This document shows, in pieces, positions 1-64,000 of a DNA stretch of 64,000 bases. The notes beneath the pieces were generated by a model that searched no databases, was not told where the DNA came from, and was given only the letters and a program-made list of their open reading frames with translations. Numbering within the stretch: position 1 is the first letter of the stretch; each line of letters begins with the position of its first letter. Made by a program: the position numbers and the translations under genes. The DNA lies in the IMG/VR virus record IMGVR_UViG_3300044511_000090, positions 1 through 64,000 of that record; one strand, written 5' to 3'. Source of the stretch: a virus.

Positions 1-70
1 TACTGGCGATTCGTATGACAACAAACAAATTCATGGCCTTCAGGACTCGCGGAGAAAACCCGTTCAGATA

Positions 71-108
71 TTGACCAATTGCAGCCGCAACGATAGCCTG
101 CAACCATG
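71..108 (+). promoter_or_regulatory. sigma70-like promoter, probably leaderless, for terL
   Basis: TTGACC(71-76)-N17-TAGCCT(94-99)-N6-ATG(106); no SD upstream. Confidence 0.55.
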
Positions 109-3100
109 TTAAGCTCCTCAGACATTGCAGAACTTGAAGCCTATCTGCCGCACGCTACCGACGAAGAGAAGCGGCAAATCAATCAGCACCTTCTCTCGAT
201 CCGCAAAGTCGAAAAGAACTTCCCTTGGGCCGCTTACAGATACGACCCCATCGGCTACGCATACAACGTCCTCGGCCTCTCGATGCTCACCGAAGATCAA
301 AAGACGGCATTGAGAGCCGCCGTAACTCCGCCGTACATGGTCAAGATCGATTCAGGAAACTCGTGCGGCAAAACGCTGATTTGCGCCGTGCTCGTGAACT
401 GGCAATATGACTCCTACAATCCAGGATGCGTTTACACAACGGCCCCGTCGTCGTCGCACGTCAAGCGCGTGCTCTGGGCTCAAATACGAGACCTCAGAGC
501 CAATGCAAAGATCAATCTGCCGCAAGACTTCATTGGCCCGGCAGCGCCGGAAATGCGAAGCGACCCCAACCATTTCGCCATTGGCCTGACCGCAGATAAA
601 GGAGAAGCGATAGCTAACAGCGAAATCATCTACACACCTTCTGGTAAGAAAAAATTCGGAGACATTGCCATAGGAGACATGGTTTTCGCCTGCGATGGCT
701 CTCAAACAAAAGTGACGCATGTTTTTAAGCACTATGGAAGAAAAATTTACAAAGTAACCCTAGTAGATGGTAGGTGTGTTCGTACTGACGGGGACCACCT
801 GTGGAGCGTTATCAACCACAACTACGGCAAATACAAAACTTTCAGGCTGATGTCAACCAAAGAGATGCTGGAAACTGGCGTAACATATGGGGCAACAAAT
901 AGGCCGAAGTATTATTTGCCAACATGCGGGGCGCTGTCGTACAAGCACAAAGAAACAACAATTCCAGCATACACTATGGGGGTATGGCTTGGAGATGGGA
1001 GCTCCAGCGACAGTTCAATAACTTCTGGAGACGCTCAAATGATAGAGCTTCTCAAAAATGACAATCCGAATTGTGGCATGACGGTCAGGACTCCTAAAAA
1101 CAGGAACGCCAGCTTGATACGAATTCTTGGAATGCGTTCAAAGCTGAAATCCATTGGTATGCTTACTTCAAAATGCCGAACTAAAAGAGTCCCAACAGAA
1201 TACATGGACAACTCCACAGATGTCAGGCTAGGAGTGATCCAGGGGCTGATGGACACAGATGGGTACATAAGCCCAAATGGGACAACAAGTTTTACGTCAA
1301 CAAGCCCAGGCTTGATTGAAGACATGATGTGGCTTGTCAGATCACTTGGCGGCAGAGCATCATTAAACAACCTAGTTGACATTAAAAACGAACGATCACA
1401 CCCTTGCTACACAATGAACTTTATTCTTCCTGGATTCAGTTGCTTTAGGCTAGACAGGAAAAAACGCAGGGAAGTAAACAGAGACCGCCGAAGGGCCGCT
1501 ATTAAATCGATAGAAGAATGCGGGGTTGAAGATACTACGTGCATAAGAATCGAGCACGAAAGCAGTCTTTTTGTTATCGGAGATGGGATCGTCACCCACA
1601 ACTCCCTCAAGGGCTCTCACTTGGCGCACATGGGGTTCATTTTTGACGAAGACGAAGGATTGGGGCAGATGTATTGGGACTCGGTGCGAACCATGTTCAA
1701 GCCGACTCCAGGAATGTTCTGGCTCACGGTAGGCAACCCGTCAACAGTAAGCAGCCCTGCCTATCTCGAATCCATTCGCACGACGGACGACGGCAAGCCG
1801 ATGTGGCGCAACCTTCGCATGAGCGTGCTCGATCACCCAAACATCATTGCCGCCAGCAAGGGGCTTCCGCCTCCAATCCCCAAAGCTGTGACGGCAGAAC
1901 AGGTCGATGTCTGGGTCAAACGCCTATGCACTCCGCTTGAAGACGACGAAGAACATCGTGTCACAGACTTCCAGTGGAGAGGCAAATGGCATCGGCCAAG
2001 CGGCGAAGGCGAAACAGTCATCCTTGGTCGTCGCCCATCAACAGGAGCTTCCGGCGTCTGGTCGGACGCCCTCTGGGATGCCTGCTGCCGCCTCGAATTG
2101 CCCTTCCCAATCGACGAAATGCCCGAACTTGGCTGTGACGTGGCCAGAGTGCTTGGCGGCGATAATTGCGACATACATGCCCAATGGGGCGGCAACTCCA
2201 TCGCCCATGACTCAGCAAATGGCCGATCCATACCTGCTACAATCGCTCGGCTCAAGGAAATGGCCGAAGAGGTCTGCGAGTTTGCAAATGCCAAACGCAT
2301 CGAAATCATCAAGAACAGCAACTTAGAGCCTGAAGAAATCGCACGCGCCATGATGCACAAGCCGTGGATTCCCAAACAAATCCCCATCAAGATCGACGAT
2401 TGCGGCATCGGCAACGTCATCAGCGACTTCAAGGACGGCTGGAACTTCATCCCGGTCAATCCAGGCTGGGCCGCAAAGATGGACCTTCGCTATCCGAACG
2501 TCAGAAGCGAACTATGGTTCGAGACTATGGAAAAGGCCGTCCTCGGCGGCTTGAGTCTGCTCTACTTGCCGGAAGACGAACGGCAGATGCTCCGCATCCA
2601 GGCTTTCGCGCCAACATGGAAGCAGAACGAACGCCGAATGCGAGTTGTCGAGTCCAAAGAAGACACGAAGAAAAGACTTGGCCGATCACCGGACTGTTTT
2701 GTTGCTGGGACAAAAATCAAAACAATCAACGGAAACAAGCCAATCGAAGAAATTATGCTTGGCGAACTCGTATACACACGAAACGGATGGCATCCGGTTA
2801 TTGGGCATGGGCAAACTGAAGAAACCTCTGAAACCGTAATTGCGTCATTTTCAAACGGAGAAACGCTTGAAGCATCTCCAAACCACCCTGTTTTTGTTGA
2901 CAATAAAGGGTGGGTTCGTATCGACGCATTGGCACTGTCTGATAACATAGTCGAATGCCACAACCACAAGTTACTGTCGTGTTCAACGGGATCACTTTCA
3001 TCAGGTTCCCTGAAAGCAAAAGCGAATCTTCTCGAAAGTATTTTTACCCGTTTGCTAACAACCGAAGACTCAGTGGAATTGGCGCTCTTCATCAGGCTGT

Positions 3101-3876
3101 TTGGCGGCATCACCACGGCGAAATACCACCAAAACACGATATTCACCACGTTGATGGAAACCCTCTCAACAACGATATTTCCAACCTTGAGTGCCTCACA
3201 AAGAAAGATCATGCTGAAAGACACAGAGGCACATGCTCAGAAAGGAAGAAAGCGAACCTCGACAGGATACGCCATCTTACCAAAGAATGGCACTCAAGCG
3301 ATGAGGGAAGAAAATGGCATTCTGAGCACGCTAGGAAATCTTATGAGTCCAGAGTTCCTGTCGTCAAAACATGCGACCAGTGCAGCAAAGAATACAAAAA
3401 CTTTTCTCGCAGGGAAACAGACAGGTTTTGCTCATCTAAATGCGCTCAAAAATGGTATTACAGACATAAAACAATGTTTGTTGAATCTTCTTGCCCTGAG
3501 TGCGGAATCAAAACTAAAAAGCAGCCTGGGCGCGGCAAGAAGTGCTGCTCTCAATCATGTGGTGCGCGTAGAAGGTGGAGGCTCAAAAAAGAAGGTGTTC
3601 AATCTGACAGTTGATTCTGAGCATGAGTATTTTGCAAACGGAATACTCGTACACAATTGCATGGACGCCTTCAACTTGGCCCATTTTCACGCCAATTTCG
3701 GCTCTCCAAAGCTCATATCTATCGAGACCGGCGTATCTCGCGCAAGCAAAACGATGGGCGCTCGCATCGGCATCGGTGGCATCGGCCAGCGCGGGTCACA
3801 ACCAGCTGCTGACCGAGGCGAAGAACCGCCGCGAAGGGAAGAAAAGCGATCACTTTGGGGAAAGAACAGGCGGTGA
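106..3876 (+). CDS. terL: Terminase large subunit interrupted by two inteins
   Basis: Walker A SGNSCGKT, Walker B FIFDE, GNP coupling motif, nuclease LGCDVAR, and C-terminal SPD/CMDA once the inteins are removed. Confidence 0.92.
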   Translation: MLSSSDIAELEAYLPHATDEEKRQINQHLLSIRKVEKNFPWAAYRYDPIGYAYNVLGLSMLTEDQKTALRAAVTPPYMVKIDSGNSCGKTLICAVLVNWQYDSYNPGCVYTTAPSSSHVKRVLWAQIRDLRANAKINLPQDFIGPAAPEMRSDPNHFAIGLTADKGEAIANSEIIYTPSGKKKFGDIAIGDMVFACDGSQTKVTHVFKHYGRKIYKVTLVDGRCVRTDGDHLWSVINHNYGKYKTFRLMSTKEMLETGVTYGATNRPKYYLPTCGALSYKHKETTIPAYTMGVWLGDGSSSDSSITSGDAQMIELLKNDNPNCGMTVRTPKNRNASLIRILGMRSKLKSIGMLTSKCRTKRVPTEYMDNSTDVRLGVIQGLMDTDGYISPNGTTSFTSTSPGLIEDMMWLVRSLGGRASLNNLVDIKNERSHPCYTMNFILPGFSCFRLDRKKRREVNRDRRRAAIKSIEECGVEDTTCIRIEHESSLFVIGDGIVTHNSLKGSHLAHMGFIFDEDEGLGQMYWDSVRTMFKPTPGMFWLTVGNPSTVSSPAYLESIRTTDDGKPMWRNLRMSVLDHPNIIAASKGLPPPIPKAVTAEQVDVWVKRLCTPLEDDEEHRVTDFQWRGKWHRPSGEGETVILGRRPSTGASGVWSDALWDACCRLELPFPIDEMPELGCDVARVLGGDNCDIHAQWGGNSIAHDSANGRSIPATIARLKEMAEEVCEFANAKRIEIIKNSNLEPEEIARAMMHKPWIPKQIPIKIDDCGIGNVISDFKDGWNFIPVNPGWAAKMDLRYPNVRSELWFETMEKAVLGGLSLLYLPEDERQMLRIQAFAPTWKQNERRMRVVESKEDTKKRLGRSPDCFVAGTKIKTINGNKPIEEIMLGELVYTRNGWHPVIGHGQTEETSETVIASFSNGETLEASPNHPVFVDNKGWVRIDALALSDNIVECHNHKLLSCSTGSLSSGSLKAKANLLESIFTRLLTTEDSVELALFIRLFGGITTAKYHQNTIFTTLMETLSTTIFPTLSASQRKIMLKDTEAHAQKGRKRTSTGYAILPKNGTQAMREENGILSTLGNLMSPEFLSSKHATSAAKNTKTFLAGKQTGFAHLNALKNGITDIKQCLLNLLALSAESKLKSSLGAARSAALNHVVRVEGGGSKKKVFNLTVDSEHEYFANGILVHNCMDAFNLAHFHANFGSPKLISIETGVSRASKTMGARIGIGGIGQRGSQPAADRGEEPPRREEKRSLWGKNRR
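607..1602 (+). mobile_element. Class 3-type intein with LAGLIDADG endonuclease (332 aa)
   Basis: Starts with Ala (AIANSEIIYTPSG); TDGDHLW block B, TTCI block F, IVTHN/S end (W-C-T triplet); GVWLGDGS and GLMDTDG dodecapeptide motifs. Confidence 0.88.
2695..3657 (+). mobile_element. Intein (321 aa) with an out-of-frame HNH gene in its endonuclease slot
   Basis: CFVAGTKI start, ASPNHPV block B, VFNLTV...YFANGILVHN/C end. Confidence 0.9.
2955..3614 (+). CDS. HNH homing endonuclease with C-terminal Cys-rich repeats, nested in an alternate frame
   Basis: LHQAVW..HHGEIP...IHHVDGNPLNNDISNLECLT...H; CxxC/FCSxxC motifs; TGnTAACAT-N6-ATG upstream. Confidence 0.85.
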   Translation: MPQPQVTVVFNGITFIRFPESKSESSRKYFYPFANNRRLSGIGALHQAVWRHHHGEIPPKHDIHHVDGNPLNNDISNLECLTKKDHAERHRGTCSERKKANLDRIRHLTKEWHSSDEGRKWHSEHARKSYESRVPVVKTCDQCSKEYKNFSRRETDRFCSSKCAQKWYYRHKTMFVESSCPECGIKTKKQPGRGKKCCSQSCGARRRWRLKKEGVQSDS

Positions 3877-4071
3877 TACTCGCTTGTTCTTTGCAATTCG
3901 GCCACATCCAGAACAGAAAAAACACTTCGGGCAAACCTTGTCAAAGTTTGTGAATGAATATGGCTTTTTGTAAGTGCCATGCCCGCAATTCTTACAAACA
4001 ATCGGGCACGTAGGAGCAGCACCGTTCGGCATTCCACATCCGCTCCGTGGACAATAATCAGCACGCCGCGC

Positions 4072-4752
4072 CTATTTTTGACTTCTTGCAGCGACCTTGT
4101 CAGCCAGCATCCCGGCCAGCCGTTCTTTGATCTTTTGATAACGCTCTTTCATGGCATCATCGAAAGCCGCTAATTCATGCTTGGAGTTGAACAACGAGTG
4201 GCTAAATGAAACCTCGACCACTCCAAGACGACCATTGGAATCCCTGTAGCAAATATCTTTGTCAGTAATCGCAACCAGAATTAGTTTTTCTAACGAAAAT
4301 CCAAACGATCCTGGACTGCCAAATGCCCTAAAAAACTCTTGGCCGATTCCAGGAATGACAAACTGATTTTTAACCGGCTTCGGTAGCTCCTTCTCCAATC
4401 TCCAATAGTCAGAAGAAGAAAGCGACACTTCCGAAGTGTACTCGTCAAGAATGATCGTTGACAACTTGCCGTCAGATAACACTGCTTTGTACGACACGAA
4501 CTCGTCATCCTCCCCATCGCGCGTGAATGAATAGCCATTCGCGTACATAACGGTGTTGCTGTCGTAGAAATCGATTTCGCTGGGGTGATTCTCGATCTTC
4601 CCATCAGGCCCAAACAAGCCTTCCTGCCTGATTTCGTAACTGCTGCAATCGCAGTCCAGGTCTTTCGTCTGGTACTCGTGGTCGTCAGACTTCACGAAGT
4701 TGGCCTTCTTCGGCAATTTGACATTGCACTTGATGTGGTCAAACATTCCCAT
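4072..4752 (-). CDS. Hypothetical phage protein (MGMFD...YQTKDLDC type)
   Basis: GGAGG SD before MGMFD; N-terminus resembles a common phage hypothetical family. Confidence 0.65.
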   Translation of the reverse strand: MGMFDHIKCNVKLPKKANFVKSDDHEYQTKDLDCDCSSYEIRQEGLFGPDGKIENHPSEIDFYDSNTVMYANGYSFTRDGEDDEFVSYKAVLSDGKLSTIILDEYTSEVSLSSSDYWRLEKELPKPVKNQFVIPGIGQEFFRAFGSPGSFGFSLEKLILVAITDKDICYRDSNGRLGVVEVSFSHSLFNSKHELAAFDDAMKERYQKIKERLAGMLADKVAARSQK

Positions 4753-4771
4753 TCTTTCGGCCTCCAATCTG

Positions 4772-5068
4772 CTAAACAGCAGAATCAATAGATAAGGCTT
4801 CCAGTTTCGATTCAACTTCTTTCAGTTCGGCGCGAAGCTGCAACAATGTTTCATCTCGTATCTTGCTGTGAAAATCGTCCGACATGCAAATCGGAACGCG
4901 CTGAGCGCTGGCGTTCCCAGGCTTAGATGCGCCTCGATCAAATGCCAGGAACAATTGTTCGCAGTTTTTAAGCCACGAGATTCGCTCCCTCAAGATCGCC
5001 AAATCACCAAGTAACTGTTTGCCAACATTGGCAATCTTTTCAATCCTATGAATTTCTTCTGGCGTCAC
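4772..5068 (-). CDS. Hypothetical protein
   Basis: GGAGG SD, GTG start, coiled-coil-like sequence. Confidence 0.55.
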   Translation of the reverse strand: MTPEEIHRIEKIANVGKQLLGDLAILRERISWLKNCEQLFLAFDRGASKPGNASAQRVPICMSDDFHSKIRDETLLQLRAELKEVESKLEALSIDSAV

Positions 5069-5139
5069 ATATGCCTCCGGTAAATGGTCAAAAACAACAC
5101 ATGATTACCGTAATTGTAGTGCATATGCCAGACACGTCA

Positions 5140-5750
5140 ACCGCACAGACTCTTGCGGCGACAGATTCTTCCAGGCTGAAATGGTTGATAGAAAAGGCTG
5201 GCCACAAGTGACGCCGGTGGCCAGCCCAAAGGTGAACAAACCCCGACAGCCGATTCACCGATCAGGGTTCGATATTCAAGATAGCAAGACACAAGAACAT
5301 TGGCAATACGAAAACAAGACACATTGATGCCGGTATGGGTTGGGTTCGCGCACCGACCCCGTTGAAAAGGCCGGTCGTCGTGTGCCGTATAAGGGCGGGA
5401 CGCTTCCGTTGGAGATGATTGATTTTCGTGGTACTCCTAATTCCCCCGTCACCACGTCTGAAGGCTTTCGCGGACCAAGGCCGTGTTTCGGATACCTTAC
5501 CTTGCATCAGATTTACGCCAGTGGATGAAACCATGCCGCTGGCAAAAGACGCACTTCCTAACTGCGGCGTCTGAGTCGCATTCCCTTGTGTACCCGCAGG
5601 TCGGCAAAGGGGGCCGGTCTCTCAACATGGAGTTTTTGAAAGTTTTTCTGTTGCTGTGTCAGGCAAGATATGCTAGGCTAACCTAGTTCTCTGCTGCTGC
5701 TACAGCGAGACACCGGCCATCAGTAGTTTGTGCTGCTGATGGCCACTTTC
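5140..5750. ncRNA. Candidate structured non-coding RNA or regulatory region
   Basis: About 650-nt gap without a convincing ORF, with many complementary segments (5196-5226, 5325/5509, 5517-5543, 5547-5572, 5715-5744). Confidence 0.35.
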
Positions 5751-5792
5751 TTTGGCGTCGTTTCATACTCTACCACATCGCCAATCGGCGTG

Positions 5793-6536
5793 TCAACTGG
5801 CAATCGTTCCGGTTTCTGGAAACAGCCTGGAATCCCACATGCGCTTGTTCTTTTCCACTGTATTCCAGAGGAAATTGACAATTTGCTTGGCCTCTCCAGC
5901 CCTCTCAATCGCTTTGGCCTCGACTTGCCGAACCCGCTCTTTGCTAACTCCCCAATCGTCAGCTATCTGCTGAAGGGTCTCGCCTTTCTCGAATCGTCGC
6001 ACGAGGACTTCGACATGCTTCGGCTTGAGCAAGAGAGACAGGATGCACTTGGTCTCAGGCATCATGGTCTCGCGTGGTTCTTCGTACTCTGGCCGATCCA
6101 AAACGTCGAACTGCAAATTCTCTCGACAGTCTTTTGTTTCTGAAAACTTATCCGACAACGAGATAACGCCATACTTTCTTGAGAACGAATTGAACACTTG
6201 GCCAATTCTTGATGTCAAAACAAGTGCCGCTCTTTGGACCCGATGCCTGATCCTGAACGTGGCATGTGTTGACCTTTTGGTGTTGTAAGATGGGTCAAAC
6301 GACAGGCACGACTCGCAAAGGCCAATGACGGCGGCTTGCGCCAAGTCTTCTGCAAATTGGCCTACTAATTTGTAAGGCTTGATGTTGTTTGTTACCATCG
6401 CCAAGAAGCGAGCATACCTGTTAGCGATTTTGAACGCTAGGCCGAGATTCTCGACCACCCATTCCCGTTCTTCTGGCGTGAGTTGCCTTGACTTCGGCTG
6501 TTCGGCAGAGATTATGCCCTGAGTCGATTGCTGCAT
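5793..6536 (-). CDS. Sigma70-family RNA polymerase sigma factor-like protein
   Basis: ENLGLAFKIA, EDLAQAAVIGL...FDP region 2; TLQQIADDWGVSKERVRQVE region 4 HTH. Confidence 0.85.
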   Translation of the reverse strand: MQQSTQGIISAEQPKSRQLTPEEREWVVENLGLAFKIANRYARFLAMVTNNIKPYKLVGQFAEDLAQAAVIGLCESCLSFDPSYNTKRSTHATFRIRHRVQRAALVLTSRIGQVFNSFSRKYGVISLSDKFSETKDCRENLQFDVLDRPEYEEPRETMMPETKCILSLLLKPKHVEVLVRRFEKGETLQQIADDWGVSKERVRQVEAKAIERAGEAKQIVNFLWNTVEKNKRMWDSRLFPETGTIAS

Positions 6537-6689
6537 TGTCGTGCTCCGTAATCGGCCAGGGCGGACTGTGTGAGAGCAGTGCCGCCCATTTTTCATTCAC
6601 CATTGCTTGTTGTATCAGATGAAGCCGGGTCTGTCTCAAGCAGGCACTTCTGGCAAATCATCTGATTCCACATTTAGAGAGTGTACGTG

Positions 6690-7010
6690 TTATGGCCTCA
6701 TGTGATCCGTGACGAGATAATCAAGTTCACCGTAAACGAATTCAACGTCATACCATCCTGGCTGGAAACCGTCTTTTTTATCGCCGTTTTTTTGGATCAG
6801 TGCGATGGACTTGATTTCAGTTGCGTACATCCACGGATAGATTTGATGCTTCAGAGGCATGATTCTTGGCCCATCGTAGCCGATTGTAGGCAAACGATGC
6901 GATTTCTTACCACCAAGCATTCCATCCGAAGGAACATCGCCAAGAATCAGCCTGATGGCAGAACATATGCCTCTTGGTGTTCTACACAGGAAAGGGATTG
7001 TTTGTGTCAT
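6690..7010 (-). CDS. Hypothetical protein
   Basis: ORF in operon orientation, starting just after the orphan stop at 7018. Confidence 0.5.
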   Translation of the reverse strand: MTQTIPFLCRTPRGICSAIRLILGDVPSDGMLGGKKSHRLPTIGYDGPRIMPLKHQIYPWMYATEIKSIALIQKNGDKKDGFQPGWYDVEFVYGELDYLVTDHMRP

Positions 7011-7017
7011 TGATCAC

Positions 7018-7077
7018 TTAATCGAACAAGAACAGCTTCACGTTGGCGGTCGAGCCAGAGTAGTTGCCGATGGCGAT
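7018..7077 (-). pseudogene. Orphaned original 3' end of gene 7735-8196
   Basis: Encodes IAIGNYSGSTANVKLFLFD*, identical to the C-terminus of 7735-8196 but with different codons. Confidence 0.9.
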
Positions 7078-7727
7078 GACAGAGACTTTTCGACTGACCA
7101 CCCTCTTTTTATTCTCTTTGAAATCGTCAGCCTAGATATTCCGGTAATTTCAGCCCATTCCGATAAGCACATCGTTCTGCCAAAGCACGATATAATCCTA
7201 TTGGACCTCTTATTCCTTTGCTGCTCAATTTGAGTAGCCCATCTTACATTTCCAGGCTTGTAGTCTCCGTCATTATCAGGGAACCTGTCAAGCGAATGGG
7301 AGGGAGACGGCCTGTATCCAACATCCAGCAAGAAATTGCTGAAAGAGTTTGCCCACCTTTCGCAAACTCTTATGCCCCTGCCACCATAGTCTTTGAAGTC
7401 ATGCGACGTTTTTCTTGTGCATCTCTTTTTGATTGCGGCCCACGCCGCGTATTCTGGAGATTGCTTTCTTGTCTTAGATTTACTGCATCCGTGGACAAAT
7501 CTTCGACTCTTGGTGGAATCTCTAGTAGCACATCCGCAGCTTGAATTCCCTGCTAAAAGAGTTGAAGAACTTACAATATCGACATTACCACAATCGCACC
7601 GGCACTTCCAAGAGCACAATGTTTTAGACCCGAACTTTCTTTTGCCTTCGTATGAAATAACAACCCGTCTGCCAATTCGATCACCTGTAAGGTTTTTGAA
7701 CTTTTTACTTTTTGGGAAATCAAACAT
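7038..7727 (-). CDS. Free-standing His-Me finger (HNH-type) homing endonuclease
   Basis: WKCRCDCG, YGGRGIRVCERW, SLDRFPDNDGDYKPGNVRWAT..EQQRN; GAGG SD. Confidence 0.85.
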   Translation of the reverse strand: MFDFPKSKKFKNLTGDRIGRRVVISYEGKRKFGSKTLCSWKCRCDCGNVDIVSSSTLLAGNSSCGCATRDSTKSRRFVHGCSKSKTRKQSPEYAAWAAIKKRCTRKTSHDFKDYGGRGIRVCERWANSFSNFLLDVGYRPSPSHSLDRFPDNDGDYKPGNVRWATQIEQQRNKRSNRIISCFGRTMCLSEWAEITGISRLTISKRIKRGWSVEKSLSSPSATTLARPPT

Positions 7728-7734
7728 GGTAGCC

Positions 7735-8196
7735 TCAATCAAAGAGGAACAATTTGACATTCGCAGTAGAACCAGAATAATTTCCAATAGCGATACTGTC
7801 TATCTCCTCCATTGAAGGTTCTGACGATCCAGTTATCAACGCTGTGCTTGCCACAGGACGAATCGAGCCGTAGCCAGAGAGCTTGAACGGCGCATACTTC
7901 CTGACCTTGACCGTCTCGCTTCCGGTCTGGCCGATGAGTTGGAGATAGACCGTCTGATCGGCCCAAAACCACAAGTAGTCGAAGTCTGTCGGGAAGTTGG
8001 AGTCTTCATCCCATGCCGTGCGAACAGTGGCCGTTGGAATCTGGCCGATGTACGTGTATATGAGCCCGGTGACAGTAGGCGACTCAGAAAATGCGTAAAA
8101 CTCGCTGGCCAAAGTGTCGGATTCGCCGTGGTTGGCGGCGAATGTCGTGCCGTTGACCTCGATTGAGAATCGGTCGATGATGTTCAGGTTTGCCAT
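7735..8196 (-). CDS. Hypothetical (possibly virion) protein; target of the HNH insertion
   Basis: GAGG SD; GC3-rich body switching to AT3-rich in the last ~40 codons. Confidence 0.75.
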   Translation of the reverse strand: MANLNIIDRFSIEVNGTTFAANHGESDTLASEFYAFSESPTVTGLIYTYIGQIPTATVRTAWDEDSNFPTDFDYLWFWADQTVYLQLIGQTGSETVKVRKYAPFKLSGYGSIRPVASTALITGSSEPSMEEIDSIAIGNYSGSTANVKLFLFD

Positions 8197-8242
8197 TGCA
8201 GTGCCTCATGGTTGTGGGATGAAACAGTCGATCCGATTGGCC

Positions 8243-8461
8243 TCAGATCGTGTCGATGAAGCCGTGCGTATGCGACATCTTGATAAGATCGTCAGCAGCC
8301 TGCAACGCTTCGATGCGGCTGTATCTGCGGGAATAGAATTCGTTGCCAAGATAAACGTCATAACTTCCGTCATCGCGTTCGAGGACAAGAACTTTCTTTC
8401 TGACCATCACTTGTCCGGCCTTCCATCGCTCCAGTTGCTTTTTCTTCTTCGATTTTTCCAT
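8243..8461 (-). CDS. Hypothetical protein
   Basis: ORF with GGGG SD-like element. Confidence 0.5.
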   Translation of the reverse strand: MEKSKKKKQLERWKAGQVMVRKKVLVLERDDGSYDVYLGNEFYSRRYSRIEALQAADDLIKMSHTHGFIDTI

Positions 8462-8504
8462 GTCATCCCCTTTTGGTTCGTGATCAGATTGGCCACTTGT
8501 TCTC

Positions 8505-8720
8505 CTACCTTTCGTCGTGATCGGTCTCTCCTCTGAAATGCTTGCCAAGACCTGGACTTGATGCTTGGCCAAGTTCTCGCTGGAATTTCCATCCGCACAG
8601 TTTGCTGCCAGAGCTAATCGGCAGAGGCACTCCGTTAGCGTCTGAGTTGCACATCACTATATCACGCTCGGCGTCAGTTTCAAAAGACCATCCGCCACAT
8701 TTCGGGCAAGCGAAGTCCAT
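8505..8720 (-). CDS. Small Zn-finger protein (paralog A)
   Basis: CPKCGG...CNSD..GVPL.ISSGS..CGW shared with 11330-11515; GGAG SD. Confidence 0.6.
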   Translation of the reverse strand: MDFACPKCGGWSFETDAERDIVMCNSDANGVPLPISSGSKLCGWKFQRELGQASSPGLGKHFRGETDHDER

Positions 8721-8793
8721 TTCTTCTCCAGTTTGATCACAACCATACGGGAACTGATCGGAGTCGGGTCAGTGCGGCGCTGGGCTGGGTTGT

Positions 8794-9012
8794 TCATGTT
8801 TCTTCTCGGATGTACTTGGCGACCTGTTCCAGTTGGTCAGGCGTCAAATACTCTCCAACAAACAAAGCGAACTTCCCTTTTGACACAAGACCGACCTCTT
8901 GGCCACGCAACGAGACTGTCCAGTACGTCCAGTCGTTAGGACGGCGGCACTTCTTGAACTCAAGCTGTTCTGTTGTTGTGCTGCTCACGCTTCCACTCCT
9001 TGATAAACTCAA
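8794..9012 (-). CDS. Small hypothetical protein, tandem paralog of 8960-9256
   Basis: LEFK..RR....WTV.LRG..VG..S.G.F....G..LT...LEQV shared. Confidence 0.6.
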   Translation of the reverse strand: MSLSRSGSVSSTTTEQLEFKKCRRPNDWTYWTVSLRGQEVGLVSKGKFALFVGEYLTPDQLEQVAKYIREET

Positions 9013-9256
9013 CGACTTGTTCCAAATGCTCCTGTGTCAGCCATTGTCCGGCATAGGCCACGAACAAGCCCTGTGACGCCGTGCCGACAGGTTCGCCGCG
9101 AAGCAATACCGTCCAGGACATCAAACCGTCATGACGGCGATTCGGCTTGAATTCGAGAGACGGGGCTTTTATTGGTTCTGGCATACGAGACTCCCTCTGG
9201 CCGTTACTATACACACCCAAGTCGGCAAGCACGGCATTCACCAGCGCCGGATTCAT
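8960..9256 (-). CDS. Small hypothetical protein, tandem paralog of 8794-9012
   Basis: Same shared motif. Confidence 0.6.
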   Translation of the reverse strand: MNPALVNAVLADLGVYSNGQRESRMPEPIKAPSLEFKPNRRHDGLMSWTVLLRGEPVGTASQGLFVAYAGQWLTQEHLEQVVEFIKEWKREQHNNRTA

Positions 9257-9267
9257 CCACGCCCCTG

Positions 9268-9372
9268 TTACGAAAACATCTCAGCTTGAGCCGGTTCAAC
9301 ATCCTCAAACAAGCTGCCCTTGCCGTTCGCTTCTTCGATTCGGCGGCAGGCAATGTCGAAATATTTCAGCTC
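9268..9372 (-). pseudogene. Orphaned alternative 3' end of DNA methyltransferase 9862-10563
   Basis: ELKYFDIACRRIEEANGKGSLFED aligns with CEKYFAAAVKRIEEAWGKYSLFDE. Confidence 0.8.
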
Positions 9373-9390
9373 ACTGCATGTCCTATGAAT

Positions 9391-9408
9391 TGTTATAATA
9401 CAGGAATG
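9391..9408 (+). promoter_or_regulatory. Extended -10 leaderless promoter of HNH gene
   Basis: TGtTATAAT(9391-9399)-N6-ATG(9406). Confidence 0.6.
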
Positions 9409-9921
9409 AGAACAAAACCAACCATCATTGTCTGTAAGAACTGCGGGAAAACGGCATCCATACATTCCTATCGACTTCGGAATGGAACAGGAAAGTATTG
9501 CAGTTCGACTTGCTATTTTGCCAACCGGTGGAAACATGACGGGAATTGCCGCCAATGCCAAAAAAAATCCAAGACACGATTCTGTAATTCTGTTTGTCGA
9601 AAAGCATATTGGAATCGTGAGAGTTATCGACAGCATAAAACTAAGCGTAATTGGGAACGTAAACTGGCATTGATTAACGAGCTTGGCGGAAAATGCTGCA
9701 AATGCGGAATAAACGATCCCCGCGTATTGGACATCGACCATATTGACAGCACACAAAAAAAACGGCCTAAAAAACGCCAATGGACTTGGCATCGTCGTTT
9801 TGCTGATTGGGCAGCTAACAAAGGAAACCTCAGACTGTTGTGTGCAAATTGTCATCGTGTATTAACCTGGAAACAACGTCGATTCGGCCTTGTCAATGGC
9901 AAGTCTGTCCTCATCGAATAG
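9406..9921 (+). CDS. HNH endonuclease with N-terminal Cys-rich repeats
   Basis: CKNCG, YCSSTC, FCNSVC; GGKCCKCG...LDIDHID...NLRLLCANCH. Confidence 0.85.
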   Translation: MRTKPTIIVCKNCGKTASIHSYRLRNGTGKYCSSTCYFANRWKHDGNCRQCQKKSKTRFCNSVCRKAYWNRESYRQHKTKRNWERKLALINELGGKCCKCGINDPRVLDIDHIDSTQKKRPKKRQWTWHRRFADWAANKGNLRLLCANCHRVLTWKQRRFGLVNGKSVLIE

Positions 9922-10563
9922 CGAATATTTTCCCCACGCCTCTTCAATTCTTTTCACAGCAGCAGCAAAGTATTTCTCGCATATTTCGATGCCGATGAAG
10001 CGACGACCGGTACGGACGCAGGCAACGCCGGTGGAACCGCTTCCGCAGTATGGATCGAGAATCGTGTCGGCATCCGGTATAAAGCCGAGACACCATTGCA
10101 TCAAGGCGACGGGCTTTTGGGTGGGGTGGACTCGCTCTATATCCTGTTCGCTGGCGCGAATCATTCCCATCCATCTGTGAGAAAACAATCGCGCTGGCTG
10201 GCGCAAGTTTGTCCATGCCATCTCACAATCGGCCATGTCATTACTTCTGCCTCCTTCCCTCTTGTCCCATATCAACCAAGAATCCATCGCGGGAAGGCGA
10301 TTGCTGTAATGATTCCCACCCCAGAGGATTAGAAACTTGAAATCCAGAAGCGGTCTTGGGTCAAACGGGTGGCAATCATCAATAATCCGCTCAAACTTAC
10401 CGCGAGCAGCTGAACAGTCTCCACCAGAAGGATTGTAACTAATCCCATACGGCGGGTCCGTCACTACCGCGTCCACGCTGCCAGCCGCCAGCGTCGGCAG
10501 CACTTCCAGGCAATCGCCGCGATACAGCACATGCTCGCCAATCTGGACACGCTCGAAGCTCAT
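9862..10563 (-). CDS. DNA methyltransferase (N6-A/N4-C, beta class)
   Basis: GDCLEVL, TDPPYG, HPTQKP, ILDPYCGSGSTG, FIGIE. Confidence 0.92.
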   Translation of the reverse strand: MSFERVQIGEHVLYRGDCLEVLPTLAAGSVDAVVTDPPYGISYNPSGGDCSAARGKFERIIDDCHPFDPRPLLDFKFLILWGGNHYSNRLPAMDSWLIWDKREGGRSNDMADCEMAWTNLRQPARLFSHRWMGMIRASEQDIERVHPTQKPVALMQWCLGFIPDADTILDPYCGSGSTGVACVRTGRRFIGIEICEKYFAAAVKRIEEAWGKYSLFDEDRLAIDKAESTLFPG

Positions 10564-10649
10564 CCCCCGCTCCTGTAGGTGGCCCCGCTGCCGCGCTTTC
10601 CCCCGCAGCAGCGCCCGCCGCAAGTCCCAAACGGCGAGTTGGGCCATGT

Positions 10650-10916
10650 TCAGCATTCTCTCCAGACGCCACGTTCCAAAAATCCGTGCCATTTTTCTTC
10701 ATGCGTCGAAATCAAAATCGACGGCGAAACAGTTATCGTGCGGTCATCATGCTCAGTAATTTTGTGGTGCCGAACGCCGTCACCTAAGTTGCCGAGAAAA
10801 TCCCCGCGCGGAGCCCTGCAATACCAGAGCCCTTGCCACTGGCCGTAATCGCCCGGCTCGTACAAGTGCGGGGAAACATCGGTTCGACGACCCATCATCG
10901 GTTGACTTCCTTTCAC
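10650..10916 (-). CDS. Small protein, DUF6527-like
   Basis: H.ITEH.D.TITVSPSIL...WHGFLERGVW. Confidence 0.55.
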   Translation of the reverse strand: MKGSQPMMGRRTDVSPHLYEPGDYGQWQGLWYCRAPRGDFLGNLGDGVRHHKITEHDDRTITVSPSILISTHEEKWHGFLERGVWREC

Positions 10917-11323
10917 CTATACACCGCCATCGGAACCAAGTCCCGATGCGACATTGCACCAAGCGGCACTTCCCTGAACCGATCCAGCGGAATCGGGCAC
11001 GGCATTCGTGCCGCGTAATAGTTCCACGGTCCAATCCAGACACGCAACCGCTCCAGCCACATGACCGTCGCAAATGATCGGCTTGTTTTGCTCACGGTTC
11101 CGTATGCGTAATGCGCTTCGTGCAACAAGTTCCATGCCCAGCGCCGTTCACAAGCATCCATCTCCCATGCGCAGCTACGTCTTGGCTGGCGACTGAGCCA
11201 TAGCAAGTGCGAGTCGGCGATGAGTCGTTGCTGGTGTGCCACTTGGCGCGGCGGAAACTGCGCAAGGTCTTCAGGACTGACTGGCAGCAGCAAGAGATGG
11301 ACAGTGATAGCGATTATGGTCAT
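10913..11323 (-). CDS. Hypothetical protein
   Basis: Overlap-coupled ORF in a GC-richer island. Confidence 0.5.
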   Translation of the reverse strand: MTIIAITVHLLLLPVSPEDLAQFPPRQVAHQQRLIADSHLLWLSRQPRRSCAWEMDACERRWAWNLLHEAHYAYGTVSKTSRSFATVMWLERLRVWIGPWNYYAARMPCPIPLDRFREVPLGAMSHRDLVPMAVYR

Positions 11324-11329
11324 TCCAGT

Positions 11330-11515
11330 TTACCCGGCATCAGAAGCATCACCCTTGTCGGCCTCGTTGCACTCTTCGCCGCTCCCCATCCAGCCACAGA
11401 TACGACTGCCTGAGCTAATGGATAGCGGCACGCCGCGTATGTCCGAATTGCACCAGAAGGCATCGCCCTCTCTGCCGAACACCGAGCCACCACACTTTGG
11501 ACACTTGAAACCCAT
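11330..11515 (-). CDS. Small Zn-finger protein (paralog B)
   Basis: GGAGG SD; similar to 8505-8720. Confidence 0.6.
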   Translation of the reverse strand: MGFKCPKCGGSVFGREGDAFWCNSDIRGVPLSISSGSRICGWMGSGEECNEADKGDASDAG

Positions 11516-11635
11516 GTCGCCCTCCCTGGAATCAAAAAACAGTGTCAGTCTCAATAAGGCGGATATAACCCCGTGTTTTGGGACACTTTTGGCCCTTATT
11601 GAGACTGATAGCCGTCAATCTGGGCAAAATGGCCT

Positions 11636-11905
11636 CTATTTCTCCGTTGGCACTACACTGATCACTTTGCCACCAATTCCGACCGATACAAGCCAATCAT
11701 GCCCGATTTCTCTAACCCCAGATGCGTAAAGTCTGGCTATTTCGTCGGTGTATGGCACAACGCCGAAGGTATCGCTAAACTTGTCCTGGTCGTGCCACCA
11801 AGCCATACAAACACCATGATCTTCGCTACGAAAGGTGAAAACCTTCGGGCCGTCAAAATAGCAAAAGACCTCAACAGGATTGACAATGCCATCAAACATG
11901 GCCAT
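11636..11905 (-). CDS. Hypothetical protein
   Basis: GGAG SD, overlaps the terS end. Confidence 0.5.
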   Translation of the reverse strand: MAMFDGIVNPVEVFCYFDGPKVFTFRSEDHGVCMAWWHDQDKFSDTFGVVPYTDEIARLYASGVREIGHDWLVSVGIGGKVISVVPTEK

Positions 11906-12602
11906 TGCTCCCGTTCGTGCTCGGCCCAAGCGTAGGACCGTGGTACGCACCATTTGACTCAGGCACGACGATCTCGGCTTCAGGCAGGGGCAACGTCACT
12001 CTTGCCTTAATCGCCGCTAGGATGGCCAATAGGCTCTCCCGCTGGTCATCGGCCACAGACAATGCCATTCCGCCGCTGGTAACATCGACCTTTTGCACTG
12101 GCCGCTGGTTATCCGGCATGACGGAATACTTGTCTTCCAGTGCCTCCAAATGCGGGTCTTTCGAGGCCATACGGTACTTGACACGCTTGGCCGTCTTGCC
12201 GTCGTCGGCCAGTTCGATGTCTACCGACGATATGGCTCTGAGAGCCTGCTTGGGTATCTTGTTCGCTGGCCGATGTGACGGAGCGCCATCGCCAGAGAAG
12301 TCGAGGATGTCGTCTATGGAGGAGTAAGCGAGAGCCCGTCTTTCGTCTCTGGCCTTCTTCCACTCTTCGGCCATCTCGCGTTCGACGAGTTGCCGTAACT
12401 CCTGTTGTATTTGGGAGATACGGAGTTGGACTTCCGGCCTGTTAAGTATTTCCCAGGCAAGTCGAGAGCCGTGTGTTTTGTTTTTGGGTTTTTTGTAACC
12501 TGCCTCTTCATAAGCAGTTGCGGAGCAGCCTGTGCGCACATAGGCCAGCGCAAACTTCTCATATCTTTGTGAGCAGGAGTTGATTTTCAAGCTGACGCCC
12601 AT
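11892..12602 (-). CDS. terS: Terminase small subunit
   Basis: FALAY....ATAYEEAGY....SRLAWEILNRPEV HTH; AISSV...KYRMASKDPHLEAL; KVDVTSGG. Confidence 0.8.
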   Translation of the reverse strand: MGVSLKINSCSQRYEKFALAYVRTGCSATAYEEAGYKKPKNKTHGSRLAWEILNRPEVQLRISQIQQELRQLVEREMAEEWKKARDERRALAYSSIDDILDFSGDGAPSHRPANKIPKQALRAISSVDIELADDGKTAKRVKYRMASKDPHLEALEDKYSVMPDNQRPVQKVDVTSGGMALSVADDQRESLLAILAAIKARVTLPLPEAEIVVPESNGAYHGPTLGPSTNGSNGHV

Positions 12603-12684
12603 AGGTGTTAATCCGGTGTTGGTTTCGTGGCCTGGGGTTCAGGTTCATGGTCGATTTTGGCGTTGATTGGGACGTGGTTTGCGA

Positions 12685-13107
12685 TCATGTTGTGATCCTC
12701 ATTCTTTTGACACATTCTTCCATTTTGTCGAACGTCTTGTGGCCGACTAGACGGCGCAGGCTTGTGGCGTCTGCCCTTGACCGTGAGTTTGAGTGCCTGA
12801 ACGCTTCCTCAAGGTCTTTGGAGAACGGGCCGTGGTCAGTGCCTTCAAGTTTAACCGGGCTCAGGTATTCAAGCAGAACGTCGAACAGGAAAGAAGACAG
12901 GTTTGGCCTGTCGCCATCGTGATCCGTGAGGAATAGCTTGGTCCACACGCGCCCACGGCAGAGTATCCGAGTGACATACTTGTGCTTGAACCCCTCTGCC
13001 CAGCATGGGATTTGGTCGAAGCGTCTGGCCGGTCGATAGGCAATGGCCATCCGGCAATTCATTGCAATCTTGTGCAAATTCACCATGCACTCGTTAATCG
13101 AACACAT
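12685..13107 (-). CDS. Hypothetical protein
   Basis: GGAG SD, operon context. Confidence 0.5.
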   Translation of the reverse strand: MCSINECMVNLHKIAMNCRMAIAYRPARRFDQIPCWAEGFKHKYVTRILCRGRVWTKLFLTDHDGDRPNLSSFLFDVLLEYLSPVKLEGTDHGPFSKDLEEAFRHSNSRSRADATSLRRLVGHKTFDKMEECVKRMRITT

Positions 13108-13109
13108 GA

Positions 13110-13340
13110 TTAAACTCCGTTTTTTTCGTCCTCTTCGTCTTCCTCATCCAAGGACTGAGAAAATTCAGCCACCGCCGATACTAGGTATTGTTTGGGGACA
13201 ACTTCATCGCCAGTTATCGGGTCAAGAACTGGCTCTACGGCAAGAACAACATTGCCAACTCCTTCAACAACATTTTCCGAAACCCATTCAGATAGGATGC
13301 GAACGATGTCGGCCTCGTATAACACCACCTTCGTTTTCAT
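13110..13340 (-). CDS. Hypothetical acidic protein
   Basis: Operon context. Confidence 0.5.
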   Translation of the reverse strand: MKTKVVLYEADIVRILSEWVSENVVEGVGNVVLAVEPVLDPITGDEVVPKQYLVSAVAEFSQSLDEEDEEDEKNGV

Positions 13341-13346
13341 GACCTG

Positions 13347-13752
13347 TCACTTTCTGGAAACATAGACAGATGCTTCGCATTGCGGGCAAATGACAAACTG
13401 TACGCCAGGGGAACTGGTGGAATCGCCGTAACTAGAGAAAGTCCTGACCTCGTTGGGCTCAGCCGTCAGTTCGGCCTCACAATTCTGGCACTTACCGACG
13501 TACTTGATTCTTTGGCTGAGTATTTTTCCGAGCTTTACTTGCACGTTTCCACTCCATAGGTTCGTAATGAAAAACAACAATAACAACACTACCGCATATT
13601 GGACAAAGAACATCTCCTTGTTCCCCGTCTGGGAAACGGCTTATGCAGTTGACCTCGTTCGGCTCGGCAATCAGTTCCGCCTCGCATTGCAGGCATTTCC
13701 CTGTGTACTGGACGATAGGGTTGGCGACCTTGCCGAGTTTTGCAATTCTCAC
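13347..13752 (-). CDS. Two tandem Zn-ribbon paralogs (ORFs ending at 13347 and 13492)
   Basis: KLGK......Y.GKC..CEAEL.AEPNEV...CPxC in both. Confidence 0.65.
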
Positions 13753-13755
13753 TTG

Positions 13756-14379
13756 TCACTCCACAAAAATTCGCCGATTCCCTTGTTTCGGAACAGGCTT
13801 GGTATCGGGCTTTTTCTTCTCTGGCTTGAATGAAAGTCCGGCCAGCTTCAAAATCGCCTGAACGAGAATGCGCAAAATCTCCCTCTTGTCGTCGCCAGCC
13901 TGCACAATTTCTTTGTGTGAGATAATGGCTTTGGCAAGATTGTTGTCAGCGCCGAAAGTGGTTGGCGATCCCAACGTAATGACAACTTGCCCGCTTATCA
14001 TGTCGTTGTAGAAGTTGATGTCAATGTTCTTGAACTCGTCTGGAAGAACGGAGTAAATCAGGTTGGCATCGACGCCATAGAAATATTTTTCGGAATCCTT
14101 CTTGGCCTCTGATAACTTTGCAAGCTCCTTCTTGGCCGAGGACAATTCGTACCTCAGCCTCTCGTGTTCTTCCTTCTCGCGCTTGTAAAATTCGTAAGAT
14201 TCTTTTTTTCTCATTTCTTCCCAATGCTCCTCAAGCTGCCGCCAAGAAACATAAACATTGGCATCACCAGATGTTGAACCAATTGGGTAGTAAGTTACAT
14301 ACCCATTCGCACCGGCTGTTGTCGTTGAGGCATAGTGAACGATTTGTGCGGTTCCATCGGTCGAGTACGTTTTCATCAA
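13756..14379 (-). CDS. Hypothetical coiled-coil protein
   Basis: GGAGG SD, long ORF. Confidence 0.6.
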   Translation of the reverse strand: MMKTYSTDGTAQIVHYASTTTAGANGYVTYYPIGSTSGDANVYVSWRQLEEHWEEMRKKESYEFYKREKEEHERLRYELSSAKKELAKLSEAKKDSEKYFYGVDANLIYSVLPDEFKNIDINFYNDMISGQVVITLGSPTTFGADNNLAKAIISHKEIVQAGDDKREILRILVQAILKLAGLSFKPEKKKPDTKPVPKQGNRRIFVE

Positions 14380-14828
14380 ACAACCTCCGCTTCCACTCCG
14401 ACCGGAAGCACAAAGTAAGGGGCTGGCGGCGTCCGAACAAGCTGGTCCTTTACGTCCTTGATGACTTGCTCTAGGTCGATGGACTCATGGGCCGAAAGCT
14501 GAATGATCTTCCCTCCCTGGATCAAAACGAAGCCTTTCCGCATTCGCCCGGCATGAGCAGTTTCGGTAATAGGCGCTGCGCGCGACGATTTATCCACTAC
14601 GTTTTCCAAGGATTTTTCATCCTGCTTTGCATCAGGCTTCGCCGAATTCGCCGGTTTCTGATCCGCCTTGGCTGGCGTTTTGTCTGGGGCTTTTTCGGTA
14701 ATAGTCGCTGCGCGCGCCGATTTATCGCCTGTGTTTTCTAGGGATTTTTCTTGGGACACTTCGTTTGCCACGCCTTCGCTCCTATCCGGCCAACGCTTGT
14801 TTGGCCTCTTGGAAATACTGCTGAACAA
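14376..14828 (-). CDS. Hypothetical protein with internal 22-aa duplication
   Basis: EKSLENTGDKSARAATITE / EKSLENVVDKSSRAAPITE; start uncertain. Confidence 0.5.
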   Translation of the reverse strand: MFSSISKRPNKRWPDRSEGVANEVSQEKSLENTGDKSARAATITEKAPDKTPAKADQKPANSAKPDAKQDEKSLENVVDKSSRAAPITETAHAGRMRKGFVLIQGGKIIQLSAHESIDLEQVIKDVKDQLVRTPPAPYFVLPVGVEAEVV

Positions 14829-15534
14829 GTTCTACCGTTGCGCTGCTGCCAAGGAAACGCTTGATGTCTTCAACCCGCTTGGCTGATCGGCCATGAAGAC
14901 CTCCAATCCATTCTATAACAAATCGGCCTGGACCGCGCATAGAAAGGAATCTATCGACCAAAGTTTCTGTGTCTTTCACGCCATCAAACGAGGATAGTGT
15001 CTCAATGATAAATGTTCGGGATGTGTCGTTCGCGTAGAAGTGGCCTTCTTTGATCAATTGCCTGCGTTTCCTGGCAAAAGCACGACGAAAAGCAGTCTTC
15101 ACTCCGCCATAGGCATAAGAAGTCCATGAAAGCTTTTTGCCAATCTTTTGTGGGTTCCAAAACCGGGCAGAATTGATCATCGCATCATGGGCTATCGTGA
15201 GCAGTTCTTCTTCTGACAGGACGCTGTTGGCCAGCTTCTTCGCCAATTTCATGGCAATCGGATATGCTTTGCTAATCAACTCAGACTGTTCTGGCGTCAT
15301 CTTCTTTGGGTTCGGCTTTTTGGTGAACTCGCTGACCGCGATGAGATGGACGCCGTTGGCACATGGCCTCTCGACTTTATCCATGAAAATGTTGTAGTCT
15401 TGCCGAAGACGCCTGACAGTATCCCTGCCTATTCCAAGCATCTTGGCGGCTCTGCCATGACCCTTATGCTTGAATTCGTCGCTTCTCAACAACGCGACAA
15501 AGGAATCAATCTGTTCCCGTGAAAACGCGGCCAC
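14782..15534 (-). CDS. HTH plus sigma region-2-like transcription factor
   Basis: RAAKMLGIGRDTVRR HTH; AMKLAKK...EELLTIAHDAMINSARFWNP...WTSYAY. Confidence 0.6.
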   Translation of the reverse strand: MAAFSREQIDSFVALLRSDEFKHKGHGRAAKMLGIGRDTVRRLRQDYNIFMDKVERPCANGVHLIAVSEFTKKPNPKKMTPEQSELISKAYPIAMKLAKKLANSVLSEEELLTIAHDAMINSARFWNPQKIGKKLSWTSYAYGGVKTAFRRAFARKRRQLIKEGHFYANDTSRTFIIETLSSFDGVKDTETLVDRFLSMRGPGRFVIEWIGGLHGRSAKRVEDIKRFLGSSATVELVQQYFQEAKQALAG

Positions 15535-15751
15535 GCATCCCCCATGCCTTTATTGTTAGTGATTTGGCCTCTTCAAACGCCTTCCCAATGTCTTTTGAAC
15601 CAAAGTGCCAGTGCCTCATGGCGGCTGCTCGCATGAATGCGTCTATCGAGGATTCCAAGGCTTCTATGTACTTTTCGCTTTCGGCGCGAACATCGTGCAG
15701 CTTGTGCCGCAGGGCCACGCACTCCGAACATGGCAATCCAGGCTCGATCAT
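15506..15751 (-). CDS. Hypothetical protein, leaderless
   Basis: Minus strand TGGACA-N17-TAAACT-N6-ATG. Confidence 0.55.
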   Translation of the reverse strand: MIEPGLPCSECVALRHKLHDVRAESEKYIEALESSIDAFMRAAAMRHWHFGSKDIGKAFEEAKSLTIKAWGMRGRVFTGTD

Positions 15752-15862
15752 GCCAAGAGTTTACTGTACGCTACCAGTCGTGTCCAGTGGAATTTAATTT
15801 GCCCTAGACGGCGCGAGCACTGGTGGTATACTATTGAATAACACAACTTTCGAGGTGCAATC

Positions 15863-16225
15863 ATGCTTGGTAGTTACACAGAGTCGGCAGTTGACATGCT
15901 TGATTTTTTTGAACGGCAGAGGGAGTGGTCCTACGAAACCTTTGGGCCACCGGAGATTCGAGGTCCAGTCGGGCCGCTGAAACACCTTGAGAAAGAGGCA
16001 AAAGAAGCCTACCAAGAACAAGACCTGGAAAAGAGAAAAGAGGAAATCATAGATTGTTTGTTTTTGTCCTTCGACGCCGCCCACCGTGCCGGAATGGGAT
16101 ACAGTGAAATTTCCAGAATCGCTATGGCCAAGCTGAAAAAGAACAAGGGAAGGAAGTGGCCGGACTGGCGCGATGCCAAGCCGGAAGAGGCAGTCGAGCA
16201 CGACCGAAGCGGAGAAGCAAAATGA
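15863..16225 (+). CDS. DUF550-type dATP/dGTP pyrophosphohydrolase (MazG-like)
   Basis: QREWS..TFGP....GPLKHL.KE..E...EEIIDC..L..DA..RAG...KL..NK.R.WPDW. Confidence 0.8.
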   Translation: MLGSYTESAVDMLDFFERQREWSYETFGPPEIRGPVGPLKHLEKEAKEAYQEQDLEKRKEEIIDCLFLSFDAAHRAGMGYSEISRIAMAKLKKNKGRKWPDWRDAKPEEAVEHDRSGEAK

Positions 16226-16503
16226 AACGAGTCTGGAAAACAAGGATCGAGCCTAATTCGATCAAAGACGACGTATACAGAATCTCTGTGCCTTCAAAGG
16301 CAGGCGCTATTCCTAGATTCATAGCAATCCAGGAAGGCGATATTTGCATATGGCACGAAATTGATGAAGAAGCCGATGATGGCAGTCTGTCGATTATTTG
16401 TGTTGGGACGGGGTTTGGCAGAGTGCCTGATGACTGCCCGTACATCGGTTCTGTGATTCATTTGGGGTTCGTGTGGCACTTTTATTGGGAGAAGGCAAAA
16501 TGA
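16222..16503 (+). CDS. Conserved phage hypothetical protein
   Basis: IWHEID...VGTG...YIGSV....FVWHFY; ATGA overlap. Confidence 0.65.
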   Translation: MKRVWKTRIEPNSIKDDVYRISVPSKAGAIPRFIAIQEGDICIWHEIDEEADDGSLSIICVGTGFGRVPDDCPYIGSVIHLGFVWHFYWEKAK

Positions 16504-16754
16504 CAAATCCAAAGCCATGCCCTCGATGTGGCTACCCCATAAGTGTCTTTTCATGATACACAAGATGTGATGCGTGCCGTAGGGAATGGAGGCTTAATAA
16601 TGTTGACACTATAAATGACGTAATAATCACTTGGAATGCGACATCAGAACTGCTCAATGAGAAAGACGACCTTGAACGACGCCTCGAAGATGTTGCGGCC
16701 AAGATCAGGCTTGAAATTTCCAAGATCAACGCCAATAGGAATCTGAACACATGA
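16500..16754 (+). pseudogene. Lar-like Zn-finger gene with one in-frame TGA (16554-16556)
   Basis: KPCPRCG...*YTRCDAC...IITWN; ATGA coupling at both ends. Confidence 0.6.
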
Positions 16755-18232
16755 TCCTCTCAAAACAAGGCTTCCTTGACTGCATATCCGCCAATCCAGA
16801 AGAGGATGCGCCGTCGCTTGTCTACGCAGACTACCTTGAAGAAAAAGGCGACACTCAGGAATCTGAGGCGTTCAGACTCCTCGTGAGCGACCCGGAGATG
16901 TTTGGCATCAAGAACAGAACCAAGATCGATAAGCTGACAGACGTGGAGACGGCCAGATTCAAAACTTGGGTTGACTACTGGAAGGCAGTTGGATTATCGA
17001 CGAAGCCGATTGACAGGGCGAAAGCCAAAAAAGCCGTGTGCTTGGCATACCAAAAAGCTGGCATGAATCCCACGTCCTTGTTCATTTTCCTTGATTCTCC
17101 TCTTGGCGGCGCGATTGCGGCGAGATTGTTCAGCCAGCCACTACTGATTTCTACAGTTTTGGAGAATGTCGCCACTAAGGTTCGTAATCAGGTTTTTGGC
17201 AAGGTTGAGCAGCAGGTTGTGGGTCAGGTTGGGCAGCAGGTTAGGTATGATGTTATGAATCAGGTTTGGTTTAAGGTTGGTGAGCAGGTTTGTGATCAAG
17301 TTTGGGCCAAGGTTAATGCTCAGTCTGGCGATCAGGTTCGTGCCCATGTCCGTAATCAGGTCGGCGATCAGGCTTGGAATCAAGTTGTTGGACAGGTGCG
17401 TGATCAGGCTCGTGGCCGGGTTGGTTATGGGGCTGGGTCTCAGGCTTGGGATCAAATTTCCGATCAGGTTAGCGATCAGGTCTGGAAGGATGTCGGCGGG
17501 CAGGTTTGGAATCAGATTCGTGAGCAGGTGCTAGATCATGTTGGGCGTCAGGTTGATGATCAGATTTTTAATCAGATTAGCCAGCAGGTTTGGCCACAAG
17601 TTTCTCGTCAGGTTTCAAATCAGATTGCAACTAAGGTTGCTAAACAGGTTGGGCGTCAGGTGCTAGATCATATTGGGCTTCAGGTTGAGAAGCAGGCTGG
17701 TGATTGGGCTTGGGATAAGGTTGTTGATCAGCCTTGCGATCAGGTCTGGATTAGTGCTCGTGATCAGGTTAGCGATCAAGTATGGAGGCAGGTTGGCTAC
17801 AAGGTTCTGGATAAGGTCGGCGAGCAGGCTGGCGAGCAGCTTCGGGATGAGGTTAGGTATGGTGTTTTGAGTCAGGTTGAGAATGAGGTTTGGAATCAGG
17901 CTTGGAGTCAAGTTCTGAGCCGTGTTCGGTTTAATGTTGATGATCAGGCCGATGATCAGAACTGGACCGGCATTGGCAAATGCGGATATGGTAGCCACGA
18001 CGCCTCCTGGCTGTCGTTCTACAGCTACTTGTGGAAGCATGGGCTGGAGTGCTGCAACAAGCTGGAAGGGCTTTTCGAGGTCGCAAGAACGTGCGGCTGG
18101 TGGTGGCCATTCGAGAACGCCGTCATCATAACCGACCGGCCAACGAAAATCTGCTTCAATGATCGTGGCTATCTGCACGGCTCACCGGCCATCTTGTACA
18201 AAGACGGCTTCTGCGTGAACGCAAACAACTGA
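16751..18232 (+). CDS. TIGR02996 domain plus DUF6745-like protein with Gln/Val tetrapeptide repeats
   Basis: ANPEEDAPSLVYADYLEEKG; GSHDASWLSFY...CGWWWPFENAVIITDRP...LH..PA..Y.DGF. Confidence 0.8.
   Translation: MILSKQGFLDCISANPEEDAPSLVYADYLEEKGDTQESEAFRLLVSDPEMFGIKNRTKIDKLTDVETARFKTWVDYWKAVGLSTKPIDRAKAKKAVCLAYQKAGMNPTSLFIFLDSPLGGAIAARLFSQPLLISTVLENVATKVRNQVFGKVEQQVVGQVGQQVRYDVMNQVWFKVGEQVCDQVWAKVNAQSGDQVRAHVRNQVGDQAWNQVVGQVRDQARGRVGYGAGSQAWDQISDQVSDQVWKDVGGQVWNQIREQVLDHVGRQVDDQIFNQISQQVWPQVSRQVSNQIATKVAKQVGRQVLDHIGLQVEKQAGDWAWDKVVDQPCDQVWISARDQVSDQVWRQVGYKVLDKVGEQAGEQLRDEVRYGVLSQVENEVWNQAWSQVLSRVRFNVDDQADDQNWTGIGKCGYGSHDASWLSFYSYLWKHGLECCNKLEGLFEVARTCGWWWPFENAVIITDRPTKICFNDRGYLHGSPAILYKDGFCVNANN
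17160..17960 (+). repeat. Degenerate 12-nt-period coding repeat (nnn-CAG-GTT-nnn)
   Basis: Dozens of (gat)caggtt units, G/T-rich. Confidence 0.85.
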
Positions 18233-18262
18233 AAAAATCTCCTAGTACCAGTGAGGCAGGCA

Positions 18263-18859
18263 ATGAAAATCGACATCTGCAAGGCGTACCAAATGGTCAT
18301 GGACGCCGTTCTTCTGTTGAAGAACTCAGGCATCAAAACTGAAATCACAGACTCAAGAGGCCGTGCGAATCCGCCACAACAGTACGTCGGTGACGGCTTC
18401 CTCAGCGTCGATAAGTGGGTCCATGTATCGTTCACGTTTAACAACGAAGCAGAACGTCGGTCTGTGGCAGACTCCAAGCGAATGCTTGGCAAGTGGGGCA
18501 TCACGTTCGACAGTGGCGGCGCAGGGAACCAGAGAGACTGGGAAATAGACTGGTCGCTTCGTATCCAAGAAGACCCAGACAAACAACCACTCCAAGAAAC
18601 TGTCGAAGAAGTCCTACTAGAACTAGGCGATCAAAAAGAATCGCCAGACGCAATAATCCCTGTTTTCCCGACGCCAGCCAAAGTGTTTTTCGACGGCCTC
18701 CAGTTGTGCATGAAAAACGACCATGACTTGGCCAGATCGTGGCACGACAACATAGCCATGTGCGCACAAGACGAAGGAATGCCGCACGAGGCCGCGAATC
18801 GCGCGGCCGCAAGATTCATGAAACTCTGCTTCGGCGTTGACACCGGCAAGAAGTCCTAG
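18263..18859 (+). CDS. Hypothetical protein
   Basis: GITFDSGG....RDWEIDWS motif; long ORF. Confidence 0.6.
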   Translation: MKIDICKAYQMVMDAVLLLKNSGIKTEITDSRGRANPPQQYVGDGFLSVDKWVHVSFTFNNEAERRSVADSKRMLGKWGITFDSGGAGNQRDWEIDWSLRIQEDPDKQPLQETVEEVLLELGDQKESPDAIIPVFPTPAKVFFDGLQLCMKNDHDLARSWHDNIAMCAQDEGMPHEAANRAAARFMKLCFGVDTGKKS

Positions 18860-18868
18860 TCCTCGGCA

Positions 18869-19237
18869 ATGAAAGGCAAGCCAATGACAGAAATCCTAAA
18901 CGCCAGAATCAAGTCAACCAAACTCGGAATCCAAGAAGGACTTTTCACCGCATGGCTATCCTTTGAAGGCCGATCATGGGGATGCGTATTCGGCGGCATC
19001 TCATTCGACCGCTATTGCCCATACAAAGATGAAAGAGAGCCGGTTGCTATCGGCGCTAAGTGGATTGCGGCAGTCTTGAAAACACTTGGCGTCAATCTAT
19101 GGGAAGACCTCGACGGCAAATACTGCCGGGTCGAGATTGACAGCGAAGGCAATATAAAAAGAATCGGCCACATCATCGAAGACCAGTGGTTCGATCAGAC
19201 TTCCCTCTTAATTAACCAATTGCAAAAAACACCATGA
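18869..19237 (+). CDS. Conserved phage hypothetical protein
   Basis: NARIKSTKLG...FGG...GV..WEDL.GKYCRV...IGHII.D.WF. Confidence 0.7.
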   Translation: MKGKPMTEILNARIKSTKLGIQEGLFTAWLSFEGRSWGCVFGGISFDRYCPYKDEREPVAIGAKWIAAVLKTLGVNLWEDLDGKYCRVEIDSEGNIKRIGHIIEDQWFDQTSLLINQLQKTP

Positions 19238-19298
19238 GGCTAAAAGAAGTCCTGCCTCTAGTCAACAACGTCGGCATCAACCGCTGAGGATTTAACCA

Positions 19299-19526
19299 AT
19301 GGCCAAGCAAAAAGACTCCTTCGCCTCTCGGCTAAAACTGCTCATCAAAACTCGCGGCATCTCGCAACGAGAACTAGCCCGCAAGTCGGGCCTCGGCCAC
19401 GCGGACATCAACCAGTACGTCAATGGCCGCAAACTCCCATCAATCCCGTCGCTACTCAAAATCGCACAAGCACTAGAAGTCCTACCAGGAACCATGATCG
19501 ACAGACTGGGGGTGGGGTGGGCCTAG
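19299..19526 (+). CDS. Cro/C1-type HTH regulator
   Basis: RGISQRELARKSGLGHADINQYVNGRKLPS...LLKIAQALEV. Confidence 0.85.
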   Translation: MAKQKDSFASRLKLLIKTRGISQRELARKSGLGHADINQYVNGRKLPSIPSLLKIAQALEVLPGTMIDRLGVGWA

Positions 19527-19764
19527 TAGTCCCCTACCACGAAACACCCCACTTTCCGTAGTGTACACCAGTCCAGTATACCCCACCCCGCCACCCAGCC
19601 GGTGTACATATGTACACAAAAAAGGCATCTCAAATCGGCCCGAAAATGTACATCCGTACAGTATGTTCAATAACGATACATACGTTGTGCAATAACGATA
19701 CACTGTCGGCAAGCGCGCACGGTCGCTATTCTAATTCCCATTAGTCAAACAAGAATGATAGAAT

Positions 19765-19793
19765 CGTAAGTCTATATGCCATATAGACTTACG
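19765..19793. repeat. 29-bp palindrome CGTAAGTCTATATG-C-CATATAGACTTACG
   Basis: Perfect 14-bp arms with a 1-nt centre. Confidence 0.9.
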
Positions 19794-19820
19794 GCATTTT
19801 GCCGGAATTATTAGACGTTT

Positions 19821-19836
19821 TGGCATGGGTATTGCA
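19821..19836 (+). promoter_or_regulatory. Sigma54 (-24/-12)-like promoter
   Basis: TGGCATG-GGTA-TTGCA matches TGGCAYG-N4-TTGCW. Confidence 0.55.
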
Positions 19837-20010
19837 TTGTCTTTCCGTCAGAACGCATGGCACAATGCCCAGCGTTCACCGTCGCTGCCGGTTCACGGAG
19901 CGCGCAGTCCGGTCGAACGTTCGACCTAGTTTCGCACAATGTACGTAACATATGTACACTGCGATTCGATTGTGATACTGCGCGCTTCAAGTTGCAGCAT
20001 GGGGTTTATC

Positions 20011-20364
20011 ATGGCCAAGCTACTGGTTACCGAATTGTTCCCTACTGGAGCATCGACCGACACATTCAGCGTACACACGGACAAAGGGTTGTGCCCTGTG
20101 ACAATGCCAGCGTCTCATGCCGAAAGCGCAGAACAGCTGGCAGCTGAATATGACGGGCGCGATGGGAAGGCGTCTATCATCGTCAACGCTCCGGGTCTCA
20201 TGTTTGTGAAGGGCGATAAATGCTTTCGAGATGCCAAGCAACAGAAAACAGCCGGGAAACATGTCGGTTCGATGATAGCAAAGTATTTGCGCGATGTGTC
20301 TAAAGAGCGTCAATCGGCTGCCCAGAAAATGGTTGAAGGCATCGATGCCGTCAACGAACAGTAG
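20011..20364 (+). CDS. Hypothetical early protein
   Basis: GGGG SD; first ORF after the control region. Confidence 0.55.
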   Translation: MAKLLVTELFPTGASTDTFSVHTDKGLCPVTMPASHAESAEQLAAEYDGRDGKASIIVNAPGLMFVKGDKCFRDAKQQKTAGKHVGSMIAKYLRDVSKERQSAAQKMVEGIDAVNEQ

Positions 20365-20377
20365 GGAAAACATCGTC

Positions 20378-20410
20378 CAAACGCTGGGCATTTTGCCCAG
20401 CGTTTTTTTT
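20378..20410 (+). terminator. Intrinsic terminator-like hairpin (copy 1)
   Basis: AAACGCTGGGC-ATTTT-GCCCAGCG-T8. Confidence 0.75.
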
Positions 20411-20422
20411 GGAGTGTACACA

Positions 20423-20833
20423 ATGTCACGATACATTCGTACATGGCGGCGCTTTCACGATACTGTACGTGGACTAGTCAAGAGGAAATACGAGAGCGCT
20501 TTTGAGACTATACGCGCTACTGTACGTTTGTCTATACTGCCTCACGATCTGAGCAGTGTACGCGGGTTCACTGACATAATCAAGGCGTTCGGCATGTACT
20601 GTACAGAATTCCCTGTACAGGTTGAGAAAGACGAAAAAGGGCGAATAGCTTTTGCGTATTTCATTGTCGAAACCGTTCAACAGGGAATCGACGAGATGCG
20701 CAAAAAACCATACCTTGACGTTGACGAGCGCGAGCTGCGCGTTTCGATAATCGGCCAGGGCGCTTGTAATGCCGATGATGCCGCACGAGCGCAAAAGATG
20801 ATACGCAGGGAAAACCAGCTACGATACACGTAA
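20423..20833 (+). CDS. Hypothetical early protein
   Basis: GGAG SD at 20411. Confidence 0.55.
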   Translation: MSRYIRTWRRFHDTVRGLVKRKYESAFETIRATVRLSILPHDLSSVRGFTDIIKAFGMYCTEFPVQVEKDEKGRIAFAYFIVETVQQGIDEMRKKPYLDVDERELRVSIIGQGACNADDAARAQKMIRRENQLRYT

Positions 20834-20835
20834 TG

Positions 20836-20868
20836 CAAACGCTGGGCGTTTTGCCCAGCGTTTTTTTT
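20836..20868 (+). terminator. Intrinsic terminator-like hairpin (copy 2)
   Basis: Differs from copy 1 at a single loop base. Confidence 0.75.
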
Positions 20869-20914
20869 GCGCGCATTTTCTCGATTTCTCCCATCACCGT
20901 ATAGGAGTAGTACG

Positions 20915-21963
20915 ATGTTTCGCGTTTGGGCAGTAGTTGATACTGCCTCTTTTGCCGTTGCGCTTTTCCCGTTTTCGATGCAGGACGAGGCCAACGGTCT
21001 GGCGTCTTTTATCGGCAAGGGGCACTACGTCGTGCCTCACAATGTTGAGGCACGACTAGATGAGCCGGTCGAATGCGAGAAGCTGGACTTGCGGCCATAC
21101 ATCCTTAGACGTAGTGATTTCACTAGGTCTAAGAGTGCATTCGGCAGGGTTGACATCAACCGGAAGAAACTGCGTCAGGCATGGAAGCAAGGGATCAACG
21201 CCGCCACTGAGCTGGCTGTTGAGATGAATACTCACAAGCGAGCAGAAGTACATCCGGCGTCGATTCGCCGCTCGTGCTTCGATGAGCCAACGATCACGGG
21301 CCTCCACTACCAGCATTATGCCTACAACCTTCACCCGTTCCCTATCGTCATCCGTGAGCAATACGCTTTCTGCGGCGATTGCATCTAGCCGCCATATTGG
21401 GAGTAGTAACATGATCACCGCTTGCATTGCTTTGTTTCCCGAATTTTCTCCACTTTGCGCCATCAGGGCCGCGAGGGATTGCGGTCTCATAACAAAGGAC
21501 GAATACAGCGAGTTCATGACATCCTACGCAGATGGAGATTTTGCCGAAGTGTGCGCACGTTGCGGCACATACTTCTCGATGCTCAACCAGCCGCAACTGT
21601 GCAACAGGTGCAGAAGGGTTTGATCTAGGAGCAGTACGATGAAATTGGAATTCATTACCGTTGTGCGACCGCATAAGCGGTCTTACAAGTGGGAAGTTTT
21701 TTGCAGCGATGGCCGCAGTTTGTTCGGCTACGGCACTGAAAAGACTTGCCACATCCGATGCGAGCAAGCAATTGCCTTGCTTTTGTCCAAGGAGTAGTAC
21801 GATGCCATTCCAGTTAGAAGTTTCGGCCATTCGCATCGAGCGCCTTCGCCGGGCGCAAGTAGGAGTACGGGCATTGCCGCGCCCGTGCAATCGGCCTCTG
21901 CTGAGGCCGAACCCTAAGCCGAAAGCGGCTATCATTTCTACTTTGTTCAAGAAAGTAGGATAG
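20915..21963 (+). other. Four small genes (starts 20915, 21411, 21639, 21802) sharing a RGGAGYAGTAMSATG start motif
   Basis: Motif at 20903, 21399, 21627, 21790. Confidence 0.65.
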
Positions 21964-21965
21964 CA

Positions 21966-22766
21966 ATGAAGATCAAAGACCTTGCATGGGAATTACATCC
22001 AGTCGCCATTGGTGGATACGTGTCTGTAGTAAACTTCCAGAACGGGTACGGAGCAAGCGTTTTGAAAGGCGGGCGGGGGTTGTATACCAAAAACCGCACA
22101 TACGAAATAGGTGTGCTCCACAACGGCGAACTGGATTACGACAATCCAGTTACTCCCGTCGATGTTCTCGGATTCTTGACCGAAAAAGAGGCCGACAAAG
22201 TGTTGGCGGCAATTGAAGCATTGCCGCCGAAAGAGGGGATGAGCAGGTTCATTAAAAGAATCTGCGAAAACCCGAAAGACGACTTCGCCTTCTTGGTTTA
22301 TGCGGAATGGCTTGAGGACAACGGGAAAGAGGCGGAAGCCTTAGAAATAAGGCGAAACATCGGACGAGAAACGGAGTTCTGCGAAGACAGATTCTCGCCA
22401 AGCAGAAATATTAGCGAAATACTTGGCAAGACAATTGTTTCGATTGACGGTAAGAGGGGCGACAAGGAAATCGAGATAAGGCTGCTCACCGGCGAAATAT
22501 ACATGCTCCAGCACTTTCAAGATTGCTGCGAGCACGTCTACGTCGAAGACATAGCCGGGAATTTTGAAGATTTGATTGGCCGGGTGGTAACAATGGCGGA
22601 AGAAAGTTCAAACCGCGAATTGCCCACAGATATGTACGGCTACAGCGACTCGCAAACCTGGACATTCTATCGTCTTGCATCCGTGAGGGGATATGTGACG
22701 ATCAGATTCCTTGGAACATCCAACGGTTATTATTCGGAGCGGGTATCATTCACAAGGACTCGATAA
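21966..22766 (+). CDS. Three-part fusion with internal TIGR02996 domain
   Basis: NGYGASV..YEIGVL; ICENPKDDFAFLVYAEWLEDNG; HFQDCCEHV.VED...WTFY...G.SNGYYSE. Confidence 0.7.
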   Translation: MKIKDLAWELHPVAIGGYVSVVNFQNGYGASVLKGGRGLYTKNRTYEIGVLHNGELDYDNPVTPVDVLGFLTEKEADKVLAAIEALPPKEGMSRFIKRICENPKDDFAFLVYAEWLEDNGKEAEALEIRRNIGRETEFCEDRFSPSRNISEILGKTIVSIDGKRGDKEIEIRLLTGEIYMLQHFQDCCEHVYVEDIAGNFEDLIGRVVTMAEESSNRELPTDMYGYSDSQTWTFYRLASVRGYVTIRFLGTSNGYYSERVSFTRTR

Positions 22767-22905
22767 CGAGGTCTTTGCCGATCATGGGTCGAGCGTCGTT
22801 TTTACCCCTTTGTTTTTTGCCCGATGGCGGGCAGGAGGTTATCATGAAGTAACTTTTCCATGCCATCTATACTCGCCGCTAGGAGTAGCGTCCCTAGCGG
22901 CCAAT

Positions 22906-22974
22906 GGGCTTCCCGCATGGCGCGGACTTGCCGCTTGCAACGGCGATGATTGGGTTCGATTCCCTGGGGGTCCA
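22906..22974 (+). tRNA. Atypical tRNA-Ala(TGC)-like gene
   Basis: GGGCTTC/GGGGTCC acceptor with G3.U70, CTTGCAA anticodon loop, TTCGATT T-loop; shortened D region; no CCA. Confidence 0.55.
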
Positions 22975-23145
22975 CTAGCGATTGGGCCGGGATGCGAAAG
23001 CAAGTGAACGACTATCGGCCATTGGCCGTAAACAATCGCGGCAGCAGCAACCGGGTATTGCCTTTGCCGATGATCGGCGCGTACGAGCCGTGAAGCGGCA
23101 ACTGCCGGTGCTGCTGTCTTTTCAAACACAATTCGAGGAGCGTCA

Positions 23146-26100
23146 ATGCTGAGACAAACTAAACAGTACGCCGTCGTGATCGCTGGAAAGGATGATTACT
23201 TCGGGGAAATTGACACAAGCAGTCGGATGGTCAATCACGACATTGCCCGCTTGTGTGAGGAAGCGGTACGGAAGCATGGATTCACTTCACCACGAAAGAC
23301 TCCGACTCCGGTAGCTTGCGAAGTATTCGCCTTGGAAATCAAGGCTGGCAAGTTGGAACGTAGGAGAGTAGGGCTCAAGAGCATCATGCCGCCGTTGGAA
23401 CAAATGACGAGCGATGAATATCATCAGGAACTCTCCGAAATTCTCGAATCGTTGCCAGTAGAGTTTCGGAGCTACGTCAGTGGCGCAGCGTGGGATAGCG
23501 GTCATAGCGCCGGGCATGAGGAAGTCATCGGAATCGCACGGGGTATGGCCTTAAACCTGCGGCCATGCATCGAGCAATACACCAAACGACTCAAGTATCA
23601 AACACAAAAGGAGATAAAGTGGAAATCGAAAAATTCATCGAGCGTCTTATGAGTTGTGACAAGATCGATTACGAAACTCAGTCAACGAAAGACGGCTGCA
23701 CCGTGCGCAGAATGTTCTACTCAAGCGACAGATACATTGTTGATTATGCCGAAGATTTCAAAAGCGAAGGGTGGCTACAATTCGACACCGATCAGGATGC
23801 CTCTTATTTCGGATTCTGGGTCAATCCGAAAAAGTTCATGACTCTCTCGTACTGTGAGGGCGATTGGACTCTTGTTGAGTGCCACAGCCGGGAAAATTAT
23901 GTGGAAGCAATCAAGAGAGCAATCGACTTCTACGGCGAGGGATTCGTTGCCAAATCAATTGACATGGACGGGACTGTGACGGTCTACAGACAAAATCGAT
24001 CAGAATTCCTGGAGGTCTGATATGGCCAAGAACGCACGGTTTTGGGTATGGCATGGCGAGGGCTACGTCAAGTTGACGCTGAAGCCGGGCCAGTCGCTTT
24101 CGGTTTCCAGAGGAGGCCCAACCGATGAGGGATATTACTACAGAAGCACCACTTGGACCCATGAGGGCGAAACGGTAGAGAGAGCAGATTACTCCGAAGC
24201 GAGTGATTGCGATGGACGACTCGATTCACATTGTACTTGCGTTTGTCCAATTGAGAAACTGCGCGAGCCGTCAGACATTTCTGTTCCGTTACCTGAATGG
24301 GAACGGGTAAATGCCGGTCAGCGCGATTACGCTGCGGAAGCAGCAGGATACTAACATGAAACGGATTCGTGGAATGTGCTGGTGTTGTTCGACACCGGCC
24401 AAGGTGAGACTGCGCAAATTCTGGACGAGCGGCCTACTTCGATACCTGTGCAGGGTATGCGAGAGGTCGCTTCCTCTTTGCAAGGAGCGTAAATGACTGC
24501 CGTTGAAATTGCAAAACACTACGCCAAGAACAATCCTGGCATCCGATTCGCTGCCTCCAAATGTGGGTCGGCAGTCGGCATCTACGTCCCAGAAAAAGGG
24601 CGATTCGTCGAGTTCGTAATGAAGACCATATCGCCCACTGTGCCTTGGGTCAACTTGATGGACGAAAGCGGGTCCATCAGGACTACGACTTGCAACGGGA
24701 AGCCGCTTTACAATCCAGAAGACTGGGAGGAATGCAATGGTTGAGCCCAAATTCAGATACGCGCCAGTCCGCCGCACTTCTGACTCAGGCAAAGAATGGA
24801 TTGATTTAGGAGACATGGCGATTAACCCACATGAGGCCATGAATAAAGCGGAGGCTACCAACAAAATGCTCGCCCCTAATTGGGATGCCGTCCATCCAGT
24901 AGTTCGCATTGCCAGAGTGAAGATTGAGGAGGTTGCCGATGGATGACTTCGACGCCAAAGAATCTGCAGACCATTGCCTGAATCCTGTCGCCAGATTCTC
25001 CGATCTTTCACCAGGAGAACGATTTAGATTCCCTGGCCAGAAGGTAATCCTTCTCCGAACCAAAACCGGCTACAAGTATTTGGACAACCGTGCCAAACGC
25101 ACATTCAGAACTGGGGCGAAGACTGCTGTTATTCCTGTCCAATTCGAGGGCCAAACATGATTGAGCACAGCATTTGGGAACCGGAGTACAGGGACGGAGT
25201 TAAAACCGGCTACTCCAAATTAGTCCGCATGAAGCGGCTCAAAGAAGTCTTTGACGAACTGTACGCCGAACTTGACGTTCTTATTTGCGACAAGTGCGGC
25301 CATGAGCGGAAGCGGAGGAATTCTTCGGCTGGGACTGACTATGGTGGCGACAAGTGCAAGAAGTGTGGCGAAGGCGAGTACGACGGGCTTATTGACGAAT
25401 ACTTCAGCGGGCCAGATTCGGACATAAAGACAGTGCCGAAGAACTTCCGATGGATTGCCTGCTATGCCGTCACTGGAGGTAATGAAGGACATTATGTCCA
25501 TATCGGGTATCTGTCCGAAGTGGACAAGATCAAGATTCCAGACCCGGCAGACCAGACTGGATGGGGCGCGGCAAAGGATGTCTATCCTTGCCGTGACCAC
25601 AACTTGCTTCATTACGTCCGCCTTGCACTAGGCAAGACATTCCGTGGCATGGGACACGCGCAGGAAATTGCCAACCGTTGTGCGCGGCTTCTAGGAGCGT
25701 GATATGACACTATCTGAACTTACAAACGATCCGAAAGCGATGTCGAAGTTCATGGGCTGGGAATGGGAAGGATCAACAATCACATATTCGCATACACGCA
25801 CAGTTTACGAGTTGAGCGCTGAAGAGATTTTTGCCCAGCGGTGGAGCACGTACATCGAGTCGATCAAAAAACCGGCCAAGGCGCAAACGCATTTGCAAAT
25901 GCGCCACGAGTGCCTAGTGAAAGGGTTGGGGCTGAAAGGCAAGCCATCTGTTGCCTCTGTTGCAGAGCGGATCAAGAAGGCGATTGAAACTCGGCCAGAC
26001 CTGTACTCAGAATTCGAGGCTAAGAAATGACACTGCAAAGATATAGCGACGTTCGATGCCACGAATGCGGCCAAGGCTTGACCTTCATAGAGGTTGCATT

Positions 26101-28704
26101 CGGGCGATCCGACGATCAGGTTTGCGGCCATTGCTTGATGAATCGCATTCAACAATCGTGCGACCACAACGAAATGGTCGCAAACAACAGCCAAACTCAT
26201 GCGTGGCGCTGTGCCAAGTGTGGGTACGTCTACGGAGGCCAATAATGAGATTCCAACTGTATGGCGCAGCAATCATGTCGATGGACTTTGCCGACATTAT
26301 GAAGTTGGCAAGAGAAACGATGGACATGCACGCCAGAGTTGAAGATTGCAATGGCGTGTATGTCGAAGTAGCGAGGTGGAAGCACCTACGAGAAGACTAC
26401 GACGGCAAGCAAGGAGTATGGATGCGGTTTGCCTACCTTCATGTCGAAGGCGGCGAGCATCTTTCACGCGAAATTCAAGAGTTATCGACGCCGGACATGG
26501 TTTCTGCGTATGAAACCGCCGAGCATATTGCCGGTATGATCAACGCGGCGTCTAAGAACAGGTATACCAGGATCATTCACGGTATGCCAAACTGGAAGGA
26601 TTGATCATGCTGACACTGAAGTATTACGGAATGGAAGGGACCGGGCGCAACGTGACCGAGGCCAAGAAGAATGCTGGCCACAAGATCGAGAAGGCGTTGT
26701 CCGGCGACTACACCCCTTTAATCCTCGTTTGGCGCGACCATGCTTACCTAGTCTACCGCGATCCAGAATCTGGCTGGCGGTCGAGACTCATCGCCGATGA
26801 TGAAAGCGGTATCTGCGCCGGACCCGTTTGGGGAACAATTTCGCCTGACGGAGACGACAAAAACAAGATTGTTGCGGATTGCAAGTTGCATCTGGCTCAA
26901 CTCGGCTGGGAGGAAAATGATGGGAAAGAGCCGCCGACGATACTGCCAAATAGCCACCACGGGGATTTCATCGAATGGGCCGAGTTCCAGTTGCGATACA
27001 AAGAAGCACGCAGACGCGGCATGAGCGACAACGATGCCCACAGCTACGCACTCAGGAATCCACAACGGCCTGAATTGTGGAAAGAGGAGGAAAAAGTATG
27101 ATTTCTGACACTCTATCCGATGCGTGCCACGGCATCATCGGCTACGTTCGCCATAGCGCAACTAAACTTTGCTATGAAGGCATCGAACGAGAGGTTCGCG
27201 GCCTTGTGACAATCATGGACCACGCCAGAGCGTGCCTGGATTCACCAATGCCGCCAAGAAGATCGTTTCTTTCGGCGGACCTTCTACGGAAAGTTGCCGA
27301 AGCATTGGACAATCCAGAACTGCCGATGCCGACCGTTGACTATTGGGAATAGGCGCGACGTGCGCCTATTATTCTTCTCTTAATGGAGCAAGCAATGACA
27401 AAAGTATCTCTGTTCAAAGGCAATCCAACCATCACGCTGAACCCAGACGACAAGTGGCCGTTCAGTTTCGGCTTGCAGAAGGCCAGACTGGTTCTGGCCA
27501 ACATCGAAGCAATCAAGAAGTTCGTGGCCGATTTTGAAAGCAAGAAACAATTTCCAGGAGAGCAAAATGATTCAGTGGAACAAAACAACGGAAGCTGAGT
27601 ACAGCCGCTCGCTTGGAGTGTTGCCGCCAGCTTCATACGGCGCAAATGGATCATTCCAAGTTGGCGAACCGTTCAGCCATCGCAACGGAGAGCCAACATT
27701 TGCCAGCTTCAAAGTGATGTTCGGCGAATACTACCAGTCGGATGAGCCGCTTACCTTCGATGAGTTCCGCGAAGAAGTCGGCGATGCCGAGTATTACTAC
27801 GAGGGCTGACGTGACATTCGCTCACCAAAAAGGCGACAAATACTTGATCACCGGCTACTACTACAACACCGGGATCAAGTTTCGGCTAGTGCGGTTCAAC
27901 CCATATGCCGCACTCTCAATCAACCTGTGGCGAGGCAAGGTGTGGCATGTTCGCGGCAAGAAGCGAACCCTTGTCAAAGAGGTTTATAACTAAGGAGCAT
28001 CAATGATCGCTGTCGAGATTCCAAAACTTCAAAGTTTCGCAACTCTTGCCGAAACAATGGCAAGAGCCGAAGAGTTGATTGTCGAACTGTCAAAGAAAGG
28101 AGAAGAAGTCGTGGCTTCGGCAATTTACGAAGACTTTTTGACAAAGCCGAAGTCAAGAATGATCAAAGTGCTTGGCGTGTCTTCCCAGGCATCGAGGGAA
28201 GCTAACTCGGTCGCTCCAGGCGGGAAATGGTGTCTTCACCATGAAATGGTCGGCGGTGGCAGACATCGATTCATGGCGTGGTACTCCAGATACCTTATCT
28301 ACGCTTGGGCAATGTTCCAATGCGAAGACGGTTTTGTGGCGATAGGGGTAGATTTTGAATCGATCAACGCTTACTACCGAACATGCCAAGGCTTCAACTA
28401 CCTTGGACAAGGCGACATAGAAGGACTGTTTTCGGAGGAGTCTGACCTTCAACTGTATGAGGAAATTTACGACGCATCGATGAAGATCAGGCCGCCAAGT
28501 CTGCCATTTGACGAAGCGTACCAACCGGCATTCTGCTTTGTGGCATATCAGAGGCCGGACCTGTTCCACGAGGCAATCATGAAGTGCCGTGGAACGAAGG
28601 AAGGATACTTGGCTGATTGGCGAGTCAAGCATCTGTCCAAGGTTTCGGAAATGATCGGGCGTCCGGTCCCAGGTTTCGTAACAATCAGAACACAAGGAGC
28701 ATGA
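23146..28704 (+). other. Run of about 16 tightly packed small hypothetical early genes
   Basis: Consecutive SD-led or overlapping plus-strand ORFs (e.g. 23146-23652, 23619-24020, 24022-24354, 25157-25702, 26601-27101, 28003-28704). Confidence 0.7.
27348..27370. repeat. AATAGGCGC-N5-GCGCCTATT palindrome (copy 1)
   Basis: Contains the TAG stop of the upstream gene. Confidence 0.85.
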
Positions 28705-28706
28705 CA

Positions 28707-30248
28707 ATGTCGTTGATGATCGAAAAATTCAAGGCAGCACGGAAAGCCTCTGTGCCGCTTATCGCAATCACCACGCCGGACTATCCGGCAACAGTCAAGG
28801 CAGTGTCAGAGGCGATGAAAGAATATCCACTGATTCAGCATGACCTGATTCGTGGGTACACAGCAGTCAATGAGGCTGGCCAAATGGCAATGGATGACCT
28901 TGGGCTGGACAAGCCAATTGATGAAAATGAACCAGAAATCACAAACACAATCTCCAAAACTGGGAACCCGGCTGAGGCATTGTCGTTTGCGTTGCAATTG
29001 CCGGGAGACTCTATTTTGTTCTTCCACAATGCACAGAGATACATCGGCAACGAAGCCGTGTGCCAAGCCATAATGAACCTGAGAAACCCATTCACAAATC
29101 CTCGCAGAACTCTGGTCATGCTGGCGACATCCATTGAACTGCCGCCAGAACTAATGCAAGATGTTCTGGTGCTTGATGAGCCGCTGCCGGACTCAAAACA
29201 ACTGGCAGAGGTTACAAAAACCTGCTACACATCATTCAACAAGGAGCTTGCGAGCAAAGGGATGCCGACCCTCAAAATACCAGAGGGCCGAGACATGGAA
29301 GCAATCACAGACGCTCTGACAAGTCTGGCGGCGTTCCCGTGCGAGCAAGTCGTGTCAATGAGTCTGTCAAAAGATGGCATCGACACAAAATCCCTATGGG
29401 AGAGAAAATACAAGACAATCGAGCAGACTGATGGCTTGTTTGTCTACAGGGGGAATGAGACATTCGACGACATCGGCGGCGCTGAACAGATCAAGAAGCG
29501 TCTCACTCGGATTATGACCGGCAAGAAGCGATGGAGGTGCGTTGCTTGGGTTGACGAAATCGAGAAGTCGATTGCTGGTGCGACTGGTCCTGTAGGAGAT
29601 AGCTCAGGAACTTCACAGTACGCACTTGGCAAAACTCTGACCGAGATGCAGGAGAATATGTGGGATGGGTTTTTCGGAGTTGGCCCAGGCGGAAGCGGCA
29701 AGAGCCTAATTGCCAAGGCTATCGGCAACACATTCGGCATCCCAACTTTCATTATTGACTACGGCGCTATGCAGGCATCGCTTGTTGGCCAAAGCCAGCA
29801 GCGAGTTTCTGCCGTAATGAAAATACTCAAGGCTGTCGGCGGGGACGGTGTGTTTTGGGTTGCGACGTGCAACAAGATCAAGGCCATTCCGCCAGAACTG
29901 AAGCGGCGATTCACGAAGGGCATCTACTACTTTGACCTTGCATCCGAAGAAGAGAAGAAAATGTTGTGGTCGATGTACTTGAAGAAGTACAACCTCGAAG
30001 AACAGAAGATGCCATGCGACGACGGGTGGACCGGGGCCAATATCGCCGCCTGTTGCCGCAACTCGTGTGAAGAAGGTGTCAGTATCTTGGAAGCCGCCGA
30101 GTCCATCGTGCCAATCACCAAGAGCGACCCTGAAGGACTCACAGAGCTTCGGACGATGGCAAATGGCAGATTCCTGAGCACAACGCATCCTGGAGCGTAT
30201 GTGATTCCGAAAGTGGAGAAGAGGTCTTCCAGAAAAATGGAGGTTTAA
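28707..30248 (+). CDS. Ycf46-like AAA+ ATPase with swapped Walker segments
   Basis: LPPEL, DIGG, VAWVDEIEK (29541) upstream of GPGGSGKS (29682), VATCN, PPELKRRF, GWTGANI. Confidence 0.85.
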   Translation: MSLMIEKFKAARKASVPLIAITTPDYPATVKAVSEAMKEYPLIQHDLIRGYTAVNEAGQMAMDDLGLDKPIDENEPEITNTISKTGNPAEALSFALQLPGDSILFFHNAQRYIGNEAVCQAIMNLRNPFTNPRRTLVMLATSIELPPELMQDVLVLDEPLPDSKQLAEVTKTCYTSFNKELASKGMPTLKIPEGRDMEAITDALTSLAAFPCEQVVSMSLSKDGIDTKSLWERKYKTIEQTDGLFVYRGNETFDDIGGAEQIKKRLTRIMTGKKRWRCVAWVDEIEKSIAGATGPVGDSSGTSQYALGKTLTEMQENMWDGFFGVGPGGSGKSLIAKAIGNTFGIPTFIIDYGAMQASLVGQSQQRVSAVMKILKAVGGDGVFWVATCNKIKAIPPELKRRFTKGIYYFDLASEEEKKMLWSMYLKKYNLEEQKMPCDDGWTGANIAACCRNSCEEGVSILEAAESIVPITKSDPEGLTELRTMANGRFLSTTHPGAYVIPKVEKRSSRKMEV

Positions 30249-30250
30249 CA

Positions 30251-30565
30251 ATGCCTTGCGATACGATTCAACTGAACAAGGTTTCCATCAAGGCCGCAAA
30301 TCGCGGTCTACTTGGGAAAGCGATTGAGGCGCTTGGCTACAATGCCAAGATGCTGAACGACGGCACTATTGTCTTCACTCACAAGGGGAGGCAAGTCAAA
30401 GTCACCGATTCGGGAGTCATTGTACCTGTTGGCGAAGAGGCATTGGCCGACAAAATCAAGACTGCGTATTCGGCAGAAGTGCTGAAGGTTGCAACTCAGA
30501 AATTCAGTTGGGGAATGCTGAAAGGCAAGAAAGCCAACACCTATACACTTGTAAGGAGATTCTAA
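30251..30565 (+). CDS. DUF1257/Ycf35-like protein
   Basis: LL.KAIEALGY...IKTAYS..V......F.W; position after AAA. Confidence 0.55.
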   Translation: MPCDTIQLNKVSIKAANRGLLGKAIEALGYNAKMLNDGTIVFTHKGRQVKVTDSGVIVPVGEEALADKIKTAYSAEVLKVATQKFSWGMLKGKKANTYTLVRRF

Positions 30566-30777
30566 TGTTTGGCAAAGCTGACAAAATTGAAGTCGAAATT
30601 CTTGCCGATGGTACAATCAAGATCACAACCGATCCAATCTCGCCAGCAAACCACCGAAGCGCTGACGAGTTGCTTGAATTTATTTCAAATCTGACTGGTG
30701 GAGAAATGACGAGAACGAGACGGCCAGACAAGAAGGGGCATCTGCACAAGCACGGCAATCATTGGCATTCGCACTGA
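30565..30777 (+). CDS. DUF2997-like small protein with His-rich tail
   Basis: IEVEILADGTIKITT...; TAATG coupling. Confidence 0.55.
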   Translation: MFGKADKIEVEILADGTIKITTDPISPANHRSADELLEFISNLTGGEMTRTRRPDKKGHLHKHGNHWHSH

Positions 30778-30822
30778 TATGGTGTCAGTGCGGTTTCTTG
30801 TTTCTTTCCGGGGAGTATCGAA

Positions 30823-31722
30823 ATGCAGTACCAGACTCTGTTGAACGTATTCATTGTTTTCTTGGAATCGGCAAAGTCTGAAGACAAGCCGACCGTCGAG
30901 GGGGTGAAAAAGTCTTTGAGAGAAAACGGATTCAAAGACGAACACGCAGAACCAATTCCACGCGGCACAGCGTTTGGCCGGGTCGTCCAGTCAATGGCTG
31001 GCAAGGACGATGATGGCAATGTCATCAAGGCGTCCAGTTTGAAGGCCAAGGAAGAAGGCATTGTCCGATGGCAATTGAATCTTCTATCGGCAGAAGAGAA
31101 CGAGAAGATTCGCGCGACGTGGACTGCTGGCTGGTTCATGCGAGACGATGAGACCATTCAGGCAATCGATGGATCGCCAGACATCAACGCCGCTGTCTCA
31201 CGCGCAGAGATGGAGTATGAGCCCGGCGACATCACCAGCATATTTCGTTCAGTTCTCAAGGACGAAGGCGATGGGTCGTATCCGATGCGTGACGCAGTTT
31301 GGTGTGTCCCAACTCGCGGGAGCAATCTTCTTGAGAGGCTTGGCAAGGTGGTCGGCAATGCCGGTAGGACTCTTATGGTTTGCCCGATCTTCGACACCGG
31401 CGATGGCAAAGAAAAGTTCGCTGTCCTCAAGGCAATCTCAACCGGCATCGACCAAGAGATTGAGGCCCACAAGAATGCTATTGAGTCCTACGTTGCTTCG
31501 ACAAAGCCGGGCATCATCGAGAACCGCAAAGACGCAATCAAAAACACCAGGAATCTTATCGGCAACCTGACAGAGCACATCGGCGAATCGAAAGTCAAAG
31601 AGTTCAACACTGTTCTTGATGGCCTCGATAGCATGTGCAACACGGCAATCAGCGTGGCGGAATCGGCACGTAAGGCCGGTCTTGCTGGAGCAGGCCGAGG
31701 ACGGCAAATCAAGATCGACTGA
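30823..31722 (+). CDS. Hypothetical protein, possibly DUF3150/DUF6744-like
   Basis: Long ORF following the AAA module; YPMRDAVWCVP. Confidence 0.55.
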   Translation: MQYQTLLNVFIVFLESAKSEDKPTVEGVKKSLRENGFKDEHAEPIPRGTAFGRVVQSMAGKDDDGNVIKASSLKAKEEGIVRWQLNLLSAEENEKIRATWTAGWFMRDDETIQAIDGSPDINAAVSRAEMEYEPGDITSIFRSVLKDEGDGSYPMRDAVWCVPTRGSNLLERLGKVVGNAGRTLMVCPIFDTGDGKEKFAVLKAISTGIDQEIEAHKNAIESYVASTKPGIIENRKDAIKNTRNLIGNLTEHIGESKVKEFNTVLDGLDSMCNTAISVAESARKAGLAGAGRGRQIKID

Positions 31723-34469
31723 AATGTGGCGTTGCAACAAATTGTGCCGATCACAACAGGAGAACAGAAATGAAAACAATCAAGTCACAATCACGGAGTA
31801 TAAGCGATGATTGAAGTCACACTCAATTCGTGCTGGACCATCGTGTTCTTGAACAAGAGCCACAATAAACCCACGCCAACGGTGTGGGTCTGTACGAACC
31901 ATGATGCTTGGACCCGTGGCATTCAGATGCTGGAGAAGATGAAGCACATTGAAATCATTCAGCAAGGGGCATCACACGTCAAATCGTGAGCAGGGGAGAA
32001 CTGACATGAGCGAACACACTGCCAGTTTTGACGCGCTAATCGGCCACTGGAACGGCGCATGTTACGAGACAAGCGAACGCACCAGAGACGAACTAGAAGC
32101 CGAAGTAATCAAGAATCAGAAAGGGTAGGTCATGAAGATAGTTATTAAGCCAGAACTATTGGCGCAAAGCAAACTCCGTAAATGCACGCTTTCGGAGTGG
32201 ATGCAAAGCCAACTTGGGGAAATCGCCGCCCTGAATGGCGACGCGCTGCTTTATTACTACGAGGATGCTTTGTGGGACATAATCGGCTGGTCCCGTGACC
32301 TGTCAGCCGTCATTGTTGAACTCGGCTTGGGGGAAACCAAGACATTCCCAATACAACCCGGCGAGACATTATACTACAGGTGAATGAGAGCCCCATGAAA
32401 CGGACGTGGATTGTTATTGTTGAGCAAGGGTTTGGTCACGAGTTGCACAACAGTATCAGCGACTCGGAATGGTATGGCCCATTTACCGAGACTCAGGCAA
32501 AAAATCTTTCCAAAAAGCTGAACAAAATCTTGGCCGATCCAAATGACCGAGAACACCCAGTTGCTCAAGCAATGCCGCTCAAGGGCAGGCTAATCAGGAG
32601 CATCATAAAGGAATACTACAAGGAGATATAAATCGATTACTGAGATACAATCGCTTCTGGTTCTGGAACAAATTTTGGAGCAACCATGCCATATGCAACC
32701 GAAGCTCGTGAATGCCGGACTCCAAGCAACGGCGCTGTTTGCAGAAAATGCAAACAGGTTTTCCATCAAATGATGTTCATTCATTTCAGGAGGTCAACAG
32801 ACGATGCACAATGGGTCTGCACCGGATGGGAATGCTTTGACTGCGAGAGGAAGACTGACAATCAGGGAACTGCTGGCATCCGAAACGCTCGTGGAGGCGT
32901 CGAGAAAAGCCGCAAGAATGGCAGCAGATGCAGCCAACTGGTGGGAAGTGTCCGATATGCTCGGTCACATGGACGCCATCGAACTGATTCCGAACAGGAC
33001 ACAATTCGACGACGCGCCGAGCCTAGTTTCAAAGAAACGGATTGCAGACTTGCTGATAATCAGATGGAAGGGGCGACAGGATCGGCGAGCTATGGATGCT
33101 GCCAGAGAATCGGCACGCGAAGGATACATGGCACACATGAGAAAATGCGGAATGTCTGCCAGCAAAGCGCAGTTGCGGCAAATTGACTTGTACCTGCAAA
33201 GTAAGTTTGAGATTCCGGCAATCTAGTGGCAGTGATTCGATTTTTCACAGTGGAGAACTGACATGAACGAGAGCTTAGATGCAAAAGTCAAGGCGATAAA
33301 CGACGCCCACCAATATGCGATGGAACTGTACGACAAACTGTTTCCGATCTTTTCCAGGCAGCTAGGCAACAAGATTATCAAAGCCGATGGATCGCTATTG
33401 GCAAAGGTTGAGAAGCTACTGCCAGAACTTCCGTTTTCAAAAACTCTCGAAGTCTACTACGTCAAAAGATACCATTTGGTTCAATGGGGAATCAAGACAT
33501 CCGAGGCGGTCAAAGGTAACTACTGGGAAACAGTCGATTACTCAACCAATTGTACTGTCGGAGAACTAAAGGGGAACGTCTTGACGAAGATTCGCATCCG
33601 TCCCCAACTCCGCTCAGACTACACAACTGCGGAAGTTCTGGCGAACCGCAAGGCATACGAAGAATCTGTGGAAGCCACAGAAAAGGCGAAGGATAAGCTG
33701 TGGCCATTCGGCGAGTATGACCACTAAGCGACGGCTGACCAGCACGTTGCCGAGCGTCCTGTCTGGAACTGATTACAGGAGACAATCTGTGAAGATTCGC
33801 AACGAACTGGTAGAAGTCTACATTCGCCGCGCTCGAATCCAATTCGAGGATTGCGACCACGAACACAGTACCGGGAAAGAAGTGCGAGAGCACGCAAACG
33901 CATGGGCGGCGGAATGCACGAAGATTCTGGCAGGCAAAGGATTCGTTTGCGATGTGGAAGCAGATTATAGCAAGGACTGTGACAAGTTTTTCATCTGCGT
34001 CTCCGTAGGTGATCTGGAAATCTTCTGCAACTGGCGCGGGTCGCTGAAGCAGCTGACACCGGCACAATCGCGGTTCATCACGACGATCCTGGAATCGATC
34101 AACGAGGCTGATGATGCGGGCCGCGAAACTGCGCGGGCGTGCTGCTACTAAGGACTATTCGGAATGCATAGGAGCAACGAAACATGAAAAGGCTATATGT
34201 TGGATTGTTCGATGACGGCAAGCGAGAAGTGTTCCGATCAACCGCCACGCCTACGGCTGAATCGCATGGTGAGAAGTATGTTGCCGTGATCGGACCATTC
34301 CGCACGGTTCGAGGCGCTAACTTCATGCGCGATCATGGGCAAGGGAATCCGCACTGCCAATGCGTGTCCGATGCCGAACGACTCGCCATTGTTCGATAAA
34401 CTGATCGTCTTTCGCTCCTGGCATTGTGCCGGGAGCTTGTTCTGGAGCGGATTACTAAGGGGAAATGAA

Positions 34470-35453
34470 ATGAGCACGAAGTCACCAGCAAACAAGCTCC
34501 GAAAAATCGCATCGGGGATGCCTGAAAAGGTCGCGCACCTTCTCAGGCCGATGACACAAAACTCAACGCCAAAGCGACAAAGAGAGTACGCCAGCAGGTG
34601 CATCGACGGCAACAACATGGAAAGGTGCAGGCTGGCAATGCTGGCGCTCGCGGACGCATGGGACAAGGGGACATTGCCGCCGATATTGACAGATGTGAAG
34701 ACCAAAGACCAGATTTATACTCTCGTCAGGCACGGCACGAATTCAGCAGGCCATTACAACATCTACTCGACGAACGAATTCGTTGACAAGTCGGAGGCGG
34801 GCAAAGCGCTCCAAGAATTGTTCACATCGTTCATGGGAGAGGCGGATAAAAAGCGGCAAGAGGAATCCAAGAAACAACAGGAACTCGACCGCCTTCTCGA
34901 CCGTGTTCGGTACGCACAAATACCAGGATTCTTCCCAACGCCAGCAGGACTTGCCGACAAGTTGATTAAGGCGGCTAAGATCGAGGCAGGAAACACGATC
35001 CTTGAACCGTCTGCTGGAATCGGATCGCTTCTGGATGCGTTGCAGCGATTCCCGCTGGATTACATGGGCGGCTTGACAATCGTGGAAGTCAACCGGACTC
35101 TTGCCGACATTCTCCAGGCCAAAGGGTACACGGTAAACTGTGTCGATTTCCTTGAATTCACAGGCCAGACGTTCGACCGGATCATTATGAATCCGCCTTT
35201 TGAGAACATGCAGGATGTGGATCATGTTCGGCACGCCTACGAGTTGCTGAATGATGGAGGCGTACTGGTGGCCATAACCTCGATGTCGTGGACATTCAGG
35301 AGCGACAACAAGGCGCAGCAATTCAGGGAGTTCCTGTCGTTCGTTGGCGCTGAAGTTGAGAACATTCCGGCAGGGGCATTCAGCGGCGCAGCGGCGTTCA
35401 GGTCTACTGGAGTTGTGAGCAACATGGTCACTATTAGGAAAGGTACAACATAA
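34470..35453 (+). CDS. Adenine DNA methyltransferase-like protein
   Basis: GFFPTP, ILEPSAGIG, IIMNPPF. Confidence 0.85.
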   Translation: MSTKSPANKLRKIASGMPEKVAHLLRPMTQNSTPKRQREYASRCIDGNNMERCRLAMLALADAWDKGTLPPILTDVKTKDQIYTLVRHGTNSAGHYNIYSTNEFVDKSEAGKALQELFTSFMGEADKKRQEESKKQQELDRLLDRVRYAQIPGFFPTPAGLADKLIKAAKIEAGNTILEPSAGIGSLLDALQRFPLDYMGGLTIVEVNRTLADILQAKGYTVNCVDFLEFTGQTFDRIIMNPPFENMQDVDHVRHAYELLNDGGVLVAITSMSWTFRSDNKAQQFREFLSFVGAEVENIPAGAFSGAAAFRSTGVVSNMVTIRKGTT

Positions 35454-35708
35454 TGAACGGAATCTGCATCTGTCATGGTTGTGGCAAAAACATCACTGAA
35501 AATTTGAAGAACCACAAGTGCGACGACAAACGGCTTCGCCAGATAGCTGGAAGCCAAAAGGCTCATGAAGAGACAGGGATCGAGAGAACGCCTTCTGAAT
35601 ACGAACGTATCAAGGAAGGGTTCGAGATGATGTCAGATGAGTATGGTTTTGAAAGACGATAGCCGAAAGGCACAGCGCCAGACTGATTTCTGGCATTGGA
35701 GAACGATA

Positions 35709-36371
35709 ATGCACTTATTACCAACGAACCTTGGCCCTCTTGCGGACATTACTGCCGACAATACAAGATACGCATTGTCTGGCGTCAAAATCACTCTGAA
35801 GGATGATACATATGAGGCGTGCGCAACCGACGCGAAAATCTTGGCCATAATTGAAGGCGGCTGTGAAAACGAAAAGGATTACCCATCGATTCCGGCATTC
35901 GACAACGCGCCGAATGGGAAGTCTGAATGCCTTGTACCAGCAGAACTTTGGCGCTCGGCATTTGCCGAGGCCAAGAAAATCACGAAGAAAAGATTCTTGC
36001 CACCGATTCTCAAGCATACTGCCATCAAGATCGGCGATAACGAAGTCACGCTCGCTTCAACGAATCTCGAAGAGTCTCCAGTGAAATTCGGGAAGCAACT
36101 GGAAGGCAGATTCCCGTCAGTTAATGAGGTATTACCCAAAAAAGAACTGAAGCCGTTGGTGTCGTTCCAGGTCGATGTCGATCTGATGATCAACTTGCTG
36201 AAAACAGCAAAAATCGTTGGCGAATCCGTAACAATATCGGTGTTCGACCCAAAAGAATACAAGCTAGTCTCATTGAACTCGAAAGGCGAAAACCAAGTGT
36301 TCAAAGGGGTCATCTTCCCGCTCAATGTCACGTTGCCAAAACCAGAAGAAGAGTGTATTACAACAGAATAA
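35709..36371 (+). CDS. DNA polymerase III beta-clamp-like protein
   Basis: TRYALSGV...ATDAKIL...EGRFPSVNEVLP. Confidence 0.7.
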   Translation: MHLLPTNLGPLADITADNTRYALSGVKITLKDDTYEACATDAKILAIIEGGCENEKDYPSIPAFDNAPNGKSECLVPAELWRSAFAEAKKITKKRFLPPILKHTAIKIGDNEVTLASTNLEESPVKFGKQLEGRFPSVNEVLPKKELKPLVSFQVDVDLMINLLKTAKIVGESVTISVFDPKEYKLVSLNSKGENQVFKGVIFPLNVTLPKPEEECITTE

Positions 36372-36594
36372 CACTTCTTCAAGGAGAATGCCGTGGAAGA
36401 ACTTCTGAAACAGGTAATGACGCTTGTATCTTCTGGTCGGCAAGAATCGCAGACGATATATGTCCACCAGCCTGATATGGAACCGCAAACAGAATCTAAC
36501 AGGGTCTGGTTTGCGGCTGGAGCAATTGCAGCCGGTGCAATCTGCGTTGGACTGTTCGGCTTGGCCCTGTGCGCCTTTACTGAGAAGGAATAAC

Positions 36595-37188
36595 ATGCGT
36601 CTTGAACTACTTGAATCTCGTGAAACTCCGTCGTTCGTGATGACTCATGAAGGCGGCGATTCGTATGGCCGAATCACCATCCAAGGAGATGCGGCCAATG
36701 ATCGAATCATTCTTTCTGACTACGGGAATGGCCGATTCGTGCTCAATGGGGTGCGACACGATTATGGCACTCCACTGGAATTCCACATTTTCGGCGGGCG
36801 CGGGAACGACTACATCCGCGTCTCTTCTCGTGCGTCCTGCATGATCCACGGCAATGAGGGGAACGACACTATCTATGCCGGGTCTGGAGACGACATTATT
36901 CAAGGCGGAAGTGGCCGAGACTTTCTCTACGGCGGATATGGCAACGACTATATCCAAGGAGGAGACGACAACGATTATCTGAACGGCGGGGCTGGAGATG
37001 ACTATCTCAGCGGCGGTCGCGGTTCTGATGTGCTCTACGGCGGACACGGGAACGACACATTTGCCATTTGGGTTGGCCAAGAAGGACCGGCAGACAAGTT
37101 CTACGCCTCACTTGGCGACTCTTGGCTGTGGTTCCGAAAAGACGGATCATCGACTTCGCCGTTCCACCTGATGACGGCGTTTGAATAA
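36595..37188 (+). CDS. RTX/hemolysin-type Ca-binding repeat protein with planctomycete-type N-terminal motif
   Basis: MRLELLESRETPS; about 8 GGxGxDx(I/L) nonapeptides. Confidence 0.8.
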   Translation: MRLELLESRETPSFVMTHEGGDSYGRITIQGDAANDRIILSDYGNGRFVLNGVRHDYGTPLEFHIFGGRGNDYIRVSSRASCMIHGNEGNDTIYAGSGDDIIQGGSGRDFLYGGYGNDYIQGGDDNDYLNGGAGDDYLSGGRGSDVLYGGHGNDTFAIWVGQEGPADKFYASLGDSWLWFRKDGSSTSPFHLMTAFE

Positions 37189-37209
37189 TAGGCGCGGCGC
37201 GCGCCTATT
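37187..37209. repeat. AATAGGCGC-N5-GCGCCTATT palindrome (copy 2)
   Basis: Overlaps the TAA stop of the RTX gene. Confidence 0.85.
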
Positions 37210-37414
37210 TTCCTTACTGGGGAATGAGCCATGTTCTTCGTGATAGTCAGTTTTCACAACGACAATTCAGAAACCATCTGGAACAAACTGGCCAAGAAAC
37301 TTGGCCGCGATCCAACGAGCGACGAATGCAAGGCTGAGGTGTTTCGCATTCTCGATGAGGCTAAGGCAGAAAGGATTGAAAATGAGAACCGACCAGTCTC
37401 AAAGGAGCAATAAA

Positions 37415-38920
37415 ATGAAGTCGATTGAAGTGACGAACAGCAAGGCCGTGCAAAGCCTCACTTTGCCGTGGCCGGAAGAAGGCGGGCTTATCGAACTCCA
37501 AGGCTTCAATGGCGCTGGAAAGAGCGACACACTTGAAGCAATCGATGCCTTGTTTGGCCGCGATGTGGGCAAACTTGAGCGAACTGACGGCAAGGCGAAC
37601 GGGAAGATCGAAGGACTTGGCAAGTCAATCAAGATTACTGCCGCTGGTGGTCGGAAATCTGGCGCTCTTGAGGTCGTTTCGCTTGAGGACGGAATCGGAC
37701 TTGGCGATGTAATCGATCCAAAGGAAAAGTCTTTGGCCGCAGCAGACAGGAAGGCCGCAAAATCCCTGCTGAGAATCATCGGCGCAAAAGTTGACATGGC
37801 AAAGTTCTTTGAATTGGTTGGCAGCGAAGAAGAATTCAGAAAACTGGTCAACTCCGAAGTGTTCTTGGAATCCGATCTTGTCTCAGCCGCAGGCATGGTG
37901 AAGCGAGACATGGAGCAGGCGGCAAGACGGGCAGAGGCAACGGAGAAGAACTACAGCCAAGATGCTGCTGCTGAACTCAAGGCGGCAAATGGGACCGATT
38001 TGACTCTGCCAGACAACTCCAAAGAACTGAACGAGGAACTCGAAAGAGCAACTCGACGCCGAGAAGAGTTGCAGCAGAAATTGAAGGCGGCGATTCGATC
38101 AAAAGAAGACCATGAGCGTGCGAAAAACGAGCTACAGGCAGCAAAGTCGGCCTACTCTGGCCCTGAAGTCGAACACGCAAAGATCGAGGCAGAGAAGGCA
38201 AAATCCGCATTCCTTGTGGCAAAACAAAAGGTCGAAGATGCCCAGAAAGCACTGGAAGAGGCCAAGCTGTCTCTTGCATACGCAAATTCTGCACAATCGG
38301 AGGCAACTCAGGCACACAGGAGCGCCGAAGAATACGAGAAGCTGATCCAGAAGTGGAGTTCGGCGCTCGAAAGTACACTGGTCGTAGAGCCGCCATCGGA
38401 TGCTGATTTGGCTGGCTCTTTGCTGCTTCTCGAAAAGGCACGAGAGGCCGTTGAAACTGGAGTTAAGGTGAGGATGGCCAAGCAGCATAAAGCCAAGGCC
38501 GACGAACTCACACAAAAGGCGTCGGAAGCATCGAAGCAAGGGGCTATGTACAGGGATGCAGCCAAGGGGGTTGAGAAGATACTTTCGGACGCACTCCAAG
38601 CATCTGGCGGTCCAATCAAGGTGACTTCCGACGATAAGGACGAGCTTCGCCTTGTGTACACTGGCCACAAGCGCGGAGAGGTCTTCCTTTCTGACCTGTC
38701 GCACGGCGAAAGAGCCAAGCTGGTCATCCCGATGGTCATCGAGGCAATCAAAAAGACCGGACAGCCCGGTGGATTCACTTTGCCTCAGACGTACTGGGAA
38801 GGACTGACGCCAAACAGCCGAACAGAGATTGTGAAGATGCTGACCGGAAGCGGGGTCTGCTGCTATACGGCCAGAGCAGAAGACTGCGACATCAAGGCCG
38901 TTGTTCTTGGGAAGGAGTGA
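37415..38920 (+). CDS. SMC/SbcC-like coiled-coil ATPase
   Basis: GFNGAGKS Walker A, long coiled coil, LSHGE signature. Confidence 0.75.
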   Translation: MKSIEVTNSKAVQSLTLPWPEEGGLIELQGFNGAGKSDTLEAIDALFGRDVGKLERTDGKANGKIEGLGKSIKITAAGGRKSGALEVVSLEDGIGLGDVIDPKEKSLAAADRKAAKSLLRIIGAKVDMAKFFELVGSEEEFRKLVNSEVFLESDLVSAAGMVKRDMEQAARRAEATEKNYSQDAAAELKAANGTDLTLPDNSKELNEELERATRRREELQQKLKAAIRSKEDHERAKNELQAAKSAYSGPEVEHAKIEAEKAKSAFLVAKQKVEDAQKALEEAKLSLAYANSAQSEATQAHRSAEEYEKLIQKWSSALESTLVVEPPSDADLAGSLLLLEKAREAVETGVKVRMAKQHKAKADELTQKASEASKQGAMYRDAAKGVEKILSDALQASGGPIKVTSDDKDELRLVYTGHKRGEVFLSDLSHGERAKLVIPMVIEAIKKTGQPGGFTLPQTYWEGLTPNSRTEIVKMLTGSGVCCYTARAEDCDIKAVVLGKE

Positions 38921-38924
38921 TTTA

Positions 38925-39509
38925 ATGGGAACTCGTAATCTGACAATGGTTGTTTCTGGCGGGAAAACAAAAGTTGCCCAATATGGCCAATGGGACGGAT
39001 ACCCAGAAGGCCAGGGTCTAACGGCTCTCTTTTTCCTCAAGAGTACAAACCTTGAAAGGTTCAAGCTAAAACTTGATCAATGCAGGTTCGGAACCACAGA
39101 TGAACTCAAAAAGATTTACCTCCAGTTTACAGATAACGATTATCTGACTGAGGAGCAGCACAAAAGATTCATGTCTTCAGAATATGGCCATCTTAGTAGA
39201 GACCACGGGGCAAAAATCTTGGGGCTAATCTTAGATTCCCCAAGCGGTCTTATACTAAGTGACCAAAGCGATTTCGCTGCTGATTCGCTTTTTTGCGAAT
39301 GGTGCTATGTCATCGATTTTGACAAAAACACATTTGAAGTGTTCAAAGGCTGCAATCATGAGCCACTTGCAAAAGGAGAAAGGTTCTTCAATCTCAATCC
39401 GAGCGAACCAAGCAAGTATTATCCAGTCAAAAAAGTCGCCGAATTCAAACTTGGTTCTCTTCCGAATAAGAAAAAGTTTTTGAAGGTTTGCAGACCAGAT
39501 TCAGAGTAA
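38925..39509 (+). CDS. Conserved phage hypothetical protein
   Basis: MGTR...QYGQWDGYP...CEWCYVIDFD..TFEV; AT-richer than its flanks. Confidence 0.7.
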   Translation: MGTRNLTMVVSGGKTKVAQYGQWDGYPEGQGLTALFFLKSTNLERFKLKLDQCRFGTTDELKKIYLQFTDNDYLTEEQHKRFMSSEYGHLSRDHGAKILGLILDSPSGLILSDQSDFAADSLFCEWCYVIDFDKNTFEVFKGCNHEPLAKGERFFNLNPSEPSKYYPVKKVAEFKLGSLPNKKKFLKVCRPDSE

Positions 39510-40073
39510 AAAAGGAGGCAACATGCAACGATGGCGCAATGTTCCAGGATCGCTGACTATCGAATGCTACCGAGACCAGTTGGGCGTTCCGTTTGCCTTA
39601 ATGCCTGGGCCAGACAAAAGACTGCCAGACGAAATTGCGGCTTTCATTCCGTCTTGGGATGAATGTGAAGAGTCTGGCGAAAGCACAAATCTGGTTCTGG
39701 AGTTTGTATCGGCTGGCTGTGATATGCCGCCCGACTGGTGCGACGACAGGGATGTGATTTACGCGACATGCGGGAAGAAGGTTTTGCCGGATACTCTTCG
39801 CAACAAACTGGCAGAGATGTTCTCTGATCAGATTGACGAGTGTGAACTTGACCACGGAGAATGAAAGACACATGAAAACAGAGTTGCAGATAATGTGCTC
39901 CGAATGCAAAGGCATTTTGTTTCCAGTCCAGACATCTCGGCTTGAGGACTACCTTGGGCACAGGGTCTACGAATGCGAAAAATGTCACCAACAGTGGAAA
40001 TTTGTTCGAGAAGACGAGCCGTTCAAAACAGAAACAATACCACATATGCCATTTGGCAGATAGGAGAATGAGA

Positions 40074-41192
40074 ATGTCATCGTGGTTTGAAATCGACAAG
40101 AACGGGCTTGCGGCAATCCTTGAGAGGCGCGGCAAAGCATGGGCCATCTTTGAGTTGATCCAGAACGCATGGGACTCTGGCGCTACTGAAGTCAAGATTT
40201 GGCTCAACCAATCTGAACGGCATCAACGTGAGGCTTTGCTAGTTGTTCAAGACAACGGCGAAGGTTTTGACAATCTTGACGACTCATTCACCATGTTTGG
40301 GAAGTCTCGTAGGGCAAGCGACCCTACAAAACGCGGCAGGTATTCTTTGGGAGAAAAACTCGTTCTTTCTATATGCAAAGAAGCGAGCATCGCAACCAGA
40401 ACGGGTATGGTTGTGTTCTCGGAAAACAATAAGCGAAAGAAGTCAGAAACTTTCGATGGGACCAAGTTCTCATGTGTCATCAAAATGACTCACGCAGAGT
40501 ATGAAGAAGTGTGCGAGCGAATGAAAGAACTGATTCCGCCAATCGTGACTTTCTTCAACGAACAGAGGATTGATGGAGGCACATTCGTTGCATCATTTGA
40601 GGCATCTTTGCCAACGGTGACTTGGGATGTCGAAGGCAATCCTGGGAAAAGCATTCGCAAGACGGAAATCGGCCTGTTTGAGATGCTGGCAGACGGCCAA
40701 GGCATGATCCTCGAAATGGGCATCCCCGTGGTCGAGTGCGAAATACCGTATCGCGTGAATGTGCTACAGAAAGTGCCGCTCAACATGGACAGAGACAATG
40801 TGACACCGGCATTTCTCAAAGCTGTCCAAGTTGCCGTCATGAACAACATGGCATCGAAACTCCAAGAAGAAGATATTCGACAGCCTTGGGCACAGGAGGC
40901 ACTTGGAGATGCCAGGGCAACTCCAGAGGCAGTCAAGGTATCGCTTGTCAAGCGATTCGGCGAACGAGCCGTTGTCGCAACACCCGGCGACCCGATTGCA
41001 AACGCAACAGCGTCTCAGGCTGGGTTCACGGTTATTCCTGGAGGCTCGTTGCCGCCAGGAATGTGGGCCAATGTTCGCAAGCACGAGCTGCTTCAGTCAT
41101 CTGGCAAAGTTTTCCCGACTCCATCACCAGAGAAACTTGCAAAAGCGGCTGAAGAAGCTGGCGCTTGCCCGTCTTGTGGAAGAAGATTTTAA
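40074..41192 (+). CDS. GHKL (HATPase_c) ATPase
   Basis: ELIQNAWD, QDNGEG, GRYSLGEK, GT motifs. Confidence 0.8.
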   Translation: MSSWFEIDKNGLAAILERRGKAWAIFELIQNAWDSGATEVKIWLNQSERHQREALLVVQDNGEGFDNLDDSFTMFGKSRRASDPTKRGRYSLGEKLVLSICKEASIATRTGMVVFSENNKRKKSETFDGTKFSCVIKMTHAEYEEVCERMKELIPPIVTFFNEQRIDGGTFVASFEASLPTVTWDVEGNPGKSIRKTEIGLFEMLADGQGMILEMGIPVVECEIPYRVNVLQKVPLNMDRDNVTPAFLKAVQVAVMNNMASKLQEEDIRQPWAQEALGDARATPEAVKVSLVKRFGERAVVATPGDPIANATASQAGFTVIPGGSLPPGMWANVRKHELLQSSGKVFPTPSPEKLAKAAEEAGACPSCGRRF

Positions 41193-42132
41193 TGAGCAAA
41201 GCAGACACCGAAGTATTACGGAACGCACAAACATGCCTCGGATGTTTCGTACTGTCCGTAATTGCAATCATCTTTTCGATCAGCGCCGCTGTGGCGTTGG
41301 TTTGGTTGGTTGTCAAGTAACTCAGGAGAAAGCATGAATCCGATTCTTGAAAGCACGCTGAAGCAAATTGACCGCCTTGAGTCAAGCGCCACTGCCGAAG
41401 GAGCACCGGCGCTGCTGGTATCAAGCGGCGAACACAAAATGGGCGGCAAAGAACGAGCCGCATTCTGCAAAGGAGTTGCTTTCGGCCTCGGCATGATCCG
41501 AGAGCACATCGAAACGCTGCTCAAAGTGGCAGGAGCTCAATGATGCACACAAAAGAAGCGTGGCTTTTGCACTGTCTTTCAAAAGATGATGACGAGTGGC
41601 TTGTGTACACAAAAGACGAGCACACGGACAGTAGCGACATCCAGAACACAATGGATAAAAGTATTTGCGTGGTCAGCGGAGGTCTTGGCTGTTTGGAAGA
41701 AGGCGGATGCCATGAATCAAGAGCAAACGCAAGGCTGATAGCTGCGTCTCCATTACTTCTTGAAGCCTGCGAGTTCGTTCTTGCGTTTGTTTCTTCGCAA
41801 TTGGAAGCCGGTCTTGATTGCAAATATGAGAAGGAACTTCTCACAGAGACAATCAAAAAAGCCAAAGGTGAGCCATGACCAAAAAAGAAGAATACAGCCT
41901 TGAGAGGAACATCTACCGAATCTTGCTTGCCGCAAGAGAGTTAGAAGCTCTTGCCGATACCAAATACTCAGAATTCTGGCCTGATGACGGATACGAAACA
42001 ATCAGGAATTCGGCAGACAGACTCCAATCTCTTATGAACACTATCCTCGCGGCCAAGGGTCAAAGGAGTCTGGAACTGAGCTACACCGACAAAAGCGGCA
42101 AAACATGGGAACCAATACTTTAGGAGAAACAA

Positions 42133-42843
42133 ATGAGCGATTCATCGCAACTGGCAACGAACCCGATGACACTCCTTCAGATGGCAATCGAGAAGGGGAT
42201 AGACGCCGGGCAACTTGAGAAACTGATGGGTCTTCATGAACGATGGGAAGCAAGCCGAGCCGCCGAAGCGTTTGGCAACGCTCTTGCTGCATTCCAGTCA
42301 GAATGCGGCCCGGTGTTCAAATCCAGGTCTGCAAAGACAGACAAATTCGGCTACAAGTTTGCATCTCTTGACGACGTGATGGAAATTGCAGGGCCGATCT
42401 TGGCAAAGAACAAGATCAGCATTTCTTTTGACACGGAGCACAAAGAGATTTCATCCGATAATAAGAAGGACCACTTCCTGACGGTGATTTGCCGTATCAG
42501 AGTCGGCTCTTACTTCGAGGACCACAAGTTCACTTCGCCGGTTCCGTCAAGCCTTCGAGCATCCGAGCCGCAACAATATGGTGCAGCTTTGCAATACCTT
42601 AAACGGTACTGCTTGTGTGCGGCGCTAAACATCGTAACGACAGACAAAGACACAGATGCGGCCAGCGTTGTTGAATTTGTCTCTCAGGGGAATGTTGAGC
42701 AGATGAAGAGGATTATTGAAGAAGCCAATGTTGACATCGGCAGATTCCTTGCCTGGGCACAGATAGATTCCCTTGAACAGATGGCCGCAAAAGACTTCCC
42801 CAAAGCAATGGACCTTCTCAACAGAAAACGCAAAGGAGATTAA
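42133..42843 (+). CDS. erf: ERF-family ssDNA annealing protein
   Basis: YKFASLDDV...P.L....ISI; QQYGAALQYLKRY.L.AALNI....DTDA. Confidence 0.85.
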   Translation: MSDSSQLATNPMTLLQMAIEKGIDAGQLEKLMGLHERWEASRAAEAFGNALAAFQSECGPVFKSRSAKTDKFGYKFASLDDVMEIAGPILAKNKISISFDTEHKEISSDNKKDHFLTVICRIRVGSYFEDHKFTSPVPSSLRASEPQQYGAALQYLKRYCLCAALNIVTTDKDTDAASVVEFVSQGNVEQMKRIIEEANVDIGRFLAWAQIDSLEQMAAKDFPKAMDLLNRKRKGD

Positions 42844-42845
42844 CG

Positions 42846-44864
42846 ATGGGCAAGATTGTCAGACAGAAAAACAAAGCCGAAGGCGGAGTAACCGCACAAG
42901 AGAAACGGCTTTTTGCAAAGCACGTTCAATTGTGGACAGAACGCGCCTTCCGCACCGATCCAATCGACAGAGACAAGATAATCGAGGCGATTCATGGAAT
43001 CTACGAATCTGCTGGCCTGAAAAGGCCACGAGTCGTTATTGTTCCAAGTCCGATTGTGATGGCTTTTGCTGGAGGCTTTGCATCTGTAATTTGGAAACAC
43101 AAGAAAAACAGCCTTTCAGCCGTTGCCGCTACCGAATCTGTTGACCTCAATGCAACACGAAATGCAACAAGAGACGCAACAAGAGACGCAACAAGAGAAG
43201 CAGCCGACTCCGAAACACTTGAAACTGCGATGAACGAGACAGACTCTGAATCATTCTATGTTACACTAACTGCTGCCCGCGCCGCAACCGATGCCGCGAC
43301 ACGCGCCGTAGCCGACGATGCTGACCGTGATGAAATACGCAATGCAACAAGCGATGCGATACACTATGCGACCCGCTCCGAGGCCATCGCTGCAATCTAC
43401 AATGCAGCCGACTCCGATACCACAGCCGCGACACGCAGAGCTACTCGCATAGCGGCTATAAGTGCAATCCACGATGATACCGCCTCTGTGACACAGGATG
43501 CTGTCAGTGCCGCAACCGATGCCGCGATCCGAGATGCATCCGATGATGAAATCAAAAATTCGACCGACCGCAAAACACGAGCCGAGGTACAAGCTGCTAC
43601 CCTTTATTCGGTCTCATCTGCGACACGCGCTTCGACATACGCAGCGGCAGACGAGGCGATCAGCGATTTGACGCGCAAAGCAACCAGATATGCGGCCTAC
43701 GAGCAAACACGATCAGCGACAGACGAGGTAACCCACACTTCGACATTCGTTGCGACCATAGGTGCTACCAGCGTTGCAACAGTCTTAGCGACATCCGATG
43801 TGACACGCAACGCGATCAATTCTTCTGTCCAAGGAGCGGCAGATGCCGCGACACGCGCTGCCGCTGACGCAGCGACACAGGAGGCGATCTTTGTCACTAC
43901 CAAATCCGCAACCCGCAATGAGATAAGCGCTGCGATCCGCACTGCAACATCACTTGAGACAGCTGCTGCGACCGACAAGGCGACCCGCGATGCGATCAGC
44001 AATGCAACCTATAAGGCGACCTTTGCTGAAACCGCTTCTAAGACATTTGATTTGGCAGACAACAAGACGCGATATGCTACTCACGATTATACCCGCAATG
44101 CGGCGAGCGAGGCGGCAGAAAAGACCATCATTGCGGCCTCCGTTGCTATCATCGATACTACCAAATCCGATGCCAGCGATTTTATCTCATTGGCAAAAGA
44201 TATTCTTGGTGAAAACTGGAACGAAGGGATCAAAGAAGCGTCCAGATGGCAAGAATACTACCAAGGCGGCAATATGTGGTCATCATATGAATGCTACCTG
44301 ACCGCCTGCCGAGACATCATTGGTCTTGATCTTGAAATACACAAAAAGTACACTCACTGGGAACAAGCAGCAATCAATGGCGGCTTCCGATTCATGCACA
44401 GCGAATTCTGCATGGTCTGTGATTTCCCAGAAATCTTGAAAGTCGAAAACAACGTGCCTCATTGTACAGATGGCCCATCCCATAGGTGGCGAGACGGCTT
44501 TTCTCTTTGGCACATTGGCGGAATCTTGGTTGATGAGCAAATTGTTATGCGGCCAGAAACGCAGACTGTTTCTCAAATCAACAATGAGCAAAATGCCGAT
44601 GTCAAAGCAATCCGAATTCAAAGATACGGATGGGTTAGGTATCTTGAAGATATTGGGGCCAAGTGCATCCATCGCAGGCGAAATCTGGTAGAAGGAACAG
44701 TTGAAGCGTTGTTCGATGCTGGAGAGTTCGGGCGGAGGCTTGTGGCCACATGCCCGACATGGAGAGTGTTTTCTATGGGTGTTCCATCAAGTGTTGATGA
44801 TTGTGAGCAAGCTCAAAATTGGCTTGCTGGCGAAAAACCGTTTCGAGTGTTGGCAAGAACCTAA
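42846..44864 (+). CDS. DUF6745-like protein with Ala/Thr/Asp/Arg tetrapeptide repeats
   Basis: VPSP.V.AFAGG; QGGNMW...HSEFCMVCDFP...HCTDGPSHRWRDGF...I..EQNA. Confidence 0.8.
   Translation: MGKIVRQKNKAEGGVTAQEKRLFAKHVQLWTERAFRTDPIDRDKIIEAIHGIYESAGLKRPRVVIVPSPIVMAFAGGFASVIWKHKKNSLSAVAATESVDLNATRNATRDATRDATREAADSETLETAMNETDSESFYVTLTAARAATDAATRAVADDADRDEIRNATSDAIHYATRSEAIAAIYNAADSDTTAATRRATRIAAISAIHDDTASVTQDAVSAATDAAIRDASDDEIKNSTDRKTRAEVQAATLYSVSSATRASTYAAADEAISDLTRKATRYAAYEQTRSATDEVTHTSTFVATIGATSVATVLATSDVTRNAINSSVQGAADAATRAAADAATQEAIFVTTKSATRNEISAAIRTATSLETAAATDKATRDAISNATYKATFAETASKTFDLADNKTRYATHDYTRNAASEAAEKTIIAASVAIIDTTKSDASDFISLAKDILGENWNEGIKEASRWQEYYQGGNMWSSYECYLTACRDIIGLDLEIHKKYTHWEQAAINGGFRFMHSEFCMVCDFPEILKVENNVPHCTDGPSHRWRDGFSLWHIGGILVDEQIVMRPETQTVSQINNEQNADVKAIRIQRYGWVRYLEDIGAKCIHRRRNLVEGTVEALFDAGEFGRRLVATCPTWRVFSMGVPSSVDDCEQAQNWLAGEKPFRVLART
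43130..44170 (+). repeat. Degenerate 12-nt-period coding repeat (DATR/AATD)
   Basis: gcaacaagagac tandem units and many gcgacacgc/gcaaccgat variants. Confidence 0.8.
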
Positions 44865-44876
44865 CAAGGAGATGCT

Positions 44877-45332
44877 ATGTCAAGCGTGAAAGAAGTAATT
44901 CGGGAAATCCAACAACACGCCAAAGTCCTGAAAGAGCGTGTGAGTCCTGGGCAACCGGCTGTCTTGAATGAAGCCTGCTCTGTTGGTGACGGCGTATGGC
45001 AAGGAGACCTCGGAATCGAAATCGTTTCCGCAGTCCCTGAAGGATACGTCCTCGTCAAGAAGCCAAAGGAAGATGACAAGCAGATTGTTCCCGGCAACAC
45101 ACAAGGGAGCAAGCACGTTCTGCGAAGCATTGTCGGCGTATCGATTTGGAGGCCGAAGAATTGGCCAAGCGAGATTGGTATTTTCGGGCCTTGCATTGTC
45201 GCAGAATCCGAAGCAGTTATCGATCACCCAACACACGGGGAGGTTACAATTTCTGCCGGTCACACCATCCTGTGCAGATACCAGCGTGAATGGGATCAAG
45301 AGCAAAAGAAAGCCCGCAGGAATGCCGACTAA
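44877..45332 (+). CDS. Small partner protein of DUF6745-like gene
   Basis: QGDL...G.T.GS.H...HPTHG.V.I..G...YQRE. Confidence 0.6.
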   Translation: MSSVKEVIREIQQHAKVLKERVSPGQPAVLNEACSVGDGVWQGDLGIEIVSAVPEGYVLVKKPKEDDKQIVPGNTQGSKHVLRSIVGVSIWRPKNWPSEIGIFGPCIVAESEAVIDHPTHGEVTISAGHTILCRYQREWDQEQKKARRNAD

Positions 45333-45345
45333 CCAAGGAGTACAA

Positions 45346-45960
45346 ATGAAGATCATCGAATGCGCCCAGATTTCTCCAGAATGGTGGGAAGCACGCAGAG
45401 GGATTCCAACGGCGTCGAATTTCAGCAAAATCATGACGCCGAAGACCATGAAGCTGTCTTCTCAATGCGAAGAGTACATTGCTGAGCTCATTGCCGAACA
45501 GATATGCCTGACGCCGAACTATTTCACGGAACAAGGCAGGCCAATAACCAAGGCTATGACAGACGGCATCGACAATGAGCCAGAAGCCAGACGATTCTAC
45601 GAAATGGAGAAGAATTCAACTGTCCAGCAAGTCGGATTTATCACAACTGATGACGGGAGATTTGGGTGCTCTCCAGATGGGCTTGTTGGCGAAGACGGTG
45701 GCCTTGAACTCAAATGCCCGATGCTTAAAACCCAGGTAAGGTATTATCTGAATGGTGGCATTCCTGACGAATACATAACTCAGGTTCACGGCAGCTTGAT
45801 TGTCACAGGACGGAAGTGGTGGGACTTTTTAAGCTACTGTCCAGGATCGCCGCCAGTGATGATTCGGACTGTGCCTAATGCGTACACCGAGAACCTGAAG
45901 AAGTGTCTTGAACAGTTTTGGACACTGTATCAAGAGTCTTTGGACAAGTTCCGTAAATAG
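45346..45960 (+). CDS. YqaJ/lambda-type exonuclease
   Basis: EWWEARRGIPTAS, EPEAR..YE, GCSPDGLV..DGGLELKCP, Y..QV. Confidence 0.9.
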   Translation: MKIIECAQISPEWWEARRGIPTASNFSKIMTPKTMKLSSQCEEYIAELIAEQICLTPNYFTEQGRPITKAMTDGIDNEPEARRFYEMEKNSTVQQVGFITTDDGRFGCSPDGLVGEDGGLELKCPMLKTQVRYYLNGGIPDEYITQVHGSLIVTGRKWWDFLSYCPGSPPVMIRTVPNAYTENLKKCLEQFWTLYQESLDKFRK

Positions 45961-45978
45961 GCGCACGTCGCGCCTATT
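45956..45978. repeat. AATAGGCGC-N5-GCGCCTATT palindrome (copy 3)
   Basis: Exact reverse complement of copy 1; contains the TAG stop. Confidence 0.85.
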
Positions 45979-46238
45979 ATTTCCCTAGCAATAATGGAGA
46001 AGATCAAATGCCGCGTCTTACGTTTGATGATGAACTTGACCTGCTGAAGCAAATCGACGAACAGTTTTCAGGCGTTCGTGTATCACTTGGATTCACTTGC
46101 CCATGCTGCAAACAGCCTTGTCCTGACAACGAGTATCACACTTACGGGCGACACGAAGATTGCACCTACATCGTGAGGCTTCCTGCGACCAACACTTGCA
46201 CGAGAGCCGAAATCCCGCTCAGGGTCGGCAGATAGTTG

Positions 46239-46267
46239 TTGACTGGCAAGACGGCTTGGTATACACT
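46239..46267 (+). promoter_or_regulatory. sigma70-like promoter
   Basis: TTGACT-N17-TACACT; similar TTGACTGGC...TATACACT at 53735-53764. Confidence 0.65.
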
Positions 46268-46379
46268 CACCATTCTCCTGCCCGGAGATCAACACAAATT
46301 AGCTATGCCGACCCGATGGTTTTTCGCCGGGCAGGGGGAATTTACCAAAGGGTCGGCAGTTTTGTAACAAGGATCAAGG

Positions 46380-47306
46380 ATGCCAACAGAGGCCCATGAA
46401 TACGCAGAACTGTTCCCGCTTCACGAGGGGCAAACACTTGTCGATCTTTCTGAAGACATCAAAAAGAACGGGGTCATTGAGGCCATTGTGATGTACGAAG
46501 GGAAGATTCTTGATGGACGAAGGCGAGAGCTTGCTTGCGAGTCGGTAAACGTCAAGCCAAGATACAGAGCGTTCGGAAGCCTTGAATCAGATGGTGACGA
46601 TCCTCTTGCTTTTGTTTGGTCAAAGAACTTTCACCGAAGGCATCTGAATCCGAATGAGAAAGCACTTTCAGCGGCTCAATATGTCACAGCAAGCGCTGGC
46701 AGGCCAAAGCAATCAACTGACGAATCAGAGAAAAAGCCGATCACGAGAGTCGAGGCGGCAGAAAAATTCGACGTTTCCATAGATGCCCTGAAAAGGGCAA
46801 GGACGATTTCTGAAGGAGGGTCACAATCACTTGTTGACGCCGTCCAGAAAGAAGAATTGAGCATCAGCGATGCTGCATCGGTAGCGGGCCTTCCCAAGAG
46901 TATCCAAAACAAGGCCGTCAGCCGAGTCAGATCAGGCGATGCGTCAACGGTTAGAGAAGCAGCGAGGCAACTGTCTGACGAAACATCTGAAGCTGCTTTG
47001 GAAGAAGAGGCCAACCCGACAGACGAGACCATTGGCGATCAAATCAAGCGTGTAAACGCAGAAATCGAGTCTTTCTGCCGCAAGATGCTGAAGATGTTTG
47101 ATGACGAGTGCCCGCGAGACCCGTGGATTGTCGAAGAGGGGACCATAGATGGGGCCAGAAAGAAGGTTCAGAACGCTTGCCAAACACTGAGAACTGCCAA
47201 GTGTGAAGCGGAGTGTCCAAAGTGCGACGGCACTGGCTGTGCGAAGTGTTTCAAGACCGGACGTATGCCAAAGTTTGTTTTAGATCAACTTGGCACTTCA
47301 AAGTAG
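46380..47306 (+). CDS. ParB-N domain plus HTH protein
   Basis: L.EDIKKNG..EAIV.YEGKILDGRRR; SKNFHRRHL; EAAEKFDVS. Confidence 0.8.
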   Translation: MPTEAHEYAELFPLHEGQTLVDLSEDIKKNGVIEAIVMYEGKILDGRRRELACESVNVKPRYRAFGSLESDGDDPLAFVWSKNFHRRHLNPNEKALSAAQYVTASAGRPKQSTDESEKKPITRVEAAEKFDVSIDALKRARTISEGGSQSLVDAVQKEELSISDAASVAGLPKSIQNKAVSRVRSGDASTVREAARQLSDETSEAALEEEANPTDETIGDQIKRVNAEIESFCRKMLKMFDDECPRDPWIVEEGTIDGARKKVQNACQTLRTAKCEAECPKCDGTGCAKCFKTGRMPKFVLDQLGTSK

Positions 47307-47315
47307 GAGATACAC

Positions 47316-49970
47316 ATGGCAGATGTGACCCTTTTTGAAGAAAAAGCGCCAATGCTTCTTGGTATCACTCCAAGAGAATACCAAATAGAGGCTCACGACA
47401 ATTCGCTTCGTCTTTTTGGCGAAGGAATTCCAGGCGTACTTCTCAGGATGGCAACCGGGTCTGGCAAAACACTAACCGCGTCAATGCTGGCAAGGACATG
47501 GCTTGGAAGAGGCGACGATTACCGCGTGATGGTCATCAGTTATGAGACTCAGCTTGTTTGGCAGTTTGCCAAAGAAATCGAGAGTTTCATCGGTGTCCAG
47601 CCTGGAATAGAAATGGAGAAGAACAGAGCGGATTCGTCTAACAAAATCGTCGTTGCTTCTCGCCAGTCGCTTTTGCAGCACCCTGGGCCGACAAAAGAAC
47701 AGGCCGATGAGTTGAAATCACTCGGCGTCACCGAACTCGGATGCTCAACGAAGAAGATGGCAGAATCGTACTTGAAGTATCTCAGGAAGGGGATAAGCGT
47801 TGATGATGTTTTGGCCGACATAGAGACAAAGAATCAACAACCAGAGGCATCGAACGGGAAATGGAGCAGGGTCCACAAGTTCGATTGGCGGCTCAACTGG
47901 CTTATATTTTCCGATGAATGCCACAGGTTCGCGTATCATCTCAAATCGGTCAATCATTGGGTCGAATGGTTCGAGCAGAACCCAAACTCGAAGCGAGCAG
48001 GGCTTTCAGCCACACCTAAAAGATCAGATGGCGTGTCTATCGGAAGCCGGATGTTCCCCGGCATCGCAATAGACTACCCACTGTTCAGCAGAGAAGGCAG
48101 ATGCGCACTGAGAGACGGATACGCCGTGCCGTATGTCCAAAAATACATCGAACTTGAAGGCGTTGATTTCAAGCAAATCAAGAGGGTGACAGAAGGAGGC
48201 GACTTCGATGAATCAGCGCTTGAAAAAGCCCTCATGGAAGACAAAGAACTTGCCGGGCTCGTTGATCCGCTTCTTGACATGGTTGGCGATAGGCCGACTT
48301 TGATTTTCAATCCAGGCGTTGAGATGGCAAAGAAGGTTGCCAGATTCATCAATGCCAGATGCGAAGCAAAATGCGAATGCGGACAAATACGCTGGTATCC
48401 CAAGCAACTTGTCGGGGACGGCGCAACTTGCGAGTGCGGAAGATTCATCATCCAAGAAAACATCACAAAGAGCGGCGATCAGGCCGTCGAATTGGATGGC
48501 GAAGTCCCACACCAAGTCAGAGATGAGTATTACAGAAAGTTTGAAGAAAAGAAGTTCCAGTTTTTGTCAGTATGTGGCCTGTGCATTGCTGAAGGAACTT
48601 TGATATTGACAGATGTTGGCGATGTTCCAATTGAAGACGTTACAACCCACATGAAGGTTTGGGACGGGGTTGAGTTTGTTTCCCATGATGGTGTCATATT
48701 CAATGGATTTAAGCCGGTCATAGAATATGCCGGATTAAGAGCCACTGAAAACCACAAAGTATTGACAAAAAGCGGGTGGGAAACAATAGCAGAATGCAAA
48801 AAAAATGGAACGCCGATTGTTATTGGGCAGCTTATGAAGTTGCCAGTCCAGTACAGCAAGGAATCCGATTTTGTATTCAGAGACCCAGAACAACATGAAC
48901 AACAGCCTGAACATGCTACAGAACAATCGAACGTCTATGACATCTTGAACGCTGGTCCTAGACATCGTTTTACAGCCAATGGGCTTCTTGTATCAAATTG
49001 CAGAGAAGGCTTTGATGTCCCATCAATCGCTTGCGTAGCCGTCTTCAGGCCAGTCAGCAAGAAGGCGTCATCACTTGCAGAGCAAATGAAGGGGCGAAGT
49101 TGCAGGCCGCTCAGGGAAATAGCGAGAATCCTTCACACTCTTCCAACGCCAGAAGACAGAAGGAAGCTGATCGAAGAAAGTGAAAAGCCCAATGCGCTTA
49201 TAGTTGACTTAGTAGGAATAACCGGCCTTGCAGACTGTGCTTCGACTGTTGAAATCTATGCCGAAGGTCTTCCAGACGAAGTAATCAAACGTGCAGAAGA
49301 CATTCTATCCGAGAAGGGGAAAGACGAAGAATTCGATGTTCAAGAGGCAATTGATCAGGCAGAAAAGGAAGACCGAGAGGCCAAAGAGAAAATTCGGAAA
49401 GAACGAGAAGAGTCTGAGCGACGGGCCAAAGAAGAATTCGAGAGAAGGGCTCAAGCGGACCCGCGTGCCAAATACACGACCTATGACAAGGGTATTGGCT
49501 CTCAGTACGATCCAAACGAGGCAAGCGAAGGCCAATACAACTTAATCAAGTCTCTTGGGATGGAAATAGGCGACGTTATCAGCAAGCGGAAGGCCGGAAG
49601 AATAATCAATATGCTCAAACAGCGGACAAACCCATCAGAAGTTGCGTACAAGAACGGCATTTCTTCATGGGAACCGACTCCGCCTAGCCCTAAGCAATCA
49701 TACGCCTGCAAAAGACTTGGATACGATGTATCGACTTCATACGAAGCCAGCCAGATACTATCAGCGGCAAGGAAGCCGCAAGAATTCAAAGCCAAGAAAC
49801 TGGCTGATATCCAGAATGCCAAGAACGACGGCGATCTAACAGCGGTCGGCATGGATATGAAACTCGTCAGGAGAATATGCCCGCCAGATGTGTGGGCTGA
49901 GGTTGTTTCGGCTGGCGCAAGAAAGAGGCAAGAACTCAAGAGTATTAATTCTGACGATATTCCAGAATAA
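47316..49970 (+). CDS. SF2 DNA helicase with mini-intein
   Basis: ATGSGKT, DECH, GLSATP, EGFDVP, QMKGRSCR. Confidence 0.9.
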   Translation: MADVTLFEEKAPMLLGITPREYQIEAHDNSLRLFGEGIPGVLLRMATGSGKTLTASMLARTWLGRGDDYRVMVISYETQLVWQFAKEIESFIGVQPGIEMEKNRADSSNKIVVASRQSLLQHPGPTKEQADELKSLGVTELGCSTKKMAESYLKYLRKGISVDDVLADIETKNQQPEASNGKWSRVHKFDWRLNWLIFSDECHRFAYHLKSVNHWVEWFEQNPNSKRAGLSATPKRSDGVSIGSRMFPGIAIDYPLFSREGRCALRDGYAVPYVQKYIELEGVDFKQIKRVTEGGDFDESALEKALMEDKELAGLVDPLLDMVGDRPTLIFNPGVEMAKKVARFINARCEAKCECGQIRWYPKQLVGDGATCECGRFIIQENITKSGDQAVELDGEVPHQVRDEYYRKFEEKKFQFLSVCGLCIAEGTLILTDVGDVPIEDVTTHMKVWDGVEFVSHDGVIFNGFKPVIEYAGLRATENHKVLTKSGWETIAECKKNGTPIVIGQLMKLPVQYSKESDFVFRDPEQHEQQPEHATEQSNVYDILNAGPRHRFTANGLLVSNCREGFDVPSIACVAVFRPVSKKASSLAEQMKGRSCRPLREIARILHTLPTPEDRRKLIEESEKPNALIVDLVGITGLADCASTVEIYAEGLPDEVIKRAEDILSEKGKDEEFDVQEAIDQAEKEDREAKEKIRKEREESERRAKEEFERRAQADPRAKYTTYDKGIGSQYDPNEASEGQYNLIKSLGMEIGDVISKRKAGRIINMLKQRTNPSEVAYKNGISSWEPTPPSPKQSYACKRLGYDVSTSYEASQILSAARKPQEFKAKKLADIQNAKNDGDLTAVGMDMKLVRRICPPDVWAEVVSAGARKRQELKSINSDDIPE
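48582..48998 (+). mobile_element. Mini-intein (139 aa)
   Basis: CIAEGTLI...ATENHKV...VYDILNAG..HRFTANGLLVSN/C. Confidence 0.85.
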
Positions 49971-49991
49971 TAGGCGCGCGCAGCGCCTATT
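49969..49991. repeat. AATAGGCGC-N5-GCGCCTATT palindrome (copy 4)
   Basis: Overlaps the TAA stop of the helicase. Confidence 0.85.
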
Positions 49992-50403
49992 TTGAGGGCA
50001 ACCGATGAAAAGCAGAGAAGAGTTTGTGAAAACGTGGAAATTCCACATAACAGGGCTGTCGCTTTTTGGGTATGTGAGCGAGTCACGCGACGGCCAAATG
50101 GAACGATTGAAAAGGGTCCACGAAATGCCAGTCGAGTCGGAAAAACTTCTGGCAAGCATGTACGATTGGCTAACAGGAGCGAAAAATGGGAAAGACTCAA
50201 AACCAGCGTGAAATCATTATCATCGCTATGAAGGACAGAGCGCCTTTTGTTGACGGGGTGTATTTGGGCAAGAACTTCGAGAGAGTCGAATTGTCTGTTG
50301 TCTGTCGAGCATCTGAGCCGACCGATCTTCAGGGATTTGAGTTCATAAGCCAATCAAGACTTGGCGATAATGTGTAGTTTGGATAACCCATTGGAGGTTC
50401 ATA

Positions 50404-50982
50404 ATGACTTTTATTTTGAAGCCAACTCGTCGAGAGGTCATAAATTTCCTTGTGGATCGTTTTGTGAAAAAATTGGAAGCAGACGCCGATGCTGCACAAT
50501 TGATTGCGGTTCAGCAGGACAAACGAACTCGGAACTTGATAGAAAAACAAAAAAACATCACTCTCAAAGCCGGTCGAAAAGCATTAGCCAGAAAAATCGG
50601 CATGATCAAAAAAGCTATCGGCGAACGATTTACCGTCCATGAGAAGATTGATGAAATCGAAAACCAGAGGTTGTACACAATCTCGTTCTATTGCCATCTA
50701 ACAAAGACGATTTCTCATTCTGCCTCATGCCGCAAGGAGATTGATGAAATTGATGCCGAAATTGCCCAATCGAACAAGAAATACCAAGAACTGCAAAACC
50801 ATGCTGCTTCCATTAAAAGACGAGCAAGCAGACTAGCGTATTGTGACGAAAAAAGCAGGATCGATTTGTTGAGGCTCTTGATAGAAAAACTACCGGACAA
50901 AGCTGAGCCACTTGTTGATAGCCTAATAAACATGATCCAAAAATGCTCAGAAACTGAACAAGCGAGTCAGTCTGGGCAATGA
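50404..50982 (+). CDS. Hypothetical protein
   Basis: GGAGG SD, long ORF. Confidence 0.6.
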   Translation: MTFILKPTRREVINFLVDRFVKKLEADADAAQLIAVQQDKRTRNLIEKQKNITLKAGRKALARKIGMIKKAIGERFTVHEKIDEIENQRLYTISFYCHLTKTISHSASCRKEIDEIDAEIAQSNKKYQELQNHAASIKRRASRLAYCDEKSRIDLLRLLIEKLPDKAEPLVDSLINMIQKCSETEQASQSGQ

Positions 50983-51039
50983 AGTTATCCTGACGAACCA
51001 ACGAAACCGAGTAGCATAACCAATGACTGGAGCGGACAG

Positions 51040-51306
51040 ATGGAGAAGTACATCGATTTCATCGACGCCGGTTCCAGCGAAAGCGGCAAGACAAAGCTAT
51101 GGCATGTCGTGCCGAAACAAGGCGACGGCTCGCCAATCGGCTTGATCCACTGGTACGGTCCATGGCGCAAGTATTGCTTCAGCCCGCACCATGACACGAT
51201 CTACGAACAGGTTTGTTTGCGTGACATCGCGGACTTCTGCGAACAGCAAACAACGACCCAAAAGAACGGCAACAGCAGATTCCCAATTAGCAGCAGGAGC
51301 TTGTAA
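51040..51306 (+). CDS. Conserved phage hypothetical protein
   Basis: GKTK.W.V...IG.I.WYGPWRKYCF.P...CLRDIADF. Confidence 0.65.
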   Translation: MEKYIDFIDAGSSESGKTKLWHVVPKQGDGSPIGLIHWYGPWRKYCFSPHHDTIYEQVCLRDIADFCEQQTTTQKNGNSRFPISSRSL

Positions 51307-51611
51307 TGCCCACGACCTGCACGCGCTGCAACCGCCGCACGCGGAACTTGAGCCGGGCCGGGAACGCATACTACTGCCCAGAATGCCGGATCGAGTGGCG
51401 GCAGAAGCTAGTCGAGGGCGGACGCAGGGCGGCGAAGAAACGGGCGGCTGCACCAGAGCCGACGATGGCCGAACTGGACGCGCTGATTGCGAGGCAGATG
51501 CGGAATCTGCCCCGGTGGTGGAGCAAGTGCAGAGCGTTTGCGAAAGGGGACTGACCCAGGCCCAGCGTTTGGGCATCACGGCGGCGGGACTGACACGAAA
51601 GGAGATGGGGG

Positions 51612-52502
51612 ATGACCCAGCGCATCGGCCCCCACGAGTTGCACTGCGGCGATGCCATCACGGTCCTGCGCCAGATGCCGGAACGGTATGTGTCGCTGAC
51701 CGTGACGAGCCCGCCGTATGAAGATGCCCGCACCTACGGCGTCGGGTTCCGACTCAAAGGACAGGATTGGGTCGATTGGCTTATCCCGATCATTGTCGAA
51801 TGCTGCCGTGTAACTGACGGGCTTGTGCTTGTGAACGCAGCCGGGAAGGTGAACGACTTCCAGTACACGCCGGTCATGGAATGGCTTGTCACAGACTTGA
51901 CCCGTCAGCATGGGATCGTATGCGGACCGGCCCCATACGTTTACCGGCGCGTCGGCATCCCTGGCAGCGGCGGTCAGCATTACCACCGGCGCGATTGGGA
52001 ACCAGTCTATGCGTTCGCGTTGCCGGATCGACTGCCGTTGAGGTGGAGCGATAACACGGCAACCGGCCACGCGATCCCGGCTCGTATCGCTGCGGTGTCA
52101 CCACGAGGGACAAACGGGGCAAGAAATCATGGCTTTTATTCGTCACCGGATATTGCCAACGCCGGGAACGTAATCAATGAAACGTACACTGCCGCGCAGG
52201 TCCAGACCATACTTGACGGCGGCGACGTAATCGACTGCAAGGTTGGCGGCGGGCTCATGGGGCATCCGTTGGCAAGCGAGAACGAAGCGCCAATGTCGCT
52301 CACGCTCGCTACATGGCTCGTGCGCAGTTACGCGCCACCGGGCGGGCGTGTGCTCGATCCGTTCATGGGCAGCGGGACTACGCTTCATGCGTGCATGGAC
52401 ACCGGCCGGATCGGTGTAGGGATTGACTTACGCGAATCGCAAATCGAACTAACCCGGCGACGGCTACAGTCCGTGACGCCGACGATGTTCGATGAGGCTT
52501 GA
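51612..52502 (+). CDS. DNA methyltransferase (N4-C/N6-A, SPPY)
   Basis: TSPPY, VLDPFMGSGTT, GID. Confidence 0.88.
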   Translation: MTQRIGPHELHCGDAITVLRQMPERYVSLTVTSPPYEDARTYGVGFRLKGQDWVDWLIPIIVECCRVTDGLVLVNAAGKVNDFQYTPVMEWLVTDLTRQHGIVCGPAPYVYRRVGIPGSGGQHYHRRDWEPVYAFALPDRLPLRWSDNTATGHAIPARIAAVSPRGTNGARNHGFYSSPDIANAGNVINETYTAAQVQTILDGGDVIDCKVGGGLMGHPLASENEAPMSLTLATWLVRSYAPPGGRVLDPFMGSGTTLHACMDTGRIGVGIDLRESQIELTRRRLQSVTPTMFDEA

Positions 52503-52506
52503 CAAT

Positions 52507-52716
52507 GAAAGGACGGTGACGGGATGGCGAAACCAACAACAGAATTCGTGCCAGACCAATTGCGAACTGTTGCCACGACCAGGACGACTGGCTTTCTCGA
52601 TCTACGATACGCGCCAAGACGGTTCGTTCCGAAGTTGTCAACCGACGACGATTTGTCATGGCTGAAACCAAACAGACTTCGATTGACGGCATCAAAGAAA
52701 GGACGGTGACGGGATG
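52507..52716 (+). repeat. 20-bp direct repeat GAAAGGACGGTGACGGGATG flanking ORF 52524-52709
   Basis: Identical copies at 52507-52526 and 52697-52716. Confidence 0.9.
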
Positions 52717-53032
52717 AATCTTGCAGATGAGATTGTAGGTGGTTTTCGCGGGCTTGCGGATGCATTGAAAGCCAGCTGCGCCGCCTTTGAATCCCGCGTC
52801 ATGCGCTGGCCAGCGCCGGGCGTGGACAGCACGCCGACTGAGCCGGGATGGTATCGGCTGCGGAATGGGGCTCACAATCACGGGGAAAAAATTAACGACG
52901 GCATTTACTTGATTGAGATGCGAAACAATCATTTGTCTGTTTGGGACGGCAGGTGTTGGGCATGGCACGCTTCTAATATTCGCGGTGAGTGGGTTCGTAT
53001 CCCGTTCCCGCTGGAACCGGAGGCCGCGAACG

Positions 53033-53695
53033 ATGCTAAGTGACCGTCCACTCCTTGACGCGATTATAGCCGCCCCGGACCAGGACGCGCCGCGACTGGT
53101 GTACGCAGACTGGCTTGAAGAGAACGGCGGTGGGGAACGCGCTGAGCTGATCCGGTTGCAGATTGAGGCCGAGAATCGGGGATGTCTGTGCTCGCGCAAA
53201 ATCATTAGATTCGCTGGACGAGTCCTTAATCGTGTCCAAATCCTAATGCAAAGAAGGACTACGTGCAGATCGTGCCAACTTCAATTGCAAATCAAAGACT
53301 TGATAAACAAATTGATGACAAAAGGCGATGAAGAATTCGTCATTCAAAAATCAAGCCATTACGACCTGATCATCTCGCGCGGCTTCATCGAGGCCGTCGA
53401 ATGCGACTGGCGCTGGTTCGCGGACAACGCCGACAAGATGCTGGCGCAGAACCCGGTACGGCAGGTCCGGCTTACGAGTTGGCCATCGTTGCAGCTTTGT
53501 AGACTACCATTTACGTACTGGTTTACTGGCATGCCTTTTGATCGTGAAAAAGCTGGAGAAGTGGCAATAAAAATGTTGCGCAGTGGTGGACAGTGGCCGG
53601 GAACCAGATGGAACTACACTCTCCTATTCACATTCCTTTTACTTCGCGCCTGCTGGCCAACCGTCAAAGCGTGGAAGTTCCCTGCCAGCCGATGA
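53033..53695 (+). CDS. TIGR02996 domain protein
   Basis: LLDAIIAAPDQDAPRLVYADWLEENG..ERAELIRLQ; RGFIEAV. Confidence 0.85.
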   Translation: MLSDRPLLDAIIAAPDQDAPRLVYADWLEENGGGERAELIRLQIEAENRGCLCSRKIIRFAGRVLNRVQILMQRRTTCRSCQLQLQIKDLINKLMTKGDEEFVIQKSSHYDLIISRGFIEAVECDWRWFADNADKMLAQNPVRQVRLTSWPSLQLCRLPFTYWFTGMPFDREKAGEVAIKMLRSGGQWPGTRWNYTLLFTFLLLRACWPTVKAWKFPASR

Positions 53696-53734
53696 CCAAC
53701 CAACGCAACAAACAAAAACGGACGAAAAATTTCC

Positions 53735-53764
53735 TTGACTGGCTATTGGCTTTTGCTATACACT
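53735..53764 (+). promoter_or_regulatory. sigma70-like promoter
   Basis: TTGACT...TGCTATACACT. Confidence 0.55.
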
Positions 53765-53786
53765 AACCCAAACTAGAGGCAGACAC

Positions 53787-54098
53787 ATGAAACTGCGAGA
53801 CGCCGCAATTCGCATCCTTGACCGTGGCCATTCAAAATTCCCAAGACTTGCACAGCACGCACTGGCAAGAAACGTTGTTTCCGAGTACATCCACTCAAAT
53901 CCAGACATTTGGACCGATGACATCGGTGATGCGCCGGACGCGCTTAAGGATGTTCTACGGGCCGCGTTTGATGCCGTCGAAGACCGGCTTGAGTCAAATG
54001 GGAAAGCGATACTTCTTTCAATTGTCCAGGCAGCGGAATACGTTCTGCTCGACACTGGGCTGATTGATGTTCTTTGGGATGCTTGGTTCAAGAAGTAA
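53787..54098 (+). CDS. Hypothetical protein
   Basis: GAGG SD after promoter. Confidence 0.6.
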   Translation: MKLRDAAIRILDRGHSKFPRLAQHALARNVVSEYIHSNPDIWTDDIGDAPDALKDVLRAAFDAVEDRLESNGKAILLSIVQAAEYVLLDTGLIDVLWDAWFKK

Positions 54099-54323
54099 TT
54101 TTTCAAAGGAGATGGCCAATGAAACTTGATGCCGAACAGGTCCGCAGCGGCCTAAACCTCATCGCAGACCTTGGCGCTTGGGTCGCCAAGTTCACTCCGA
54201 CAAGCAAAGACGATCAGGCATTCGAGTTTTTGAAACTCATTGCCAACACCCCTGGCGCAATCGAAAAGGTTCTCGAAATTGTTCAAAAGAAGTCCGAGTA
54301 GTCACAACTCACAAGGGACGCAA

Positions 54324-54887
54324 ATGGTCCGATATTTCTCTGCGCTGATTCTGTTCCTTTGTCCTGCTGCCTACGGACAAGAGAAGTCAATCGAGGCCGA
54401 GCTTGCAGAACATGCAAAGTTGAAGGCCGAAGTCGAGGCCAAGCAGAAACAGCTTTCTGACAGCGCCGAAAGAATCAAGGCATTGCTTGCCGAATTGCAA
54501 CGGAAGGCAAACGAACTTGGGATCGACGGCAAGCCACCGAAACCAGACGAACTAAAGACGTTCGTTGACTCGCTCAAGGCCGCATACGCCAAGGAAGGCG
54601 ACAAATCAAAGTTCCCGGCTCTTATGAGCCTTTGGAAAGCGGCAGCGTCTCTGGCTTCAGAGGCCAAGACATGGGGTGCTCTGTGGTCGGCTATGGCAGA
54701 CACGGCAAAAGCACTTGGGCTGTCTGGCCAGTTGATAGAGATTCAGCGCGCAGTCAGTCGAGAGCTTTCGTCTCGGCTTCCTGTCAACCCATCCGAGAAG
54801 CCAGACGAGCCAATCACTGCCGACCATGCGAAACTTATCAAGGCCGAGTTTGAACGAGTTGTCAAAGCACTGGAGCAAGTCAAATGA
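54324..54887 (+). CDS. Signal-peptide-bearing helical protein
   Basis: MVRYFSALILFLCPAAYG. Confidence 0.6.
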   Translation: MVRYFSALILFLCPAAYGQEKSIEAELAEHAKLKAEVEAKQKQLSDSAERIKALLAELQRKANELGIDGKPPKPDELKTFVDSLKAAYAKEGDKSKFPALMSLWKAAASLASEAKTWGALWSAMADTAKALGLSGQLIEIQRAVSRELSSRLPVNPSEKPDEPITADHAKLIKAEFERVVKALEQVK

Positions 54888-55876
54888 GTTGGGATTTTTC
54901 GCAATTCGGCGGCGTTCCGATGATCGAAGGCAAGTTGCTGTGCGACAGCGGCTTGACCGACGTTAATCCAGACGATCTTGCCTGGAACTTTGGCGTACAA
55001 CACAACCTGTCAGAACTCACCACGACCGAGCCGATTCCTCCAATCAAGACTCTTTACGAAGCATTCCCAAATCTACAGGGCAAGTGGGACGGCAAGACCA
55101 CGATCAATCACCATGAAGCAGTGAGGAAAGTTCTTGGCCGAGACTTGTCCCCACATGCGCAGGTTGCAGGAACATGCGGATCACATGCTGGAAGCCGTGG
55201 TCTTGAATTGCTTCAGTGCTCTCTTATCGCCAACGGGAAGCGTGCAAAGTATCATGACGTTTCGCACGCATGGCTTTACTACTTGGCCAGAAAAATGTAC
55301 GGCATGTTGGGAGGCGGAGACGGTGTTGCCGGTGGTTCCATACCAGAAGCGATGGCCAAGTTTGGCGCTCTGCATCGCGTTGAAGCGGATGATCTAAACC
55401 AGAACAGTGACAACCTTGCCGTTCGTTGGGGGCGAGGGCAGATGTCTGCTGCTGAGTACAAGCGTCTGTCAGAGCTCGCCAGAGACAACATCGTGACTGC
55501 TAAGGTCCGTTGCAGATCGGCATCTGAACTTGCTGACGGGCTTGCCGCTGGCGGAGTCGGAATCGTATCTGACGGTCGTGGATTCACCATGACCCGCGAC
55601 AAATATGGGTTCTGTGATCCAAAGGGGACATGGTGGCACTACCATGTCCGATCAGGCGTCAGAATCGCCAAGAATGGGCGTCGTGGCTTCGTTTACGACC
55701 AGAGTTGGGGAGAAAACGTACCAAATGGCGATTTGGTCGATGGATGCCCGTCAAACTGCTTTCTTGTCGATTGGGACGTTATGGACGCAAGCTGTAGGAA
55801 CGGGGAAGCAGACTGCGTGTTTGCTTTCGACCTGTGGGATTTGGAGCAAGGCAACCTTGACCCGTGGGTGTTCTAG
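54884..55876 (+). CDS. Papain-like (C1) cysteine peptidase
   Basis: QVAGTCGSH, WWHYH, DQSWG. Confidence 0.7.
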   Translation: MSWDFSQFGGVPMIEGKLLCDSGLTDVNPDDLAWNFGVQHNLSELTTTEPIPPIKTLYEAFPNLQGKWDGKTTINHHEAVRKVLGRDLSPHAQVAGTCGSHAGSRGLELLQCSLIANGKRAKYHDVSHAWLYYLARKMYGMLGGGDGVAGGSIPEAMAKFGALHRVEADDLNQNSDNLAVRWGRGQMSAAEYKRLSELARDNIVTAKVRCRSASELADGLAAGGVGIVSDGRGFTMTRDKYGFCDPKGTWWHYHVRSGVRIAKNGRRGFVYDQSWGENVPNGDLVDGCPSNCFLVDWDVMDASCRNGEADCVFAFDLWDLEQGNLDPWVF

Positions 55877-56232
55877 TGCGCTTAATCATTGCAATTGTGG
55901 CTTCGGTCTCGTTCGCGTCAATTTCATTCGCCGACACGGACACAGACGCACGGGCAATCATGCTCATGCGCCTGGCTTTGCACAATCAAAAAACAGTCAG
56001 GTCACAAAAAATGGCCGACCTTCCGACTGTTCCATCGCACTTTCATTACCACCATTGCGGCAATTGCAATTCTTACTTTGCACATGCAAATGACGGAACG
56101 CAATCGCACTATTGTCCGCGATGCAAAGCCGGTCCTTGGCTATTACAGGTTCAGCCGCCTCCTGGCGGAACACAAGTTTGGCTGCATAAGCCACTGAAAG
56201 CGTCCTCGTCGAAAGACGACTGCCCAGAGTGA
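55864..56232 (+). CDS. Secreted Zn-ribbon protein
   Basis: Signal peptide; HHCGNC...HYCPRC. Confidence 0.55.
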   Translation: MGVLVRLIIAIVASVSFASISFADTDTDARAIMLMRLALHNQKTVRSQKMADLPTVPSHFHYHHCGNCNSYFAHANDGTQSHYCPRCKAGPWLLQVQPPPGGTQVWLHKPLKASSSKDDCPE

Positions 56233-56239
56233 CTTAGGA

Positions 56240-56480
56240 GATGAGTCCGCCGTGAGCGGGATGATTTGGATTCACAAGACGACTGCGCAGCACGGATCGC
56301 CTCGTGCTCAGAAAGAGTCGGGTTGTTTAGGAACCGGATTAGAACGGTGTCGTCCATACATACATGACACCATAAACGCCTAAACGGTTCAAGGTCGATA
56401 TTCATGTGTGCTGTCCCGCTCGTTGCGGGTCAGTAAAGAACCGCTGCTCAGGTAGGAAGTGTGGTGAGTAGCGGACTTTG
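56240..56480 (+). ncRNA. Candidate multi-helix ncRNA
   Basis: Nested helices 56254-63/56412-21, 56289-94/56303-08, 56325-31/56379-85, 56346-53/56364-71, plus hairpin 56441-74. Confidence 0.5.
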
Positions 56481-56484
56481 CTCT

Positions 56485-56519
56485 CGCCCGGATTGGCGCT
56501 GACCAATCCGGGCGTTTTT
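56485..56519 (+). terminator. Intrinsic terminator
   Basis: CGCCCGGATTGG-6-CCAATCCGGGCG-TTTTT. Confidence 0.8.
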
Positions 56520-56562
56520 GATACAATGATGGCTGTTGTTTTTCTACAAAGGAGTGTTTGCT

Positions 56563-56910
56563 ATGCGATTTGTACTCTGTCTGATTGCTCTGATGGTGTT
56601 TTGCATGATTGCTGGCGCTGCTGAAAAAGCACCGGCTGCAAAGGCTGTTGCCGCTGCTCCGTGCGGCCCAAACGGTTGCCCGATTCGGTCTCGGTCTCTA
56701 TCACTTCACATCGAAAGTCATGGCGCATGGGCATTTGACGGCCATCGCGTTTCCGGCGTATTTTCCCGTGTTAGGGGATTTGTTCATGACGCCGCTTTTC
56801 GAGCATTTCATTTCGTATCTGCGGTTCGGCACAACATTTCCGGGGTTTTTGTCAACCGGCCTCGGCTTGTTTCGATGACTCGGCATGTGGTATTCGTGAG
56901 GCGGCGATAA
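56563..56910 (+). CDS. Signal-peptide-bearing small protein
   Basis: AAGGAG SD; hydrophobic N-terminus; CGPNGCP. Confidence 0.55.
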   Translation: MRFVLCLIALMVFCMIAGAAEKAPAAKAVAAAPCGPNGCPIRSRSLSLHIESHGAWAFDGHRVSGVFSRVRGFVHDAAFRAFHFVSAVRHNISGVFVNRPRLVSMTRHVVFVRRR

Positions 56911-56937
56911 TTTCGCGTATCGCTGAGTCTCACGCAC

Positions 56938-56963
56938 GGGAAGGCTTCGGCCTTCCCATTTTT
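56938..56963 (+). terminator. Intrinsic terminator-like hairpin
   Basis: GGGAAGGC-TTCG-GCCTTCCC-ATTTTT. Confidence 0.7.
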
Positions 56964-57347
56964 ATTGGAGGGCTTATGTTCGTTCTAACCAGGAAAAAGT
57001 CCGTGATGACTGAAACAGGATGGAAAAAACTCGGCCCAAACACCAAAGTTCTTTCATGGGACAGAGAAATTGATGCGCTGTCATACATGGTTGGCCTACC
57101 GCTTACTCACGACAAGAAACGAGGGGTTCTTGGGGCGGTGGTCACGCCTGTAATTACAAAGGAGAAGTCCAAATGAAGCCGACTTGGGAAATGATTGGAG
57201 ATGTTGGTGCTTACAACTACTCAAAAGGAGAAAAGGCTGGATACCAATCTGGCCTTGACGACGGGATCAAGTCGATAGGAACAATCATAGGGACAGCCCT
57301 TGTTGGGGCTCTGTGCATTGTTGGGATCGCAACGCTAAATTCGTGGC

Positions 57348-57752
57348 TCAGCGGCGAATCAGAAGAAGCACGATAGTCGCCGCAAACGATACGCCAACCA
57401 GTAGGCCGAACAGGATTCGCCACTGGTTGGCGATTACATCTCTGATCTTTGAATCAGTCGCGGAAATGAACTCTCTGCACATCAGTTCGCTTCGCAGATC
57501 GCTCAATATCACGTCCATGTCTACTTCGCTGAACGACACAGCCGGGATTCCTATTCGGTTCAGTTCATTGACAGTGGCATTGTGGAACAGCTTGCAAGAC
57601 AGGATCACCGCGTCTGGTTTTTTTATTCGCGCGAACTCAACAGCTTCAGAGGCATTGTCAAAGTTGCCGTCAACTCCATACCCAAGATCAATGAGTTGCC
57701 GAACAAGCTGAAGCCTCTTTTTGTCATCACGCTCTGCAACAACCAGCTTCAT
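57348..57752 (-). CDS. Pseudo-receiver domain with C-terminal TM helix
   Basis: KLVVAE.D...L..LGY.V......SEAVE.....KPDAVILS. Confidence 0.6.
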   Translation of the reverse strand: MKLVVAERDDKKRLQLVRQLIDLGYGVDGNFDNASEAVEFARIKKPDAVILSCKLFHNATVNELNRIGIPAVSFSEVDMDVILSDLRSELMCREFISATDSKIRDVIANQWRILFGLLVGVSFAATIVLLLIRR

Positions 57753-58481
57753 CGTGTCCTCGCAAACTTTGGCTCGTCGGAATCATCTTTGATTTTCTTC
57801 GTGAATGGAATGTACCCGTTATTGGTCCGATTTTTTTTTTGGCGCTTCTTGGAAAGTTCTGAGAATATCTCGAACACCATCAGGATACTGCCCATGATGG
57901 TGAACGAGATGAGGAACAGTTTTATCGGGATGACAAGATCGGAGCTCATTTGCGTGCGCCTTATTTGGCAGGAATTTTGTGCGCAGACCCGTTCTTGTCA
58001 GAAGAGAGAGACGATCCCCAGGAATGCTGCCTCTTTTCCTGGACCTCATACAGAACCGACTTCGCAAGCTCTTTGATTTTGAAAGACTTCTCTTTTTGAA
58101 TGCGAGAATACTTGATCCATTGGAACATCCAGATTGCAGCAACGATTCCCAGAATAATCCAGGACAAAAGATTAACGACTGTCGAGAAATCAGGATTCAT
58201 TTTCCACCGTCAGTTTTGAGGATGTCATGGATCACTTTCCAGTATGCTTCAACGCTTTTGACTTCCAGCCGCATTTGATTTATTGAGTCGGAGACCTTTC
58301 CGCCAGTGTCTTCGATTCCAGAAGCAACTTCTTTGATCGCATCTGCCATATCCGAGATAGCTTCTCCGTGCTTCTCCTCTTGATGCCGATGATGCCTGAG
58401 AATCAGGTACAAACACACGATCCCAAACACGGCAGCAGCGCCTGACGGACCAAGCGCGAGCAGCTTTTCTAGGATGTCCAT
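57749..58481 (-). other. Three small single-TM genes (57749-57949, 57961-58200, 58197-58481), holin-like block
   Basis: Each has one hydrophobic helix; the last is TM plus coiled coil. Confidence 0.5.
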
Positions 58482-58640
58482 GATTTGTGACACTGATTCA
58501 CTCACACGGGGTTTGTGCTGGTTCGTACAGATAGTTGCCAGGGACAGAAGGAGGAACACATGATGTTCCAACAGGGCAAGCGTGCGGCCTCATTGGATCA
58601 ACCGACCACTCTTCTCCGTCCCAAAACCATTCGCACTGGA

Positions 58641-59120
58641 TCATTTTTGCCTCTTGAGCTTATCGACGTGTACTGAGCAGGCCATGTCTCCGCCTCGTTG
58701 ACCGGCAATAAACTCGCCCATAGCGCCTTCTGTGTCGCCACGCTTTTTCAGTATCAGGCCGCGAATCAGATGGGCGCGATTGCGAGATGCTGAATCCAAC
58801 AACAGAGGCCGTCGAGTGTAAAAGAATGCGCCTTCGTCGTCTCCAAGGTGCATACAGCATTCTGCCGAATCGAGGTCTCTGGAATGGTGCTTGAAGATTT
58901 TCAATGCTTCGGCGTATTCCCGCTTTGACATATGCAGGTTTGCCTTGCCTATGTCAGAAACCTTGACCTGTTCCATGCTTTGCACCAGTGGAAGTAGAAC
59001 CACAAACGAAAGAAGCGATGCAGCAATGACTGCGGATCGCTTAGCTCTTATCGCAAGCCCGCACACGATGGCGGCAAATGCGATTCCGGCAACGATAACG
59101 GCGTGCTGCATGTCGAACAT
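58641..59120 (-). CDS. Membrane-anchored TPR-like protein
   Basis: Two TM segments, then AHLIRGLILKKRGDTEGAMGEF. Confidence 0.55.
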   Translation of the reverse strand: MFDMQHAVIVAGIAFAAIVCGLAIRAKRSAVIAASLLSFVVLLPLVQSMEQVKVSDIGKANLHMSKREYAEALKIFKHHSRDLDSAECCMHLGDDEGAFFYTRRPLLLDSASRNRAHLIRGLILKKRGDTEGAMGEFIAGQRGGDMACSVHVDKLKRQK

Positions 59121-59250
59121 TCGCCCCTGCTTATCGAGTCAGTGTCGGACAGTGGCTTGTAGCACTTCTTGCACTTCGGCTTGTTAGCACAGTCACAAGG
59201 CCAAGTGTTGAAGCAGTACAAACACACTGTCGGCGAAGGATCGTGCATAA

Positions 59251-59322
59251 TCGCAGAGGTGGGAATCGAACCCACTATCTGCTGGTTATGAGCCAGCCGA
59301 GATGCCAATTCTCTACTCTGCT
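59251..59322 (-). tRNA. tRNA-Met(CAT), initiator-like
   Basis: AGCAGAG/CTCTGCG acceptor with 1:72 mismatch, GCTGG-CTCATAA-CCAGC anticodon arm, GGTTCGATTCC; TTGACA-N18-TATAAA promoter at 59401-59430 (minus strand). Confidence 0.9.
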
Positions 59323-59442
59323 ACAGGCTTCTGGCCACTTCATTTCCTTTAAGCCAAGCGGCACTACTTCGGCGGTTCAAGACGAAGCTGAAGCCTGCAA
59401 TTTATAGGGATAAAATCAAGCAACTGTCAAAGATAGGTAGGA

Positions 59443-59775
59443 CTAAGAGCCAAATGGCCCAACGTGCGGATAGTTCGGTTTGACTTGCTCGTGAAGGAAT
59501 GCACCCTTGCTGCTGGCCTTCATCATTTCCTTGTACACTTCAAAAGGCGCAGATGTGTAAAAGTAAACGCTGCCACTGCCGTCTTTCGACTTGAACCAAA
59601 CACCAAGTCCGTGCTTTACTTGGTCCTCTTCCTCAGACTTCCAGCAGATGTGCCCGATGTTGGAAGAACTAACCGGAGTCCAACTCGATGCCTGCTGCAT
59701 CTGTTGGGCCTTGAACTTGGTTATCGAGTCCTTTCGGACGAGGCGACCGCCACGGAAAAATGGCTTCGTTGCCAC
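59443..59775 (-). CDS. KTSC domain protein
   Basis: WTPVSSSNIG...L.V.F...Y.Y...P.EVY.EMM.A.SKG.F....VK..Y. Confidence 0.8.
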   Translation of the reverse strand: MATKPFFRGGRLVRKDSITKFKAQQMQQASSWTPVSSSNIGHICWKSEEEDQVKHGLGVWFKSKDGSGSVYFYTSAPFEVYKEMMKASSKGAFLHEQVKPNYPHVGPFGS

Positions 59776-60227
59776 TATCGGATGCTCCTGACGTAGAACG
59801 AGTAATCGCCATAGGTCACAGTAGTTGAACCGTCCGTTACTTTCCAGTAACGACGCCACATTCCATCGGTGTCAAGATCGCTTGCCGATGTCGTGAATCC
59901 CCAAACATACGTCGATATGCTTGAGCCTGTCTTTGGGATGACAGTACCATCTGGCTTAACGAGGTACAAAGTCGCGGCAGTCAACACCCATGCCACGCCT
60001 CCCTTTGTGGTATTCGTCACCCGGAATCGCTTGATGTCGCCAACGAAGTAAACACGAGAGTCTTTGATCATTCTGGCCCCCGTCTCCGTGTCTCCAACAT
60101 TGAACGTATCGTCAATGTCGTAGTCAACGTCGAAAGTGTCGTCGATGACCGGAATATCATCGGCCTCTTCGGTGTCCCAAGAGGAGCCCCATGACGAGCC
60201 CCAAGAGCTTCCCCATGTCGATGGCAC
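59775..60227 (-). CDS. Virion-associated Ig-like protein
   Basis: WGSSWG repeat; KPDGT...DLDTDG.W. Confidence 0.55.
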   Translation of the reverse strand: MPSTWGSSWGSSWGSSWDTEEADDIPVIDDTFDVDYDIDDTFNVGDTETGARMIKDSRVYFVGDIKRFRVTNTTKGGVAWVLTAATLYLVKPDGTVIPKTGSSISTYVWGFTTSASDLDTDGMWRRYWKVTDGSTTVTYGDYSFYVRSIR

Positions 60228-60230
60228 GTT

Positions 60231-63026
60231 TTACCCTGGACCCCAATAATTTCCAGACTGGCCATTCCCAGTTACGAGAACATCGTTACACCTTTGGATA
60301 TTTGCGTCCACATGGCCTGCAACTGTGAACGTCAGGCTGTCTGTTTTGGCCTTGATTGCCACAATGCTCGAATTGGCCGTCAGAGCATCGTCGCATTCGC
60401 TCTGGACCTCGGCATCCCAACTTGGATTCCATGCCATCGAGTTCGAGGTAACAGTAAGCGTGTTGACCTGGAACGCGGCCGATGCCCCGCCATGCGAGAC
60501 ATTGGCCAACTGGACTGTCGGATTGCCGCTTGAAAGGGCATTTGGCGTCGAACCGACCCAAGAGCCGATGTCAACTCTTCCGAACGGCACAACGGCAAAT
60601 GTGCTCGACGAATCAGGGTTTGTAGCCCAGTTCGGCTCAATGGTAGCAACTTTCGTTGAACCGACGTAATCGCTTACCCTTCGGCACTGCCCAGCGCCAG
60701 TTCCACCAGTGATGTAAACCCATGCGTCGTTGTAGTAGTCATCGGTCGAACTTGCCGAAGCATCCAGCGTGATTGTGCCAGCAGACCCGGTTTGAGCAGT
60801 GCTGCTCCTGATTGTCTGCAATCCGGTATCTGCCGCAAACGTAGCACGATCAATAGCCCCGTCTGCGATAGACGCAGCAGTGATTGCACCGGCAGCAAAT
60901 GTGCCGACGTAGCAATCGACTCTTCCGCTTTGGAGAGAGTTCGGCGTAGTGCCAAGCCATGAGCCAACATCCACTCTTCCGAATGCTTTGATTGCAAACG
61001 TGCTGGTATTGTCTGGGTTGGTTGTCCAGTTCGGCTCAATCGTGGCAACTTTGGTAGAGCCGACGTAATCTGAGATTCGTCGAATCTGCCCAACTCCGGT
61101 GTTGGCCGTGATGTAGACCCACGTATCGTTGTAGTAATCGTCCGTAGAAGACGCACTTGCATCAAGCGTGATCGTACCAGCAGCGCCAGCCTGTGCTGTG
61201 TTGCTTCTCACGGTCTGCAAACCAGTGTCGGCAGCGAATGTGGCCCGGTCGATTGCGCCATCGGCAATCTCTGACGCACCAATTGCGTTGGCTGCAATTT
61301 GAGAAGCGCCGATGCAATCTGCTGCCAAAACGCTTGACGTGATGACATTGTTTGCAGCCGCCTGCATGTTGCTGTCCATTCGGCCAGAAACCAGCGCCGC
61401 TGGCAACCTGCTCTGAATGTCTTGGGTATCGGTTTCGATGTCGATTTCTTTGTCTCTGACCGCCTCAAGGCTGTCGGTCGTGTTGTCGTAGCTGCTGTAA
61501 GCCGGTGTTGCCGACTTGCTGTGCAGTTTCGCCCACAGCGAAGAGTTGGCAACAATGCTGCCAGGATCAGCCACTTGGATCAGGTGGTCAAGCTGAATAT
61601 CGGACAAAGCAGTATCAACAGTGGCATTGATTTCCGCAATCGCATCTGCTGCCAGAGCGTCGGCATCGATTGCGTCTGTTGCGATAGAAGCAGCCGTGAT
61701 GCCTCCAGATGAAACAGAGCCGATAGAACCAGAAAGATTTCCGGTTATGTTTCCAGTGATGTTAGCTGTCATCGTATCATCAACAACAACCGTCGTTGTT
61801 CTAACTCCCTTGCCAGTTCCAGGTCCACCAGCACCACAAATTTGCAACCCATAAACACTTGCTGTGCCACCAAAAATATTTATCCCAACACCACCAGAAC
61901 TTCCGCCTTGGAATAGAGCGCCTATTCCTGTTCCAGATGATGTCACTTGCAAACCAGCAGTTCCACCACTAGCTGTAGATGAAATCGTCAATCCAGGAGT
62001 GGTGGTACTTGAAAATGTTGTCCCACCTGTTATCGCCAAAGAATGGAGAGTAATAAGACCAGAAGAGACAACATTGTTGAAGTCCAATCCTGCCTCACCA
62101 GTCGAGGCCACATCCAGCGTCCTGTTCATTACAGTCGGCTTCAGTGCCCGATCAGCAATGATCGTCACGATGTCAGTCGTGGCCATCGTGAACACTGCCG
62201 GGTCTGTGCGAAGTGTGACAGTCTTCGTCGAGCCAGTGTAGTCATCGACCACGGCGACAGCCTTCTGCGCGGCCGTGCTCGCGTCCTCGATCACGATGAT
62301 GCAATCGTTGTAGGCGTCGTTGTCTGACGATCCCTCCGTGAGAGTGAACGACGTTTGACTTGCCAGCGTTGCAATCGTTGTTCGCTGCAAGACTTGGCCA
62401 TATCCCGTACCGTCAAATTGCTTTTCAAGATTATCGGCAGCGGCTGTGTCTCCAGAGATAGCCGTCGCGTCCGAATCCATCTTGCCACTGACAAGCGCAG
62501 CAGGAAGCCTGGACTGAATATCCTGCGTGTCGGTTTCAACATCTGTTGCCGTCTTGACAGTTGTGCCGCTAAGAGTAACAGTCGTTGTCGGACTTCCAAC
62601 ATTTGCCCAATCGACACCGGCTTCACCGCCTGAAGAAACATCCAACTTGCGGCCAGCAGTCGTTGGCCTCAGCGAATATCCAAGAGCAAGGTAGTACGTG
62701 AATCGAACAGTCTGTCCGTCCACTGTGATCGAATTGATATTCACCCAGTATTGCGCGCCATCAGCCCAAAACCCGGCATCAGAATTATCCGACGTATCGA
62801 TGCTGAATCCGTGAAGGCCAACCGTGCCATCAAAGTCGATGCCGTAAGTATCGAGAAGCGTGTATCCGTTGTCGCTGGTACGCTGAGTAGTTGAACCGTT
62901 TTTATAGCATTCTATGTCAGTTACAGCGAAATTTGTTATTGTAACAGACGCACCGCTGCTGTCATAGGCATCAAACGGGAAATAGATTGTATCGCCTGAA
63001 TTGAAGCAGGCTGGCATTACAAACAT
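60231..63026 (-). CDS. Large modular structural (tail/fibre-like) protein with internal repeats
   Basis: 931 aa, A/T/S/D/G-rich; duplicated ~125-aa DDYYND module and DTQDIQSRLPAALVSG repeats. Confidence 0.7.
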   Translation of the reverse strand: MFVMPACFNSGDTIYFPFDAYDSSGASVTITNFAVTDIECYKNGSTTQRTSDNGYTLLDTYGIDFDGTVGLHGFSIDTSDNSDAGFWADGAQYWVNINSITVDGQTVRFTYYLALGYSLRPTTAGRKLDVSSGGEAGVDWANVGSPTTTVTLSGTTVKTATDVETDTQDIQSRLPAALVSGKMDSDATAISGDTAAADNLEKQFDGTGYGQVLQRTTIATLASQTSFTLTEGSSDNDAYNDCIIVIEDASTAAQKAVAVVDDYTGSTKTVTLRTDPAVFTMATTDIVTIIADRALKPTVMNRTLDVASTGEAGLDFNNVVSSGLITLHSLAITGGTTFSSTTTPGLTISSTASGGTAGLQVTSSGTGIGALFQGGSSGGVGINIFGGTASVYGLQICGAGGPGTGKGVRTTTVVVDDTMTANITGNITGNLSGSIGSVSSGGITAASIATDAIDADALAADAIAEINATVDTALSDIQLDHLIQVADPGSIVANSSLWAKLHSKSATPAYSSYDNTTDSLEAVRDKEIDIETDTQDIQSRLPAALVSGRMDSNMQAAANNVITSSVLAADCIGASQIAANAIGASEIADGAIDRATFAADTGLQTVRSNTAQAGAAGTITLDASASSTDDYYNDTWVYITANTGVGQIRRISDYVGSTKVATIEPNWTTNPDNTSTFAIKAFGRVDVGSWLGTTPNSLQSGRVDCYVGTFAAGAITAASIADGAIDRATFAADTGLQTIRSSTAQTGSAGTITLDASASSTDDYYNDAWVYITGGTGAGQCRRVSDYVGSTKVATIEPNWATNPDSSSTFAVVPFGRVDIGSWVGSTPNALSSGNPTVQLANVSHGGASAAFQVNTLTVTSNSMAWNPSWDAEVQSECDDALTANSSIVAIKAKTDSLTFTVAGHVDANIQRCNDVLVTGNGQSGNYWGPG

Positions 63027-63029
63027 TGC

Positions 63030-63227
63030 TTACCTCTGCTTCTGAAGCTCAGTGATCAGTTTGCCCTGTTCAGCAAGTTTCTCGTCTCGCATCTTTGCGT
63101 CTTGCCGAGCCTGAAGGTATCTGGCGGCAAGTTCGTCATGATCAGCCGACTTTAGCAATTCAAGGTTCTTGGCCCTGTTTGCCTTGAGTTCTGCAAAAGT
63201 CTGGTTCTCAATCTCTACAAAGTTCAT
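63030..63227 (-). CDS. Small coiled-coil protein
   Basis: GGAG SD. Confidence 0.55.
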   Translation of the reverse strand: MNFVEIENQTFAELKANRAKNLELLKSADHDELAARYLQARQDAKMRDEKLAEQGKLITELQKQR

Positions 63228-63238
63228 CGCTGCTCCAA

Positions 63239-63781
63239 TCAGATTTTTCCACCTAACTTGCCAGCGAACTTGCCAACAGTCTTCAAGACTCCGCCACCCG
63301 TGTAGTACACAGTCATCTGGACGTAATCGACCTTGGCAAGAAACGCAAAACTATCGTAGAACATGCCGTATCCGACCTTGATTCCGTTAATCGTCGATCC
63401 TGAAGGAATCACACTGAAGTCGAAGTTCGTTGCCTTCAAGTATTCGGATGCGTTTACCCCGTCCCACACAGCAAGCACGCAGCCAAAGTTGCTTGCTTTC
63501 ACCTGCGCCGCAGTAGGAGTAAGCCCCCAAAGAATCGCCGCTCCTCCGTAATTCAATAGCGTTTCGCTGCCCGGCAAAGCAGCCGCATTGTCAGATGCTC
63601 TGTTGTCTCCAGACACCGACCCGGAAACAACCAGTTTCACCACTTCTACGTCTGTCATCAGTGAAACAGTGGCATAAGAGCCATCGTCTGACGTAGCGTT
63701 GGTAGGGTTCGACCATGCGCTCGAACCGTGGCTGTTGTCACTTGCAAGTGTTCCTGGCGCTACTGTTCCAGTGTCAGCCAT
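63239..63781 (-). CDS. Putative virion protein
   Basis: AWSNPTNA..DDGSYA...SEYLKATNFDFS.IPSGSTINGI.V. Confidence 0.6.
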   Translation of the reverse strand: MADTGTVAPGTLASDNSHGSSAWSNPTNATSDDGSYATVSLMTDVEVVKLVVSGSVSGDNRASDNAAALPGSETLLNYGGAAILWGLTPTAAQVKASNFGCVLAVWDGVNASEYLKATNFDFSVIPSGSTINGIKVGYGMFYDSFAFLAKVDYVQMTVYYTGGGVLKTVGKFAGKLGGKI

Positions 63782-64000
63782 TCCAAGCCCTCGTCGTTAC
63801 CATTTATAGGGCTAAGAAGAATACAACTGCAATTTGGGTACGATCAGCCTAGTACGCCGTTGTCACAGAAAAACAAACGCCAATCAACACAGCCGATCCA
63901 TCGGCAGCGCCAAGCAAAACACGGTTTTCAACTTCCCGATCTGTCGTATCGGCGATGCCATCAGGAACAATCGTGATGATCACGGCCTATTACCTCTTCT

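Follow-up and report, generated by a model that had tools for sequence, protein, structure and literature searches.

The terL locus and its second intein

The window (the whole 64,000-nucleotide stretch of viral DNA analysed here) carries a terminase large subunit gene, terL, with two inteins in its precursor ORF (Table 1). Intein 2 interrupts the nuclease motif in the C-terminal part of TerL (aligned extein flanks GRSPD|C...HN|CMDAFN); it starts with CFVAGT, finishes with ILVHN and is followed by Cys+1. The Pfam Intein_splicing profile matches it with E 7e-12, and it has the Cys1 nucleophile, block B and blocks F/G of a class 1 intein. In block B, the TxxH motif reads SPNH, with Ser replacing the Thr that occupies position 61 of the intein in at least 90% of relatives, and the His-Asn end of blocks F/G runs into the +1 residue as VDSEHEYFANGILVHN|C (3610-3660). 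Cys1, H64 and the terminal Asn (N321) are invariant among 35 relatives.

The splicing domain of intein 2 is modelled with high confidence, and the linker between its two halves mostly with pLDDT below 55. Pfam and PHROG searches gave no match for this linker, and tblastn only a few weak echoes in relatives. The first-pass annotation had described a motif-less, stop-free stretch in the intein frame, and that description holds: about 195 aa with an omega of about 1 and low model confidence, flanked by intact blocks A/B and F/G. Given that its splicing motifs are intact and that TerL is essential, intein 2 probably splices itself out and restores TerL, even with an arbitrary filler of 195 aa inside it.

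The first residue of intein 1 is Ala, and the placement of its Trp, Cys and Thr resembles that of a class-3 intein. Its Pfam matches are to LAGLIDADG_3 and, weakly and below the gathering score, to Hom_end and Hom_end_hint.

Table 1. Features of the terL locus, in window positions
Feature	Position	Strand	Description	Profile matches
terL precursor ORF	106..3876	+	1256 aa, two inteins, exteins ~603 aa in total	PHROG terminase large subunit families
Walker A of terL	355-375	+	GNSCGKT	
Intein 1	607..1602	+	~332 aa, LAGLIDADG motifs; boundaries placed by eye	LAGLIDADG_3
Intein 2	2695..3657	+	321 aa, class-1 type	Pfam Intein_splicing, Hint_2, PT-HINT
N-terminal splicing region	2695..2958	+	blocks A and B; pLDDT 86-97	
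Block B	2875-2886	+	SPNH	
Putative weak extended -10-like element	2940..2948	+	TGATAACAT, 6 nt before ATG	
HNH-frame stop to start	2943..2957	+	TAA 2943-2945, three codons, ATG 2955-2957	
Nested HNH_3 endonuclease gene	2955..3614	+	219 aa, window frame 3, offset 2 (-1 frame) relative to the intein	HNH_3, phrog_15471
Intein-frame linker	2959..3537	+	~193-195 aa, stop-free, sequence unconserved	
HNH core	3141-3191	+	IHHVDGNPLNNDISNLE	
C-terminal splicing region	3538..3657	+	blocks F and G, VFNLTVDSEHEYFANGILVHN; pLDDT 88-94	
HNH-frame stop	3612-3614	+	TGA	
Cys+1 of C-extein	3658-3660	+		

An HNH gene nested in the intein

An HNH gene of the free-standing type lies on the same strand within the segment that separates splicing blocks B and F. 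It is bounded by stop codons in its own frame, the second of which falls within intein block F. Across the nested ORF the intein frame has no stops and the third frame has 16. All the features that the first-pass annotation had placed here, an intein and an HNH ORF in a shifted frame, were found as described.

The only Pfam match of the nested ORF up to E 0.1 is HNH_3 (PF13392; E 1.6e-16, 60.1 bits against a cut-off of 24.8), and residues 25-212 match the HNH endonuclease family phrog_15471 (E 1e-26). An N-terminal beta-hairpin region (FNGITF) and the HNH core are accompanied by the KEWHSSDEGRKWH helix and two CxxC...CxxxC zinc ribbons. H64, H65, N73, H86 and three cysteines are invariant in 38 relatives, with N77 nearly so, and the window's HNH keeps every invariant family residue (H64, H65, N73, H86, C140, C143 and C163). 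The AlphaFold model has a pLDDT of 91.5. Its closest solved structure is I-HmuI (PDB 1U3E; Z 6.5, rmsd 3.4 Å over 76 residues), followed by I-PpoI (Z 4.9) and then many HNH domains; these Z values are modest, and the I-HmuI profile matches the nested nuclease with E 0.0018. The protein thus combines a profile score above the cut-off, the catalytic His...Asn...His of the beta-beta-alpha-metal core and an HNH fold, as is characteristic of HNH_3 or I-HmuI-like nucleases. HNH_3 proteins with an I-HmuI-like fold are typically homing enzymes. Standard annotation misses the nested gene, as had been predicted: in all four intact cultured phages with this arrangement, the annotation shows one terL CDS spanning the HNH gene and no separate feature for it.

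Selection on the two reading frames

In the window copy alone, the open intein frame is weakly improbable, with P of 0.12 from synonymous-codon shuffles and 0.05 from codon-order shuffles. Across the family, the same -1 HNH frame under an open host frame was detected in 61 of 61 distinct loci (52 viral or isolate and 9 prophage or MAG), which come from IMG/VR, prophage or MAG contigs and four cultured phages and have HNH sequences that are 22-45% identical. No host-frame stops are present, against 1-5 expected per locus from shuffles, and the joint P, computed over 35 representatives below 60% identity, is ~1e-70. In the controls, this frame contains 4-12 stops in four free-standing HNH relatives and 19 in a relative with its HNH in frame.

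For 24 pairs of relatives, omega is 0.05-0.43 in the HNH frame and 0.43-2.4, mostly 0.7-1.4, in the intein frame, values that describe the relatives, as no close relative of the window phage's own lineage was found. Differences between relatives concentrate at the third position of HNH codons. Only the HNH frame is under purifying selection, and the overlapped intein frame drifts, kept just stop-free. The proposal of a dual-coding element is therefore sustained by both frames being open in all 61 relatives and by an HNH that is under selection and confidently folded. The element has the properties of a non-canonical intein with an out-of-frame nuclease gene on the same strand: an ORF between blocks B and F, openness of both frames and, in the relatives, selection on the nuclease frame.

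The start of the nuclease gene

No Shine-Dalgarno sequence is present upstream of the ATG at 2955, and SD-like motifs are not clearly enriched across the family (21%, against 17% in controls). The start itself is well preserved, with an ATG in 50 of 52 loci at a median of four codons after the upstream stop. The first-pass annotation had taken TGnTAACAT-N6-ATG as the nuclease's own promoter. The motif is indeed present (TGATAACAT-N6-ATG, 2940-2957), but its reading as a promoter is not supported: the element matches the -10 hexamer at four of six positions, and a sigma-70 scan upstream of 2955 found no promoter and did not report TGATAACAT. TANNNT occurs 4-8 nt upstream of the start in 11 of 52 family loci against 8% of control positions, a weak enrichment; the TG-extended form is limited to 2 of 52, and extended -10 motifs are not clearly enriched across the 52 loci. 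The conserved ATG argues for separate translation of the nuclease. Because the scan found no promoter and the -10 enrichment is weak, we can at most infer that homing might be uncoupled from late terminase expression, as had been suggested.

Distribution and mobility

The same layout, consisting of a stop-bounded HNH ORF in the -1 frame of an open host ORF, is found in 52 distinct viral or isolate loci and in nine of ten prophage or MAG loci, the latter from Actinomycetota, Bacteroidota, Gemmatimonadota and Nitrospirota. Cultured phages of Acinetobacter, Clostridioides difficile, Tetrasphaera and Rhodobacteraceae have it too, with phiCDHM19, Highwayman and TJE1 among the cultured carriers, and the hosts of this HNH_3 intein lineage belong to at least six bacterial phyla. 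Within TerL, the intein-plus-HNH unit occupies at least five positions, including three registers in the DH..DA.RY nuclease motif, Walker B and nuclease motif I.

Close relatives of the window phage's own terL were not found, but close relatives of related terL genes include intein-less, mini-intein and full alleles. The intein-less VDAWNH|CLDALRY alleles (L114, L115) may be compared with the intein-bearing VDAWNH|C... alleles (L105, L106), which have mini-inteins that retain a remnant of 33 aa of the HNH. Since close terL relatives exist that lack an intein or have HNH-less mini-inteins (L098, L073, L075, L076, L079, L105, L106), the nuclease is dispensable.

Free-standing HNH relatives, up to 51% identical, adjoin terS or terL in four of four phages. 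In Acinetobacter phage BP10, the HNH gene lies upstream of terS and there is no intein; in Highwayman, a 51%-identical HNH lies inside a terL intein and none is found upstream. In one database protein, P0105, TerL(N), intein(N) and HNH are fused in one frame; it may be an intermediate between this layout and the split inteins of fractured genes.

A probable composite selfish element

Taken together, these observations make it probable that the locus is a composite selfish element in terL, formed by a class-1 mini-intein (Hint) and a nested HNH_3 homing gene in the -1 frame. Ribosomes translating terL would pass through the nuclease gene in the intein frame, producing a filler of about 195 aa whose sequence is unconserved, and the splicing domain would excise this filler together with itself, restoring TerL. 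The nuclease would be made separately by internal initiation at the ATG at 2955, probably at a low level. It probably cuts intein-less terL alleles of co-infecting relatives, after which repair would copy the intein and the nuclease into the cut allele. The cleavage target and the homing itself are suggested indirectly by the allele types and the several insertion sites in related terL genes.

Alternative explanations differ in what they make of the shifted frame. An assembly or sequencing artefact would require that the HNH truly lies in the intein frame and was displaced by a pair of compensating frameshift errors, one near 2950 and the other near 3600. For the window copy alone, an intein frame open by chance is not a negligible prospect (0.05-0.12), there is an A6 run at ~3584-3589, and in one relative, L130, the HNH of this family is indeed in frame. 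However, the stretch occurs in eight lake-water metagenome runs, and contigs from four of these show no compensating errors (the source sample may be among the runs): there are zero differences across the intein (2695-3657), zero indels in 2400-4000, and the only two differing letters are in one short contig beyond the end of the gene. The 61 relatives, from different studies and including four finished isolate genomes, share the same offset, with their own ATG and own stop, and the window has one HNH-frame stop three codons before the ATG and another inside block F. The out-of-frame layout is not an assembly error, and an artefact of any such kind is extremely improbable. Programmed -1 ribosomal frameshifting from the terL/intein frame, which would fuse HNH to TerL(N)-intein(N) and terminate at the HNH stop, would suit the constant -1 offset; P0105 is exactly such a fusion in one frame, and 9 of 52 loci have a correctly phased X_XXY_YYZ heptamer close to the junction, compared with 6% of control windows. 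The remaining 43 loci have no such heptamer, nor does the window between the HNH-frame stop at 2943 and the conserved N-terminus. Frameshifting would have no need of an ATG so soon after the upstream stop, yet 50 of 52 loci keep one only a few codons from it, and the constant offset is also explained by common descent or by a lower stop load of the -1 frame, leaving this mechanism quite improbable.

Two further possibilities accept the nested gene and question its role. The family architecture could be real and the window copy an inactive relic, its nuclease no longer made or active, as the missing SD sequence, the lack of a promoter passing the scan and the lack of close relatives for measuring selection on the window lineage would allow; given the full-length ORF, the full set of invariant family residues and the confident model, this is very unlikely. 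The HNH protein could instead be a terminase partner in DNA packaging, alone or besides homing, and be kept in terL for linkage. HK97-like phages encode HNH proteins beside their terminase genes. The regular linkage of the HNH family to terminase genes, with free-standing relatives adjacent to terS or terL, also fits a packaging role, and BP10 and Highwayman each have one HNH copy, upstream of terS in one and in the terL intein in the other. The authors of the brucellaphage work raised this idea as well (PMC4422536). Against it stand the HNH_3 family and I-HmuI-like fold, which are of homing-enzyme type, the close terL relatives with no intein or with HNH-less mini-inteins, and the several different TerL sites at which the intein-plus-HNH unit occurs; adjacency to terL is also expected of a free-standing homing gene that targets terL. 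A packaging role is therefore unlikely, though less so than the relic.

A wider reading is proposed tentatively and held to be rather doubtful. Terminase-adjacent and terL-intein HNH_3 nucleases could form one mobile pool that switches state repeatedly, in which a free-standing nuclease adjoining terL would cut the conserved TerL nuclease motif, a mini-intein at the cut site would protect terL, and the nuclease gene would then enter the intein, surviving only in a frame that needs few stop removals. If true, this would parallel, for inteins, the 'collaborative homing' route that has been put forward for mobile introns, and the frame bias would result from constraint and not from descent. In that case L130, which is fully in frame, and P0105, where only the N-junction is fused, would represent later steps toward a canonical intein.

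Comparison with known systems

Whether this architecture had been described was left undecided by the first-pass annotation; an out-of-frame nuclease in an intein is in fact already described in the literature. Published examples include brucellaphage terL (GenBank 2012; Virol J 2015, PMC4422536) and the out-of-frame (OOF) endonuclease VII inteins of actinophages (2025 preprint, Gosselin et al. 2025), and the cyanobacterial dnaX intein, whose out-of-frame LAGLIDADG endonuclease is credited to Gorbalenya 1998 and was treated again in 2026.

The brucellaphages Tb and Pr (Perisivirus, NC_019446; PMC4422536) likewise have a terL intein with a complete same-strand HNH gene in another frame. However, their nuclease is a PF01844 (Pfam) protein whose catalytic motif lies close to the C-terminus, and only its 40-residue HNH core aligns with the HNH_3 family; the nested frame is at offset +1 instead of -1; and the intein is in the ATPase half of TerL, whereas that of the window is in the C-terminal nuclease motif. 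Membership in the brucellaphage terL intein-HNH lineage was rejected, as Pfam family, frame and terL site all differ.

The actinophage OOF ENDO VII inteins (Gosselin et al. 2025) are likewise class-1 terL inteins with a same-strand nuclease between the splicing blocks in 'frame 3' (-1) and an intein-frame filler without recognisable structure. Gosselin et al. 2025 propose that a free-standing homing gene invaded an intein. The nuclease there is Pfam Endonuclease_7, with no detectable relationship to the HNH_3 family (hhalign probability 0.6%), the TerL site is different, the start is GTG, and the known distribution covers a few closely related actinophages, in contrast to the hosts of at least six phyla seen for the HNH_3 lineage. 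Membership in this lineage was also rejected: the window ORF matches HNH_3 only, and the Keitabear ORF matches PF02945, with no alignment to the HNH_3 family profile.

In the cyanobacterial dnaX intein (bioRxiv 10.64898/2026.09.14.751524), a homing nuclease also overlaps the intein in another frame; omega is low for the nuclease and raised for the overlapping intein reading, and Phillips, DeSimone and Gogarten (10.64898/2026.09.14.751524) propose secondary invasion of a mini-intein. That enzyme is a LAGLIDADG protein in a cellular gene of one phylum only. Fractured genes (Dassa et al. 2009, PMC2677866) have a separately translated homing gene at the usual position of the intein endonuclease, as is probable for the window element, but their host gene is in two ORFs joined by trans splicing, whereas in the window family all 61 loci keep an open host frame, with splicing predicted to occur in cis. 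The 'hidden HNH' of ShiLan, in actinophage methylase genes (Arsenault et al. 2025, PMC11855218), is likewise out of frame within an open host ORF and has no obvious ribosome-binding site, but there is no splicing domain and the filler stays in the host protein. I-HmuI of phage SPO1, about 20% identical, is intron-encoded and has a different C-terminal DNA-binding part without zinc ribbons. The window element is thus a further example of an architecture that has been in the literature since 2012-2015, in a separate HNH_3 lineage.

The nested HNH gene of intein 2

The record is a 74 kb IMG/VR viral contig, the first 64 kb of which are covered by the window, and the stretch is present in eight lake-water metagenome runs. 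Its terL gene contains two inteins, the second of which interrupts TerL in its C-terminal nuclease motif (GRSPD/CMDAF, with the slash marking the insertion point). From block B to block F, approximately 193 residues of the intein frame have no family match in Pfam or PHROG. The nested ORF over the same bases matches Pfam HNH_3 (E 1.6e-16) and, over nearly its full length, a PHROG HNH endonuclease family (E 1e-26). The HNH frame is closed on the 5' side by a TAA three codons ahead of the ATG and on the 3' side by a TGA inside block F, and the third frame contains 16 stops across the nested ORF. The first-pass annotation had described an intein with an out-of-frame HNH gene, and every detail of that description is correct.

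Coordinates of terL, its inteins and the nested ORF in the window
Feature	Position	Strand	Description
terL, terminase large subunit with two inteins	106-3876	+	1256 aa ORF
Intein 1	607-1602	+	~332 aa, LAGLIDADG motifs; boundaries set by eye
Intein 2	2695-3657	+	CFVAGT to ANGILVHN, then Cys+1; block B SPNH, blocks F/G VDSEHEYFANGILVHN
Nested HNH endonuclease	2955-3614	+	219 aa, offset 2 = -1 frame relative to the intein

No paralogues of the nested HNH_3 gene were found elsewhere in the window. No cultured phage was matched in a megablast of positions 1-8000, and an IMG/VR search with the extein of this terL gave no pattern match for close terL relatives. As a separate observation, intein 1 has an apparent Ala start (AIANSEIIYTPSG), a Trp after block B (DHLW), a Cys in block F (DTTC) and a Thr in block G (VTHN/S), a residue pattern that looks like that of a class-3 intein.

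Conservation of the two-frame layout

An open intein frame over the HNH gene might be a product of chance, and in the window copy alone it is only mildly unlikely (P = 0.12 with synonymous shuffles and 0.05 with codon-order shuffles). The comparison with relatives, and not the window copy alone, decides against this. The intein and the HNH sequence, each used as a query, retrieved 87 IMG/VR loci, to which four cultured phages with intact copies were added; IMG/VR and the cultured phages together provide 52 distinct HNH genes, 22-45% identical to that of the window. The layout was also found in nine of ten further prophage or MAG loci, from Mycobacterium, Bacteroides, Flavobacteriaceae, Saprospiraceae, Hymenobacter, Gemmatimonadales and Nitrospiraceae. 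At every one of the 61 loci compared, the HNH gene has this same -1 offset from the two splicing halves, no stop interrupts the host ORF over its length, and stops close the HNH frame tightly on either side. Shuffles lead to an expectation of 1-5 host-frame stops per locus, and the joint probability of an open host frame is ~1e-70 for 35 representatives sharing <60% identity. As a control, the same frame holds 4-12 stops in four free-standing relatives and 19 in one in-frame relative. The other alternative, that compensating frameshift errors created the arrangement, is rejected on the basis of this common layout and of contigs from four runs, which contain no inserted or deleted letters relative to the window; as these runs may include the source sample, that comparison is a check of the assembly and not independent biology.

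One older record departs from this pattern. In Clostridium phage phiCD119 (L091, NC_007917, 778-2595), a 2006 record in which terL is annotated in pieces, stops are present in the intein and HNH frames alike, whereas neither frame is broken in the sister phage phiCDHM19. These stops are either a sequencing error or real decay.

Selection and predicted structure

Selection was compared in 24 pairs of relatives with 70-99% nucleotide identity. Differences are concentrated at the third codon position of the HNH frame, in which omega is 0.05-0.43; over the same columns, omega in the intein frame is mostly 0.7-1.4. Selection thus preserves the protein in the nuclease frame, and in the intein frame only the absence of stops. 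The per-frame dN/dS analysis proposed in the first-pass annotation finds purifying selection in the HNH frame and not in the overlapped intein frame, and with both frames open in all 61 loci, its dual-coding interpretation is supported.

Based on 38 relatives, the AlphaFold model of the nuclease reaches a mean pLDDT of 91.5, and none of the relatives departs from the catalytic His, His, Asn and His or from the cysteines of the zinc ribbons. By both profile and fold, the closest solved structure is I-HmuI, an intron-encoded HNH homing enzyme (profile E 0.0018; a modest VIA-align Z of 6.5, with an rmsd of 3.4 A over 76 residues), and a Foldseek search of the model against the PDB gave no match at E up to 0.001. 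In the model of the intein-frame product, the splicing domain has a pLDDT of 86-97; the linker (residues 90-285) is mostly below 55, except for a helical stretch at ~150-180 that is near 80. The Hint domain can apparently accommodate, where an endonuclease would be inserted, ~195 residues whose sequence is arbitrary and drifting, a tolerance of some engineering relevance. As one frame is maintained for the protein that it encodes and the other just to stay free of stops, the cost of each constraint becomes measurable in nature.

Expression of the nuclease

Of the 52 loci, 50 have an ATG start, at a median distance of four codons from the upstream stop and just before a conserved FNG motif; this preservation points to independent initiation of the nuclease. 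There is no Shine-Dalgarno sequence at the nested ATG of the window, though many genes of the same phage have AGGAG, and the starts of the family show no enrichment of SD-like motifs (21%, versus 17% of control positions). Of the nuclease's own promoter, as claimed initially, the sequence element stands, with TGATAACAT-N6-ATG present, but a promoter scan upstream of 2955 reported no sigma-70-type site there. A promoter at this place, like the proposed uncoupling of homing from late terminase expression, stays hypothetical. TANNNT is found 4-8 nt upstream of the start in 11 of 52 loci, compared with 8% of controls, and its TG-extended form in two of 52; this excess is a hint, and no more, of leaderless-type starts in some members.

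Programmed -1 frameshifting from the intein frame cannot be the general route to the nuclease, as slippery heptamers for such a shift were not found in the window and are missing from most relatives, occurring near the junction in nine of 52 loci versus 6% of controls. An A6 run at 3584-3589, which the intein frame reads as C TCA AAA AAG, falls within the frame overlap near the 3' end of the HNH gene. It has the slippery form A_AAA_AAG, but it comes after the nuclease core, and ribosomes shifting at this point would therefore fail to make the HNH domain.

Mobility and related forms

The unit of intein and HNH_3 gene occupies at least five TerL positions, comprising three adjacent registers of the DH..DA.RY nuclease motif, Walker B (L007, L065) and nuclease motif I (L016). 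Around one locus, some close terL relatives lack the intein (e.g. VDAWNH/CLDALRY in L114 and L115); these share the VDAWNH flank with L105 and L106, and the 67-aa extein segments are each ~79% identical to the database protein P0105, which served as the query and as the only reference of that comparison. In the same terL group, L107 and L108 have the full nested form, and L105 and L106 (2702-3142) have a 147-aa mini-intein with a 33-aa remnant of the out-of-frame HNH. The mini-inteins and the intein-less genes look like stages of a homing cycle. Other mini-inteins were detected in L073, L075, L076, L079 and L098.

Free-standing HNH_3 relatives adjoin terS or terL in all four phages examined (BP10, vB_EauM-23, PAE1 and CL2; L132-L135), either upstream of terS or between terL and the portal gene. 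The BP10 enzyme is 51% identical to the nested HNH of Acinetobacter phage Highwayman, whereas their TerL proteins are only 27% identical. In a quick tree, free-standing genes fall at no fewer than three positions among the nested ones, and deep forks are unsupported.

Fusion in a single frame is rare. A locus search identified one IMG/VR terL (L130, 1583-3751) with the HNH_3 family fully in frame, as in a canonical HNH intein; no second case of this sort was seen in about 65 loci, and in the quick tree it groups with the nested L002 and L003 (SH-aLRT 93). A profile search identified P0105 (357 aa), known as a protein only, in which the TerL nuclease domain, the intein N-half and the HNH share a frame that ends at the HNH stop; it may represent a half-shifted form, an intermediate of a split intein or the result of an indel error. 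No longer in-frame or fused proteins came up in a word-indexed search, which is weak evidence. HNH peptide patterns run against genome collections yielded no confirmed match. One nuclease family is thus seen in four forms: free-standing, nested out of frame, half-fused and in frame. The observations fit terminase-linked free-standing homing genes having invaded mini-inteins and sometimes shifted into frame afterwards. They are relevant to the 'splicing first' idea that mini-inteins are colonised by free-standing homing genes.

Comparison with known systems

The expectation that standard annotation would miss the nested gene holds for the four intact isolate genomes examined, all of which have a single long terL CDS. 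Gene callers and most annotators thus overlook a conserved, selected nuclease gene, including in Clostridioides difficile and Acinetobacter phages. In the GenBank record of brucellaphage Tb (NC_019446; PMC4422536), terL is annotated 'intein present' with a nested HNH CDS.

The first-pass annotation left open whether this architecture had been described, and the kind has in fact been published in three lines of work. The nested nuclease of brucellaphage Tb differs from the HNH_3 enzyme of the window in belonging to the PF01844 family, in its +1 frame and in its TerL site. Among the actinophage inteins with out-of-frame endonuclease VII genes (Gosselin et al. 2025), that of Gordonia phage Keitabear shares the -1 offset; the ORF itself, however, matches Pfam Endonuclease_7 and is unrelated to the HNH family profile of the window. 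The cyanobacterial dnaX intein (bioRxiv 10.64898/2026.09.14.751524) likewise has an out-of-frame homing gene with the same selection pattern, but of the LAGLIDADG type. The window element is thus a further, independent lineage of this kind, and the gain is therefore one of breadth and quantification and not of principle. The nuclease family comprises 1,410 clusters at E up to 1e-30 in a library of 1.8 billion proteins, a count that takes in any such cluster, nested or not. The hosts of the HNH_3 lineage span at least six bacterial phyla, and it is mainly for this breadth that the element is of note.

Follow-up and report, generated by a model that had tools for sequence, protein, structure and literature searches.

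An HNH-type endonuclease gene between a recoded gene end and the displaced native end in a lake-water phage: a candidate end-replacement homing cassette

Gene layout and the recoded repeat

The window analysed here comprises positions 1 to 64,000 of one phage contig of 74,144 bp from lake water, which has a G+C content of 50.6%, is found again in lake-water metagenomes and carries phage-type genes including a sigma factor, a methyltransferase and several HNH genes. We identified a locus (Table 1) in which a gene of 153 codons, here called gene X, is followed by a free-standing gene for an HNH-type endonuclease, by a second copy of the end of gene X, here called the orphan, and by a downstream gene without a Pfam or PHROG match. 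The X protein terminates in ...SIAIGNYSGSTANVKLFLFD (that is, ...DSIAIGNYSGSTANVKLFLFD), followed by TGA. Its last 19 residues, IAIGNYSGSTANVKLFLFD, are encoded again at 7077..7021, and a TAA stop codon follows at 7020..7018. The HNH ORF terminates within the orphan in another reading frame, so that the last 13 residues of the nuclease are read from orphan DNA. Seven nucleotides separate the orphan from the ATG of the next gene (7010), and the same spacing is found in an HNH-less relative, L001, described below. The GAGG ribosome-binding site of the HNH gene is formed by the G and A of the gene X stop codon plus the next two G's and lies 5 nt ahead of the HNH start codon. The nuclease thus has its own ORF and its own translation signals behind the gene X stop, outside an intron or intein, and the overlap of GAGG and stop codon suggests that its translation is coupled to that of gene X.

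Table 1. Features of the gene X locus, with positions in the window
Feature	Position	Strand	Remarks
Gene X, whole	8196..7735	-	153 aa; stop TGA 7737..7735
Gene X, native 5' part, codons 1-112	7861..8196	-	
Gene X, foreign (recoded) 3' end in use, codons 113-153 and stop TGA	7735..7860	-	
GAGG ribosome-binding site of the HNH gene	7733..7736	-	overlaps gene X TGA stop; read from the sequence
Free-standing HNH-type endonuclease gene	7038..7727	-	229 aa; ATG 7727, stop TGA 7040..7038
Orphan (displaced native gene X 3' end), codons 135-153 and stop TAA	7018..7077	-	no usable start before it
Downstream gene	6690..7010	-	106 aa; from ORF list and sequence; native junction with orphan kept

The in-use end of gene X and the orphan are identical at 19 of 19 residues, and yet 15 of the 19 codons and the stop codon differ. 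At the DNA level 41 of 57 bases are the same (43 of 63 when one flanking codon and the stop are included). None of the 16 base differences changes a residue, as 14 fall at third positions and two at first positions of Leu codons; when 16 substitutions were placed at random, the peptide was preserved in none of 200,000 trials. A six-frame all-against-all scan of the whole 74-kb genome returned this repeat as the sole 100%-identical repeat of 19 residues (blastp-short E 6.6e-14). The longest identical nucleotide run between the copies is 5 nt and, as expected from this maximum, a nucleotide repeat finder did not detect the repeat. Four codons are shared, compared to 6.3-7.5 expected from independent back-translations, a difference that is not significant (P 0.07-0.18). 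With a shared-codon count as in independent back-translations, the synonymous sites are saturated and over-dispersion cannot be demonstrated; the proposal that the in-use end is more different from the orphan than chance would make it was rejected on the same P values.

The homology between the copies begins at codon 135 (ATC). The preceding codon is GTC (Val) at the orphan and AGT (Ser) both in the in-use copy and in the relative, which places the right junction at about 7077/7078. Conservation within the HNH family stops at ...GWSVEKSLSSP, which likewise puts this junction among the final codons of the HNH gene and indicates that the nuclease has lost its own tail and stop codon.

The two copies also differ in base composition. 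GC3 is 0.74 in codons 1-112 of gene X and 0.36 in codons 113-154, while it is 0.86 in the orphan and 0.43 in the HNH gene, which has an overall GC of 0.448. The 54 long ORFs of the genome have a GC3 of 0.54 ± 0.06, and that of gene X is the highest in the genome. A sequence-only reading of the window had described much of this layout. It held that the 19 residues and a stop recur at 7018-7077 beyond the HNH gene and that most of the codons and the stop had been changed; the repeat was found at these positions and the codon comparison confirmed the count of changed codons that had been given. It had further assigned the orphan to the GC3-rich style of the gene body and about the last 40 in-use codons to the AT3-rich style of the HNH gene, with a foreign tract at about 7860..7735, and the GC3 values bear this out, the tract running from about codon 113 to the stop. 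The statement that the orphan supplies the HNH stop codon in another frame also proved right, as TGA 7040..7038 lies inside it.

A contig of metagenome origin could be an assembly chimera of two strains. For this locus we consider such an origin extremely improbable. Of the words sampled from 6600-8400, 88-100% are present in each of eight runs, which belong to as many studies (2018 and 2025), and eleven runs of 2018 and 2025 contain the stretch wholly or partly. Independent contigs cover 6094-7562 and 7701-8069 without difference, and both junctions of the layout are present, again without difference, on contigs of a further lake-water run. This recurrence across runs and contigs argues that the layout is not an accident of assembly.

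The target gene and the nuclease

Gene X has no Pfam or PHROG match. It belongs to a family of 170 clusters with proteins of about 150 residues, and in distant relatives it is located two genes upstream of the gene for a major head protein. The AlphaFold model of the X protein is an all-beta, eight-stranded jelly-roll (pLDDT 90.9), in which the last strand (residues 145-152) lies within the sandwich; the best structural matches are endospore-appendage subunits, cupins and uncharacterised phage proteins. This position in distant relatives and the highest GC3 of the genome were taken together to propose that X may be an abundant virion-associated protein. A promoter scan gave no more sites than were found in shuffled sequences. 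Judging from the model, a truncated C-terminus would break the fold of X, so that only insertions that restore the end of the gene would be expected to survive.

The HNH protein matches PHROG 374 (E 3e-57) and PHROG 3377 (E 2.6e-52), both annotated as 'HNH endonuclease'. More than 1,700 relatives were found, all at most 52% identical, and matches occur in 1,096 phage records, where RefSeq uses the names 'HNH endonuclease' or 'homing endonuclease' (e.g. phage D3 orf78). An alignment of 35 sequences shows a Cys-rich domain at the N-terminus (CxCDCG...SCGC), a central HSLDR...N...N stretch corresponding to the H-N-N motif region and a C-terminal helix-turn-helix, and all 23 invariant columns of this alignment are kept in the protein encoded in the window. 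By sequence, no Pfam HNH model, NCBIfam model or solved structure in the PDB was matched, and a Foldseek search of the AlphaFold model (pLDDT 91.2) against the PDB gave no match at E <= 0.001. The top match in an exhaustive structural search was the HNH restriction enzyme PacI, a modest one (Z 5.7, rmsd 3.9, 83 residues over 79-177). The label HNH-type is accordingly a family assignment, based on the annotation of the family and on the motif.

HNH genes are often found within group I introns of phage genes (Barth et al., 2023; PMC10448857). A self-splicing intron or an intein with the HNH gene, the downstream copy being the true last exon of gene X, is nevertheless hardly credible at this locus. 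No Rfam family was found at 6000-9000, even at E values up to 1. Gene X ends at a stop codon after a complete C-terminus; its product has 153 aa as in the HNH-less relative, and the predicted structure is confident through the last strand, which is modelled as part of the jelly-roll. The HNH gene is a separate ORF, past a stop codon and a change of frame, with its own ribosome-binding site. As X and its relative are collinear and have the same length, splicing is not needed, and gene X is intact and full length without it.

An empty-site relative and the proposed origin of the layout

The HNH-less relative consists of two identical IMG/VR contigs (L001 and L002) that encode an X protein of 153 aa with 73% identity. 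In these contigs gene X is followed by the next gene after 7 nt, with no HNH gene between them. The presence of an HNH gene at this site varies among related genomes; it is absent from L001 and L002 and from eight more distant X loci. Compared to this empty site, the locus in the window therefore carries an insertion.

Codon usage was compared between the window and L001 at positions with identical residues. In codons 1-112 of gene X the same codon is used at 50 of 80 such positions (DNA identity 73%), and in the orphan at 11 of 18 (79%). The in-use end gives much lower values, with 4 of 13 for codons 113-133 (DNA identity 57%) and 4 of 19 for the last 21 codons, 134-154 (68%). The same-codon rate of the in-use end differs both from that of the gene body (Fisher P 0.0017) and from that of the orphan (P 0.019). 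By codon rates as well as GC3 the end in use is foreign and discordant with the body of the gene, and the displaced copy is closer in DNA to the empty-site relative than the end that replaced it. The codon match with L001 and the GC3 values identify the orphan as the original end of gene X. As judged from these comparisons, the roughly 41 in-use codons arrived together with the nuclease gene. The sequence-only reading had predicted that an HNH-less relative would carry codons of the orphan type, and L001 does. It had also proposed that a non-splicing unit was inserted within the ORF and left the original end downstream; the structural and historical part of this proposal is supported by the comparison with L001, and no intron match was obtained.

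That both copies encode the same 19 residues might suggest that the gene end was first duplicated locally in tandem, that the copies then diverged where they stood and that the HNH gene was later inserted between them. This sequence of events is very improbable in our view. The orphan lies outside gene X and has no usable start, so that no selection on a protein would act on it, and yet all 16 differences are synonymous. Moreover, the orphan has retained the codon choice of the HNH-less relative, while the copy in use has diverged like an independent back-translation, and the foreign tract reaches 21 codons past the repeat with a different composition.

We favour, with a probability of roughly 0.72, an end-replacement homing cassette, in which the HNH gene and about 41 codons from a foreign allele of the X 3' end would have come into gene X together. 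The nuclease, which we presume to be active, would cut a naive gene X near codon 133-135, where the orphan begins. The left end of the break would then invade a donor that carries an X end plus HNH gene, and the donor end and the nuclease gene would be copied. Degradation of the broken end back to about codon 113 would give a co-conversion tract of 21 codons. The right end would be captured at the recipient's own last 19 codons, which would thereby become the untranslated downstream orphan; this capture may have been an imprecise joint in the founding event and may have proceeded through homology with the orphan of the donor in later events. With 41 codons the replaced tract exceeds the orphan, which has 19, and some 21 native codons have been lost, so that the end-replacement reading needs the resection or co-conversion as an extra assumption.

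In the in-use end nearly every synonymous site has been altered, and the nuclease presumably does not cut it. If the cassette is mobile today, the orphan and the downstream gene could serve as the right-hand homology arm for homing into naive relatives. The two copies share no run longer than 5 nt, which makes deletion of the cassette by homologous recombination between them very unlikely, and such protection through lack of homology would bias the surviving insertions toward strongly recoded ends.

Some properties of the foreign tract bear on its donor. It contains rare residues at positions that are conserved in the X family (R113, A119 and S124), and lineage-specific residues (NVKLFL) are common to the in-use end, the native end and the relative. 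Saturation at silent sites together with identity at 19 of 19 residues is somewhat unexpected if the donor was distant. The combination could be explained by a shift in base composition in a donor richer in AT, or by selection acting on the chimeric protein.

An HNH-less allele close to this phage was not found, the sole empty site being that of the 73%-identical relative. Scans with the X alignment over metagenome and genome contigs and with a degenerate GNYSGSTANVKLF-peptide pattern over viral contigs returned nothing, and a DNA search with 6400-8700 against 50,697 phage records gave no match. In contigs of four lake-water runs, which are insensitive to rare alleles, no joint that skips the cassette was present over 5800-9400.

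Recurrence of the layout and relation to known elements

The layout is present a second time in the same genome, at the methyltransferase gene (10692..9862), which ends in KYFAAAVKRIEEAWGKYSLFDED...; a related orphan (KYFDIACRRIEEANGKGSLFED...) is found at about 9268-9350, beyond a different HNH gene of opposite orientation (9406..9921). GC3 is 0.44 in the in-use end of the methyltransferase gene, compared to 0.63 in its body and 0.58 in its orphan.

To survey the family, we took 76 further viral contigs with relatives of the 7038-7727 HNH gene, translated the 400-nt flanks of the HNH gene in each and gave ungapped scores to peptide repeats between the flanks; 400 mismatched flank pairs, used as a control, reached a maximum score of 44. 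A significant repeat was found in 4 of the 76 loci (L008, L027, L030 and L041), with scores of 51-59. Two further matches (L059 and L010) are Arg-rich and off-frame and were set aside. At all four repeat loci, as at gene X, the copy on the right adjoins or overlaps the stop codon of the HNH gene. Three of the loci are from GC-rich hosts and have a GC3 of 0.36-0.50 in the in-use copy and of 0.67-0.86 in the orphan. L008 is a 3'-end case like gene X (GC3 0.36 in use, 0.86 in the orphan). The other three are 5'-end cases, with an orphaned start of the gene upstream of the nuclease gene and off-composition in the first ~20 in-use codons; these first codons have a GC3 of 0.45 versus 0.75-1.0 in L027 and L030, and in L027 the nuclease ORF begins inside the orphaned gene start. 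No convincing flank repeat was seen in phages D3, PdC23, BcepMigl, SpP, AhaGv and phiAH14a, which carry relatives of the HNH gene; one score of 50 was due to low complexity. The duplicated-end layout is a minority outcome in this HNH family, found in about 5% of the sampled loci, and its lack in the six phages marks it as the exception rather than the rule.

These results bear on the possibility that the layout is the scar of a single illegitimate recombination, in which an X end plus HNH gene from another phage was patched in once by a mixture of homologous and non-homologous joining, the HNH gene is now a passenger or inactive, and the unit does not home. Several observations agree with such a patch: the right junction lies in the extreme 3' end of the HNH gene, which has lost its own stop and tail and resembles an imprecise joint; between foreign tract and orphan the locus lacks about 21 native codons; the insert shows no polymorphism in the lake-water runs; and most relatives of the HNH gene have no flank repeat. 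We nevertheless regard a one-off patch as unlikely. The HNH gene is intact, with every invariant position of the family retained, and it has its own ribosome-binding site, coupled to gene X. The recurrence of the layout with another HNH gene in the same genome and at four loci with nucleases of the same family is hard to reconcile with unrelated accidents.

Beyond the single locus, the end-replacement reading may be extended, tentatively, to the family as a whole: its members would be widespread, self-contained 'spare-part' homing cassettes that invade either end of a gene, with the replacement kept maximally different at synonymous sites, which would block cleavage and abolish homology with the orphan, leaving the host unable to remove the element by recombination. 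Were this so, synonymous recoding would be an adaptation of a selfish element, and chimeric phage genes would regularly arise from the cassettes. A homing endonuclease that brings a substitute for the part it severs would have a route into phage coding sequence that requires neither intron nor intein. If general, this route could account for phage genes whose ends contain short foreign tracts and have odd codon usage, and would add mosaicism inside genes rather than between them. It would also have a signature for annotation, namely a peptide repeat that flanks a nuclease gene and has one copy off-composition. At gene X, the identical peptide with its 15 of 19 changed codons probably marks the region that an uncharacterised HNH enzyme recognises, which makes the specificity of this enzyme directly testable.

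In intronless homing of T4-like phages (SegF, SegG, MobE and the mobA/gene 60 cassette) a free-standing endonuclease gene adjoins its target. Homing takes place through repair of a double-strand break, during which flanking markers are co-converted, and sequence differences protect the donor allele. The nuclease gene is intergenic in these systems and both of its flanks are homologous, so that no duplicated end or orphan arises; the insert in gene X, in contrast, lies inside coding sequence and comes with a replacement end.

The logic of end replacement, by analogy, is already known from WHO elements and from mobile ORFs (mORFs). In the present case it would be used by a nuclease of the HNH family, in the genome of a tailed phage and at the 3' as well as the 5' ends of genes. 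In the yeasts Torulaspora and Lachancea, WHO elements at the aldolase gene FBA1 are units of a nuclease gene and a 3' end that confers resistance (Coughlan et al., 2020; PMC7282813). Like the layout at gene X, they have a free-standing endonuclease gene just downstream of a full-length target, a diverged 3' replacement and the old end beyond the nuclease gene; there is no splicing, and the history of the target's 5' part is discordant with that of its 3' part. In the model for WHO elements, proposed and partly demonstrated at yeast FBA1, the downstream fragment is the site of recombination (PMC7282813). The differences are that the WHO nuclease is derived from an intein (LAGLIDADG plus zinc finger) and is not of the HNH type, and that WHO elements home during meiosis in a nuclear chromosome. 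Repeated homing of WHO elements builds clusters of fragments, whereas gene X has one orphan and one HNH gene only. Cleavage was shown experimentally for WHO, whereas at gene X it is presumed.

The mORF 'gene hybrids' of fungal mitochondria, which include atp6 of Allomyces macrogynus and atp6, atp9, cox2 and nad3 of Glomus, also have a C-terminal duplication, located on the downstream side of the endonuclease ORF that was inserted (Beaudet et al., 2013; PMC3630166). Compared to relatives, native ends in these hybrids have 91-98% DNA identity and inserted ends 64-81%, and the protein identity of native ends is 94-100% (PMC3630166), which is the nucleotide-versus-protein pattern seen at gene X. 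The hybrids were read as horizontal transfer of a 'gene end plus endonuclease' (PMC3630166). They differ from gene X in their nucleases, which are of the LAGLIDADG or GIY-YIG type, and in their location in organelle genomes. In addition, the mORF is sometimes fused in frame with the gene, while the nuclease at gene X has its own start after the stop codon.

A full-text literature search, within the parts of the sources that were accessible, yielded no published phage case of duplicated and recoded gene ends that flank a nuclease gene. Recombination modules bounded by homing endonuclease genes (HEGs) have been reported for ICP1 and other phages, where the nuclease genes border exchanged sequence beside conserved genes (Barth et al., 2023; PMC10448857). 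Duplicated and recoded gene ends next to the nuclease are not described in the searched passages of the paper (PMC10448857), which sets these modules apart from gene X. They resemble the gene X cassette in their nucleases, in which Cys-rich DNA-binding domains of the CapR type occur; one relative of the HNH protein of gene X matches the Pfam CapR zinc-finger model.

Probable end replacement at a methyltransferase gene

The region at positions 9268-10692 of the window is a second case of end replacement, the proposed homing cassette that consists of a nuclease gene and a replacement gene end (see table). The methyltransferase gene has a GC3 (G+C at third codon positions) of 0.44 in its last 43 codons vs 0.63 in its body, and its end overlaps the 3' end of the HNH gene by 60 nt. 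The methyltransferase end and the orphan, presumably the displaced native end, gave a local alignment score of 69, and here the peptide has also diverged between the two copies.

Features of the window and of compared viral loci
Feature	Coordinates	Remarks
Methyltransferase gene	10692..9862	in-use end at low GC3
HNH gene at this locus	9406..9921	orientation opposite to methyltransferase
Orphan end related to methyltransferase end	~9268-9350	beyond the HNH gene
5'-end cases	L027:2944-3611; L030:2928-3661	orphaned gene start immediately upstream of nuclease gene
Distant X-family gene	L096:2501-2950	no nuclease gene downstream
Cys-rich paralogous pair	8508-8768 and 11333-11614	CPKCGG...CNSD..GVPL.ISSGS..CGW; 57% identical
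Tandem paralogous pair (~72 and 98 aa)	8797-9036 and 8963-9280	minus strand; 49% identical

Probable replacement of gene starts

Two viral contigs carrying relatives of the HNH gene at 7038-7727, L027 and L030, are 5'-end cases. In L027 the target is a RusA-like gene, for which the cassette appears to have supplied a new start of low GC3. The nuclease ORF of L027 begins inside the orphaned gene start and appears to use the former initiation region of the target gene.

Composition, protein forms and neighbourhood of the X family

Gene X is the predicted jelly-roll gene next to the HNH gene at 7038-7727. The distant family member in L096 has a GC3 of 0.90 in its body vs 0.53 in its last 40 codons, and this low-GC3 end may be the trace of an earlier end replacement from which the nuclease gene has since been lost. 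Metagenomes also contained five odd forms of the X protein (P0227, P0251, P0203, P0218, and P0209): in two (63 and 76 aa) the N-terminus is directly joined to the last ~38 residues, another two have unrelated N-termini fused to the C-terminal half, and in one the sequence after residue 96 is unrelated to X. Taken together, these five forms suggest that the X gene is frequently rearranged internally.

In the distant relatives (L092 and L094-L098), the first gene downstream of X encodes an acidic, proline-rich product of ~330 aa and the second a major head protein (PHROG 9953, E 1e-5), whereas in the window and in the HNH-less relative L001 X lies upstream of a sigma-factor gene.

Further features of the window

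The window also contains two pairs of small paralogous genes (see table), and an ORF of 1,256 aa (106-3876), within which a 219-aa ORF (2955..3614) lies in a different frame.

Follow-up and report, generated by a model that had tools for sequence, protein, structure and literature searches.

The window analysed here is a stretch of 64,000 nucleotides of viral DNA (positions 1 to 64,000 of IMG/VR record IMGVR_UViG_3300044511_000090). Its minus strand carries a DNA methyltransferase gene, and at the end of that gene an HNH gene runs in the opposite direction, with a second copy of the methylase end on its far side. The features of the locus are the following:

9862..10692, minus strand: DNA methyltransferase of the N6_N4 type, with a substitute end in use (PF01555 N6_N4_Mtase, E 5.6e-20; phrog_67, E 4.4e-50)
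9985..9999, minus strand: FIGIE codons, strand beta-2, AdoMet-binding acidic motif (columns 1-5 of the ends HMM; model strand 188-193)
9862..9984, minus strand: substitute (in-use) 3' end, helix KYFAAAVKRIEEAWGKY plus a 15-aa tail (sequence, BLASTP, AF2 model)
9862..9921, both strands: tail-to-tail overlap of methylase and HNH gene, 60 nt, codons aligned antisense (sequence)
9406..9921, plus strand: predicted HNH endonuclease gene, 171 aa (PHROG HNH families)
9391..9399, plus strand: putative extended -10 promoter element TGTTATAAT (sequence; consensus-level match only)
9268..9855, minus strand: bridge ORF of 195 codons, with its ATG 6 nt past the methylase stop, running antisense through the whole HNH gene and ending at the native stop of the old end
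9268..9366, minus strand: old (native-type) methylase end, KYFDIACRRIEEA...LFED...AQAEMFS plus stop (BLASTP; family consensus YFDIACRRIEEA)
8960..9256, minus strand: next gene of the minus-strand block, with its ATG 11 nt past the old-end stop

A preliminary description of this DNA had proposed an antisense HNH gene lodged between a methylase end and a homologous second end. All the features it named are present: the methyltransferase C-terminus reads as quoted there, and the HNH gene overlaps the new methylase end by 60 nt.

The methyltransferase follows the beta-class order, with both the DPPY catalytic motif and the FxGSG AdoMet motif present. Among 61 aligned sequences D36, P38, Y39 and G40 never vary and G174, S175 and G176 hardly do, and the AF2 model has a mean pLDDT of 84.9. 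The 7750 homologues are mostly 215-240 aa long; the start codon is likely at 10647, where it would be coupled to the upstream gene, or at 10563, which agrees with the N-termini of the homologues. A generic scan of 8900-10900 places a single terminator-like site within the methylase gene, and a second, weak methylase match lies elsewhere on the contig (52299-52496).

The FIGIE codons are the final stretch ahead of the duplicated segment and mark the insertion or target region. Past them the methyltransferase closes with the substitute end, whose helix is modelled at a pLDDT of about 95 and whose tail stays below 66. The 15-aa tail is the antisense reading of the HNH C-terminus, and the stop codon in use, TAA, is the reverse of an HNH leucine codon, TTA. 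The old end aligns to the in-use end by BLASTP with 16 of 35 residues identical (46%, E 1e-7). Methylase homologues that have no HNH gene terminate in ...YFDIACRRIEEAYRQPDLF..., and native ends close, at the protein level, most of the best 119 of the 7750 homologues, which implies that the cassette is absent from these. The downstream copy thus looks like a native-type methylase end, and the in-use copy departs from the consensus of the family and, in GC3, from the gene body (0.38 for the in-use end, 0.59 for the body and 0.55 for the old end).

An HNH gene of the same family with two flanking methylase ends was found at 17 further loci in unrelated uncultured genomes, some of them covered in part by their contig. 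These were identified by HMM scans of six-frame translations for the methylase body, the in-use end, the HNH gene and the second end; they are labelled L plus a number, and the window locus is WIN. Such recurrence of the three-part arrangement is not chance, and it bears out the suggestion that end replacement is a general strategy. Among the about 18 loci the HNH gene is antisense in 10 (the window included) and sense in 5, and 2 are decayed scars. The full four-part order is seen in the antisense loci WIN, L010, L011, L090, L091, L101, L103 and L182 and in the sense loci L105-L108; the sense locus L092 has the same order, with a second end that is visible solely where it is fused in frame to the HNH ORF. 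Of the remaining antisense loci L102 and L104 are partial, and L093 and L180 are the scars that show decay. The antisense loci form one clade.

In every locus where this region is covered, the second end starts, by the ends HMM, 4-13 codons past the F of FIGIE, and it adjoins the HNH gene: at the HNH start in antisense loci and at the HNH stop in sense loci. Together with the consensus-like downstream copy, this agrees with the earlier proposal that the HNH gene was inserted past FIGIE, that a substitute end is used and that the original end lies beyond. The refuting case named in the preliminary description was a second end left over from a separate tandem methyltransferase, unconnected to HNH insertion. 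Several methylases are common in phages, and the match at 52299-52496 adds a weak second one on this contig; the constant start of the second copy past FIGIE nevertheless excludes an unrelated tandem methylase, and in the loci scanned no methylase body lies upstream of the second ends. We regard a tandem remnant as extremely improbable.

Although the residues of the two ends of a locus are mostly common, their DNA is only 42-72% identical; in the window 14 of 20 residues but just 30 of 60 nucleotides agree. In 9 of 11 loci the in-use end has a lower GC3 than the old end. Gene conversion homogenising the two copies was considered and rejected, because the copies have no tract of identical DNA and disagree at nearly all synonymous sites. 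A notable difference falls at column 12 (YFDIAC), where old ends have Asp in 8 of 9 loci and in-use ends in 1 of 11 (Fisher p 9e-4); the natural frequency of Asp at this column is 60/117. Across loci the YFDIAC codons are 79% identical at the nucleotide level in old ends and 62% in in-use ends, and further on both fall to about 51%. In addition to lacking Asp at column 12, the in-use ends of different loci have in common Glu at column 8 and AAA, AGA and ATT codons.

The substitute end may have been imported together with the HNH gene, or copied locally and then respelled. On the first account it would come from a foreign donor, as in Allomyces atp6, and its divergent spelling would record the distance between donor and recipient, not selection. 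The low nucleotide identity between ends, the traits common to in-use ends and the disagreement of HNH and methylase trees all favour such an import. Against it, the old end of a locus is in protein closer to that locus's own in-use end than to the in-use ends of other loci (mean 63% vs 51%), a resemblance that is absent in DNA and a poor fit to a simple imported foreign end. The best match of the in-use end is its own old end in WIN, L010 and L011, and this match is tied best in L101 (four loci with a strict result). In L103 and L182 the unusual last 8-10 residues, in the HNH-proximal part, are common to the in-use end and the local old end. Moreover, the GC of the in-use end lies below that of body and HNH gene even where the HNH gene has host-like GC (in L108, 0.44 vs 0.63 and 0.62). 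A foreign origin is possible, and we lean against it with some hesitation.

The HNH protein has Cys-rich (FCS-like) fingers in its N-terminal part and a His-Me finger in its C-terminal part. It matches phrog_2255 (E 6.8e-14) and three further PHROG HNH families at 1e-10 or lower; Pfam HNH models match it weakly and below threshold (E 0.015-0.05). Its 39 homologues are 46-62% identical to it. The 40 aligned members all have H112, C146, N148, C149 and R151, and N138, N141 and H150 are at least 90% conserved, which supplies the His in its D-H context and, behind it, the Asn and His/Asn of a beta-beta-alpha-metal core; C97, C100, C146 and C149, also invariant, form two CxxC pairs for structural zinc. 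By these residues the product is a predicted HNH (His-Me finger) endonuclease. In cultured phages the sole HNH match, in Synechococcus phage S-SRM01, is 28% identical, and no named phage supplied an example of the arrangement. A scan of viral contigs with the single HNH protein gave no match; alignment-based scans did find loci.

The element TGTTATAAT ends 6 nt ahead of the HNH ATG, and an extended -10 so near the start codon predicts a leaderless HNH mRNA. A leaderless promoter had been proposed before, and the prediction is backed by comparison: the layout TGnTAnnnT-N6-7-ATG is conserved in 8 of the 9 antisense loci that have the HNH start on the contig (L010, L011, L090, L091, L101 and L182 show it as the window does, and L102 is a leadered variant). 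The promoter call rests on this layout and not on a generic sigma-70 -35/-10 scan, which found no promoter in 8900-10900.

Two marks of a homing gene are found in this family. The insertion site is fixed across divergent hosts, with methylase bodies that are 23-57% identical in pairwise comparison, and nuclease and host gene have had different histories, as far as a small sample tells: HNH identity and methylase-body identity are uncorrelated (Spearman rho 0.26, p 0.26). L103, for example, is 55% identical to WIN in the HNH protein and 29% in the body, and relative to the other antisense loci the values are 53-56% and 27-32%. Could the HNH instead be a domesticated phage nuclease, for example a terminase-associated packaging HNH, that merely adjoins the methylase? 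TerS lies at 11892-12602 in the window and a terminase-like ORF near L011, as this would have it. What stays constant beside the HNH gene, on phage contigs as on bacterial and archaeal MAG contigs, is however the methylase end; copies of a duplicated target flank the gene, which sits antisense within a one-way gene block and has left truncated scars. Domestication is therefore very unlikely in our view.

The reading that we prefer, with a probability of roughly 70%, is that the 3' ends of N6/N4 DNA methyltransferase genes are home to a compact, free-standing cassette of about 650 bp with an HNH homing endonuclease. The HNH enzyme would recognise the uninterrupted sequence around FIGIE...TAT-TTC-GAC-ATY-GCC-TGC and cut HNH-less alleles, into which the cassette would then be copied by repair, with the old end and the downstream DNA as one homology arm. 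The substitute end would be immune to the enzyme because it is respelled, and the respelling would also reduce recombination between the end copies, by which the HNH gene would be deleted. The loss of the Asp codon in in-use ends and the extra DNA conservation of the YFDIAC codons in old ends are consistent with such a target. If so, this small, uncharacterised HNH enzyme probably has as its target 18 conserved nucleotides of a methylase family that is very common. The nuclease itself would be transcribed from its own leaderless extended -10 promoter.

A search for empty-site alleles, which the preliminary description had suggested, found no HNH-less allele of the window phage and no joint across the HNH gene in the contigs of four lake metagenomes over 8500-11200, and the databases searched contained no near-identical empty site. 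What the lake metagenomes did contain were partial matches, namely short fragments identical to the window and unrelated methylases over the DPPY region at about 10440-10620. The window stretch or part of it is contained in 11 lake or sediment runs, with no RNA run among those listed. Neither negative speaks against the existence of such alleles or for a silent locus.

The strand opposite the HNH gene carries an open frame of 181-241 codons that is stop-free in 10 of 10 antisense loci. The codons whose reverse would be a stop, TTA, CTA and TCA, make up 0 of 157 Leu and Ser codons in the 10 antisense HNH genes; the methylase bodies at these loci have 22 among 128 (Fisher p 8e-9), and sense-oriented and methylase-free HNH members contain 4-15 of them each. 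The remaining two antisense frames of the HNH gene have 2-7 stops. In 9 of 9 loci it is the antisense-aligned frame that leads into the old end. At the other side, the bridge ATG lies at -8 to +9 of the in-use stop in 8 of 8 loci, with ATGA overlaps in L090, L101 and L182, and the start codon beside the in-use stop arises in five distinct local configurations. Absence of stops, frame agreement with the old end and a nearby ATG are kept jointly in the antisense clade. The old-end stop is at -1 to +2 from the start of the next gene in 5 of 8 loci. L182, which was found after the bridge hypothesis had been framed, agrees with all six of its predictions.

The preliminary description had called the second end an orphan. 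It was right that the original methylase end lies past the HNH gene; the end is no mere orphan, since it forms the 3' end of this open frame. Judged by its sequence context it appears not to be idle: a native end that closes a conserved ORF coupled to the methylase stop. Read-through of the methylase into the old end is rejected by the stop codon and by the frame differences: in 5 of the 8 complete loci (L090, L091, L101, L103 and L182) bridge and methylase are in different frames. Tight coupling of methylase stop and next gene does not hold as a general native rule either. In four HNH-less relatives (L004-L007) the gap is 23-190 nt, so coupling is no universal need, a point that weighs against the preferred reading.

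The open frame might be a neutral by-product, or a relic without present function, for instance of an ancestor with ShiLan-style read-through. The codon-aligned antisense frame is the least stop-prone, and a gene in a GC-rich locus would be without stops by chance with a probability of 0.2-0.4. A single stop divides the methylase frame from the bridge frame in WIN, L010 and L011, and, the antisense loci being one clade, the frame relations may be partly inherited and not independently gained. The joint probability of stop absence in the antisense HNH frames is nevertheless 5e-5 to 2e-8. Members of lower GC3 are stop-free too (L104 at 0.29, WIN at 0.40), and the sense locus L108, with a GC3 of 0.69, has four TTA, CTA or TCA codons. 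With HNH proteins that agree in no more than about 55% of residues, synonymous sites are saturated, and decay would be expected of a relic; the five start configurations likewise speak against it. We find a neutral frame unlikely. The frame opposite the HNH gene is, on the evidence of its codons, held open by selection, since stop absence at saturated synonymous sites needs selection.

Selection could act on a protein with its own function, such as an HNH inhibitor or regulator, or one that bears the tail motif of native C-termini. The ORF always closes with an intact native-type helix and tail, and native tails carry a Q-x-x-L-L/F motif in 61 of 119 homologues vs 2 of 119 control windows. On the other hand, the sequence of the ORF is dictated by the opposite HNH gene, its translation is hydrophobic and of low complexity, and sense-oriented cassettes manage without a bridge ORF, and we therefore give a functional product little credence. 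We infer instead, as part of the preferred reading, that the ORF serves as a translational bridge that leads on to the native stop and from there to the next gene. Ribosomes that finish the methylase would restart on the bridge ORF and, having crossed the backwards insert, arrive at the native stop; mRNA of the host operon would in this way stay translated and the next gene coupled, and the bridge would be a cost-reducing adaptation of a selfish element. That backwards-inserted homing-nuclease genes in general can bear a selected stop-free host-strand bridge from the new stop to the original stop, keeping the operon message covered with ribosomes and the next gene coupled, is a tentative proposal to which we give slightly less than even odds.

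Homing endonuclease genes usually spare the host gene via self-splicing introns, inteins or intergenic sites. The loci described here suggest that phages and prokaryotes have a third way, by coding sequence alone, which would combine a respelled spare end, a private leaderless promoter and, in the backwards clade, an overlapping ORF of full length whose sole purpose seems to be its translation.

The nearest parallel is in fungal mitochondria, where mORFs form gene hybrids with atp6, atp9, cox2 and nad3 of Glomus sp. (PMC3630166); Allomyces macrogynus atp6 is cited there as another such hybrid, and C-terminal duplications in fungal mitochondria also feature in PMC6279837. As in the mORFs, an endonuclease ORF lies in the 3' part of a conserved gene, with a substitute C-terminus upstream and the native one downstream, and the two copies are alike in protein and divergent in DNA. 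The present loci also have the two flanking end copies with the upstream one in frame, and a downstream copy that is nearer to relatives in consensus and GC3. They differ from mORFs in host (phage or prokaryote), nuclease (HNH, not LAGLIDADG or GIY-YIG) and target (a DNA methyltransferase), in having the nuclease on the opposite strand in the antisense clade, and in a substitute end that is not clearly foreign. Furthermore, the native copy in mORFs is silent, whereas here it appears to close a conserved ORF coupled to the host-gene stop.

The ShiLan domain is an insertion free of stops, known from the DNA methylases of mycobacteriophages, in which an HNH is concealed out of frame (Arsenault, Gosselin and Gogarten 2025, PMC11855218; PMC9957025). 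Both cases have an HNH homing gene inside a phage DNA methylase gene, a host-strand frame that is stop-free across it (10 of 10 antisense loci here) and a proposal of leaderless HNH expression. The ShiLan HNH is on the same strand in another frame, whereas here it is on the opposite strand with codons aligned. The ShiLan methylase is thought to be translated through the insert; here a stop codon and a spare end precede the insert in all loci, and the open frame would be a separate cistron restarting at the methylase stop.

In T4-like phages, free-standing homing endonucleases spread by intronless homing, as with mobE in nrdA of phage Aeh1 and mobA in gene 60 (PMC2988022). Common to both systems are free-standing HNH genes that spread via double-strand-break repair with co-conversion of the flanks (inferred for our loci), special arrangements that make insertion in functionally critical parts of a host gene tolerable, and start/stop overlaps that suggest translational coupling (UAAUGA at nrdA/mobE). 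The T4-like insertions split the host gene into two working pieces or lie between genes; here the gene end is duplicated. Coupling in T4-like phages is proposed to drive or limit the nuclease, and here it would serve the host-strand bridge ORF opposite the nuclease.

If the bridge reading is true, the codon choice of the HNH gene is shaped by the host strand, with TTA, CTA and TCA banned, and open host frames around other nested nucleases in phage methylases may have the same cause and not read-through. This would be a natural case of a selfish gene whose synonymous codons are constrained by the opposite strand, and it suggests a testable rule on how antisense insertions in operons escape polarity. 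For annotation, 'orphan' gene ends and long antisense ORFs beside HNH genes may be genuine. The window itself holds one more example of end replacement, at 7018-7860, and this event, also put forward in the preliminary description, is real too.

The window comes from a lake-water viral contig of 74 kb in IMG/VR. Around the methylase nearly all long ORFs are on the minus strand, beginning with the small terminase subunit and continuing downwards. The sole credible plus-strand gene near the methylase is that of an HNH protein, which matches four PHROG families and gives no more than weak matches to the Pfam HNH models.

Features of the window around the methylase
11892-12602, minus strand: small terminase subunit (PF03592), in the minus-strand block
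9862-10692, minus strand: methyltransferase ORF (PF01555 N6_N4_Mtase, E 5.6e-20; phrog_67)
9406-9921, plus strand: HNH gene, 171-aa protein (four PHROG HNH families at <=1e-10)
9862-9921: tail-to-tail overlap of methylase and HNH gene, 60 nt shared
9268-9366, minus strand: last helix and tail of the methylase, repeated beyond the HNH gene
9268-9855, methylase strand: bridge ORF, 195 codons, the stop-free frame opposite the HNH gene

The second end is homologous to the end in use (16 of 35 residues identical, E 1e-7), and so every element of the preliminary description, namely methylase, antisense HNH gene, 60-nt overlap and homologous second end, is present in the window.

In a large protein database the HNH protein has 39 relatives (46-62% identity), in which Cys-rich fingers at the N-terminus and a His-Me finger at the C-terminus are conserved. 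We collected loci (L-numbers) by alignment-based scans of contig collections and built HMMs for the HNH protein, for the methylase body up to the FIGIE codons that precede the duplicated segment, and for the methylase end that begins at FIGIE; 119 HNH-less homologues supplied the last two models. Six-frame translations of every locus having a close HNH were searched with these models. The numbers of loci are small.

Loci with the HNH family
Antisense HNH, 10 loci: window, L010, L011, L090, L091, L101, L102, L103, L104, L182 (L102 and L104 incomplete, truncated where the contig stops)
Sense HNH, on the methylase strand, 5 loci: L092, L105-L108
Scars, 2 loci: L093, L180 (last 28-44 HNH residues left; HNH-associated methylase end retained)
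Family member without a methylase nearby, 2 loci: L012, L109

Wherever the contig covers it, the methylase strand carries the body, then FIGIE, the in-use end, the HNH and lastly the second end, which starts 4-13 codons past the F of FIGIE. In L092, from a Woesearchaeota MAG, the second end is present only as an in-frame fusion: the sense HNH ORF (2791-3468) runs into the old end and stops at the native stop. The source records are phage, bacterial MAGs (Pseudomonas-labelled, Hydrogenedentota, Hyphomicrobiaceae) and this archaeal MAG; the proposal of a general strategy is thus upheld by the same layout with the same HNH family in all three kinds of record. The alternative that the second end is the remnant of an unrelated tandem methylase, named in advance as the refuting case, is ruled out because the break falls at the same codon beside the same nuclease in all these genomes. 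The methylase bodies beside the cassettes of L090, L091, L092, L105 and L107 are themselves interrupted; the interruptions in L107 (288-665) and L092 (4193-4672) hold Cys-rich finger segments matching the N-terminal part of the HNH profile, which may be DNA-binding modules common to nuclease and methylases, or further nested insertions.

Four comparisons, all made on sequence, identify the downstream copy as the native end. The C-terminus of HNH-less homologues is a well-conserved ...KYFDIACRRIEEAYRQPDLF... with a short tail after it; the downstream copies fit this consensus and the in-use copies deviate from it. In the antisense clade, the Asp of the YFDIAC motif is found in 8/9 downstream but 1/11 in-use copies (Fisher p 9e-4), compared with 60/117 natural ends. 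Across loci, the DNA of the YFDIAC codons is 79% identical among downstream copies (typically TAT TTC GAC ATY GCC TGC) and 62% among in-use copies, while beyond these codons both types of end are ~51% identical. Finally, in 9 of 11 loci the in-use end has a lower GC3 than the downstream copy, and its GC3 is also below that of the methylase body, even where HNH composition is host-like. The extra DNA conservation of the downstream copies is expected if only alleles with a particular sequence get invaded, and points to the YFDIAC codons as the likely recognition sequence.

The in-use end is a plausible working replacement, since AlphaFold, run on a 61-sequence alignment, models it as a confident helix after the FIGIE strand (residues 196-212, pLDDT ~95; mean of the methylase model 84.9); the 15-residue tail opposite the HNH C-terminus is of low confidence. 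A Q-x(1-2)-[LMIF]-[LFMIW] motif, which we take to resemble the bacterial sliding-clamp-binding motif, occurs in the last 14 residues of 61/119 HNH-less homologues (database proteins P0002-P0120) versus 2/119 control windows. It is kept in the old end of the window (AQAEMF; 9268-9300); the in-use end has only ESTLF.

Where does the substitute, or spare, end come from? It may have been imported, for example anciently from a related donor. The DNA of the two ends is strongly divergent, in-use ends of different loci have traits in common (Glu at column 8, loss of the Asp, AAA/AGA/ATT codons), and HNH history conflicts with methylase history, pairwise identities being uncorrelated; the L103 methylase body is 27-32% identical to the others and its HNH 53-56%. 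However, the two ends within a locus are on average 63% identical in protein, more than in-use ends are between loci (51%), and locus-specific endings are common to both ends, as in L103 and L182. The best fit is a lineage-matched, respelled copy. Selection could have favoured the respelling because it would make the end immune to the nuclease and hinder recombination between direct repeats. In no locus do the two ends share an identical DNA tract, which excludes a recent gene conversion between them; the ends of the window are identical at 14/20 helix residues but only 30/60 nucleotides.

On the methylase strand of the antisense loci, the frame whose codons align with those of the HNH gene has no stop across the HNH body, the remaining two antisense frames having 2-7 stops each. 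Stops in the aligned frame arise only from the HNH codons TTA, CTA and TCA, which make up 0/157 of the Leu and Ser codons of the ten antisense HNH genes and 22/128 of those in the methylase bodies beside them (Fisher p 8e-9); sense-oriented and methylase-free members have 4-15 per gene, GC-rich L108 included. Since the HNH proteins are ~55% identical, synonymous sites are saturated, and on this codon evidence selection must be keeping the frame free of stops. The downstream methylase end lies in this frame in 9/9 loci, and the frame opens with an ATG at -8 to +9 nt from the in-use methylase stop in 8/8 complete loci, in varying arrangements (ATGA overlap in L090, L101 and L182; TAA-N6-ATG in the window; TAG-N3-ATG in L010 and L011). 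It ends at the native stop, overlapping or abutting the start of the next gene in five loci; in the window the native stop lies 11 nt before that start. L182, retrieved after these rules were formulated, agreed with six of six predictions. The second end had been called an orphan: it is real but, on the sequence evidence, not idle, for it terminates a maintained ORF.

Read-through of the methylase into the old end is excluded by the intervening stop everywhere and by a frame difference in five loci. Termination-reinitiation is the simplest account of the bridge ORF: ribosomes finishing the methylase would restart on the bridge cistron, translate across the backwards insert and halt where the uninterrupted gene formerly stopped, which would keep the polycistronic message under translation and preserve coupling to the next gene. 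Sense cassettes would need no bridge, as the HNH ORF itself covers the insert, and sense-oriented HNH genes show no avoidance of TTA, CTA and TCA. Tight coupling at the methylase stop is not always present in HNH-less relatives, so protection from polarity or decay may be more important than coupling as such. Less probably, the open frame is a relic, or the bridge ORF encodes a functional protein.

The leaderless HNH promoter proposed earlier is supported at the level of conserved sequence only: TGnTAnnnT ends 6-7 nt before the HNH ATG in the window, L010, L011, L090, L091, L101 and L182. In L102 the element is accompanied by a leader and a Shine-Dalgarno sequence. Sense members have predicted TTGACA-N17-TAnnnT promoters within codons of the in-use methylase end, which would there do double duty as coding sequence and promoter (L106, ~630-683; L107, ~1225-1288).

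Orientation is largely a clade trait, as a maximum-likelihood tree of HNH proteins splits the antisense loci and L108 from the AT-rich sense group (99/99 support). L108, a GC-rich, sense-oriented cassette whose HNH falls within the antisense clade at the tip of a very long branch, could reflect an independent inversion or a tree artefact. In the decayed cassettes (L093, 2121-2252; L180, 701-784) the methylase keeps its HNH-derived tail (...LLPGM), and in L093 the stop and the ATG remain as well, with 28 codons of the bridge ORF left as a stub. Together with the database protein P0046, which bears the same tell-tale ending, these sequences indicate that the nuclease was lost and the spare end kept, as expected for the life cycle of a homing gene. 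An HNH-less allele was looked for in four metagenomes and not found. No relative was found among cultured phages, and none of the sequencing runs listed for the stretch is an RNA run.

It is established that mobile endonuclease ORFs replace C-termini in fungal mitochondria (PMC3630166), where duplications also occur (PMC6279837), and T4-type free-standing endonucleases have other ways to tolerate insertion (PMC2988022). In the ShiLan case, published for mycobacteriophage methylases, a stop-free host frame crosses a hidden HNH (PMC11855218); there, however, HNH and methylase share a strand and translation of the methylase is presumed to continue through the insert, while in our antisense clade a stop precedes the insert. 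The present family joins two devices, an end-replacing cassette and an open host frame opposite an antisense nuclease; we found no published report of a phage HNH cassette with a spare methylase end, or of a bridge ORF. Cleavage, homing, promoter use and bridge translation are all proposed from sequence.

The other event described in the window (7018-7860) is also real: the last 19 residues and stop of the gene at 7735-8196 (minus strand) are encoded again at 7018-7077 (minus strand), on the far side of an HNH gene that is sense-oriented and belongs to another family (phrog_374, E 3e-57); the second copy overlaps the 3' end of that HNH gene. The same minus-strand block holds a pair of small paralogous zinc-ribbon-like genes with C-P-K-C-G-G motifs (8505-8720 and 11330-11554), and two overlapping paralogous genes (8794-9012 and 8960-9256) encode 72-aa and 98-aa proteins with a C-terminal motif in common.

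Follow-up and report, generated by a model that had tools for sequence, protein, structure and literature searches.

AAA+ proteins and, more widely, ASCE P-loop NTPases are taken to have Walker A, Walker B and sensor 1 in this one invariant order, on which domain models, annotation pipelines and structural aligners alike rely. A gene from a lake-water phage raises the question of whether this order can be broken in nature while the fold and the active site are kept. The gene lies in a 64,000-nucleotide stretch of the IMG/VR virus record IMGVR_UViG_3300044511_000090 (the window, to which all coordinates refer; all features described are on the + strand). The initial annotation had claimed that a Walker B segment precedes Walker A at 29460-29940, through an in-frame, non-circular swap of two internal blocks that left all motifs intact.

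Order of the catalytic blocks

The gene (28701..30248, +) starts with an ATG that overlaps the TGA stop of the gene upstream (ATGA) and encodes a two-domain AAA protein of 515 aa, P0001, for which full-length homologs were found. Its N-terminal domain (aa 1 to ~245; 28701..29435), delimited by structure alignment and BLAST, is a degenerate AAA-like domain without a P-loop and without Walker B acids, the counterpart of D1 in tandem AAA proteins. In BLAST this domain aligned in collinear fashion with that of the normal-order protein from Streptococcus satellite phage Javan368, and the model of the whole protein aligned to the D1D2 portion of p97/Cdc48/AFG2/NVL with Z ~18 (Foldseek, VIA).

In the active C-terminal domain the Walker B block stands before the Walker A block and is followed, after the latter, by sensor 1; this order is confirmed and is not an artefact. 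The motifs of the ORF run DIGG, VAWVDEIEK...SSGTS...LTEMQE, GPGGSGKS...LVGQSQ and VFWVATCN. Ahead of the ATPase core is the DIGG N-linker motif (aa 257-260; 29469..29480). The relocated block, assigned by profile mapping (aa 280-322; 29538..29666), comprises beta3, a GD.SGTS loop and alpha3 ending in LTEMQE, with the Walker B acids D285/E286 at 29553-29558. The Walker A block (aa 323-383; 29667..29849) contains beta1, the P-loop GPGGSGKS (aa 328-335; 29682-29705), alpha1, beta2, the pore-loop-1 region LVGQSQ (29781-29798) and alpha2. Beta4, sensor 1 and the arginine pair follow (29850..29909), with the VFWVATCN segment at 29850-29873 (N391 at 29871-29873) and R402/R403 at 29904-29909. The alpha-helical lid with GWTGANI (29946..30200), delimited by the structure model, BLAST and conservation, includes A446 (30036-30038) in the TGA(E/D)I motif, which we take to be the sensor-2 place.

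Profile searches agreed with the motif order. Pfam AAA matched only aa 327-377 of P0001, corresponding to profile positions 4-54 of 131 (46 bits, cut-off 21.2), while the match to a normal-order relative used as control spanned positions 1-130 of 131. When an HMM of normal-order relatives was run against P0001, three non-collinear matches were obtained, each with an i-E of ~1e-8 to 1e-9: residues 263-319 matched HMM positions 317-369, residues 323-373 matched 272-322, and residues 384-488 matched 373-495. The same three out-of-order matches (1e-8 to 1e-9) were seen in the relatives P0003 and P0017 and in gp103 of phage Tunturi_3. The family profile likewise tiled p97 D2 in swapped order, with query positions 227-251, 298-350, 252-298 and 358-437 falling on chain residues 271-295, 312-364, 367-414 and 415-500, respectively, so that residues 367-414 are the p97 counterpart of the relocated block in this profile alignment. 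Restoring the normal block order in silico raised the BLAST scores against five normal-order phage proteins by 33-55 bits (80.5 to 135, 74.7 to 120, 74.3 to 121, 56.6 to 89.7 and 53.5 to 97.8).

The claim of Walker B ahead of Walker A was thus borne out by both motif order and cleanly non-collinear profile matches. The swap also proved to be in frame and internal, with the catalytic residues kept: the N-domain, the DIGG linker and the portion from sensor 1 through the C-terminus are collinear with normal relatives, only two internal blocks trade places, and BLAST to Javan368 was collinear with P0001 over aa 16-490 with the exception of these blocks. It is not a circular permutation, in which the old termini are joined and new ones opened. 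The description of two swapped blocks stands with one refinement, in that the blocks are unequal: a single beta-alpha unit of 43 aa (beta3/Walker B and alpha3) now lies ahead of a displaced pair of units of 61 aa (beta1/P-loop, alpha1, beta2 and alpha2).

P0001 carries the Walker A motif GxxxxGK[ST] and the Walker B motif hhhhDE (VAWVDE, aa 281-286) of classical-clade AAA proteins (PF00004), as well as the sensor-1 Asn, the SRH arginines and a G.(S/T)GA(D/E)(I/L) lid without a sensor-2 Arg; it departs from this clade, in which Walker A is followed by Walker B and then by sensor 1, in its chain order. A Pfam search with the 43-aa Walker B block alone returned no match because the query was too short. 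From NCBIfam and PADLOC there were only weak matches to generic AAA models (CdvC, IteA/IetA, CDC48, FtsH), none of them outside the Walker A block or the lid, and neither a specific NCBIfam family nor a PADLOC defence system could be assigned to P0001. In PHROGs the protein was assigned to phrog_8638, 'unknown function'.

Fold and catalytic residues

An AlphaFold (AF2) model of P0001 was obtained with a pLDDT of 95.2 and a pTM of 0.88, and its elements run alpha0, beta(280-284), alpha, alpha, beta(322-327), alpha, beta(349-352), alpha, beta(384-390). D2 of the model aligned to p97 D2 (3cf0_A) with Z 16.6 and an rmsd of 2.4 A over 201/248 residues (VIA), the unaligned remainder being about the size of the moved block. 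Coevolution was analyzed by mean-field DCA on 261 sequences, a low depth (Meff 230); the maximum coupling was 4.9 in the real alignment and 1.6-2.3 in column shuffles. The top coupling, C280-G380, is at the former alpha2-to-beta3 junction. Pairs between beta3 and beta4 were I287-A388, D285-T389, A282-W386 and V284-W386, and further pairs linked beta3 to beta2 (A282-I352) and beta1 to beta5 (G326-F411), together with many between alpha3 and alpha2; I258-L336 and A261-G333 tie the DIGG linker to the P-loop helix. Only couplings above ~2.3 beat the shuffle null, among them C280-G380, I287-A388 and D285-T389, and the weaker A282-W386, V284-W386 and A282-I352 are within it. Taken as sequence covariation, these pairs would give the moved strand beta2 and beta4 as its neighbours, the arrangement of the normal AAA sheet. 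P0001 is, on this indirect evidence, predicted to adopt the classical AAA alpha-beta-alpha fold with the parallel sheet order 5-1-4-3-2, an order read from the AF2 secondary structure, the sequential structural alignment and DCA. This supports the initial annotation, which had considered the topology feasible.

A moved unit could also act in trans, with residues 280-322 completing the sheet of the neighbouring subunit in a domain-swapped ring. Coevolution is blind to the difference between contacts within a chain and contacts between identical chains, and the loops from alpha3 to beta1 and from alpha2 to beta4 are only ~3 residues long. However, the alpha3-to-beta4 and alpha2-to-beta3 loops of normal-order relatives are about equally short, no sequence feature suggests a long hinge, and AF2 built the monomer in cis with a pLDDT of 97-98 over the relocated block and its neighbours. 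We therefore regard domain swapping as very unlikely. A predicted complex of three C-terminal domains with ATP scored 0.01 and gave no answer, and is neutral on ring formation.

The residues of the ATP site were next to invariant in the alignment of 261 sequences. K334, S/T335, D/E285, E286 and the sensor-1 residue N391 were kept in 261/261, R403 and G260 each in 260/261, and R402 in 246/261. The lid motif was TGA(E/D/N)I, with Ala at position 446 in 229/261. A phi-coefficient search detected a pairing between positions 402 and 446: Arg402 (246 sequences) and Arg446 in the lid (15 sequences) were perfectly mutually exclusive, all 15 sequences without R402 carrying R446, and the exchange required at least 13 switches on a tree. 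Two relatives have inteins, inserted precisely at the P-loop and at the sensor-1 motif. The pore-loop-1 residue is usually aromatic in AAA unfoldases; at this position the family has mostly Leu (L 190, F 20, I 20, Y 12), and because of this, substrate threading may differ from that of textbook AAA unfoldases.

These counts bear on a reading of P0001 as an inactive pseudo-ATPase or scaffold in which the motifs are relics and rearrangement was tolerated since catalysis had ceased to matter. That the N-terminal domain is degenerate already, and that the pore-loop aromatic residue is mostly lost, would fit such a protein. Against it, catalytic residues were kept in 261/261 or 260/261 sequences despite an overall identity of ~40%, Arg402 was replaced only where Arg446 appears, and the inteins of two relatives sit in the P-loop and sensor 1. 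Loss of activity is accordingly a highly improbable explanation.

Family, assembly support and neighbouring genes

Walker B came before Walker A in 263/264 family members scored for order. This set combined 121 family matches (120 scored) with 143 further sequences, namely 142 representatives and Tunturi_3 gp103, all 143 scored; the one unscored sequence, P0115, had the same swapped order in alignment A1. Among normal-order relatives Walker A came first in 121/121, and the swapped order in the family is far beyond chance. At E<=1e-30, 1044 clusters (50% identity) matched. Nearly all of the top 150 aligned over the full length in a single collinear stretch, and two of them aligned in two stretches, being the intein-bearing forms. 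Judged from these sequence matches, same-order homologs would number from hundreds to about a thousand. The family was present in 56 IMG/VR viral contigs and in at least 369 stretches of bacterial MAG genome contigs, and one member is gp103 of Tunturi_3, a cultured, fully sequenced phage whose host is Tunturiibacter psychrotolerans. Searches of the literature on permuted or reversed Walker motifs in AAA+ proteins and on non-cyclic permutation found no relevant description, and the paper on the Tunturi phages contains no discussion of the ATPase.

The record from which the window comes is a metagenome-assembled, incomplete virus (74 kb, 67% complete), so a chimeric contig, a local rearrangement or a sequencing artefact could have produced an odd order in this single record. 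We give this explanation almost no weight, as 263 of 264 relatives, assembled independently and with identities of 34-67%, share the swapped order, and so does the cultured phage. In addition, run-level contigs from several other lake-water metagenomes covered the junctions at 29538, 29667 and 29850 with 0 differences and no joints. Of the contigs X6, X7 and X8, none flagged as the source sample, X6 alone spanned all three junctions with at least 31 letters on either side. Misassembly, which the initial annotation had named as a possible refutation, was ruled out by the family-wide order together with the junction-covering contigs. Equally negligible is an independent origin of the upstream DEIEK as a convergent acidic motif unrelated to the normal Walker B unit: short acidic motifs easily arise, but here the entire block of 40-50 aa (strand, DE, GD.SG.S loop and helix ending in MQE) matched the normal-order HMM with an i-E of ~2e-8 and the Walker B region of RcTiptonus gp60 with 51% identity over 39 aa, ungapped, and there is no space for a further unit after alpha2, which extends to aa 380, with beta4 beginning at aa 384.

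Two small genes follow that of P0001. The first (30251..30565, +) starts 2 nt past the ATPase stop and encodes a DUF1257 (Ycf35)-like protein of 104 aa, of a BLAST-linked family found at 22 loci. Pfam DUF1257 matched 10/32 members of alignment A4, in which two BLAST clusters were merged; the window's own protein had no Pfam match and is linked to the domain through BLAST-connected relatives only. The second (30565..30777, +), whose ATG overlaps the previous stop (TAATG), encodes a DUF2997-like protein of 70 aa with a His-rich tail, of a family found at 39 loci. Pfam DUF2997 matched 9/28 members of this family (best E 5e-18), and the window's own copy, without a Pfam match, is again connected by BLAST relatives only, both small proteins of the window being too divergent for Pfam. 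In Tunturi_3, gp102 and gp101 matched Pfam DUF1257 and DUF2997, respectively, above cut-off. The adjacent DUF1257 and DUF2997 genes of Ycf46-like ATPases are thus present at the family level. The same two genes lie downstream of the normal-order ATPases of Rhizobium phage RHph_I4, Pseudomonas phage UF_RH6 and Rhodobacter phage RcTiptonus, and in RHph_I4 both are annotated.

A 299-aa gene (30823..31722, +) takes the position that is filled in 29 related loci by a DUF3150-like gene of ~300 aa, to which no relation was detected by BLAST or hhalign. A DUF2997 search of five host genomes found two extra loci, in Nitrospirales MAGs, with no AAA Walker-motif gene seen alongside and no normal-order comparator gained. 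A control match in Synechococcus elongatus yielded no locus.

Origin and comparison with known systems

Taken together, P0001 is very probably a phage-borne classical-clade AAA ATPase from normal-order Ycf46-like stock in which one beta-alpha unit was relocated, once, with an ordinary fold and the usual ATP site. Its ancestors would be two-domain AAA proteins of the normal-order 'Ycf46-like' kind, which are accompanied by DUF1257 and DUF2997 genes. Residues 280-322 (beta3/Walker B and alpha3) would have left the position they normally occupy, after alpha2 and before beta4, and come to lie between the N-linker and beta1, possibly by duplication of the two blocks and subsequent loss of the outer copies. 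The fold would remain an alpha-beta-alpha sandwich with the sheet order beta2-beta3-beta4-beta1-beta5, only three loops taking a new path (those from the N-linker into beta3, from alpha3 into beta1 and from alpha2 into beta4). As all three would lie at the sheet edge opposite the nucleotide site, the ATP site would be formed by its usual residues (K334/S335, D285/E286, N391), with R402/R403 probably supplied by the neighbouring subunit. The rewiring appears to have arisen once and to have been maintained since by strong purifying selection in a large family, most of it from phages or prophages; the single origin is read from breakpoints that coincide throughout one collinear alignment. P0001 is most likely a ring-shaped remodelling motor, which would hydrolyze ATP in a ring and remodel a protein or nucleoprotein substrate with its two small partners.

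Because about a thousand relatives share the order and the catalytic residues are kept, the AAA fold seems to have been rewired in nature and still looks functional. We consider it likely that this is a natural, functional, non-circular permutation in the AAA+ catalytic core, fixed once, present in about a thousand phage and prophage clusters and undescribed in the literature, and that it carries an arginine toggle in which one gamma-phosphate-contacting arginine moved repeatedly between the neighbour's pair (402) and the subunit's own lid (446). The AAA fold would then tolerate non-circular rewiring with its active site kept, and the upstream domain would pull on the Walker B strand, not on the P-loop strand. 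Rewired and normal-order members would form a natural comparison pair for studies of folding and allostery, since both carry the same partner genes, and Tunturi_3 on Tunturiibacter psychrotolerans offers a cultured phage and host for experiments. Order-dependent profiles under-annotate such proteins; in this domain Pfam recognizes just 50 residues. The family is relevant, too, to what the Ycf46/DUF1257/DUF2997 module does.

The closest known systems are the normal-order Ycf46-like AAA proteins of phages and bacteria (COG0464; JGI 'SpoVK/Ycf46/Vps4 family'), such as RHph_I4 EVC24_084, UF_RH6 orf118, RcTiptonus gp60, Mycobacterium phage Corndog gp96 and Javan368 QBX09687. The 'Ycf46-type' normal order invoked in the initial annotation was verified on phage relatives that JGI names in this way, and applies to these rather than to plastid Ycf46 itself. 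P0001 shares with them a length of ~500-570 aa (~500 aa in the Ycf46-like definition), a degenerate N-terminal AAA-like domain and one active AAA domain, as well as an LVGQSE-type pore loop, DEI(E/D)K followed by GD.SG.S, (T/W)MQE, an ATxN sensor 1 and a TGA(D/E) lid. In these proteins, including all other members examined, Walker A comes first, Walker B second and sensor 1 third, and in the family of the window the first two are exchanged. This family further differs in that its N-linker is shorter, it reads RR where the others have RRGR, and it mostly carries Leu where the pore loop is otherwise aromatic. A homolog search from Javan368 returned only matches of 82-99% identity, too close to yield a diverse normal-order profile.

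DUF2997 and DUF1257 (ycf35) are clustered in cyanobacteria (PMC4284462), and the AAA ATPase Ycf46 belongs to a stress-induced operon and has a reported KaiC interaction (PMC13683863). Cyanobacterial and plastid Ycf46, Ycf35 (DUF1257) and DUF2997 represent the same three protein families as in the window, a likeness at the level of family, although in the cyanobacterial cluster the neighbour of DUF2997/DUF1257 is a ferredoxin, not an ATPase (PMC4284462).

Among solved structures, p97/VCP/Cdc48, AFG2/DRG1 and NVL/Rix7 gave the best sequence match, and they were the best structural match over both domains (Z ~18), with the same catalytic residue set as P0001. In these tandem AAA proteins, however, both domains bind nucleotide, the order is normal and N-terminal adaptor domains are present, and the likeness to P0001 is one of fold and sequence only. 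The circularly permuted GTPases YlqF/RbgA, YjeQ/RsgA and YqeH are P-loop NTPases with the motif order G4-G5-G1-G2-G3, in which the chain termini have moved and the fold is kept. They and P0001 are alike as natural P-loop NTPases with an altered motif order and a retained fold, but in P0001 the termini and flanks are in place and an internal unit has moved inside the AAA+ (ASCE) core.

Motif order in P0001 and its relatives

The two-domain AAA protein P0001 was encoded by a single open frame of 515 aa (window 28701-30248, + strand). Its ATG overlapped the stop of the upstream gene, and the two genes lying 3' started 2 nt past and 1 nt within the stop before each, so that the genes here are tightly packed. 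The initial annotation had claimed the motif order DIGG, Walker B, Walker A, VATCN, and exactly this order was read off: DIGG (aa 257-260), VAWVDEIEK...SSGTS...LTEMQE (aa 281-318), GPGGSGKS...LVGQSQ (aa 328-366) and VFWVATCN (aa 384-391), followed by RR (aa 402-403). The Pfam AAA model matched aa 327-377 alone, equivalent to profile positions 4-54 of 131, while a normal-order control protein covered positions 1-130.

Comparison with AAA domains in which Walker A comes first placed the same blocks out of order. When a profile of the rewired family was compared with all PDB sequences, p97 D2 was fully tiled but out of order, with profile positions 227-251, 298-350, 252-298 and 358-437 falling on p97 chain residues 271-295, 312-364, 367-414 and 415-500, respectively. 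Conversely, an HMM made from 121 normal-order relatives matched P0001 at aa 263-319 (hmm 317-369), 323-373 (hmm 272-322) and 384-488 (hmm 373-495), with i-E values of about 1e-8 to 1e-9 each, a pattern repeated in three further family members. In silico swapping of the moved blocks of P0001 (aa 280-322 and 323-383) gained 33-55 BLAST bits against five normal-order phage proteins. Native P0001 aligned to Rhodobacter phage RcTiptonus gp60 in two out-of-order HSPs, one of them the Walker B block (51% identity over 39 ungapped residues), and in collinear BLAST against normal-order QBX09687 of Streptococcus satellite phage Javan368 the Walker B block of that protein fell in a gap. By these alignments, two blocks have truly changed places with respect to the normal AAA domain.

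A search for P0001 homologues gave 233 full-length matches at 37-66% identity, and 1044 clusters scored E<=1e-30 when all cluster representatives were searched exhaustively. Of the 150 top-scoring clusters, nearly all aligned in a single collinear full-length stretch; the exceptions included the two intein-bearing forms. When the blocks were located in each sequence, the order Walker B, Walker A, sensor 1 was found in 120/121 and 143/143 family members and Walker A came first in all 121 normal-order relatives; the sole unscored member, P0115, visibly had the rewired order in alignment A1. The family was present in 56 IMG/VR viral contigs and in at least 369 stretches of contigs from species-representative bacterial genomes. 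Most of the 80 bacterial loci listed belonged to Acidobacteriota, and Nitrospirales, Armatimonadota and Myxococcota were represented too; some sat on contigs several Mb long, and these bacterial loci were taken to be prophages. A cultured podovirus, Tunturiibacter phage Tunturi_3, carries the family member gp103 (PMC11924767).

Misassembly was excluded as a source of the order. The window's record is a virus contig of 74 kb (67% complete), and the stretch with the rewired gene was found in eight lake-water metagenome runs. Contigs of runs not flagged as its source covered the junctions at 29538, 29667 and 29850 without differences or joints, and one lake contig, X6, spanned all three with at least 31 letters on either side. 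The rewired order is a trait of the family, and an artefact is ruled out.

Fold of the rewired domain

AlphaFold2 modelling of P0001 with a 116-sequence alignment gave a mean pLDDT of 95.2 and a pTM of 0.88. No part of the rearranged region was modelled weakly: its lowest-scoring 10-residue block, in the loop that follows Walker B, reached 83. Along the chain the model placed a helix (aa 262-272), the Walker B strand (280-284), helices (287-295 and 304-318), the strand leading to the P-loop (322-327), the helix after it (334-345), a strand (349-352), a helix (362-380), a strand (384-390), a helix (398-403) and a strand (408-410) preceding the lid. The whole model matched the tandem AAA proteins p97, Cdc48, AFG2, NVL and Rix7 with Z of about 18 (Foldseek, VIA-align), which identifies the N-terminal 245 residues as a degenerate AAA-like domain. 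The C-terminal domain alone superposed on p97 D2 (3cf0_A) with Z 16.6 and rmsd 2.4 A over 201/248 residues; the unaligned remainder corresponded to about one block, as would be expected of an order-dependent aligner.

As an independent probe of sheet order, mean-field DCA was run on 261 sequences (Meff 230) over aa 245-440. The maximum coupling was 4.9, versus 1.6-2.3 in column-shuffled alignments, and joined C280, where the moved strand begins, to G380, where alpha2 ends; the counterparts of these two residues are covalent neighbours in normal-order proteins. Couplings were also seen between beta3 and beta4 (I287-A388, D285-T389, A282-W386, V284-W386), beta3 and beta2 (A282-I352) and beta1 and beta5 (G326-F411), although A282-I352, A282-W386 and V284-W386 lay below the shuffle null, which only couplings above about 2.3 clear. 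Many alpha3-alpha2 pairs were also coupled, as was DIGG with the P-loop helix. The breakpoints lie in loops just ahead of beta3, beta1 and beta4, on the sheet side away from the nucleotide. From known AAA topology we infer that crossover direction is unchanged throughout, so each helix could keep its usual face.

Catalytic residues and an apparent arginine toggle

In a 261-sequence alignment (median identity to P0001 42%), Walker A K334 and S/T335, Walker B D/E285 and E286, and sensor-1 N391 were each kept in 261/261, and R403 in 260; judged by these sequences, the active site of the family is under selection. R402 (window 29904-29906) was present in 246 sequences and Arg446 in the other 15, with both or neither in 0/261 (phi = -1). 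Position 446 (window 30036-30038; Ala in P0001) corresponds to the Ala in the TGA(E/D)I motif of the lid, and we take this to be where AAA+ proteins of non-classical clades have sensor 2. At least 13 state changes were counted on a FastTree tree built without the two columns. Given this exclusivity and recurrence, one arginine can apparently be supplied by either the arginine pair or the lid; the pattern looks as if a single phosphate-contacting arginine moved between that pair and the sensor-2 site. If R402 acts on the ATP of the neighbouring subunit as in other classical AAA proteins, it would fit a normal inter-subunit ATP site. The pore-loop-1 position, aromatic in textbook AAA unfoldases, was mostly Leu, and the ATPases ended in an Arg-containing tail, with R511 present in all 13 sequences of alignment A1 and in over 90% of the 116 in A2. 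Two members carried inteins, P0255 (896 aa) and P0299 (861 aa), one site splitting the P-loop (GPPG|SGKS) and the other sensor 1 (AT|CN).

Gene module, origin and function

Downstream of the ATPase lay a 104-aa DUF1257 (Ycf35)-like gene and a 70-aa DUF2997-like gene (window 30565-30777), both assigned via BLAST-linked relatives, the DUF1257 count being drawn from an alignment merging two BLAST clusters. In Tunturi_3 both ATPase neighbours were above Pfam cut-offs. The same two partners followed normal-order ATPases in Rhizobium phage RHph_I4, where GenBank already names them DUF1257/DUF2997, Pseudomonas phage UF_RH6 and RcTiptonus, so that the rewiring must have taken place within a pre-existing ATPase/DUF1257/DUF2997 module. 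The rewired order is derived, because all other AAA+ proteins compared have the normal one, and breakpoints identical across the family argue for a single origin. A plausible route would be that both blocks were duplicated and the outer copies then lost.

The DUF2997-like partner occurred in two forms (alignment A3), one Pfam-recognised and Cys-containing, the other with NH replacing the Cys region and with a His-rich C-terminal tail, HLHKHGNHWHSH, which suggests metal binding. The window's copy was of the NH form. Two Nitrospirales MAGs carrying the rewired ATPase elsewhere had a second DUF2997 locus (L143, G004:C1:240500-252500; L144, G003:C3:1873500-1885500), and no gene with AAA Walker motifs was seen beside it. 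In 29 related loci the next gene was DUF3150-like and about 300 aa long, and the closest relative, L001 (ATPase 66% identical), had a DUF3150-like gene there (L001:8100-8993). The window's 299-aa gene (30823-31722), though at the same place, was unrelated, sharing only its last residues (RQIKID) with that of L001.

Elsewhere in the window, a 1256-aa ORF (106-3876, +) matched terminase-large-subunit PHROGs in three separate stretches (aa 162-500, 860-943 and 1127-1193); an insert or intein may split it. Past the 3' end of the module, its strand also carries a DNA-methyltransferase-like gene (34335-35453, +) and an 884-aa helicase-like gene (47316-49970, +).

The best-supported reading of P0001 is a predicted ATP-driven ring acting with two small partners. 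Normal Ycf46 in cyanobacteria belongs to a stress-induced operon and has a reported KaiC interaction (PMC13683863), which does not transfer directly to a phage. In full-text literature searches no description was found of Walker B preceding Walker A in an AAA+ or P-loop core. The nearest precedent is provided by the circularly permuted GTPases, yet theirs is another kind of permutation.
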